Origin: a virus
Taxonomy: Duplodnaviria; Caudoviricetes
Length of the DNA stretch: 29,169 nt
Reading direction: 5' to 3' (one strand)
IMG/VR virus record: IMGVR_UViG_3300024253_000047
Location: 1-29,169 of that record
Position numbers and translations under genes: made by a program. Under the pieces are notes generated by a model. That model had not been told where the DNA came from. It saw only the letters and a program-made list of their open reading frames with translations, and did no database searches. Shown here one piece after another: positions 1 to 29,169 of this stretch (the first letter of the stretch is position 1; every line of letters begins with the position of its first letter).

Positions 1-119
1 ATGTATTTCCTCCTTGTAATTGGTATTTACCTAATTACAAGGGCCGCCTTCGCTACCTTTAAGGTGGTTGTTAGCGAAGGCGGCCACACATTTTTGTCAA
101 GCTGTCAAGTGATAATCCG

Positions 120-153
120 AAAAAAAAACCTGCACCACATATGTGATACAAGT
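120..153 (-). terminator. Intrinsic terminator ending the lysis operon
   Basis: Minus strand ACTTGTATCAC-ATAT-GTGGTGCAGGT (11-bp stem with G-U pairs) followed by a run of 9 T, about 40 nt after the 196..753 stop. Confidence 0.75.
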
Positions 154-195
154 CTTTTCTTAACTTAATGCCATTGAGCTCTCGCTCCGGTATTT

Positions 196-753
196 TTATC
201 CCTGTGCATAATGTATTATAGGCGCATACTCTATTCCGTTTATGATTACTGTATTTGTTGCCTGTGCAATTGCCTCAGCTGCCGGCGCTGCTAATATCTT
301 TGTCTGAGAGACATCAGGAGCGGTTTCGATTGTTGCGGGTGCAGTAACCTCTGTTTTGGCTTCTGCCATATCCTGTTCTGCCTCAATTGAAGTAGGATTA
401 ATTTCTGATGCAATTATTAACTTATTCTTGTTCAACTCCCCTGCAATCGCCTTATTTATGAAATTGATCTCATCATGAGTTATCTCGGGGAACTTTTTAA
501 TCATAAGCTGTTCAAATGTCTTGGCTTTGCTCAGAAAGAGATCCCCGAGCCTGTTATCCTCTTCAATTTTACTCCAAGCATCAAGACCGAAGTTCATCAT
601 CTCTTCATAGGCTTGTTTGCCTACCTTGCCCTCTATAAAGTTTCTGATTTCCGGAGCAAGGCATACAGCCTCTTTACCTATAAATGCCAAAACACCTACA
701 ACGAGTGCGTTTATAACAGGCACTAATACTAAGTTGTTAAAATCCATTTCCAT
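196..753 (-). CDS. Putative holin (LL-H-like) with Ala/Thr/Glu-rich C-terminal tail
   Basis: Single N-terminal hydrophobic segment (LVLVPVINALVVGVLAFIG) followed by a charged helical region; directly downstream of the endolysin; RBS GAGGAGG. Confidence 0.6.
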   Translation of the reverse strand: MEMDFNNLVLVPVINALVVGVLAFIGKEAVCLAPEIRNFIEGKVGKQAYEEMMNFGLDAWSKIEEDNRLGDLFLSKAKTFEQLMIKKFPEITHDEINFINKAIAGELNKNKLIIASEINPTSIEAEQDMAEAKTEVTAPATIETAPDVSQTKILAAPAAEAIAQATNTVIINGIEYAPIIHYAQG

Positions 754-761
754 TCCTCCTC

Positions 762-1712
762 TTAATTTAAATACTGTGCAGATACAAAGCCATTGCCTGA
801 GCCAAATTGAATAATAGCCCAGCCGTTCTCAACCCAGTATGTCTTGACTTTCGTGCCCTGCGGCAGGCTTCCGATGATGTTGTCATCCATACCTGCCGAG
901 CTTCTGACATGTAGCGAGCTTGCGTTAACCGTCTTAACTATCGGAACAAGTCCTATGTAGTCAGCGCATACCCAGCCGTATCCGTTCCGGTACGGTATCT
1001 CATACCAGTTCCCCAGCTTGGATATTATGCTCACCTTTTCTCCCTGTGTCAGACTTCCGATGATATTCCCAGGGTTGATTTCTGATGAGCTCCTTACCCT
1101 GAGAACGCTGGCTGTTACGGTTCCAATTCTACCGTTTGATAGTATAGACCCTCTTGACAAATCTGTCGAAGGGACCGTCGTTGATATGGCGTGACCCAAT
1201 ATACCCTCAGCAATGGTTTTGCCCAAGAGGTCATATCCATTCTGCTGGTAGAGCTTGACGTCCGAGAGCTGGTCCAGGAAGAATGGCTCAATTATAATGC
1301 AGGGCATATGGGTATACTTAATCTCGTATAGGCCCCTCACATCATACTTTGCGCCGCGGTCATGGAAACCGAGCTTAGCGATTGCCTTGTCTACCTGTTC
1401 GGCATACATCTGTCCCTTTGCCGATCCGAGAGAGTAAAGGACTTCGCATCCAACCCCTCCGGATGCATTGATGTGGCAACTGACGAAAAGATCCGCTCCC
1501 CATGTGTTTGCTTTATTTACTCCATACTCCAGATCTGCTGCCGATGTTGCAGTCGGTCCCGGCGGGGTGACGTCCAGAACCTCATTGCCTGTATACTTCA
1601 GGTATTTAATCACTGCGGGATAGTAATGCCTATCCTCTGTCACTTCGTCCAGAATTCCAACCGCTCCGGGCACTCCCCTGTTATGGCCCCCTCTAATGCA
1701 AATTCGCATCAA
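762..1712 (-). CDS. Endolysin: N-acetylmuramoyl-L-alanine amidase (Amidase_3) with two C-terminal SH3b domains
   Basis: Zn-amidase motifs RGGH, E (DEVTE), SCHINA, IIIEPFF; two repeats of VTASVLRVRSS...IIGSL..G.KV...WY...GWV. Confidence 0.93.
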   Translation of the reverse strand: MMRICIRGGHNRGVPGAVGILDEVTEDRHYYPAVIKYLKYTGNEVLDVTPPGPTATSAADLEYGVNKANTWGADLFVSCHINASGGVGCEVLYSLGSAKGQMYAEQVDKAIAKLGFHDRGAKYDVRGLYEIKYTHMPCIIIEPFFLDQLSDVKLYQQNGYDLLGKTIAEGILGHAISTTVPSTDLSRGSILSNGRIGTVTASVLRVRSSSEINPGNIIGSLTQGEKVSIISKLGNWYEIPYRNGYGWVCADYIGLVPIVKTVNASSLHVRSSAGMDDNIIGSLPQGTKVKTYWVENGWAIIQFGSGNGFVSAQYLN

Positions 1713-2248
1713 ACCACACTCCTTTTTATTTTTGTTTTATTGTAGCTGATTTTCTGTGTGCGCTTTCTGGCAAGCCCAGCCTCATTAATGTAATCTAAGA
1801 TTACAGTCTTTCCAACTCCAAGCTGTTTTGCAACGTATCTCCCTGAGTACCCCTCTAAATATAATTGCTCAGCAATATCACGTTCGAATTTCTGTTTTTT
1901 CGGATCTTTATTGTGCATGATAATATGTTTTGATCGATCCATAATCTCAAGATTAGATACCCGGTTATCAGTCTTTATCCCATTCTTATGATGCACTACA
2001 TTGCCTGAATTTGATTCATATCCCCAAAATGCCTCAGCGACTAATATGTGAATCAACTTATATTTTCCTTTAAGGCAGACTCTATCATAGCCTTTCCCAT
2101 TGTGTGGTTTAAGAAAGAATTCCTTATTCGATATAACTTTCTTGCCCCAGGTATTTACTACTTTGTATGTCCTCTTCACCTGGCCATCTTCTGAAACTTG
2201 ATATGCTCTATCAAAACTTCTTATATCTCTCCAGATCGTAATAATCAC
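1709..2248 (-). CDS. Free-standing NUMOD4-HNH homing endonuclease with C-terminal HTH
   Basis: N-terminal WRDI...YQVSEDGQVK (NUMOD4); HILVAEAF...VHHKNGIKTDNRVSNLE (HNH_3); C-terminal HTH-like LYLEGYSGRYVAKQLGVGKTVI. Confidence 0.88.
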   Translation of the reverse strand: MIITIWRDIRSFDRAYQVSEDGQVKRTYKVVNTWGKKVISNKEFFLKPHNGKGYDRVCLKGKYKLIHILVAEAFWGYESNSGNVVHHKNGIKTDNRVSNLEIMDRSKHIIMHNKDPKKQKFERDIAEQLYLEGYSGRYVAKQLGVGKTVILDYINEAGLARKRTQKISYNKTKIKRSVV

Positions 2249-2272
2249 CTCCGACCATAATTTTTACATAAT

Positions 2273-2293
2273 AAAAAAAGACCTCTTGGCCCC
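2273..2293 (-). terminator. Putative intrinsic terminator after the 2295..2612 gene
   Basis: Minus strand GGGCC-AAGA-GGTCT followed by a T run; short stem. Confidence 0.5.
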
Positions 2294-2294
2294 T

Positions 2295-2612
2295 TTAAAT
2301 ACCTCCCTCTTTCATTTCGCTTAACTGTAAATGCTCATCAATCCTTTTATGGCTGGATTTGGTGCTTTCCTCGCATCTTGCCAGCCTGTCGTTGATATCA
2401 TCAATCTTCCTGCCGTGTTCTTTCATGTCAATTCTTATCGAATCAACTCCCCATGCGATATTGTCGAGCTTGGTTTCAAGTTTCACATTCTGTGTCACAC
2501 TCTGGGTTATATCTTCCTTAATGTCTTTCTTTCCTGCTCGTACCGAGCCAAGAACTCCTATGCCTATTCCTATGATGGTGCTTACTGCTGTTATTGATAT
2601 TGGATCTGGCAT
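2295..2612 (-). CDS. Lysis-module membrane protein (XhlA/holin-like), N-terminal TM plus coiled coil
   Basis: Hydrophobic ISITAVSTIIGIGIGVLG, then heptad pattern ending RLARCEESTKSSHKRID, typical of Bacillota phage genes before the endolysin. Confidence 0.65.
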   Translation of the reverse strand: MPDPISITAVSTIIGIGIGVLGSVRAGKKDIKEDITQSVTQNVKLETKLDNIAWGVDSIRIDMKEHGRKIDDINDRLARCEESTKSSHKRIDEHLQLSEMKEGGI

Positions 2613-2627
2613 TAACTAGCACCCCCT

Positions 2628-3602
2628 TTAAATTACTGCTACGAAAGCAATGCCGCAAAGGGATGCCCATGTTGCTCCTGCAGGATAGTCAATTTCAACA
2701 GATCCGTTGGTTCCGATGTATATTCTGGCGCTCTGCCCGACTACGCTGCTGGTTACATCAAGATTAATCGCCTGCCCTGGCCTCATATTTGCCGGCAAGG
2801 TGAATGCTACGGTTCCTGTTGTTCCTCCTGTGACATGCCCCTCAAGATATACCACACCAGCTATCCTCTTTGCTTTGGTTACATAGGTGGAGAAATTCGC
2901 CCATGAGTTCGACCATGCAATGTCGGAACCGCAGAACAGCCAGTTTGAATTTGTAGTGGAGTTTATTGCTTCCCATGCTGTCCAGGCTCCGCTCTTGTAC
3001 GATCTCAAGTACATAATGTTGGAGTTAAAATCCATAAACAGCTGAGATGGGTTATTATTTCGGCCTATATGGACAAGTGAGCCTCCGCCTGTTGCTGCCG
3101 ATGGCATATTAGAAGTTGTACTGCTGCAGAGATAGAATCCTGAGCCTCCTACAGCACTTAATCCATTACAATCGTTTATAGTGAGCATATCTGCCCTCAT
3201 ATCGGCTACATTCCCCGGAACTATGCTGCTCACGTTGTTTCCAACTGTTACATTTGCCAAGAGCAGCTTGTTTCCAGTGAGCACCGGCGGTGTCGGTGAC
3301 GCGCTCGGTGTTCCTGCAACAACAGTTATTGTGCTTGCATCAAGATCTGCGCAAACCGAGTCAATTCGTCCGTATCCTGAAGCATTTGAAGTGATTGGTG
3401 CGTTGAAAACCGCATCACTGAAGAAGAAAAGTCCATTGTAAAATCCAGAGCCAGCTGCCACATCAACCGACAAGTTATTTGGCGAATGCGCTGTAACTCC
3501 TAGGCCGGACTTTACTCCGTTCGGTACAGTTGCAGCCCATTGATTTTGATCGTCCGCCGGATAATATGTTGTGCTGTTTAAGTGATTTACTTTGATTGTC
3601 AT
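2628..3602 (-). CDS. Tail fibre / receptor-binding protein
   Basis: Position after tail-tip genes; central pyocin-knob-like segment (SGFY...NMP...QLF...MYLRS...WTAWE); C-terminal GVVYLEG...FTLPANMRP motif common in fibre tips. Confidence 0.75.
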   Translation of the reverse strand: MTIKVNHLNSTTYYPADDQNQWAATVPNGVKSGLGVTAHSPNNLSVDVAAGSGFYNGLFFFSDAVFNAPITSNASGYGRIDSVCADLDASTITVVAGTPSASPTPPVLTGNKLLLANVTVGNNVSSIVPGNVADMRADMLTINDCNGLSAVGGSGFYLCSSTTSNMPSAATGGGSLVHIGRNNNPSQLFMDFNSNIMYLRSYKSGAWTAWEAINSTTNSNWLFCGSDIAWSNSWANFSTYVTKAKRIAGVVYLEGHVTGGTTGTVAFTLPANMRPGQAINLDVTSSVVGQSARIYIGTNGSVEIDYPAGATWASLCGIAFVAVI

Positions 3603-3620
3603 TTATTCGCTTTCACCTCT

Positions 3621-4658
3621 CTATCCTATATATATTTTTTTATTAGGAAGTAGTTCTTTGAATACTAAATTGCCAAAATCAAACTGCCGGACTCCTGTGT
3701 TCTCATCATGCACCATTCTCAGGATCCGCATTGTCTGCTTGAATCCAAAATAAGGTACCAAGCTGACCGTTACAGTATCACCGACCTTCAAGTCCGAGAA
3801 AGGGCAAAGGGCCGAATCTACCGCCTTGATTGAGAATGTATTGAGTGGGTAGGCTGTTCTCTGCAATGCTCCGGCTGTTTCATTGTTTAAAGTCGCCTGA
3901 TCTGTCACCCCCGAATTTGCATTGAATGTTCCCTCCATTAATCCATAGAGGGCAATGCTCGTGCTATCCGAGGCGGTTCCCGAAAGAGAACCGTTTGATC
4001 CGTAGTACGAGTTCGCCATGCTGAGTATATCTTGCGCCAGAGTCGGTTTCTCAATGATATTGTCCGCTATGCCGCCAGACTCAAGGGTATAATAAGCCTT
4101 TGCGGTACCTTTCCTGAGATAGAAGTTTAGGTTCCTATTCACATCCACATCAAAGTCATAGTTAACGTCCGCACAATATTCCTTTATTTTATCGAGCAAG
4201 AAGTCTGTTTCCTGTACTGTTCTTTGGGTTTTTAGAGCACCGCTCGCAATGCTGCCGGCTGTCACTCCTGTGGCTCCAATCGCGTTTATATCTGCCAAGA
4301 GCTGCGTGAGCAATGTCCCATAGTCTGTGGAAGTGTAGCTCTTGGCTCGCATTCTTCGCCATTTCAGCAATGCCATATAGTCAATGCAGTTCAGTTTTAA
4401 TGCCGGATTGTCGAAGTTCTGTCCGGCTATGATGCCGCCCCATATACAAGCGGCAGTTATATCGTCCCACACTTCAATATGGTTTCTGAATGCCATGTTT
4501 GCAGCTGTGCATTTTGGGCTTTCAAGTCCGAGTGAAACCGCAGCGGTGTCTATGTCATTCAAGGTCCATCCATATGTGAGGTCACCGTTGAAGCTGCTTA
4601 TTTCATCAAGCTGGTTGTGGTTTTGGTCGAATATTTTTAGACTTTTCATTATATCCAC
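3621..4658 (-). CDS. Tail tip/hub protein (Tal or ReqiPepy6 Gp37-like); start may be ATG at 4649
   Basis: Position after Dit; SIALYGLME and DLKVGDTVTV motifs typical of siphovirus hub proteins. Confidence 0.7.
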   Translation of the reverse strand: MDIMKSLKIFDQNHNQLDEISSFNGDLTYGWTLNDIDTAAVSLGLESPKCTAANMAFRNHIEVWDDITAACIWGGIIAGQNFDNPALKLNCIDYMALLKWRRMRAKSYTSTDYGTLLTQLLADINAIGATGVTAGSIASGALKTQRTVQETDFLLDKIKEYCADVNYDFDVDVNRNLNFYLRKGTAKAYYTLESGGIADNIIEKPTLAQDILSMANSYYGSNGSLSGTASDSTSIALYGLMEGTFNANSGVTDQATLNNETAGALQRTAYPLNTFSIKAVDSALCPFSDLKVGDTVTVSLVPYFGFKQTMRILRMVHDENTGVRQFDFGNLVFKELLPNKKIYIG

Positions 4659-5446
4659 CTCGCTGTTAATGCAACAGAACAGCTCATTCCTGTTCCAATA
4701 GTAGTCGGGACGAAGGTCAGGCTATTGATTCCCGGTTGGCAGCTTAGCCACTTGCTCGAAACTGTTTTTGCGTTTATCTTGTTGGTTGTTCCGTTGAGTT
4801 TTATGCTCCTTGTGGCAGGCCTGCAGTCAATCACGAGGGTATCGCTCTGCGCGAGCGTTATGTTCAAGGTGAGCGACTCTCCTGTGGTGGAGTTCGTAAT
4901 CGTCGGGTTGGTGCAGGCTCCGGTTATGGTTATAACTGGATAAGCCACAGCATTGCCGGCATTTGATATGCTCCCTGCGCCTCCGGAAACCACTCCATAA
5001 ACAATAGGGTATGTGTAAGGATAAGTGAGTCCCGACCCTGAAACCGGGTTCAGGTTGATTGTGACCGTATTCTGCGCATAAAGATACGGATCAGCCATGA
5101 AAAGCTGAACTGATACCTTCCTAGTGTTATCCCCTGAAGCTTTTGATCGAACCTCTACATACGCTGTCAGCACCCCCAGTCCCACGATATTCGCCACAAG
5201 AACCTTCTGCCCTCCTGAATATAAAACCTGATTTAACGCGGCTATCTTCTGAGGGTCCCACGTTTTTATCTGTCCGTTCAGAACGAGGACTTTCGGGTTT
5301 ATTTTTGATCTATTGAAGCTCTGTCCATCAATAAAAAGGTCGTTTGCGAAGATGTTCTTGTCGAAATCAAACAGTCCGCTCACAGAGAAGTAATAATCAC
5401 TGCTTATAAGATTTAATCCATTTAAGGTTAAGCCGATTATTTTCAT
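4649..5446 (-). CDS. Distal tail protein (Dit, Sipho_tail family)
   Basis: Immediately after tape measure; ADPYLY, NAGNAVAYPVITITG and PGINSL motifs. Confidence 0.8.
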   Translation of the reverse strand: MKIIGLTLNGLNLISSDYYFSVSGLFDFDKNIFANDLFIDGQSFNRSKINPKVLVLNGQIKTWDPQKIAALNQVLYSGGQKVLVANIVGLGVLTAYVEVRSKASGDNTRKVSVQLFMADPYLYAQNTVTINLNPVSGSGLTYPYTYPIVYGVVSGGAGSISNAGNAVAYPVITITGACTNPTITNSTTGESLTLNITLAQSDTLVIDCRPATRSIKLNGTTNKINAKTVSSKWLSCQPGINSLTFVPTTIGTGMSCSVALTARWI

Positions 5447-5458
5447 TGACTCACCTCG

Positions 5459-7420
5459 CTAAATAGGGCAAAGGAACTGAAGCTGTTGCAGGGCTTTGTT
5501 CTTGTCCCCTATGCTCTGCAGATACATGTTCTCAACATGCACATGCTGTTCCACTTTTTTATTGTTCGTCACGCTTGATCCGGAGTTCCCCGATATTCCT
5601 GCTGTGGCATTGACCTTCATGTCCGCGCTTAACCCTTTTAATGCATCGCTGACAACGTGCTTATTTCCCTTAATCCCTTTTGCTAGGCCCGACATGAAGT
5701 CCGGCATCCAAGTTTCGTAGTCGGTCAAAGGTCCTTCGTCTGGTACGGAGAAGTGCAGGAATGACTTGATTTTGTTTGCAATGTCTGTGGCCGCGTTCCC
5801 TACTCCTCCGATCATATTTTTTATCCCATCGATAAACCCCTGAATGAAGTCTCGACCCCATTCTGCAGCTTTTTTCGGAAGGTTGGTGAATATATCCCCG
5901 AGTCCATTTATAACTCCGCCCACGAACTTGACCGCATTTCCTACAGTTTCAGAAATAACCTTCCAGCTGTAAAGCACAAAGTCGTGAAAAGTCTTGTTGT
6001 GATTGAAAAGGTAGATGAATGCTGTTGTAAGCAATGTTATGACGAGCATTACCTTTCCGAATGGACTCATTTCCATGACAAAATTTAAAGCCTCCTGAGC
6101 TATCGTCAACGCTTTGGTGATACCTCCCCACGCTTTCTGAGCTGCCGCTATGCCATCTATAACTCCATTAACCACCTTTAATGCCATGAAAGCCGCGCCG
6201 ATTCCAAGCACCATGTTTTTGACAAAATCTCCGTGGCTCACTATGAAATTGAAAACGTCTTTTATTATAGGCGCAAGAGTGGTCCCGAGTTCCTTCCTAA
6301 GCTGAATGAAGGACTGGATCGCCTTGTCTAGTTCGGTTTTATGAGTTTTAACTATCTCTGTCAGCTTTTGAAACCCCTCCATGAGTGGTGGAATTACTGC
6401 CTGGACTACCGGGACGAGTGCCTTTGCGAGAACCCCGGACAGAGCGCCGGCCTGAAGCTTCAATGCCTTAAGCGCGACTTCTGTATCGTGGGCCTGTTTC
6501 GGATCAACTCCTATTCCCTTGACCTGTGCGGCGGCTTCCTTCGCTGTTTTATAGTCCTCAAGCATCGGTATCAATGCCTGTCCCTTCGTGCCGAGCAAAG
6601 TCGCGGAGAACTCTTCTTCCCGGCCTGCATCGGCAGCTTTTTGATATGCCGCGGCGAGGTTGTCCATCTGTGCTGTCATTGGCAGGAGCTTTCCTGTTGA
6701 ATCAATCAATGATAGTCCGAACTCCTGCATGGCTTTAGTTGTGGCATTTCCCTTCTTGCCTGCGGTTTCTACGCTCTTGTCCATTCTCGTGAGAGTCGAT
6801 ATGAAGGACTTTGAGTCGGTGTCCGATACCTTGAGCATCTTGTTTACCGCGGCGGCTTCCTGCGTGCTGATATGCATCTTCTGGCTGAGTTCATAAGTGG
6901 CATTGCCGGCTTCAATCGCGTTCTCTGTGAACTTGAAAAGGCCTGCTCCGCCTGCTACAGTCGCTGTCAAACCGATTAATGCATTTTTAAGGTTCATAAT
7001 ATGGCCCTGTGCTTTTTCGCTCGTATCTTTTGTCTGGCTCCCCAAACTGGCCCAAGAGAACTTCTGCTCTTCCATGCTTCTTGTGGTGGTTTTAAGCTCG
7101 CCTTCCAGTCCGTTTAAGGCTGTTTTTGCCTTGGCTATCTCGGTGCTATACTTCATGGCGGCGGCACTGGCTTCTCCGTTGGTTTCAACAGCTTTGAGGT
7201 ACCTTCCGTTCAGTTCCTCGAGCTTAAGCTTTTGAAGCTCGATCTGCCGGTTGAGTCCGCTTATTTTCTCGCCGGACGTGCCGAAGTCTACCACCCTGCT
7301 GCCGGCTTCCTTGAATTGCGCCTGGACTAGCCTTAGCTGGCTGTCAATTCCCTTTAAACCCTGCTGAAATTCCTTACCATCAAGTCCAAACTTGGCATTC
7401 AAACCTAAATTAGTCCCCAT
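5459..7420 (-). CDS. Tail tape measure protein (653 aa)
   Basis: N-terminal LDGKEFQQGLKGIDSQLR coiled coil; Ala/Gly-rich helical body; C-terminal WGRDFIQG...FLHFSVPDEGPL..W motif. Confidence 0.92.
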   Translation of the reverse strand: MGTNLGLNAKFGLDGKEFQQGLKGIDSQLRLVQAQFKEAGSRVVDFGTSGEKISGLNRQIELQKLKLEELNGRYLKAVETNGEASAAAMKYSTEIAKAKTALNGLEGELKTTTRSMEEQKFSWASLGSQTKDTSEKAQGHIMNLKNALIGLTATVAGGAGLFKFTENAIEAGNATYELSQKMHISTQEAAAVNKMLKVSDTDSKSFISTLTRMDKSVETAGKKGNATTKAMQEFGLSLIDSTGKLLPMTAQMDNLAAAYQKAADAGREEEFSATLLGTKGQALIPMLEDYKTAKEAAAQVKGIGVDPKQAHDTEVALKALKLQAGALSGVLAKALVPVVQAVIPPLMEGFQKLTEIVKTHKTELDKAIQSFIQLRKELGTTLAPIIKDVFNFIVSHGDFVKNMVLGIGAAFMALKVVNGVIDGIAAAQKAWGGITKALTIAQEALNFVMEMSPFGKVMLVITLLTTAFIYLFNHNKTFHDFVLYSWKVISETVGNAVKFVGGVINGLGDIFTNLPKKAAEWGRDFIQGFIDGIKNMIGGVGNAATDIANKIKSFLHFSVPDEGPLTDYETWMPDFMSGLAKGIKGNKHVVSDALKGLSADMKVNATAGISGNSGSSVTNNKKVEQHVHVENMYLQSIGDKNKALQQLQFLCPI

Positions 7421-7435
7421 CTTCTCACCCCTTTC

Positions 7436-8001
7436 TTAAAAAATATTGTCGATGAAGGCCTCCTTGCTGCTATCCGGGGAGCTTTCATCTTCGGTTAATC
7501 CGTTGTATATTTTGTGTTCATCATAGAGCGCGAGCAACTTCCTGAGAGTCATGCGCCAAAACTCGGCCTCTGTCCTCCTGAGAATCACTGTCCCTATGTA
7601 CATCAATCTCGCCCAGTTCAGCTGAGTCGAATCAGTTATTTCTTCTTCGCTGTTGCCTTCTGTACTGCCTCCACTGGGCCTTCCTCGTTTGGGAGTCCTG
7701 CGCCCATAGCTTTCATTATCAAGTCGGATATCTCTGCGGTTCTGTCGAGAGTGAATATTTTTCCCACTTCTCGCTCTGTGAGTTCTTCATCCTCATGTCT
7801 CAGGCCTATGTGGAGCAGTTTCCTTATTGCCTTTACGGATCCTCCTAGAAGGGCCTCAAAAGCTTTGTCGATGCTCTCGTATTCCTCCTCAAGATCTGCA
7901 AAGGCATTCAGATCGAAAACTATGTGCCTTTCCTTGTCGAGCATAATGGTCGGCGCTTTTGTCCTTATATCCTCGAGATATTTATTGACTGATTCCCTCA
8001 T
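7436..8001 (-). CDS. Tail assembly chaperone, frameshifted long form (lambda gpGT-like); -1 shift at 7687-7693
   Basis: In-frame C CCA AAC heptamer; the -1 frame is open to TAA at 7436-7438 and encodes LNWARLMYIGTVILRRTEAEFWRMTLRKLLALYDEH. Confidence 0.8.
7636..8001 (-). CDS. Tail assembly chaperone (lambda gpG-like)
   Basis: Between major tail and tape measure genes; LDKERHIVFDLNAFADLEEEY motif. Confidence 0.85.
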   Translation of the reverse strand: MRESVNKYLEDIRTKAPTIMLDKERHIVFDLNAFADLEEEYESIDKAFEALLGGSVKAIRKLLHIGLRHEDEELTEREVGKIFTLDRTAEISDLIMKAMGAGLPNEEGPVEAVQKATAKKK

Positions 8002-8013
8002 CTTGTTCCTCCT

Positions 8014-8041
8014 AAATTAAAAGGAGAGCCGAAGCCCTCCT
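8014..8041 (-). terminator. Intrinsic terminator after the major tail gene
   Basis: Minus strand AGGAGGGC-TTCG-GCTCTCCT followed by TTTAATTT. Confidence 0.75.
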
Positions 8042-8052
8042 AAGGTTACGCA

Positions 8053-8949
8053 TTAAGCACATGTGAAGTTTGAAACGTAAGGTGCTGCAATCGCATTGTT
8101 GTTGAGGTCTTTGACGTCTGTCGTGACCATGATGTAGTATTTTGTAGCTGCAGTAAGGGCCGAAGAAGGCGCGATAGTGACAATCGTTCCTGCTCCATTG
8201 ATAGCATTTGTGGCCGCGACCACAGAACCATCTGTTGACTTGACGAGGAATATATTTGCTGTCCCATAGTTCTGGATTGCTTCTGAGAATGTGATTGTCG
8301 GGTTGACTGATGTTGCAACAGCTGTTGCTCCATTGGTTGGTGTTGTAGCTGTGACCGTTGGTGGAGTAACGTCTGAGCTGTTATCGACATAGCTGAACCA
8401 GTTCGTGCCGATTGAAGCGGTATATCCTGTCTCATTTTCGTCCGCTATCTTCTGCCAAGCATCGTCGTAAAGCCTTTTAACAAAGGTTCCTTTAAGAACC
8501 GGGTTCTGAACCTTCGCCTTATCCGCTAGTGTTTCGTAGTCCTGTTCTATGATTTCAAACTTGCCCTTGTAAAGCCATACATAGCGGAAGTTTCCGTTCG
8601 ACTTCTTGGATTTGAAACCTATGGCCACATAAGGAGCTATGTCGGTTGTTTTCCTGACGAGGGTTCCGGCAGAAATGGTGTGCCCGAGAACCGCCGCCTG
8701 GACAGAAAGTGGGAAGTCCTTCACAGCAAACTCGACTGTTACCTCGCCTGTGGCCTGAATGATTTCGACCGGCGCATCGTCGGCCCATTGTACTTCTGTT
8801 GCCATTTTGGTCTGTATCTTGGCGCTTACCGCCTCTGCTATCTTGACCGGCGCATTGTATACCGGAACAATCACACCATCGTCTGTGGTTGACAGTATTG
8901 CATATACAAGGTTCTTCAAACCTATACTTGGAGCTGTTGGTGCTGGCAT
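8053..8949 (-). CDS. Major tail protein (phi13 family) with fused C-terminal Ig-like domain
   Basis: IGLKNLVYA, WADD, APYVAIGF, YVWLYKGKF motifs; C-terminal DVTPPTVTATTPTNGAT...TITFSEAI...VKDLNNN (Big_5-like). Confidence 0.92.
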   Translation of the reverse strand: MPAPTAPSIGLKNLVYAILSTTDDGVIVPVYNAPVKIAEAVSAKIQTKMATEVQWADDAPVEIIQATGEVTVEFAVKDFPLSVQAAVLGHTISAGTLVRKTTDIAPYVAIGFKSKKSNGNFRYVWLYKGKFEIIEQDYETLADKAKVQNPVLKGTFVKRLYDDAWQKIADENETGYTASIGTNWFSYVDNSSDVTPPTVTATTPTNGATAVATSVNPTITFSEAIQNYGTANIFLVKSTDGSVVAATNAINGAGTIVTIAPSSALTAATKYYIMVTTDVKDLNNNAIAAPYVSNFTCA

Positions 8950-8966
8950 TTAATCACTACCTTTCT

Positions 8967-9338
8967 TTAACTATAATCTTGTGTTATCGTGTACCTCATT
9001 GCCTTGTGGAAAATCTGAACATCCGAATCGTCCTCGTACAAATCCTGTGCTTCAGTTCTGAGAAATCCTATGGACTTCATGACCACATCAACCCTCTGAG
9101 CAATGGCAGAAGTTGAAGCCGCCTGAGTCCATATATCAATTTGCATTTGAACTTCGCTTATAAACTCATCATCGTCGGCATAAACAGCTCCGACATTTGC
9201 GAATTCTAGAAAAGTAATTCTCGGAAACTCAGCCGCTTTCGGTGCTCTGAGCTGATAAATATGGCTGCCTCCGAGTAAAGTTATTAATTGTGAATCGGCT
9301 TGGAGAGCCGCAAGAACTGTTGGTTTTAAATTGATCAT
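8967..9338 (-). CDS. Tail terminator/completion protein
   Basis: Position; FPRITF, QIDIW, VMKSIGF, FHKAMRY motifs. Confidence 0.8.
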   Translation of the reverse strand: MINLKPTVLAALQADSQLITLLGGSHIYQLRAPKAAEFPRITFLEFANVGAVYADDDEFISEVQMQIDIWTQAASTSAIAQRVDVVMKSIGFLRTEAQDLYEDDSDVQIFHKAMRYTITQDYS

Positions 9339-9766
9339 AATTTAAGGCCCTCCTTCAGTTTGTTGCCGAATATTTCTTCATATTTTTTCTTATTTACAGT
9401 CATTGTCCGCGCAAAAGGAGCCTGCGCCGGCATCTTATATGATCCGTATTCAATAAGACGGATATACCAATGAGCCTTCATGTTCTTCTTGCTTACCCCG
9501 GCGAGTGCGAAGAAACTGCCATCTTTCCCGAGGGCCTCAGAGCTTGTAATGCATTCCTGGACATGCTTATCGTCTCGCCAAGTCTGCGTTCCGGCGCTTG
9601 GGAGCCTGTGAACATCACTTAATTTTATTTTCGGTTTAACATCCCTCGCGTATTGCTCTGCGGCTGCCGCAACAGCTCGCTTAAGCACAGGTTCGGTATC
9701 GTCGTTCATTTGGTTGAGCACCTCAAAGAACTCATCGAAGCCTTGAAGTTCAATACCGCTACCCAT
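9335..9766 (-). CDS. HK97 gp10-family neck/tail protein
   Basis: N-terminal IELQGFDEF; C-terminal WYIRLIEYGSYKMPAQAPF. Confidence 0.85.
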   Translation of the reverse strand: MGSGIELQGFDEFFEVLNQMNDDTEPVLKRAVAAAAEQYARDVKPKIKLSDVHRLPSAGTQTWRDDKHVQECITSSEALGKDGSFFALAGVSKKNMKAHWYIRLIEYGSYKMPAQAPFARTMTVNKKKYEEIFGNKLKEGLKL

Positions 9767-10100
9767 TCTGCACCTCCTGAAGAGCCATGATCTGAAGCTC
9801 TTTGTGCCTCATATTGACATCTTCGCAAGCTGTGATACGGTATTTCTCCCCGAGAAAAACTATCCTCATGGTATTGTCGATGTTCGCATTGTACCTCACC
9901 CTAAACATAACCGGAGCGATACCCTGCGTAGCCTGAGCCATAAACACCTCGCGGCCTCCGAGAGGAATGATCTGCGCATAGCAAGTAAAGTAATCAATGA
10001 ATTCATCGTTTGGAATTCCTTCTGCATCGGTAGTCGGACTTTTCCGTTGAATCATAATCTTGTGCTTTAAATCTCCTGCATTAAGAGTAGGAAAATACAT
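9759..10100 (-). CDS. Head closure protein (SPP1 gp16-like)
   Basis: AGDLKHKIMIQ, GGRE, FRVRY...IDNTMRI motifs. Confidence 0.87.
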   Translation of the reverse strand: MYFPTLNAGDLKHKIMIQRKSPTTDAEGIPNDEFIDYFTCYAQIIPLGGREVFMAQATQGIAPVMFRVRYNANIDNTMRIVFLGEKYRITACEDVNMRHKELQIMALQEVQNG

Positions 10101-10113
10101 TGTACCGCCCCCT

Positions 10114-10776
10114 TTATCTTATGCCGAAGTTATATGCGCCGCCTATATATGAATCAAGCGGCGCTGTGCCATTGAAGTCCCCATTGGTGAATATTCTGAG
10201 AGGCCACAGGAGACTTTCGACACCTATAGGTATCTGCTCAATTTTCTTATCCGTTGCGACTTCTTCCCTATGTTCAAACCAGTGACCCACCAAAAGGAGC
10301 ATGGCCTGCAGTATTCTTGCCGGAACATTCGTTGAATCATGCCCTGCAGAGAACTTGATCCTGACCGCCGATCCCGGCTGAGGTATAAGCACTGGCCATA
10401 TATTGAAGTATGGAAGGAAGACCGCCCCCAGATGCCTGTCGACATTCACAATATATGTCGCCGGGTCCATCGTGCTCATGACTCCTGCCGAGTTGAAGTA
10501 TTCAACATACGCTACGCTTTTTAGAGGCGCTCTTGGTAGTTCGATGTAATTCCTGTTGGTCGGAAAACTGTCGAGTACAAGCTCCCAGTCGCACACACCG
10601 ATCGAACGGTTTGTGAAGTCCTCTACCCACTCTCGGGCCACAGTAATCAGAGTGCTGATATAGGCATCATCATCTGTGAACCCGATGTCAATTCTGAGGT
10701 GTTGCTTCGCTGTCGCCAGCGACAGGAGTTCCGTTGTCGGCTGTGTTAATCTGTTCAGGTGCATTGTCCCCGGCAT
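10114..10776 (-). CDS. Head-tail connector (gp6/gp15-like, phiE125 gp8 type)
   Basis: LSLATAKQHLRID...DDAYISTLI..AREWVEDFT; QAMLLLVGHWFEHRE; RBS GGAGGTG before ATG 10776. Confidence 0.88.
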   Translation of the reverse strand: MPGTMHLNRLTQPTTELLSLATAKQHLRIDIGFTDDDAYISTLITVAREWVEDFTNRSIGVCDWELVLDSFPTNRNYIELPRAPLKSVAYVEYFNSAGVMSTMDPATYIVNVDRHLGAVFLPYFNIWPVLIPQPGSAVRIKFSAGHDSTNVPARILQAMLLLVGHWFEHREEVATDKKIEQIPIGVESLLWPLRIFTNGDFNGTAPLDSYIGGAYNFGIR

Positions 10777-11110
10777 TTAAAGCACCTCCGTTCATCAAAT
10801 ATTCTTCAGCTGCAGCCTTGCCCCTGAACCTGTTTCCATCAGGCACCTGGTACCAGCCTCCACCAAGAGAAACTATCTCCTGCAAAACCTGCTCGGGTAC
10901 GTTTGGCACTTCAGGCTCTGGAATGTCCTCTAAAATAGTACAATGCCCATTCTCGTTCCATGTAGCTGAAAGATCATCGTCAAGCAATACCTCCTGTCCC
11001 GGATAGTAGCTCCAATCTGAAGAGGCAATTCCGACATTCATTCTGCATTTTTTCAATATTTTCACCCGCCTTCTTACTTTTTTACGTTCGTCCTCTAGGA
11101 CGATCGACAT
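10688..11110 (-). CDS. Hypothetical head-associated protein
   Basis: Between capsid and connector genes; G-rich RBS; overlaps the next gene by 89 nt. Confidence 0.6.
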   Translation of the reverse strand: MSIVLEDERKKVRRRVKILKKCRMNVGIASSDWSYYPGQEVLLDDDLSATWNENGHCTILEDIPEPEVPNVPEQVLQEIVSLGGGWYQVPDGNRFRGKAAAEEYLMNGGALNAGDNAPEQINTADNGTPVAGDSEATPQN

Positions 11111-11130
11111 TGATGTCGACCCCCCAATAG

Positions 11131-11156
11131 AAATAAAAGAGAGCCGAAGCTCTCTT
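11131..11156 (-). terminator. Intrinsic terminator after the major capsid gene
   Basis: Minus strand AAGAGAGC-TTCG-GCTCTCTT followed by TTATTT. Confidence 0.8.
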
Positions 11157-11158
11157 AA

Positions 11159-12436
11159 CTATGTTGCTGAGTTAGCGTAATAAGCAATTGGATGAGTTCC
11201 TGCATCCATAAGTTTAGAGTCACCCCTGTAGAATGCGACAAATCCGATCTGACCAGACTCGATGTACTTCTCGGTGATCCTGAATAGAGTCACATCCATT
11301 ACATCACGAACGAAGAACTTCGAAAGGTCACCGAACACGATTGACTTCGCATTAGCGGCCATGACCGGCATGTCGTTATTGATTACGTACTCGTAGCCAA
11401 GGATGCTGTCAGGAGCGTTTTGCGTTGTGCCTGGGAGCCAGATGTACCTTCCGTAGGAGTCCTTCAGCTTCTTGATTGCCTTAAGGGTTGTATCATGAAG
11501 CATATACTGCGCCTGCTGCCTGTATGCCGGATCAACCGAGTGCTCAAGGTTGACAAGGTCGTCAAATATTACTGCTGTAGTCTGTCCTGTGGCACCGGTG
11601 GTTCCGAGTGTTGCACCGGTTACTATACCTTGCGGCTGCGAAGAGCCGGTTCCTACAGTGTAGTGGTTGTTGGTTATCCTGCCGATTCTGTTTCCAAGCT
11701 CTCTCGCGAGGAAGGTTTCAAGATCGAACGCGCTGTCCTGCATGAGTTCGAGCGATACAAGAACGGTGTTCGAGGTGTACTTGTACGCATTGAGGGTAAC
11801 CTGCCCGAAGGATACGTCGGCAGTCGAGCCAGCTGCGTTTTCAGCAAGGAGAGCGCCCATATTTGCAGTATCGTTTGCGCTTGGCATTGGGAGCGCATTT
11901 CCTGAAGCTGTTTTCAAGACAGTGGCCCTCGACTTCCTGATGCCTCCGAACCACTTCATGGCTTCCTCGAGATTGTCATAGAAGCCCTGCGGTACTGTGT
12001 ATCCGCCTGCAGCTCCCGTTCCAACAGCCAAGGCTCTTGATTCATCGGATCCTGTAGCTGAGAATCCAGCTCTCATAAGGTCTCTTTCTTCGGCGTTAAG
12101 GGAGCTCATACCCCCGATAAGGTACTTCGCAAATGCGCTTCTGTATTCATCCCTTTGCCTTAAAGGTTTGTTCCTGTTCTCGTCTTTAGGAGTTATATCA
12201 GCTCTTCCTGCTCCTGACTCTCCGAGGGACTTCCTCATTTCATCTTCAAGTTGGAGCTGCCTCTCTTCTCTTGAAACATCGGCCCCAATCTTGTCAACAT
12301 CGGCCATTATTTTCTCATATCTGGTTTCCTCATCGGCGCTTAGAGTTCTCTTTTCGCCATCTGCCTTGTCGATGAGTCCCCTACCTTCCTGCACAAGTGC
12401 GGCTCTTCTCTGTCTTAATTCGAGTAATTTGTTCAT
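11159..12436 (-). CDS. Major capsid protein, HK97 fold, with N-terminal coiled-coil delta domain
   Basis: GGYTVPQ, VSLELMQDS, GTGSSQPQGI, LKDSYGRYIW, FGDLS motifs. Confidence 0.95.
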   Translation of the reverse strand: MNKLLELRQRRAALVQEGRGLIDKADGEKRTLSADEETRYEKIMADVDKIGADVSREERQLQLEDEMRKSLGESGAGRADITPKDENRNKPLRQRDEYRSAFAKYLIGGMSSLNAEERDLMRAGFSATGSDESRALAVGTGAAGGYTVPQGFYDNLEEAMKWFGGIRKSRATVLKTASGNALPMPSANDTANMGALLAENAAGSTADVSFGQVTLNAYKYTSNTVLVSLELMQDSAFDLETFLARELGNRIGRITNNHYTVGTGSSQPQGIVTGATLGTTGATGQTTAVIFDDLVNLEHSVDPAYRQQAQYMLHDTTLKAIKKLKDSYGRYIWLPGTTQNAPDSILGYEYVINNDMPVMAANAKSIVFGDLSKFFVRDVMDVTLFRITEKYIESGQIGFVAFYRGDSKLMDAGTHPIAYYANSAT

Positions 12437-12464
12437 ATATTTACCTCCAAATCGTTATTTTGAT

Positions 12465-12493
12465 AATAAAAAAACACCTTTTTCAAGGCGTTT
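12465..12493 (-). terminator. Intrinsic terminator between protease and capsid genes
   Basis: Minus strand AAACGCCTT-GAAA-AAGGTGTTT followed by a T run. Confidence 0.65.
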
Positions 12494-13094
12494 ACTGTGA
12501 TTTTTCTGCCAAATCGAGACGTTTTCGCTTCAATTCCAGGCTCTTTTTATAGTTTTCGGACCTTTTTTCCTTGATTTTATCAAGGCTGCGCTTTGCAACC
12601 ACGCTCTCCGTCTGTTCATAGGCCGGATATGTTACAGGGCTTATATCATAAAGCCTTTTGCATTTCTGTAAGGTTCGCACGTAGACATCATTGGCATCGT
12701 CATACTCCCAGAAATCGCCGTCGTTATCGTAATCAACCATGAACCCGAATGAGCTTTGGTTAATGTCTCCGCGCTGCATAGATACGAGCAAATCATTGGC
12801 GTATGTCGTATCAGGAGGCGTTATCTCATATCTTAGGCCGAATTCATCAACTGACAGCTGGCATGTCCCGCTAGCCGTCCTACCGAGGACAAGGTTTGGA
12901 TCATGATTGACAAGCGCTCTGCAATCATCCTTTAAGCATCCGTCGAAAAAGCCAGGGTCTATCTGTTCGACAAACCCTCCGAGGTTCTGACTTCTGGTGT
13001 TAAACTTAGCAGCATAACCGACAATCTTTTTCTGCCCGTCATCACTGCTGCGAATCTCCACCTTCTCCGTTATTGTTCTGACTTCCCTTTCCAC
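12492..13094 (-). CDS. Prohead protease, HK97 family (ORF track start 13103; GTG at 13094 fits the RBS better)
   Basis: IVGYAAKFN, ALVNHD, SSFGF, DISPVTYPAY motifs. Confidence 0.93.
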   Translation of the reverse strand: MEREVRTITEKVEIRSSDDGQKKIVGYAAKFNTRSQNLGGFVEQIDPGFFDGCLKDDCRALVNHDPNLVLGRTASGTCQLSVDEFGLRYEITPPDTTYANDLLVSMQRGDINQSSFGFMVDYDNDGDFWEYDDANDVYVRTLQKCKRLYDISPVTYPAYEQTESVVAKRSLDKIKEKRSENYKKSLELKRKRLDLAEKSQ

Positions 13095-14340
13095 TGCTAT
13101 CACCTCCCTTCACATTAATTGTCCCTGCCATGGCCTTAGGAATCATATTGCCATTGCAGAGATAAATCTGTCCTTGACCATCAGACTGAGGGTTCATATC
13201 CTCAAGCTCCCTTACCTCGTCCGCATTGTAGATACCATCCTGGATCATCAGGTGATAACCGTTCATTCTTGTAGCAAAGTCGCCACGAAGAAGGGCATCG
13301 ACAGAGAACTTGGCGAAGTATTTCTTACGGTCGAGCGGAGTAAGCAGATCCTTGAATATCGCCTGCTCCCATTTAACGAGCCAAGGCATGAGTGAATATG
13401 TGACATACTCAAGCGACTTCTGCTCAATGTTGCTGAAGGTAGCTCCCTCAAAGTCCATAATCATGTGCGGCGGCACATTGAAAAACCTAGCCACCTCTAT
13501 GACCTGGAACTTCCTTGTTTCAAGAAACTGCGCGGCATCTGGCGGAATAGTGAGCTGTGTGAACTTCAAACCTTCCTCGAGAAATATGAGCCTTTGGGCA
13601 TTACTTAATCCCGAATAGTTCTCATTGAAGGAAGCTTTGTACCTGGTGTAGGATTCGTCCGACATTCGGCCTGGATACTCGACAATACCGCTGGCGTTCG
13701 TACCATTGCCGAAGAACTTGGCTCCAAAGGCCTCGGTAGCAAGGCCCAACCCGATGGCTTCCCGCGCGAGGTCAACCGGTTTGAAAGGACTGTCCATGCT
13801 GAAACCCAAGCTCGGTAGCACGAACATGCTCTCCGCTCGAATTGGAGTGTCTCCGCCACTTGGCATTGAAACATTATATACTAGCTCCTTTGTGGTTGGA
13901 TCGCGGTATGGCCGCACTCTGTTGCTCGGTATGGGCCAAAGTCCAATTACCTGTCCGGCCCCGTTATACTCAATCTCAGCGTAGGCCTGCGGCATAAGCA
14001 GGGCATTGACCATCATGATTTGCCGGAATGTGAAGCTCGATATTTCGCTGTTGGCCATGTCATGCAGTATCGGATAAAGCGGATGATAGTCAGCCTTTTC
14101 CTTGCCAACCTTTAGTTTTTTATACAGCGGCAAAGGCAGCATGGCGATGCTTTCACTCAGCAGCCTAATGCATGCATATACCGCCACCAGCCTGACAGCT
14201 GTGTTCTCATTGACATTGACGCCTGATGAGGTAGGACTGTCCATTCCGAGAATGAAGTTCCTTAGCCAAAGCGGTGGGTAGGCTAAATTACCGCCGCCGG
14301 TATCTCTCATCTCTCTTTTGATTCTATTAACAAGTCCCAT
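13042..14340 (-). CDS. Portal protein, HK97 family
   Basis: AVYACIRLLSESIAMLPL, FFGNG, AQFLETRKFQ..EVARFFNVPPHM, FSNIEQ, NADEVRELED motifs. Confidence 0.95.
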   Translation of the reverse strand: MGLVNRIKREMRDTGGGNLAYPPLWLRNFILGMDSPTSSGVNVNENTAVRLVAVYACIRLLSESIAMLPLPLYKKLKVGKEKADYHPLYPILHDMANSEISSFTFRQIMMVNALLMPQAYAEIEYNGAGQVIGLWPIPSNRVRPYRDPTTKELVYNVSMPSGGDTPIRAESMFVLPSLGFSMDSPFKPVDLAREAIGLGLATEAFGAKFFGNGTNASGIVEYPGRMSDESYTRYKASFNENYSGLSNAQRLIFLEEGLKFTQLTIPPDAAQFLETRKFQVIEVARFFNVPPHMIMDFEGATFSNIEQKSLEYVTYSLMPWLVKWEQAIFKDLLTPLDRKKYFAKFSVDALLRGDFATRMNGYHLMIQDGIYNADEVRELEDMNPQSDGQGQIYLCNGNMIPKAMAGTINVKGGDSSGKGSQNNNGEGGDSQQ

Positions 14341-14347
14341 TTAGTTC

Positions 14348-14530
14348 TCACCTCCCTTCCTTGCTTTCAGGTTGTTTAGGAGTTAAGAGAAAGGCGAGAA
14401 CAATTAGCGAAATCCCTACAAATATAATTGCCGCCGGCCTATACACGATGTATATTCCTGCTGCGATCAAGATAATTCCTGCGATTAAAAGCAGATCGCT
14501 AATATTTATGTCGTATCTTAGATTAAACAA
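14348..14530 (-). CDS. Small two-TM membrane protein between terL and portal (probable TTG start 14530)
   Basis: Two hydrophobic segments; RBS AGGAGGTG before TTG. Confidence 0.6.
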   Translation of the reverse strand: MFNLRYDINISDLLLIAGIILIAAGIYIVYRPAAIIFVGISLIVLAFLLTPKQPESKEGR

Positions 14531-14546
14531 CTTAGCACCTCCTTCC

Positions 14547-16097
14547 TTAGGCTCGGACACCTCTGAACTCATAAATTGAAGCACCCATGATTTCGAATTT
14601 AACCGCTATGGCCATTGCATTGATGAGCGCTACAGTCAAATCTATTCGGTCAACTGACTTGTTCTTCATCGGCTTGATATTCTCATTGCCGTCTACTGCT
14701 ATATTCACATTCCCGAAGCACCACCTTGCCAGAGGGTTCTCTTCATGCTCCATCATTCCAGACTTCAGAAGCCTTTCCACTTCCTTCATTGCCGGCGACA
14801 GCTGGGCCATGTTCTGGGCTACCTCCAGCACATCCACTCCCTCGGCTTCAAGCCTCTGTGTGAGCATCCTGCTGTTCCAAGGGTCAGTCCCGAGATACTC
14901 AAACTTGTACTGCTTGCTGAGCTGCAGAATCCTCGACTCGACAAACCCATAGTCTATGACGTTGCCCGGAGTAGCGTGGAGATATCCTCTGTTAACCCAT
15001 CTGTCATAGGGAACTTTGTCCCTTTTGCACCTGATCTTCATGTTGTCTTCTGGTATCCATCCTTCGGATATGAAAACCCACTTGTCTATACCTTCCTGCG
15101 GCGGAAATAAAAGAACCAACCCCGTAAGGTCGGTTGTAGTAGAAAGATCAAGTCCAGGATAGCAGCGCTTCCCCACAAGATCCGCTTTATTTGTTTTGCT
15201 TATCGTCGTATCCCACAATGTCAAAGGCAGCCAGCCAACCTGCTTCAGGGAAACCCACTGGTTGAGCCTGAGCCACCTGAACAGCTTCTCTTTTGCCGGC
15301 TCGTTCCTTGCACCTATGGCTTCCTGCCTCACACTTTCAATGTCTATCGTCACCCCCAGTGAAGGGTTCGCCATATACCAGGTAGCTTCATCGAAGATAT
15401 CTGCCTCCTCCGGCGCGCCGTATATCTTAACGTACCAGTAGGGATCCTCTATTTCTTCCTCCATAACCTTGCGCGCATATTCGTGTACCTCCCAGCCGAT
15501 AGAGTGCTTGTCAGGATCGTCCCCCGCTGTTGTAATAACCCACCAGAGCGGTTCCTTTCTTGCGGCACCTGCACCGAAGGTCATAACATCCCACAACTCC
15601 CTGTTAGGCTGGGCGTGCAGCTCGTCGAATATTACTACGGTAGGATTTATACCATGCTTAGTGAAGGCCTCTGCGGAAAGCACCTTAAGGAATGTCCCGT
15701 TCTTAATGTTCTTGATGTACTTCTTGCTGTCAGTTATTTTGATTATCTTCTGGAGCATCTTGTCCTGCTCCACCATCTGCTTAACTGCATTGTAGGTCAG
15801 TGAAGCCTGATCCCTGTCTGCAGCACAGCAGTAGATCTGACCACCCGGAGGATCGCAGATAAGGTGGTAGATAGCAAGACCGGCTATAGTCGTAGTCTTC
15901 GAGTTTTTCTTGGGAATCTCGAGGTATGCATACCTGTATTGCCTGTAGCCGCTGTCATTGACAGTGCCGTAAACATCCCAGATGATGTCATGCTGCCATT
16001 TCATAAGTGTAAAGGGCTGACCGTAGAAATCGTCCGTTAGATGGAGAAGCTGGATGAACTCTATGACCTCAAGTGCTCTCGCCTTATCATTCACCAT
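14547..16097 (-). CDS. terL: Terminase large subunit
   Basis: Walker A region EIPKKNSKTT, Walker B VIFDELH, ITTAG, nuclease GLDLSTTTDLT, RIDLTVA. Confidence 0.95.
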   Translation of the reverse strand: MVNDKARALEVIEFIQLLHLTDDFYGQPFTLMKWQHDIIWDVYGTVNDSGYRQYRYAYLEIPKKNSKTTTIAGLAIYHLICDPPGGQIYCCAADRDQASLTYNAVKQMVEQDKMLQKIIKITDSKKYIKNIKNGTFLKVLSAEAFTKHGINPTVVIFDELHAQPNRELWDVMTFGAGAARKEPLWWVITTAGDDPDKHSIGWEVHEYARKVMEEEIEDPYWYVKIYGAPEEADIFDEATWYMANPSLGVTIDIESVRQEAIGARNEPAKEKLFRWLRLNQWVSLKQVGWLPLTLWDTTISKTNKADLVGKRCYPGLDLSTTTDLTGLVLLFPPQEGIDKWVFISEGWIPEDNMKIRCKRDKVPYDRWVNRGYLHATPGNVIDYGFVESRILQLSKQYKFEYLGTDPWNSRMLTQRLEAEGVDVLEVAQNMAQLSPAMKEVERLLKSGMMEHEENPLARWCFGNVNIAVDGNENIKPMKNKSVDRIDLTVALINAMAIAVKFEIMGASIYEFRGVRA

Positions 16098-16596
16098 TTC
16101 CAGTCCTTCTCCTTATGAAAGCAGCCATCGGATCATCAGCTTCGTCATTGCCCTTCGCCATACCCACCCTAGCCCTCGATACAGGGTCAAGCAGAAGTAT
16201 CTCCCCATATTTCTTAATCTGCATGGCTGCCTCATTGGCTACAGAAAGCCAGGGGTTCTTCTTCGGCTTGCTCTGGTCCTGCTTGTCGATGTATACCTCT
16301 GTGGTCTTTCTCACATTCTGCATTGCCCTTCTGTAGGTAACAAGAGCCTCGCAGTAGATCTCGAGAGCGTTAACGTCCAGATCCGACAGCAGAGGCTTCT
16401 CAAACTCTCCGTAAAGCTTAACAATCCTTCTCCATTCTTTCTTAGCCCCGTCGCTCAGGTGTGACGGGCATCTCAAAGCATTTGATTTTATGGTAGGCTC
16501 ATTCTCTTTTCGCCTTTCAAGTTCTTCCTTGGTAAGCCTGTTCTTATCGTTAGTCGCCTTCATTACTACATATGGATATGCCTTCCTTCCAGCCAT
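16087..16596 (-). CDS. terS: Terminase small subunit, P27 family
   Basis: MAGRK, PSHLSDGAKKEWRRI, DVNALEIYC, KNPW, LDPVSRAR motifs. Confidence 0.9.
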   Translation of the reverse strand: MAGRKAYPYVVMKATNDKNRLTKEELERRKENEPTIKSNALRCPSHLSDGAKKEWRRIVKLYGEFEKPLLSDLDVNALEIYCEALVTYRRAMQNVRKTTEVYIDKQDQSKPKKNPWLSVANEAAMQIKKYGEILLLDPVSRARVGMAKGNDEADDPMAAFIRRRTGNGE

Positions 16597-16660
16597 TGAT
16601 GCACCGCCTTTCCTATTTTTATTCTAATTATCCACAAATTTGTGTGCATTTTTATCCACT

Positions 16661-16685
16661 AAAAAAGGAACCCTAAGGTTCCCTT
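16661..16685 (-). terminator. Intrinsic terminator downstream of the accessory island
   Basis: Minus strand AAGGGAACC-TTAG-GGTTCCTTT followed by more T. Confidence 0.7.
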
Positions 16686-16723
16686 GATTCGCAATATAAG
16701 AAAAATGCGAATTAAGGTTTATA

Positions 16724-17464
16724 TCATTTATAATTATTAAAATGCAATTTCCACGCCTTATTTTTATGCTCTATTCTTCCTCTAATACTTGCTCTGCTTT
16801 TATTCCGTTCAAGGTTATTATACATCTCGTCCATGTTGTTATATTCACCTATAACATAAAAATTTATAAAAATGACTTTATCATCTCTATAAATATTTGA
16901 GAAATCTATTAATAAACCCTTTTGAAGAAGTTCGAATAGTTTATCTTTTATCTCCATATCTATTGGATATATTTTTCTCTTTTTGTTTGTAATAACACTT
17001 TCAATTATTTTATTTGATATTATCTCTCTAAAAATAGACATATCTTTACAATATAATTTACAAAACCAACCATCATCATGAGAAAGATAAACGAAATTGT
17101 TATTTATTCTATCTATAAATGGAGATTTTAAAGGTTCACAAAAATGGGATAAGTATAATACTTCTGCCTTTTCTTCAGGTATGCAATTATTCAGTGCCAT
17201 TTCATCTTTATAATCTATCCAATGAAAATTGCCTAAGCCATACAAATCTTCTTTGCATAGTTCTGAAATGTAATCACCATTAACAGTTTCTAACCACCAA
17301 TTATAATTGAACTTGTTACTGACAAATTTTCCGTCAGTTATTAAAATATTATCTATTGGGTTAGGATTGCAGTTGATAAATTCCTTAAATTCCATACCAT
17401 AAAAAATAAAATACTGTTTATCTATATTTGCATTTATATAAAATACATCCCTTAATTTTCTCAT
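16724..17464 (-). CDS. Hypothetical soluble protein (246 aa), accessory
   Basis: Long AT-rich ORF with RBS GGAAGG; YGMEFKEF, FHWIDY and YLSHDDGWF motifs look like a conserved Bacillota family of unknown function. Confidence 0.8.
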   Translation of the reverse strand: MRKLRDVFYINANIDKQYFIFYGMEFKEFINCNPNPIDNILITDGKFVSNKFNYNWWLETVNGDYISELCKEDLYGLGNFHWIDYKDEMALNNCIPEEKAEVLYLSHFCEPLKSPFIDRINNNFVYLSHDDGWFCKLYCKDMSIFREIISNKIIESVITNKKRKIYPIDMEIKDKLFELLQKGLLIDFSNIYRDDKVIFINFYVIGEYNNMDEMYNNLERNKSRASIRGRIEHKNKAWKLHFNNYK

Positions 17465-17537
17465 AGAATTTCATACCTTCCAATTTTTAATTTTCTAATA
17501 ATGCGGATTATTAGGTTCGTTTAATTTTCATATACTA

Positions 17538-17813
17538 TTATCTAATAAATCTAATAACACTATCAACTGTAATGAATATTCCCACCAATACTCCAAAAAT
17601 TCCAATATATTTTTTGCTTACTTTTATATCTTTTGCACCCATTTTTTCTGACGTTAGCAAGAAAACTATACCAATAAACAGAATATTCAACCCTGACAAT
17701 ATAGACCTGAGATTAGCATTTACATAAATAAAATTAGATAAAACTAATAGGCATAACCCACTAACACTATACAATAATACAAAAATAAAAAATATTTTTT
17801 TATATATTTCCAT
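17538..17813 (-). CDS. Small three-TM membrane protein (probable ATG 17813; ORF track start 17855)
   Basis: Three hydrophobic segments; RBS GGGGTG 4 nt before ATG 17813. Confidence 0.7.
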   Translation of the reverse strand: MEIYKKIFFIFVLLYSVSGLCLLVLSNFIYVNANLRSILSGLNILFIGIVFLLTSEKMGAKDIKVSKKYIGIFGVLVGIFITVDSVIRFIR

Positions 17814-17904
17814 AGAACACCCCACTATTTTTTTTGTTTCGCAACATTCTACCACTATTCGTTTACCTGCTTGGTTCCTGCGAACAATTTAAGAAAGATA
17901 CGAA

Positions 17905-18240
17905 CTAAGAATAAGTATTATCTTTATATTTTCTTATCATTTTAGCTGCAAGAGGACAAAGCACAAGTAACAGAACAAATCCAATAATACCAAGGTATAG
18001 TTTGTTGATAAATAAACCTATCGCCATAATTGTTATTGGAATTAAAAAAGAAAGACACGCGATTGCCCCTAAATAATACTTTTTATAAATTGACCACCCA
18101 ATAATAAAAAAGGCTATAGATAATGTTATTGTTATCACAACTGATGATGAACCTTCTCCGTATGTATTAATAATATATTTATTCAAACCAATTCCTAAAA
18201 AAACCGCTATGACTCCAAGATATTTCATATTTTTCCCCAT
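17905..18240 (-). CDS. Small four-TM membrane protein
   Basis: Four hydrophobic segments in 111 aa. Confidence 0.75.
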   Translation of the reverse strand: MGKNMKYLGVIAVFLGIGLNKYIINTYGEGSSSVVITITLSIAFFIIGWSIYKKYYLGAIACLSFLIPITIMAIGLFINKLYLGIIGFVLLLVLCPLAAKMIRKYKDNTYS

Positions 18241-18339
18241 ATTCTTTCAGTTAATATTAATTCGCAATAATCAACAATTCCGTCTTACTTTAATTATACA
18301 AAAAATTGAATACAATTGTATACCTAAAAAAGGAAGTGT

Positions 18340-18558
18340 TTAGACTTCCTTTTCGATCTTAATCCCGGTTTTATGAAGCTTTCCAAACTTACCTTCGGAA
18401 ATGAGGCTCTCAAGTTCCTCTGGCCCATATATCAATACCTCTTCAGAATTCGGGTCAGTGTCCGCTATCACAATTTCCTTATCCCATCGCCCAACAATGA
18501 CATATATCTTGTTGCTGCTTCTTTTGATCAGATAGTCACCTTTCTTCACATGCCTCAA
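18340..18558 (-). CDS. Hypothetical protein (72 aa)
   Basis: TTG start overlaps the upstream TGA; sense orientation in operon. Confidence 0.6.
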   Translation of the reverse strand: MRHVKKGDYLIKRSSNKIYVIVGRWDKEIVIADTDPNSEEVLIYGPEELESLISEGKFGKLHKTGIKIEKEV

Positions 18559-18763
18559 CCCCTTATCCCTTTAAAGTTGTAGTTCCCTTTACGTATTTCG
18601 GCCTGGTCTACTTCCACAGCCTTTTTAATTCAGGATCCTGCCTTTCCTTTTCGGCGCAATCCATGCAGATGCACTGCTCATTAAACATGCTCATTGTTCT
18701 TCCTGACTTAAGTTCTTGGTGGCATCTGTCGCATAATTTCTGAGTGAAAAATCTGTCTGACAT
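18555..18763 (-). pseudogene. Cys-rich (CxxC...CxCxxC) small protein gene with apparent 1-nt frameshift near 18625
   Basis: MSDRFFTQKLCDRCHQELKSGRTMSMFNEQCICMDCAEKERQDPE, then TAG at 18608-18610; shifted frame continues KKAVEVDQAEIRKGNYNFKGIRG to TGA at 18555-18557. Confidence 0.65.
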
Positions 18764-18842
18764 GCTATCATCCCCTTTTCTTCATTTACATCATGTTCCC
18801 TCTGATTCGAGGATGTAGCAAGTCAATTCTTAACTCTATTCA

Positions 18843-20096
18843 TTATTGTTCTTCTCGGCAAGCCTCATCGTAATACAGCTTCTTCCCATCTCTTATCAGA
18901 AACACATCACTGCTGTCGGCCTTGAAAGTGACATATCTTTTTGTTATAACATCGCAATACCTCGGATCCAGCTCCATCATGAAGCATTTCCTGTCGCATT
19001 GTTCTGCTGCTATTAACGTAGTACCGCTGCCTCCGAAGAGATCGAGCACATTGTCATTTGGACTGCTGCTGTTGTTTATGGCTTTGGCCACCAGCTCCAC
19101 TGGCTTCATCGTAGGGTGCTCATCGCTCCTGGTCGGCCTGTCTATATCCCACACATCGCTTTGCTTTCTGTCCTCAAGCGGGCACAGTCTGCTGCCTTCC
19201 TTCCAGCCATACCATATAGGCTCATACTTCGTGTGGTAGTCTTTCCTCGACAGCACCAAGTGGTCCTTGTTCCAAATGATCGTGCTCGACCAATGATAGT
19301 TATTCATCGCGAGGGTGAGCATCATGTTGCCCCACTCCTGGGCCGACATAACCACATAAGTCATGGCTCCATTCTCAGATGCCATATTCATGGATTTGAA
19401 CGCACCATTCATGAACTCCTTGAAATCATCAGTTCCCATAAAGTCATTCATAATTGTTCTAGGCTTATATCCCTGCTCGTTCCCTTCCTTTACAGCTCCA
19501 TAGTTTACATTCCAGGGAGGATCTGTGAACACCATCTTGGCAAGATTTCCGTCCATCAGCCTTTTGACATCCTCTTCGTTTGTGCTGTCGCCGCAATGAA
19601 GCCTGTGGCGTCCCAAAAGCCAGATGTCGCCTCTGTTGCTGATCGGTACTTCCGGAGGCTCCTCATCGAATTCATCCTCGATTATTTCCTTCTCCTCTTT
19701 GGAAAGAACATTTATGTCGTCGAGATCGAAACCTGTTAGCTCCAGGTCAAAGTCTGCAAGCCTCAGTTCCTCGAATTCTATGGCGAGCATCTCAGCATCC
19801 CATTCCGCAAACTCAGCGACTTTGTTGTCTGCTATCCTGAATGCCTTCACCTGCTCTGGGGTCAGATCCTCCACACGTATAACCGGCACATCCTTCAATC
19901 CGAGTTTCCTCGCTGCAAGGAGCCTTGTGTGCCCAGCTACAATGACCATATCCCTGTCCACTATCACAGGATTTTTAAAGCCGAATTCCTTTATGCTTCC
20001 GGCCACTTTATCGACTGCATTTTTGTTGTTCCTGGGGTTGTTGACGTAAGGTATAAGCCTTTCAATATCAACGTATTCAATCTGCAATTTGCCCAT
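18843..20096 (-). CDS. ParB-N-terminal-domain DNA methyltransferase (N6/N4, beta class)
   Basis: ParB-like PYVNNPR...FGFKNP...AGHTRLLAA; catalytic TDPPW; HPTMKP; SAM motif VLDLFGGSGTT. Confidence 0.93.
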   Translation of the reverse strand: MGKLQIEYVDIERLIPYVNNPRNNKNAVDKVAGSIKEFGFKNPVIVDRDMVIVAGHTRLLAARKLGLKDVPVIRVEDLTPEQVKAFRIADNKVAEFAEWDAEMLAIEFEELRLADFDLELTGFDLDDINVLSKEEKEIIEDEFDEEPPEVPISNRGDIWLLGRHRLHCGDSTNEEDVKRLMDGNLAKMVFTDPPWNVNYGAVKEGNEQGYKPRTIMNDFMGTDDFKEFMNGAFKSMNMASENGAMTYVVMSAQEWGNMMLTLAMNNYHWSSTIIWNKDHLVLSRKDYHTKYEPIWYGWKEGSRLCPLEDRKQSDVWDIDRPTRSDEHPTMKPVELVAKAINNSSSPNDNVLDLFGGSGTTLIAAEQCDRKCFMMELDPRYCDVITKRYVTFKADSSDVFLIRDGKKLYYDEACREEQ

Positions 20097-20099
20097 AAA

Positions 20100-20210
20100 A
20101 TCCTCCTAAAAAAATGTTTCAAAAATCGAAAAAAATTCACGCGAAAGGGGCAATCGGTCCTCAAACCGTTGATTTTAGGGCCTCCATTGCCCCTTGAGGG
20201 TATCAAGAAC
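20100..20210. other. Probable cos/packaging initiation region
   Basis: Non-coding, just after the HNH gene; perfect 10-bp inverted repeat AAGGGGCAAT (20145-20154) / ATTGCCCCTT (20186-20195); GC patch next to A/T tracts. Confidence 0.5.
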
Positions 20211-20567
20211 CTATTTTTTATAATGTCTGAATCCTCCGTCTTCCGTAGCAGTCTTCCTGCTGTGACAACTATGACAAAGTGTTTGAAGGTTTGATTCATC
20301 CCAGAATAGCTTCTTGTCACCTCGATGAGGAATCACATGATCCAAGTCCGTGGCAACAGTGATCTTGCCTTCCTTTAGACATGCCTCACACAATGGATGT
20401 TCTCGAAGATACATCAATCTATATTTCCTCCATGTGCTATCATAGCCTCGCTCATAAGAGCTGCCTCGTTGCTTATCAAACTGTTTTGTATGTTTAGAAC
20501 AATAAGCCTGAACCGTCAGTTCGTTACATCCAGGATGGCTACACACCTTTAATGGTTTATTAGGCAT
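20211..20567 (-). CDS. HNH endonuclease, terminase-associated (HK97 gp74-like)
   Basis: CSHPGC; RGYDSTW; PLCEAC; DLDHVIPHRGD..LFWDESNLQTLCHSCHSRKT. Confidence 0.92.
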   Translation of the reverse strand: MPNKPLKVCSHPGCNELTVQAYCSKHTKQFDKQRGSSYERGYDSTWRKYRLMYLREHPLCEACLKEGKITVATDLDHVIPHRGDKKLFWDESNLQTLCHSCHSRKTATEDGGFRHYKK

Positions 20568-20589
20568 TTAATCACCTTCTTTTTAGCAT

Positions 20590-20613
20590 AAAAAAAGAGC
20601 CATTTTAAGGCTC
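20590..20613 (-). terminator. Putative intrinsic terminator just upstream of the HNH gene
   Basis: Minus strand GAGCC-TTAAAAT-GGCTC followed by T7. Confidence 0.6.
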
Positions 20614-20832
20614 CGCTTAATGGTTAATTGATTTTTAGTCCAAAAAATACCGAAAGCACCTGGTTAAATGACACCAAGTGCTTGAGTATGTACGTAATAC
20701 TCATAATAAAAAGGGGGAACAAATTATTATGTTGTGCTACAGTTATAGATTACGCCTTAATTATGTCAGTATTATGACATATCTGTTAAAAGTTAATTAA
20801 CTTCCAAAATAATAAGTTTTTTTACTAATTAC

Positions 20833-20863
20833 ATTATAAATTTTATCAGTCGTCTTTTTCGTC
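20833..20863 (-). promoter_or_regulatory. Putative late promoter with activator-binding direct repeats
   Basis: TATAAT at 20833-20838 (minus); GACGA-AAAA-GACGA at 20850-20863, at the 3' end of the RinA-like gene. Confidence 0.45.
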
Positions 20864-21259
20864 AAATTTAACTTTCCCCAAAAATTTGTTATGTCTTCTT
20901 CTTGGATATTGTTCATCGTGTTCACCTATATTAAATGCAATCTGCTGCCAGGTAAGTCCCGATATATATCTATAGGTTAATATCTGCCTCATTTCACTGT
21001 CCTCTACATTATTTATAAACCTATTGAGCCTGTTCAGCTCATAGAAGCACTTTTGCAAATTCAAGCTTAATAAATATTTAAGGTCAGCTATCTCAGCTGC
21101 ATATTTTCCTATCTTGTCGCTTATCCCACTTGCATGAGGCATCCCAGTTATCTGGCTCGAGCATGACGACGCTACTGTTTCAAGTTCTATTATTCTTTCC
21201 TGTAAGTGTTCAATCTCTCTGTTCAAGTAATATAACTGCGATAGTTCCTGTTTAGTCAT
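20846..21259 (-). CDS. Late transcriptional activator (RinA/ArpU/DUF1492-like)
   Basis: Last early gene; ELSQLYYLNREI, RQILTYRYISGLTWQQIA (sigma-region-4-like HTH). Confidence 0.8.
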   Translation of the reverse strand: MTKQELSQLYYLNREIEHLQERIIELETVASSCSSQITGMPHASGISDKIGKYAAEIADLKYLLSLNLQKCFYELNRLNRFINNVEDSEMRQILTYRYISGLTWQQIAFNIGEHDEQYPRRRHNKFLGKVKFDEKDD

Positions 21260-21262
21260 TTA

Positions 21263-21679
21263 CTACCTCCCAGTTTTTTTGTTCTCTCTCCTGATTTTCT
21301 GAAGTTCATTGTATTCAATCCATCCACTTTTGCCATATTTCAATGATCTGCTTATCCATGTCAGCTTCAGGTCGGGGAATTTGTAGTCAAACAGTTTCCG
21401 CCTGAGTTCACCCTGCTGTGTGCTGAATCCTTTAACGTCAACCAATTCCACTGAGCCATCATTATGGTAAACAATAAAATCCGGTGTATATGTCATTGCC
21501 CTGTGGGTTTTCCCATACTTCTTGAAGCTTGGGATTAGAGTGTATTTCGGTTGCAATTCGAAGTTTATTATTTCTTCCCTAGCCTTCAGTGTCAAAAGGT
21601 GCTCATAGAATCTTGATTCGTCTATGCTGTCGAAGGTGTATCCATCAATTGTTATTTTGCTTGATTTATATTTACCCAC
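21263..21679 (-). CDS. DUF1064-family PD-(D/E)XK nuclease
   Basis: KYKSSKITIDGYTFDSIDE, ELQPKY, YTPDF, VDVKG motifs. Confidence 0.85.
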   Translation of the reverse strand: MGKYKSSKITIDGYTFDSIDESRFYEHLLTLKAREEIINFELQPKYTLIPSFKKYGKTHRAMTYTPDFIVYHNDGSVELVDVKGFSTQQGELRRKLFDYKFPDLKLTWISRSLKYGKSGWIEYNELQKIRRENKKTGR

Positions 21680-21707
21680 TGACCTACCTCTCTCTAATCA
21701 CTTCTGC

Positions 21708-22130
21708 TTACTTTGAAAGGGTGTATTTTTTATATTTATCTCTTATAACTCGCCCATCCTTGACGAGCTTCCCTAGATTATTGAAAGTTACTCCGGTGCT
21801 CTGAGCTAACATCGCTGATATTTCAGAGATATTCAGCGGCTTACTTTCTTTCTCCAATAATCTGACTATCTTATCCATTCCAGCTGATACTTTCGGTTTT
21901 GCCGACGCTTCACTTTCTTTATCATCCTTATTATTTCCTTTGATGAGTTCCTCAGTAACTTTACGTTCCTCCTCGATGGGATCATAACTATAGCTTTCGT
22001 ACAGTTTCACTAGTTCACAAAGATGGATTGACTCCTGTTCCAAGTTTCGCTTCTCTATATCGAGAGCTGTCATTCTCCTAACAACATTCTCTTTTCTTGC
22101 TTTCAAACCGATTATCATCTCTTTATTCAT
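21708..22130 (-). CDS. Hypothetical protein: N-terminal coiled coil, C-terminal winged HTH
   Basis: IVRLLEKESKPLNISEISAML...LGKLVKDGRVIR..KYTL. Confidence 0.65.
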   Translation of the reverse strand: MNKEMIIGLKARKENVVRRMTALDIEKRNLEQESIHLCELVKLYESYSYDPIEEERKVTEELIKGNNKDDKESEASAKPKVSAGMDKIVRLLEKESKPLNISEISAMLAQSTGVTFNNLGKLVKDGRVIRDKYKKYTLSK

Positions 22131-22159
22131 GTCTATTTCTCCTCTCTTTTTGATAGTCT

Positions 22160-22555
22160 TTAGAATGGTATGTCACTGTCACCATATCCATCCTCAGTAT
22201 AAACACCGCTCCCGAAGTCGGTATAACCCTCACTTCCCATACTTCTGCCGTCTTGCTTGCTGCTCAGCAACTCAATACGCATTGTCTGAACATCCATTGT
22301 GTAAATCTTCTTCCCGTCCTTATCATAACTTCCCGTTTTGATATTACCTTCGCAAATACCAATCTTGCTGCCTTTAATGCAGTAGTTTGCTGTAGTTTCG
22401 GCTGCCTTTCCCCAGATAGTGACAGGAATGAAGTCCGTGTTTTCTTTATCTCGGCGCACCGCCAAAATCACCTTGCAGACTGCAGTCCCTTTGCCCGCCG
22501 TAAATTTCAACTCGGGGTCTTTAGTAATATTTCCTATCAGACAAACATTATTCAT
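22160..22555 (-). CDS. ssb: Single-stranded DNA-binding protein
   Basis: MNNVCLIGNITKDPELKFT, TDFIPVTIWGKAAE, acidic tail ending DIPF. Confidence 0.93.
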   Translation of the reverse strand: MNNVCLIGNITKDPELKFTAGKGTAVCKVILAVRRDKENTDFIPVTIWGKAAETTANYCIKGSKIGICEGNIKTGSYDKDGKKIYTMDVQTMRIELLSSKQDGRSMGSEGYTDFGSGVYTEDGYGDSDIPF

Positions 22556-22706
22556 GATATTCCTCCTCGCATTCTTGTGTAATTTTTTCCATATCGTTGA
22601 AAAGCATCTTCAGCCTCAGCATTCCTTTTATGCTTTCCATATTCTTCATGCCGATGAAATTGACTTCCCTGTCAATAACCGCATTTATCTCCTCAATATC
22701 GAACAT
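22548..22706 (-). CDS. Small hypothetical protein (52 aa), not in ORF track
   Basis: MFDIEEINAVIDREV...EEEYHE; RBS AGGAGG; fills the gap and overlaps the ssb start. Confidence 0.65.
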   Translation of the reverse strand: MFDIEEINAVIDREVNFIGMKNMESIKGMLRLKMLFNDMEKITQECEEEYHE

Positions 22707-22715
22707 ATTTGCCTC

Positions 22716-23009
22716 CTATGTGATGGGTTTAAATATTTTACTTATCAGATCACCTATCTTTTCCTGAACAATTGGCTCTGAATACTTCGTACCCTTCTTA
22801 ACCAAAATGCCATTGTATTTTCTGTTGTATTCCCTGAGTTCGTCATGATTTAACTGCTTTACGGCTTTGTTGAGCCTTTCGCCAGCTTGGCAGTAACATC
22901 TTCTGTAAAACTCAGTTGGAAATGGATAATCCTTTTTATGAACTTCAATTCCGATCCAGCCGATGTCCCTGCAAAGCTGGCATTTCTCCTTACTCATCAC
23001 CGTCTCCAC
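22716..23009 (-). CDS. Small Zn-ribbon protein
   Basis: KCQLCRDIGWI...RRCYCQ, like the Zn-binding N-terminus of phage DnaC-type loaders. Confidence 0.6.
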   Translation of the reverse strand: METVMSKEKCQLCRDIGWIGIEVHKKDYPFPTEFYRRCYCQAGERLNKAVKQLNHDELREYNRKYNGILVKKGTKYSEPIVQEKIGDLISKIFKPIT

Positions 23010-23541
23010 TGCCTAAACGATATTTTGTTTTATCCTTAGCTATAAAACCTTTAATATCGTCAGCAAATCCTATGGGGAGCAGCCTTTCCTTTTCCTTCTT
23101 AAGATTCACATCCGTATAGAATTTAATAAACTCATTCCTGACATAGGGAACATCAGATATTTCAATCCTGGTTAGTCTCTCCCAGCCGTATCTCCTTATC
23201 CATCCAAGGATACATTCAGGCATTTGCTCTCTCAAAGCCCATTCAGTAAGGTTGCCGTAAAACCCGCATTTCCTGATTGCTCTGTCCACCCATAACCATG
23301 CTTCTTCTGCCGATTGAGATTTATCAGCTGTAAGTTCAGCAACAACTTCCCTAATATCAGCAGGTACTGGAGCAAACTTAGATGTCATCAGAATCTTGTC
23401 CAATGCCTTTAAAACAAGTGCAAAAGGCAGATCGCCAATAGCTTTATGCCACGTCCTGATTCTGAAGTCGCTGACCTGACCAAATCTCGGGAATATCTCT
23501 GCAATAGTTGTGATAACCTGTATTGTTTCTGTAGGCTTCAT
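22990..23541 (-). CDS. Replicative helicase loader/inhibitor (SPP1 G39P-like)
   Basis: Follows the initiator; TWHKAIGDLPF...SKFAPVPADIRE, AEEAW motifs. Confidence 0.75.
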   Translation of the reverse strand: MKPTETIQVITTIAEIFPRFGQVSDFRIRTWHKAIGDLPFALVLKALDKILMTSKFAPVPADIREVVAELTADKSQSAEEAWLWVDRAIRKCGFYGNLTEWALREQMPECILGWIRRYGWERLTRIEISDVPYVRNEFIKFYTDVNLKKEKERLLPIGFADDIKGFIAKDKTKYRLGSGDGDE

Positions 23542-24314
23542 ATTTCCCCTCTCTCCTCCATTGCTTTGTATTTCTCATATAAGGCAAAACCTGCTTCAGC
23601 ATTCTTACTGCACTTCTTTATTTGGGTCTCATTTGACTTTTTAGTGACACAATCCTTATCACACCAATTTATCAAGGTCTTATAATGATCCTTATAGCTT
23701 TTGCCATTGGATAGATAGTAGTCCAAGCCCTTGATCTTTTCGTGAAGCAAGTGCACTCCATATTTACTTGCTAACTTGTCATACTGCTCCTGGGTTATCT
23801 TAACTTTATCCACAACTTCATCCACAAAGTTTAGGTTGATATAAATTTGAGATATTTTTTTCTTTGGATTCATATTCATATTTGGATTCGGATTGGATTC
23901 AGATTGGATTGGATTACGGTGACATGTGTCATCATCTGAAAGAATTTGATTGCAATTGATATCAGATGAAATCAAAGTGCCTTCTTCCGGTAGTGGATGC
24001 TTGCTTCTTTTTGCCCTTATCTGCTGATGGTTTTCCCAGGTTGTCATCTTCAAGTATCTTTTACCTTCTACTTCGTACAAGAATATGAGCTGCTTCTGAA
24101 CCAACTTACTCAGGTATTTTTCTATATCCGACTCCTTAACTTTATCCACCTTCAACGGGAAGCACTTAGCCCTTAATATGCTTGCCCTTGCATCAGCAAT
24201 TCCATAGTCATCGCAATTAACCAGTATCCGGTAGAAGAATGTCTCTTCCACCGGATCAAGTTCATTAAGATTATCACTTGTGCATATGCTTTCTTTAATT
24301 ATTCTATTTGGCAT
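23538..24314 (-). CDS. Phage replication initiator (replisome organiser)
   Basis: MPNRIIKESI, LVNCDDYG, WENHQ N-terminal wHTH; low-complexity NPNPN linker; C-terminal YKDHYKTLINW. Confidence 0.85.
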   Translation of the reverse strand: MPNRIIKESICTSDNLNELDPVEETFFYRILVNCDDYGIADARASILRAKCFPLKVDKVKESDIEKYLSKLVQKQLIFLYEVEGKRYLKMTTWENHQQIRAKRSKHPLPEEGTLISSDINCNQILSDDDTCHRNPIQSESNPNPNMNMNPKKKISQIYINLNFVDEVVDKVKITQEQYDKLASKYGVHLLHEKIKGLDYYLSNGKSYKDHYKTLINWCDKDCVTKKSNETQIKKCSKNAEAGFALYEKYKAMEERGEI

Positions 24315-24316
24315 TA

Positions 24317-25126
24317 TTACAATACCTCGCCTTCCTCCATCTTCTCAGAAGGCTCATTGTATGTCTCGAAATCCGCTTCCACGTATTCAATGTTAGCCTG
24401 AATATCACCGGTATCTATGACTTCCGGCTTTATTGTTACCATGTCAGCTATATAAGCGTTCTGCATCTCTATGCTTAAAATCCCCCATTTCGAGAGCATG
24501 TTCCTGAGTACTGTCTTCTTGGCCATGGCATCGAAGTCTTTTTTCCATCCGAAGTCTGACTTACTGAACTTGTTCTTATGTTTGGTAATCTGCTCTTTAG
24601 TCCAGTATGTCGATTTCTTGAAGCCATTGAGTAATTCAAAATACCCGGCATATCCTACAACTGCATCTGACTTCTTCTGCTCAAAATCTATCCTCAACTC
24701 TTCAGTCAACGGGTTCCATTCTATGAGTTCACCTTCATGCACTTCAATGACATTTATGGACTTATATTGACCGGTCCTGAGCGCCAGCTGAATGTAGCCC
24801 TTGTAGCCAAGGATAAACTGAGCTCTGTTGCTGTAAGGCACCACCCATGCGTATCCCAGGTTCTTGTCGACTGGCAGATCTAGAGTAGCTGCGACCATGC
24901 AGCTTGCAATCACGCTCATCTGATCGCACTTCTTCAAGTTTGTATCTCCATTAACCAGGTTTACTATGGAGCTCATATATTGAGGAGCTCTTTTGCTTAG
25001 GACCTCTTCGAATCTTTTCTTTATTCCAGGACTGTCCATCAATCCCTTTATAGTGTTGCCGACTGCCCCAACTCCAGTTTCTTTCTTAGTTGCTAATTGG
25101 TTCTTTAAACTATCTACAGTGCTCAT
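24317..25126 (-). CDS. recT: RecT-family single-strand annealing protein
   Basis: AATLDLP...LGYAWVVPY, AQFILGYKGYIQLALRTGQY, FDAMAKKTVLR. Confidence 0.93.
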   Translation of the reverse strand: MSTVDSLKNQLATKKETGVGAVGNTIKGLMDSPGIKKRFEEVLSKRAPQYMSSIVNLVNGDTNLKKCDQMSVIASCMVAATLDLPVDKNLGYAWVVPYSNRAQFILGYKGYIQLALRTGQYKSINVIEVHEGELIEWNPLTEELRIDFEQKKSDAVVGYAGYFELLNGFKKSTYWTKEQITKHKNKFSKSDFGWKKDFDAMAKKTVLRNMLSKWGILSIEMQNAYIADMVTIKPEVIDTGDIQANIEYVEADFETYNEPSEKMEEGEVL

Positions 25127-26077
25127 CTAATTCTCCTCCTTCAAACTTTTTATTGTAAATCTACGCGAAATACTCTCCCTGCAAACACTCCTGTAGATAT
25201 CCTCGTATTCCTTCTTCAAGAGCTTGCTGTCTACCCTGTTCGATGAAACCTGTTTCCAGTTGACTTCAAACTTTGGCGTGTAGCCTATCTCTGAATCTCC
25301 AAGCTCGTTCTTAATGTTGTTCTCGATTTCCTTAGCTTCTTCTTCCAGTTCTTTGATTCTTTCCTTCAACTCAAGGAGCCTGTCTATCTTTCCTGCATAT
25401 TCTGAACTCAATTCTTTGGTTGACCCTGGATCAGCTATCTTGTATCTCTCAGCAAGGTACTTTTCGGCAGCCGAGGAGCCATCGAGAGGTGGTGGAATCC
25501 TCTTTTCGATGTGATTGTCCCAGAATTCTCTCTCGGCCTCTACAATCAGTCTTATAAGCTCCTCATTCCGCTGGACTTCTTTCCAAATGAATCTCTGCCC
25601 ACCTATTAGACAAGCGATGTAAGCTTTCTCGCTACCGGTCACTGCCATGTAGTGCATGACCTGTATAATATAACTAGGCGGTATTTCTTCGTCTTCCCAT
25701 TCTTTTGCATCAAATGCATTTACAGTTTTGCACTCCAGGAATGCATTCTCCCCAACAATGTCTCGGTCCAGGTTTGCCAACATGAATTTATGAACTGAAT
25801 GTTGGAGCAATTGGTTTTTTCTTCTGACCTTCTTTCCGGTTCGTTTGCTGAACTCTTTTGCAACTAGATCTTCAAGCTCTGTGCCCCAGTATGCAGCCTC
25901 GCTGCTTTCGCCCGGTTCTGTGATGGCCTCCGTCTTGTCCATAAATACCTGAAACGGTGTTTTCCATTTACTTAATCCAAGGATCGCACCGGCATCGCTT
26001 CCTCCGATACCGCTCTGCCGTATTTGTAGCCATTCTAAATAATTCATGTTTTTGGTATTTGCTACTATCTTGCTCAT
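25127..26077 (-). CDS. YqaJ-like viral recombinase exonuclease
   Basis: WLQIRQSGIGGSDAGAILG, WGTELE, ANLDR, LECKT, QVMHYMAVTG. Confidence 0.93.
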   Translation of the reverse strand: MSKIVANTKNMNYLEWLQIRQSGIGGSDAGAILGLSKWKTPFQVFMDKTEAITEPGESSEAAYWGTELEDLVAKEFSKRTGKKVRRKNQLLQHSVHKFMLANLDRDIVGENAFLECKTVNAFDAKEWEDEEIPPSYIIQVMHYMAVTGSEKAYIACLIGGQRFIWKEVQRNEELIRLIVEAEREFWDNHIEKRIPPPLDGSSAAEKYLAERYKIADPGSTKELSSEYAGKIDRLLELKERIKELEEEAKEIENNIKNELGDSEIGYTPKFEVNWKQVSSNRVDSKLLKKEYEDIYRSVCRESISRRFTIKSLKEEN

Positions 26078-26256
26078 ATACTCTCCTATGTTATAATTTC
26101 TTCAGAAGATTTTTCTCCGTGGGCTGTTTCCGACACAGCTCCTTTTTATATCCAAAATTAATCACCATTCTCTTTTGTGCAAATGTTCCTCCAAATGCAT
26201 TCAAAACATCTGCGCCTTATCCTCATTGCTTATCGTTTTTTATAATCTCTCCTTCC

Positions 26257-27024
26257 TTATGCACCCAATTCACTCTTGTATTTATTTATGAAGTATATTT
26301 GACCTTTAACTGTTACTTTTGGTGTCCTGGTAGTCCTTACACTGCCGTCAGGGTTGTTGATGGTCCTTGTTTTGATCTCGAATAGCTCCAGGTCTAATCC
26401 TCTTTGTGATGGCATGTTATAACTTTCTCCTTTCCGACTTAACAGGTATCCTTCTTTTCTTAGCTTTTCGAAAAGCCGGTTCTGTCCGATATCTATTCCA
26501 TTTTGTCTCAATATCTTGGCCAGATCCCCTATAAGGCAGCTACTATCCGAAACTTCAAGCGCTTCTGCGAATAATACCTTAGGTCTGTTCTTTGCAATCT
26601 GTGATTCTGCAGCAAGCCTCGCTTCTTGTTCTTGCTTGAGATTAGTAGCCAGTTGGATCAGAAAGTCCGGATTAGTCAGCGCCTTTTCAATCATTGTTTC
26701 AGTCATGTACGCTCCATGTTTTCTTATAGCTGGCAAAACTTCGTCGAATATCCAGCTTTCAAATTTCGGAGCTTCGGGAAGTTCTGACTTGGCCGCCAAT
26801 CTGTAAATATCTCCCTCAGGCAAAACATTCATTTTCTGAATTCCACTTGTGGTAGGGACTGCGTGTTTCACGTACCCCCTGCAATGTCTTGTTATTGCAT
26901 CATTCGGGTTTTTATATCCTAAGGCCCTAGCAATATCTATTCCGACAGAATAATCTTTGCCTTCGATATTCACCCATCGAACTTCTCCAAACTCTGAACT
27001 TCTAAAAACCTGTAAATCATCCAT
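26257..27024 (-). CDS. Antirepressor (BRO-N plus KilAC/ANT domain)
   Basis: FGEVR...DIARALGY.NP..AI..HC; WIFDEVLPAIRKHGAY; PKVLFA, IGQNRLFEKLR, TPKVTVKGQIYF. Confidence 0.93.
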   Translation of the reverse strand: MDDLQVFRSSEFGEVRWVNIEGKDYSVGIDIARALGYKNPNDAITRHCRGYVKHAVPTTSGIQKMNVLPEGDIYRLAAKSELPEAPKFESWIFDEVLPAIRKHGAYMTETMIEKALTNPDFLIQLATNLKQEQEARLAAESQIAKNRPKVLFAEALEVSDSSCLIGDLAKILRQNGIDIGQNRLFEKLRKEGYLLSRKGESYNMPSQRGLDLELFEIKTRTINNPDGSVRTTRTPKVTVKGQIYFINKYKSELGA

Positions 27025-27039
27025 TTTCTTCCCAACCTT

Positions 27040-27285
27040 TCAGTTTTTGTTGTTATCCCTCAACTTTTTAGTTAAAAAAACATCTGGCTTTATATCATAT
27101 TCATCGCAGATTTTCTCTATCTGATCCCATGTGAAATGCAAATATCCGTTAATCTTCTGGTTAAGTGTTACAGGGCTAATACCAAGCAGCTTAGCCACTT
27201 CCTTCTGCCTTATATTATGCTCTACAAGAAACCCTCTAAAGCCGTTATGGGGCTGATGCTTTAAATTTGCTTTTTCCTTTTTCAT
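27040..27285 (-). CDS. Cro-like XRE HTH regulator
   Basis: IRQKEVAKLLGISPVTLNQKING; divergent from the repressor. Confidence 0.85.
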   Translation of the reverse strand: MKKEKANLKHQPHNGFRGFLVEHNIRQKEVAKLLGISPVTLNQKINGYLHFTWDQIEKICDEYDIKPDVFLTKKLRDNNKN

Positions 27286-27303
27286 ACACTCTCCTCCTCG
27301 CCT

Positions 27304-27321
27304 TGTTGCTTTTGCTCAACA
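27304..27321. promoter_or_regulatory. Putative operator TGTTG-N8-CAACA
   Basis: Perfect inverted half-sites at the predicted lytic start site; related copies at 27048-27065 and 27382-27399. Confidence 0.55.
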
Positions 27322-27323
27322 TT

Positions 27324-27352
27324 ATGATACTGCTAATTAAATAGCCTGTCAA
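27324..27352 (-). promoter_or_regulatory. Lytic (cro) sigma-A promoter
   Basis: TTGACA (27347-27352) - 17 nt - TATCAT (27324-27329). Confidence 0.75.
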
Positions 27353-27383
27353 CAACTTTTGTTGCTGCAATTTTAAATTTATG

Positions 27384-27411
27384 TTGCACTTACGTAATTT
27401 TTAGTTATAAT
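27384..27411 (+). promoter_or_regulatory. Repressor/integrase promoter
   Basis: TTGCAC (27384-27389) - 16 nt - TATAAT (27406-27411); RBS GGAGGTG downstream. Confidence 0.65.
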
Positions 27412-27444
27412 GTAAGTATATACAAGTTTTTGGAGGTGTAAAAA

Positions 27445-28080
27445 ATGAATAGTACTTTTGGCAATAGGCTGAAGGAATTAAGAAAAGAAAACGACTTAAC
27501 CATGGACGAATTTGTAGATGCGATTAATTCCAAGTACCCTGAGTTAAACCTGAAGAAATCAATGATATCCCGGTATGAAAACAATATACACACGCCTAAG
27601 CAGTTTATTATTATTGAGGATATGGCTGAGTTCTTCGGGGTCAACATCAATTATATGACTGGAAAATCTGATGATAAATACGGTGAAAACATACTCTATA
27701 AAGAAATCCCAATATTAGGCACCATAGCTGCCGGAATGCCTATACTAGCTCAGGAAGACATATTAGGCCATGAATATATAAGACCAAACGAACATATAGA
27801 TTTTTGCCTGAAGGTCAAAGGAGACAGCATGATCGGGGCCAGAATATATGATGGCGATATAGTGTTTATACACGCCCAACCAGAAGTTGAAAACGGCGAA
27901 ATAGCCGCAGTCCAGATCGAAAACGAAGAAGCCACTCTTAAGCGAGTCTATAAGGTTGAAGGCAGCCTAATTCTTCACGCAGAAAACCCTATGTATAAAG
28001 ACCAAGTTATAAGCAAAAAGGATCGAAAAGATGTTACTATACTTGGAAAGGCGGTAATGTTTAAAAGTGAGGTGAGATAA
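27445..28080 (+). CDS. CI/LexA-like repressor (XRE HTH plus S24 autopeptidase)
   Basis: FGNRLKELRK...MISRYEN HTH; Ala-Gly site IAAGMP; catalytic Ser (KGDSM) and Lys (ATLKR). Confidence 0.93.
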   Translation: MNSTFGNRLKELRKENDLTMDEFVDAINSKYPELNLKKSMISRYENNIHTPKQFIIIEDMAEFFGVNINYMTGKSDDKYGENILYKEIPILGTIAAGMPILAQEDILGHEYIRPNEHIDFCLKVKGDSMIGARIYDGDIVFIHAQPEVENGEIAAVQIENEEATLKRVYKVEGSLILHAENPMYKDQVISKKDRKDVTILGKAVMFKSEVR

Positions 28081-29169
28081 ATGGGAAAAATTAAACAGAA
28101 TCCAAACGGAACATGGACAACAATAGTATATCTTGGACGAGAGGGCGACAAATGCATAAGAAAGAGCGTTACAGCTGATACTAAGGGTCAGTGCAAAGTT
28201 GATGCAGCTGAGCTTGAGCGCAAGTATAAATTAGGCCAGGCAAACCATTATAGCAGCATGAAACTTTCTGAATATATGGATATGTGGCTTCATGACAATA
28301 GAGGGCTGTTTTCTCCTACAACCTTGAGAACTTACAAACTGTATGTTAGAGCTCATTTCAAGCCTTATTTTAAATCTATAAAAGTAGATAAGGTGACTGA
28401 TGCAATGATTAAAAGATACCTATCTGACAAATTAGAAGAACTCTCACCTACTACAGTTCGAAAGCACTTTTTTACACTATCAAGGATGCTCGGCGATGCA
28501 CTCAAAGGCGCTAATCCATGCTTAGGTATCAAGCCTCCTCAGAACGCCCCTTTCAAACCCACAGTGCCAACAGAAGAGGATTTTAACAGAATATATCAAA
28601 CCTTTAAGTCTATAAGTAACGAGGACGAGGCAATAATCCTACTGGCGGGATGGTGCGGATTGCGCCGGGGTGAAATATTCGCCTTGAAGTGGGATGATAT
28701 AAACAGTCAAGAAAGTACTATTCGAATTGATGAGGCCATGGCATTGGAAGAGGACGGATATGACTTTACAGAAAAAGACCCGAAGAGCAGAAATGGTATC
28801 AGGACAATAGCGGTACCAGAGTATCTGATTACACTCTTGGAAGATGTTAAGAAAAACAGGCACAAATTTAGAAGGTGCAAAAAGTATGGGAAAACTCTTC
28901 CTGACATATCCCATCTTGTGTTTCAACAAGACCCCCATAGCTTCACAAAAAAGTACTTCAGAATCATTGATGAACAGAAACTCCCGAGGGTACGATTTCA
29001 CGATCTCCGACATTACCATGCAAGTCTTATGTATAAAAATAATGTTCCGGATCAATATGCAGCCGGCAGGCTTGGACATGATGTGTGGGTACTGAAAAAG
29101 GTTTATCAGCACTTAGGGCTAAAAGAAACTAAAGAGCTCGATGAGAAGATCAAAGATATGTTTAAATAA
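28081..29169 (+). CDS. int: Tyrosine recombinase (phage integrase)
   Basis: Catalytic R (GLRRGEI), K (DPKS), HxxR (HDLRH), H (LGH), Y (KVYQH); N-terminal arm-binding and SAM-like regions. Confidence 0.95.
   Translation: MGKIKQNPNGTWTTIVYLGREGDKCIRKSVTADTKGQCKVDAAELERKYKLGQANHYSSMKLSEYMDMWLHDNRGLFSPTTLRTYKLYVRAHFKPYFKSIKVDKVTDAMIKRYLSDKLEELSPTTVRKHFFTLSRMLGDALKGANPCLGIKPPQNAPFKPTVPTEEDFNRIYQTFKSISNEDEAIILLAGWCGLRRGEIFALKWDDINSQESTIRIDEAMALEEDGYDFTEKDPKSRNGIRTIAVPEYLITLLEDVKKNRHKFRRCKKYGKTLPDISHLVFQQDPHSFTKKYFRIIDEQKLPRVRFHDLRHYHASLMYKNNVPDQYAAGRLGHDVWVLKKVYQHLGLKETKELDEKIKDMFK

Follow-up and report, generated by a model that had tools for sequence, protein, structure and literature searches.

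A prophage island is a three-gene cassette array of a widespread clostridial family of dif-like sites

We show that an island in a temperate phage is a three-gene cassette array that belongs to a widespread clostridial family of dif-like sites, and that it is not an integron. One of its genes, gene C, travels alone as a cassette and changes neighbours at the sites. These sites are probably acted on by some tyrosine recombinase of the Xer family, and we give an even chance to the proposition that this recombinase is the Xer protein encoded at the replication terminus of the host. Our best explanation, which we hold as evenly balanced, is the full reading: the genes of the island form a small array, each gene a cassette between dif-like sites, and the host terminus Xer moves them in trans. 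We are more hesitant, and stop a little short of even, about the extension that the clostridial terminus Xer, as the only housekeeping resolvase of chromosome dimers, doubles as an integron-like integrase that serves gene arrays, morons and fibre swaps through one family of pseudo-dif sites, with cassettes nested in those of a separate clostridial integron.

Results

The island and its flanks

The window (the whole 29,169-nt stretch of DNA analysed) is a temperate phage record without its host genome, in which a DNA methyltransferase region and a terminase small subunit gene lie around the island. The island has a GC content of 26%, against 43% for the window, and contains three genes, A, B and C, all on the minus strand and unrelated to one another. 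Gene A (17905..18240, minus strand, 107-111 aa) has two non-self homologs at 81% identity and ends in a stop codon that runs into the opening bases of site X in the junction J2 described below; gene B (17538..17813, minus strand, 91 aa) is rare, with two non-self homologs at 70-73%. Both products are hydrophobic, as judged from sequence, and look like small membrane proteins. Gene C (16724..17464, minus strand, 246 aa) encodes a conserved Bacillota protein with 128 homologs. Genes A and B are too rare for a comparison of their neighbours elsewhere, gene B was absent from the metagenome contigs searched, and gene C was absent from the viral contigs searched. The cargo had no match in Pfam or PHROG and sub-threshold matches only in NCBIfam, and its Atlas clusters carry no Pfam family. 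The predicted structure of gene C is a good model (pLDDT 85.6), for which Foldseek returned no match at E<=0.001. Rfam gave no real match, and GenBank phages and plasmids gave no useful one.

The downstream flank of this variable slot is the terminase small subunit gene (16087..16596, minus strand, PF05119), which is 92% identical in the related phage sequences L001-L003. Next to it, downstream of the island, lies a phage-resident hairpin with a T run that resembles an intrinsic terminator (16661..16685, minus strand) and is kept in L001. The first-pass annotation had called a terminator here; the hairpin does fold, at about 16667-16682, and the T run follows it, but the terminator scan does not list it. 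Upstream of the array stands a promoter-like TATACA-18-TATAAT (18293..18322, minus strand) that is absent from the related phage. The TATAAT element of the proposed promoter is indeed present on the minus strand at 18293-18298, and the match to the consensus is 10/12, but promoter-like sites are no more frequent here than expected by chance (14 versus 13.7). A tblastn search for recombinases matched a single gene in the window, the prophage tyrosine integrase (28081..29169, plus strand, PF00589 and PF14659); nothing links this integrase to the sites, and its earlier candidacy as the recombinase is unsupported.

The junctions are built from one type of site

The motifs on which the cassette proposal was founded are real and correctly placed, and the two end motifs, at 16692-16716 and 17885-17909, are 84% (21/25) identical and lie 1193 bp apart. 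They had been taken as two motif types; they are actually the two arms of one site type, one junction being a double site. Each complete site spans 28 bp and consists of an 11-bp arm, a 6-bp spacer and a second 11-bp arm, in the form TTCG-N16-CGAA. J1 (18259..18286, minus strand), AAGACGGAATT GTTGAT TATTGCGAATT, is of the short 11-6-11 form, its two CG are in register, and it has the best right-arm score in the window. J4 (16686..16713, minus strand) is a short 11-6-11 site too, in which arm a, the X spacer and arm a' read AATTCGCATTT TTCTTA TATTGCGAATC, and has the best left-arm score. J2 (17836..17906, minus strand) is a long double site made of X, a 15-nt linker and Y, in which J2-X (17879-17906, minus strand) reads AGTTCGTATCT TTCTTA AATTGTTCGCA and J2-Y (17836-17863, minus strand) reads AACGAATAGTG GTAGAA TGTTGCGAAAC. 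In J1, J2-X, J2-Y and J4 the two 11-bp arms and the 6-bp spacer are in register, and the CG spacing is that of the host site described below. J3 (17500..17510, minus strand), TAATCCGCATT, has no in-register left arm in the window and a non-standard spacer, and the junction looks broken or secondary. The direct repeat ATTCGCAATA reported at both ends of the island is present, at 16687 and 18260, but it is an arm shared by the sites and not a target duplication.

We built arm profiles from 50 sites located outside the window and scored the whole window on both strands. The two top scores of the left-arm profile fell on J4 and J2 (24.8 and 23.4 bits) and those of the right-arm profile on J1 and J2 (19.9 and 18.3). 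When the island was shuffled 300 times, the highest score obtained was 19.0, and the second best was always 12.5 or lower. The arms of J1, J2 and J4 are thus beyond what AT-rich DNA gives by chance. The motif at 17491 is weak when taken alone (9.1 bits, inside the shuffle range), yet relatives break exactly at its edge.

Gene C changes neighbours at the sites

Sediment contigs from two runs of one study carry gene C about 97% identical to that of the window, from 16684 to 17502. The three contigs that reach J3 match the window as far as 17511; beyond it stand at least two different upstream neighbours, all of which end in an a arm and TTCTT(A), so that J3 is the a' arm of cassette C. An interpretation of J3 as a left arm with a decayed right arm is ruled out by these contigs. 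In those relatives, gene C is flanked by two sites in direct repeat whose spacers are the same. On the J4 side, the 97%-identical copies diverge at 16684, and the similarity between gene C of the window and its counterpart in L005 stops at the edge of the J4 spacer. Gene C moves alone, with its breakpoints at the sites. Several gene pairs that are 83-96% identical also break at the spacer or at an arm edge, on one or both sides. Counting against our explanation, similarity in many of the 80 single-gene pairs ends at scattered positions or close to the stop codon; many of these pairs are non-independent C homologs. With regard to the spacer, gene C breaks at the edge of TTCTTA and other pairs scatter, and the spacers of J1, J2-Y and J3 all differ from TTCTTA, which we count against the terminus Xer.

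The related phage L001-L003 carry a different single gene in this slot. On one side of the slot their homology to the window starts again within J4, at 16691, a place occupied by a degenerate site in L001; on the other it ends at 18321, outside J1. The expectation that breakpoints fall at the motifs is borne out for gene C at J3 and J4 but not for this 5' breakpoint of the island; and as L001-L003 differ from 18321 onward, they give no support to the idea that the promoter and J1 form a platform resident in the phage. Part of the A-B-C block may have been assembled elsewhere, since the longest contig listed for A homologs and that listed for C homologs have the same length, 326,432 bp; one-by-one capture inside this phage is a conjecture. 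The relatives revealed no empty slot, and the assembled contigs, which drop rare variants, contained no excision joint of a cassette; among the runs, X1 may be that of the source sample. The first-pass annotation had proposed to look for both, and both results count against our explanation.

The site family in clostridial chromosomes

In Clostridia chromosomes, homologs of gene C are accompanied by the same arms at fixed distances from the start and stop codons, with other neighbours. Using iterative profiles, we delineated a chromosomal array (G227:C36) of about 55 co-oriented small genes over about 30 kb, with 16 long-form sites. A sequence-only model derived from 21 sites gave matches in at least 57 of the 149 Clostridiaceae genomes scored, with 10 or more matches in at least eight of them; 30 candidates were scored per genome, so these counts are lower bounds. 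Once five seed matches had been removed from 39, the 34 others were co-oriented with the upstream ORF in 32/33 cases and with the downstream ORF in 27/33, and within each of 16 further regions all sites point the same way (50/50). Terrisporobacter and Lachnotalea have short sites as well. This recurrence at gene boundaries in other genomes upholds the proposal of single-gene cassettes at a non-attC site family.

The consensus of 51 sites is a near-perfect palindrome in which two inverted 11-6-11 sites surround a short linker, with the X spacer TTCTTA conserved, the arms TTCGCAAT / ATTGCGAA and the inner triplets 8 nt apart. The long form consists of two sites back to back, with a linker of 15-19 nt; J2 is 63% identical to this consensus. 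Two observations count against our explanation. Chromosomal copies are mostly about 68% identical to the consensus, and these may be relics. In addition, a count of arm spacings in the intergenic DNA of the array gave 11 at spacing 12 against a background of about 6, with larger counts at 22, 27, 31 and 32, and thus no clear peak at 12.

Sites in phage morons and tail fibres

A pattern with four spacings matched 16 viral stretches, 14 of them with the 12-nt spacing of J4; twelve of these 14 are at tail-fibre modules, and the two others, inside an unrelated ORF, look like chance. A tighter pattern gave 56 viral stretches, some of which come from the same contig. The site lies in frame at the joints of fibre modules in 43 of the 56, where it encodes SQ[FY]KDIA[NK]; two or more sites are present in 44, and all 110 sites (110/110) are co-oriented. 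A tyrosine recombinase of any kind was found within 7 kb in 16/56 stretches. The T-rich spacer is on the strand opposite the gene in the fibre genes, unlike in the window. In the G232 prophage, the end of a GNAT moron is marked by a short site with a hairpin, beyond which the HNH and terminase genes follow directly, as in the window. Patterns of the long form matched viral sequences 0 and 1 times, the one match being a chance match inside an ORF.

A terminus Xer gene with a palindrome of the same shape

When the short-site pattern was searched against 401 Clostridia genomes, eight matched, and six of these matches are one identical palindrome, present in a single copy directly upstream of a gene for a 330-aa Xer-like protein. 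At a cut-off of 1e-40, orthologues of this protein are encoded by a single-copy core gene in 141 of 148 Clostridiaceae genomes. A palindrome of the TTCG-N16-CGAA type lies upstream of the gene at 28/30 loci (24 recognized by pattern and four by eye) and at 9/9 further loci. On all five long contigs (5/5), GC skew and gene direction switch at the gene or no more than about 16 kb away from it. The cut-offs for XerS, XerC and XerD are not reached by the protein. We infer that this Xer and the upstream palindrome constitute a chromosomal dif system; the palindrome could be an autoregulatory operator instead. No conserved single-copy a-6-b' site was found in 201 genomes, and none of the cassette arms matches the right-hand arm given for Clostridia dif sites in the portion of PMC3025954 (file 2) consulted.

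Several results weigh against the terminus Xer as the enzyme. With a strict host-site filter, the palindrome is retained in 3/5 terminus regions only. The three inner bases beside the spacer are AAA/TTT in 84/84 arms of host sites, a set that was selected for palindromy, whereas the cassette arms mostly have ATT/AAT. Terrisporobacter gave no terminus Xer at E<=1e-30 and Lachnotalea only a 35% relative; moreover, the terminus Xer is near-universal, yet site-rich genomes are few.

The head of the G227:C36 array carries no recombinase and neither of its ends an IntI gene; the heads of most of the 16 further regions likewise have neither. Array heads free of recombinase, together with a core Xer gene that has a like-shaped site, make a host-encoded recombinase probable, one of the two options of the first-pass annotation. 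Other recombinases were set aside: IS91-associated integrases upon reading of their context; small recombinases, which we take to be TnpI-like, as 24/30 loci read had no downstream co-oriented arms; the phage XerD-like protein of L089, as a high-scoring arm was near 0/20 of its chromosomal homologs; and Xer paralogs, as 11 loci showed no adjacent palindrome of the cassette type. The IntI-like NF040815 protein heads arrays with a separate site type, TAAC...GTTA, which hold few long-form sites, and was likewise set aside as the enzyme.

Discussion

A single Xer protein would bind both like arms of each site. Because the arms are near-symmetric, polarity would be set by the asymmetric and largely shared TTCTTA spacer. 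Sites in direct repeat would then excise or take up a circle, inversion between them being impossible, and this would account for the uniform direction of the genes. In the island, J2-X and J4 have the same spacer and would release a 1193-bp circle with genes B and C. The long form might be an empty module between gene modules, or else a fold-back substrate of the kind of the CTX attP or attC.

The cassettes could be real and be moved by a different Xer-family recombinase, carried by a mobile element and preferring the arm TTCGCAAT(T/A), and we regard this as the most serious of the alternatives although it is unlikely. It would account for the cassette and fibre arms, which are consistently unlike the host site at the inner bases, and for sites that cross clostridial families whose terminus Xer differs; a XerD-like gene also lies about 380-460 bp from the terminal fibre site in L208-L210. 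Yet the surveys that eliminated the XerD-like protein, the Xer paralogs and the small recombinases, as well as the array heads without recombinase, all speak against such an enzyme. A more improbable proposal makes the long form a second class of attC, recombined as folded single-stranded DNA by the IntI-like NF040815 protein, with the arrays as CALINs. The succession of arm, unpaired spacer, arm and variable loop is the layout of attC, the consensus folds as a single long hairpin (-21 and -23 kcal/mol), and NF040815 occurs in 4/8 site-rich genomes versus 4/141 others (Fisher p=2e-4), an enrichment that counts against the terminus Xer but is confounded, two of the four genomes having supplied seed sites. 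Degenerate sites of the dif-like family are also nested inside the cassettes of NF040815 arrays. Against this proposal stand the distinct TAAC...GTTA sites of these arrays, the absence of a consensus structure in RNAalifold over the long-form copies and of significant covariation (P=0.10-0.14), and the folding itself: 3/21 long-form copies fold well above shuffles, although decay of the copies could mask a hairpin, and J2 folds no better than its shuffles (z -0.3). The attC core is RYYYAAC / GTTRRRY, with a 5-bp spacing to the inner box, whereas the inner triplets here are spaced by 8, and the short form has no inner arms.

We consider it a little less probable still that the sites are merely the termini of short palindromic repeats of the MITE or REP kind, between which genes are exchanged through homologous recombination or slippage, with no need for a dedicated enzyme. 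A class of dispersed repeats with the same arm does exist in several genomes, often between convergent genes, the copies are degenerate, and a deletion between two short direct repeats could turn the long form into the short one. The strict orientation of the sites relative to genes, the fixed 11-6-11 geometry and the in-frame position at fibre module joints (43 stretches of 56) argue the other way, as do breakpoints at the spacer that share only six bases. That the motifs are operators of a transcription factor co-regulating imported genes is very improbable. In many C homologs the start codon does follow a palindromic arm at a constant distance of 15-18 nt, and the host palindrome is in the promoter region of Xer, but arms are also found immediately behind stop codons and within the coding sequence of fibres, and they coincide with sequence breakpoints; this possibility is largely refuted.

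Returning to recombination by Xer, the closest analogy is with the dif modules of Acinetobacter plasmids (pdif, XerC/XerD), in which, according to the part of PMC13141974 consulted, genes lie between dif-like sites with a 6-bp spacer, a host enzyme acts in trans, exchange occurs at identical or near-identical spacers and ORF-less modules exist. Of the two models first offered, integron-like or dif-module-like, the latter is the better one: there is no IntI and no attI beside the integrase. The clostridial arms are nevertheless near-symmetric and without a XerD-type arm, short sites having two like arms, unlike those of pdif. The Acinetobacter modules described in that same part are alternating C and D modules, flanked by inversely oriented sites and invertible, whereas the clostridial sites are direct repeats with co-oriented genes; we saw no inverted module in the 16 regions or the viral stretches, and arrays of the long form can be read as alternating gene and empty modules. 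Also unlike the plasmid modules, the clostridial sites form chromosomal arrays of tens of genes and occur at prophage morons and in fibre genes, and their enzyme is putative.

A lone gene of the Xer type, located at the replication terminus next to its presumed site, recalls XerS/difSL and XerH/difH, as covered in the parts consulted of PMC1914069 and PMC5357621, and the host pair resembles XerS/difSL in particular (see also PMC2731167 and PMC2965235). It departs from both systems in its 28-bp site with fully palindromic arms and its protein below the XerS cut-off, and the consulted sections of PMC1914069 and PMC5357621 contain no cassette arrays for XerS or XerH. Like the attP of the CTX phage, an IMEX (PMC5357621, in part), the long form J2 consists of two inverted dif-like sites that could pair within one strand. 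Whereas that attP, in the same partial source, measures about 150 bp, the long form measures about 71-77 bp and is repeated between genes; it is also without support from folding or covariation, and no case of integration at chromosomal dif came to light. In the part of PMC8618304 consulted, integrons and CALINs share with our arrays the tandem co-oriented single-gene cassettes, an upstream promoter, a GNAT-, NUDIX- and HIT-like cargo, as judged by N-terminal sequence, and arrays without integrase. The clostridial arrays differ from them in having no IntI or attI, another core and geometry and little sign of a conserved hairpin; the separate integron-like system with TAAC...GTTA sites coexists with them in the same genomes, dif-like sites being nested in its cassettes. 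Finally, the Rin shufflon of Bifidobacterium prophages likewise has short sites at joints of receptor-binding-protein modules and implies a tyrosine recombinase, but its rix sites are asymmetric, 11 bp long and inverted by an adjacent invertase (PMC6109161, in part). The fibre sites differ from the Rin and Min shufflons in being all direct repeats, usually with no adjacent recombinase.

In open-access PMC and bioRxiv texts, the site family, a palindromic clostridial dif and clostridial dif modules are undescribed, and a link between the clostridial dif/Xer pair, fibre cassettes and arrays is absent from the literature searched; the part of PMC8138268 consulted contains nothing on Clostridia. 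The clostridial arrays are probably a variant of the gene modules that exploit Xer, with the terminus Xer as their likely enzyme. For Clostridium sensu stricto, the palindrome upstream of Xer provides a dif candidate that can be tested. The PMC3025954 survey, in the portion consulted, reports no dif for two species of this genus, and the dif sites it assigns to C. botulinum lie far from the terminus, at 137-175 degrees to the skew switch. The window offers a ready substrate, J2-X and J4 having a common spacer and a predicted 1193-bp circle. If this reading is true, Xer-driven gene modules, so far known mainly from Acinetobacter plasmids, would extend to Gram-positive chromosomes and phages and would work with one enzyme and symmetric arms; the cassette arrays of Clostridia that lack an integrase would be explained, and arrays, morons and fibre swapping would be tied to one site.

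Cargo slots and neighbouring genes in phages

In the related phage sequence L001, the slot equivalent to the island of the window holds one different gene (2876-3604), which by eye is glyoxalase/VOC-like, and a degenerate site precedes the terminator common to L001 and the window. A second prophage, in the Clostridia genome G232 (L192:13494-15265), carries a GNAT moron that ends with a short site and a hairpin directly before HNH and terminase genes, and a small tyrosine recombinase lies upstream. Elsewhere in the window, a NUMOD4/HNH homing-endonuclease-like gene (1709-2248) lies between a holin-like gene and the amidase. The 51-aa phrog_27033 gene (18608-18763) ends earlier than the equivalent region in the relatives L001 and L004 suggests; this may reflect a frameshift.

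In tail-fibre modules of gut clostridial phages, an in-frame site (SQFKDIA) marks the boundary and a second, direct copy follows the module, extra cargo genes sometimes being enclosed between the two (L469-L524, L086-L099, L208-L210). In several phages the last fibre site is followed by a plasmid-like module (L208-L210:10100-13300, L492). It comprises three small genes plus one encoding 740 aa, and is accompanied by a XerD-like gene in some phages and not in others.

Dif-like arms in repeats and integron-like loci

The 11-bp arm of the dif-like sites also forms the end of a class of REP- or MITE-like dispersed repeats (L162-L170, L133-L161; genomes G203, G065, G137, G119, G238, G246 and G083). 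These repeats often lie between convergent genes, and in some of them the end is formed by two head-to-head arms separated by 7 nt.

In one integron-like locus, the clostridial IntI-like integrase NF040815 (L193:1047-2099; G001:C3) is followed by cassettes that extend over ∼60 kb and have TAAC...GTTA sites; further loci of this type are L273, L275, L282, L283 and L285. Genes of these cassettes also bear degenerate dif-like arms, a pattern of cassettes within cassettes.

Palindromes upstream of Xer genes

In Terrisporobacter (G640; L437, L447), co-oriented genes are separated by short sites whose spacer differs (TATAAC), although an orthologue of the terminus Xer was not found in that genome at E ≤ 1e-30. 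A Xer paralog (L414; G060:C56) is preceded at a distance of ∼890 bp by a perfect 11-6-11 palindrome of its own, the arms of which differ. The core Xer gene, which is present in single copy and located at the GC-skew switch, has an upstream 11-6-11 palindrome whose arms vary by lineage (L372-L407, L419-L427); this palindrome is a candidate for the dif site of Clostridium sensu stricto.
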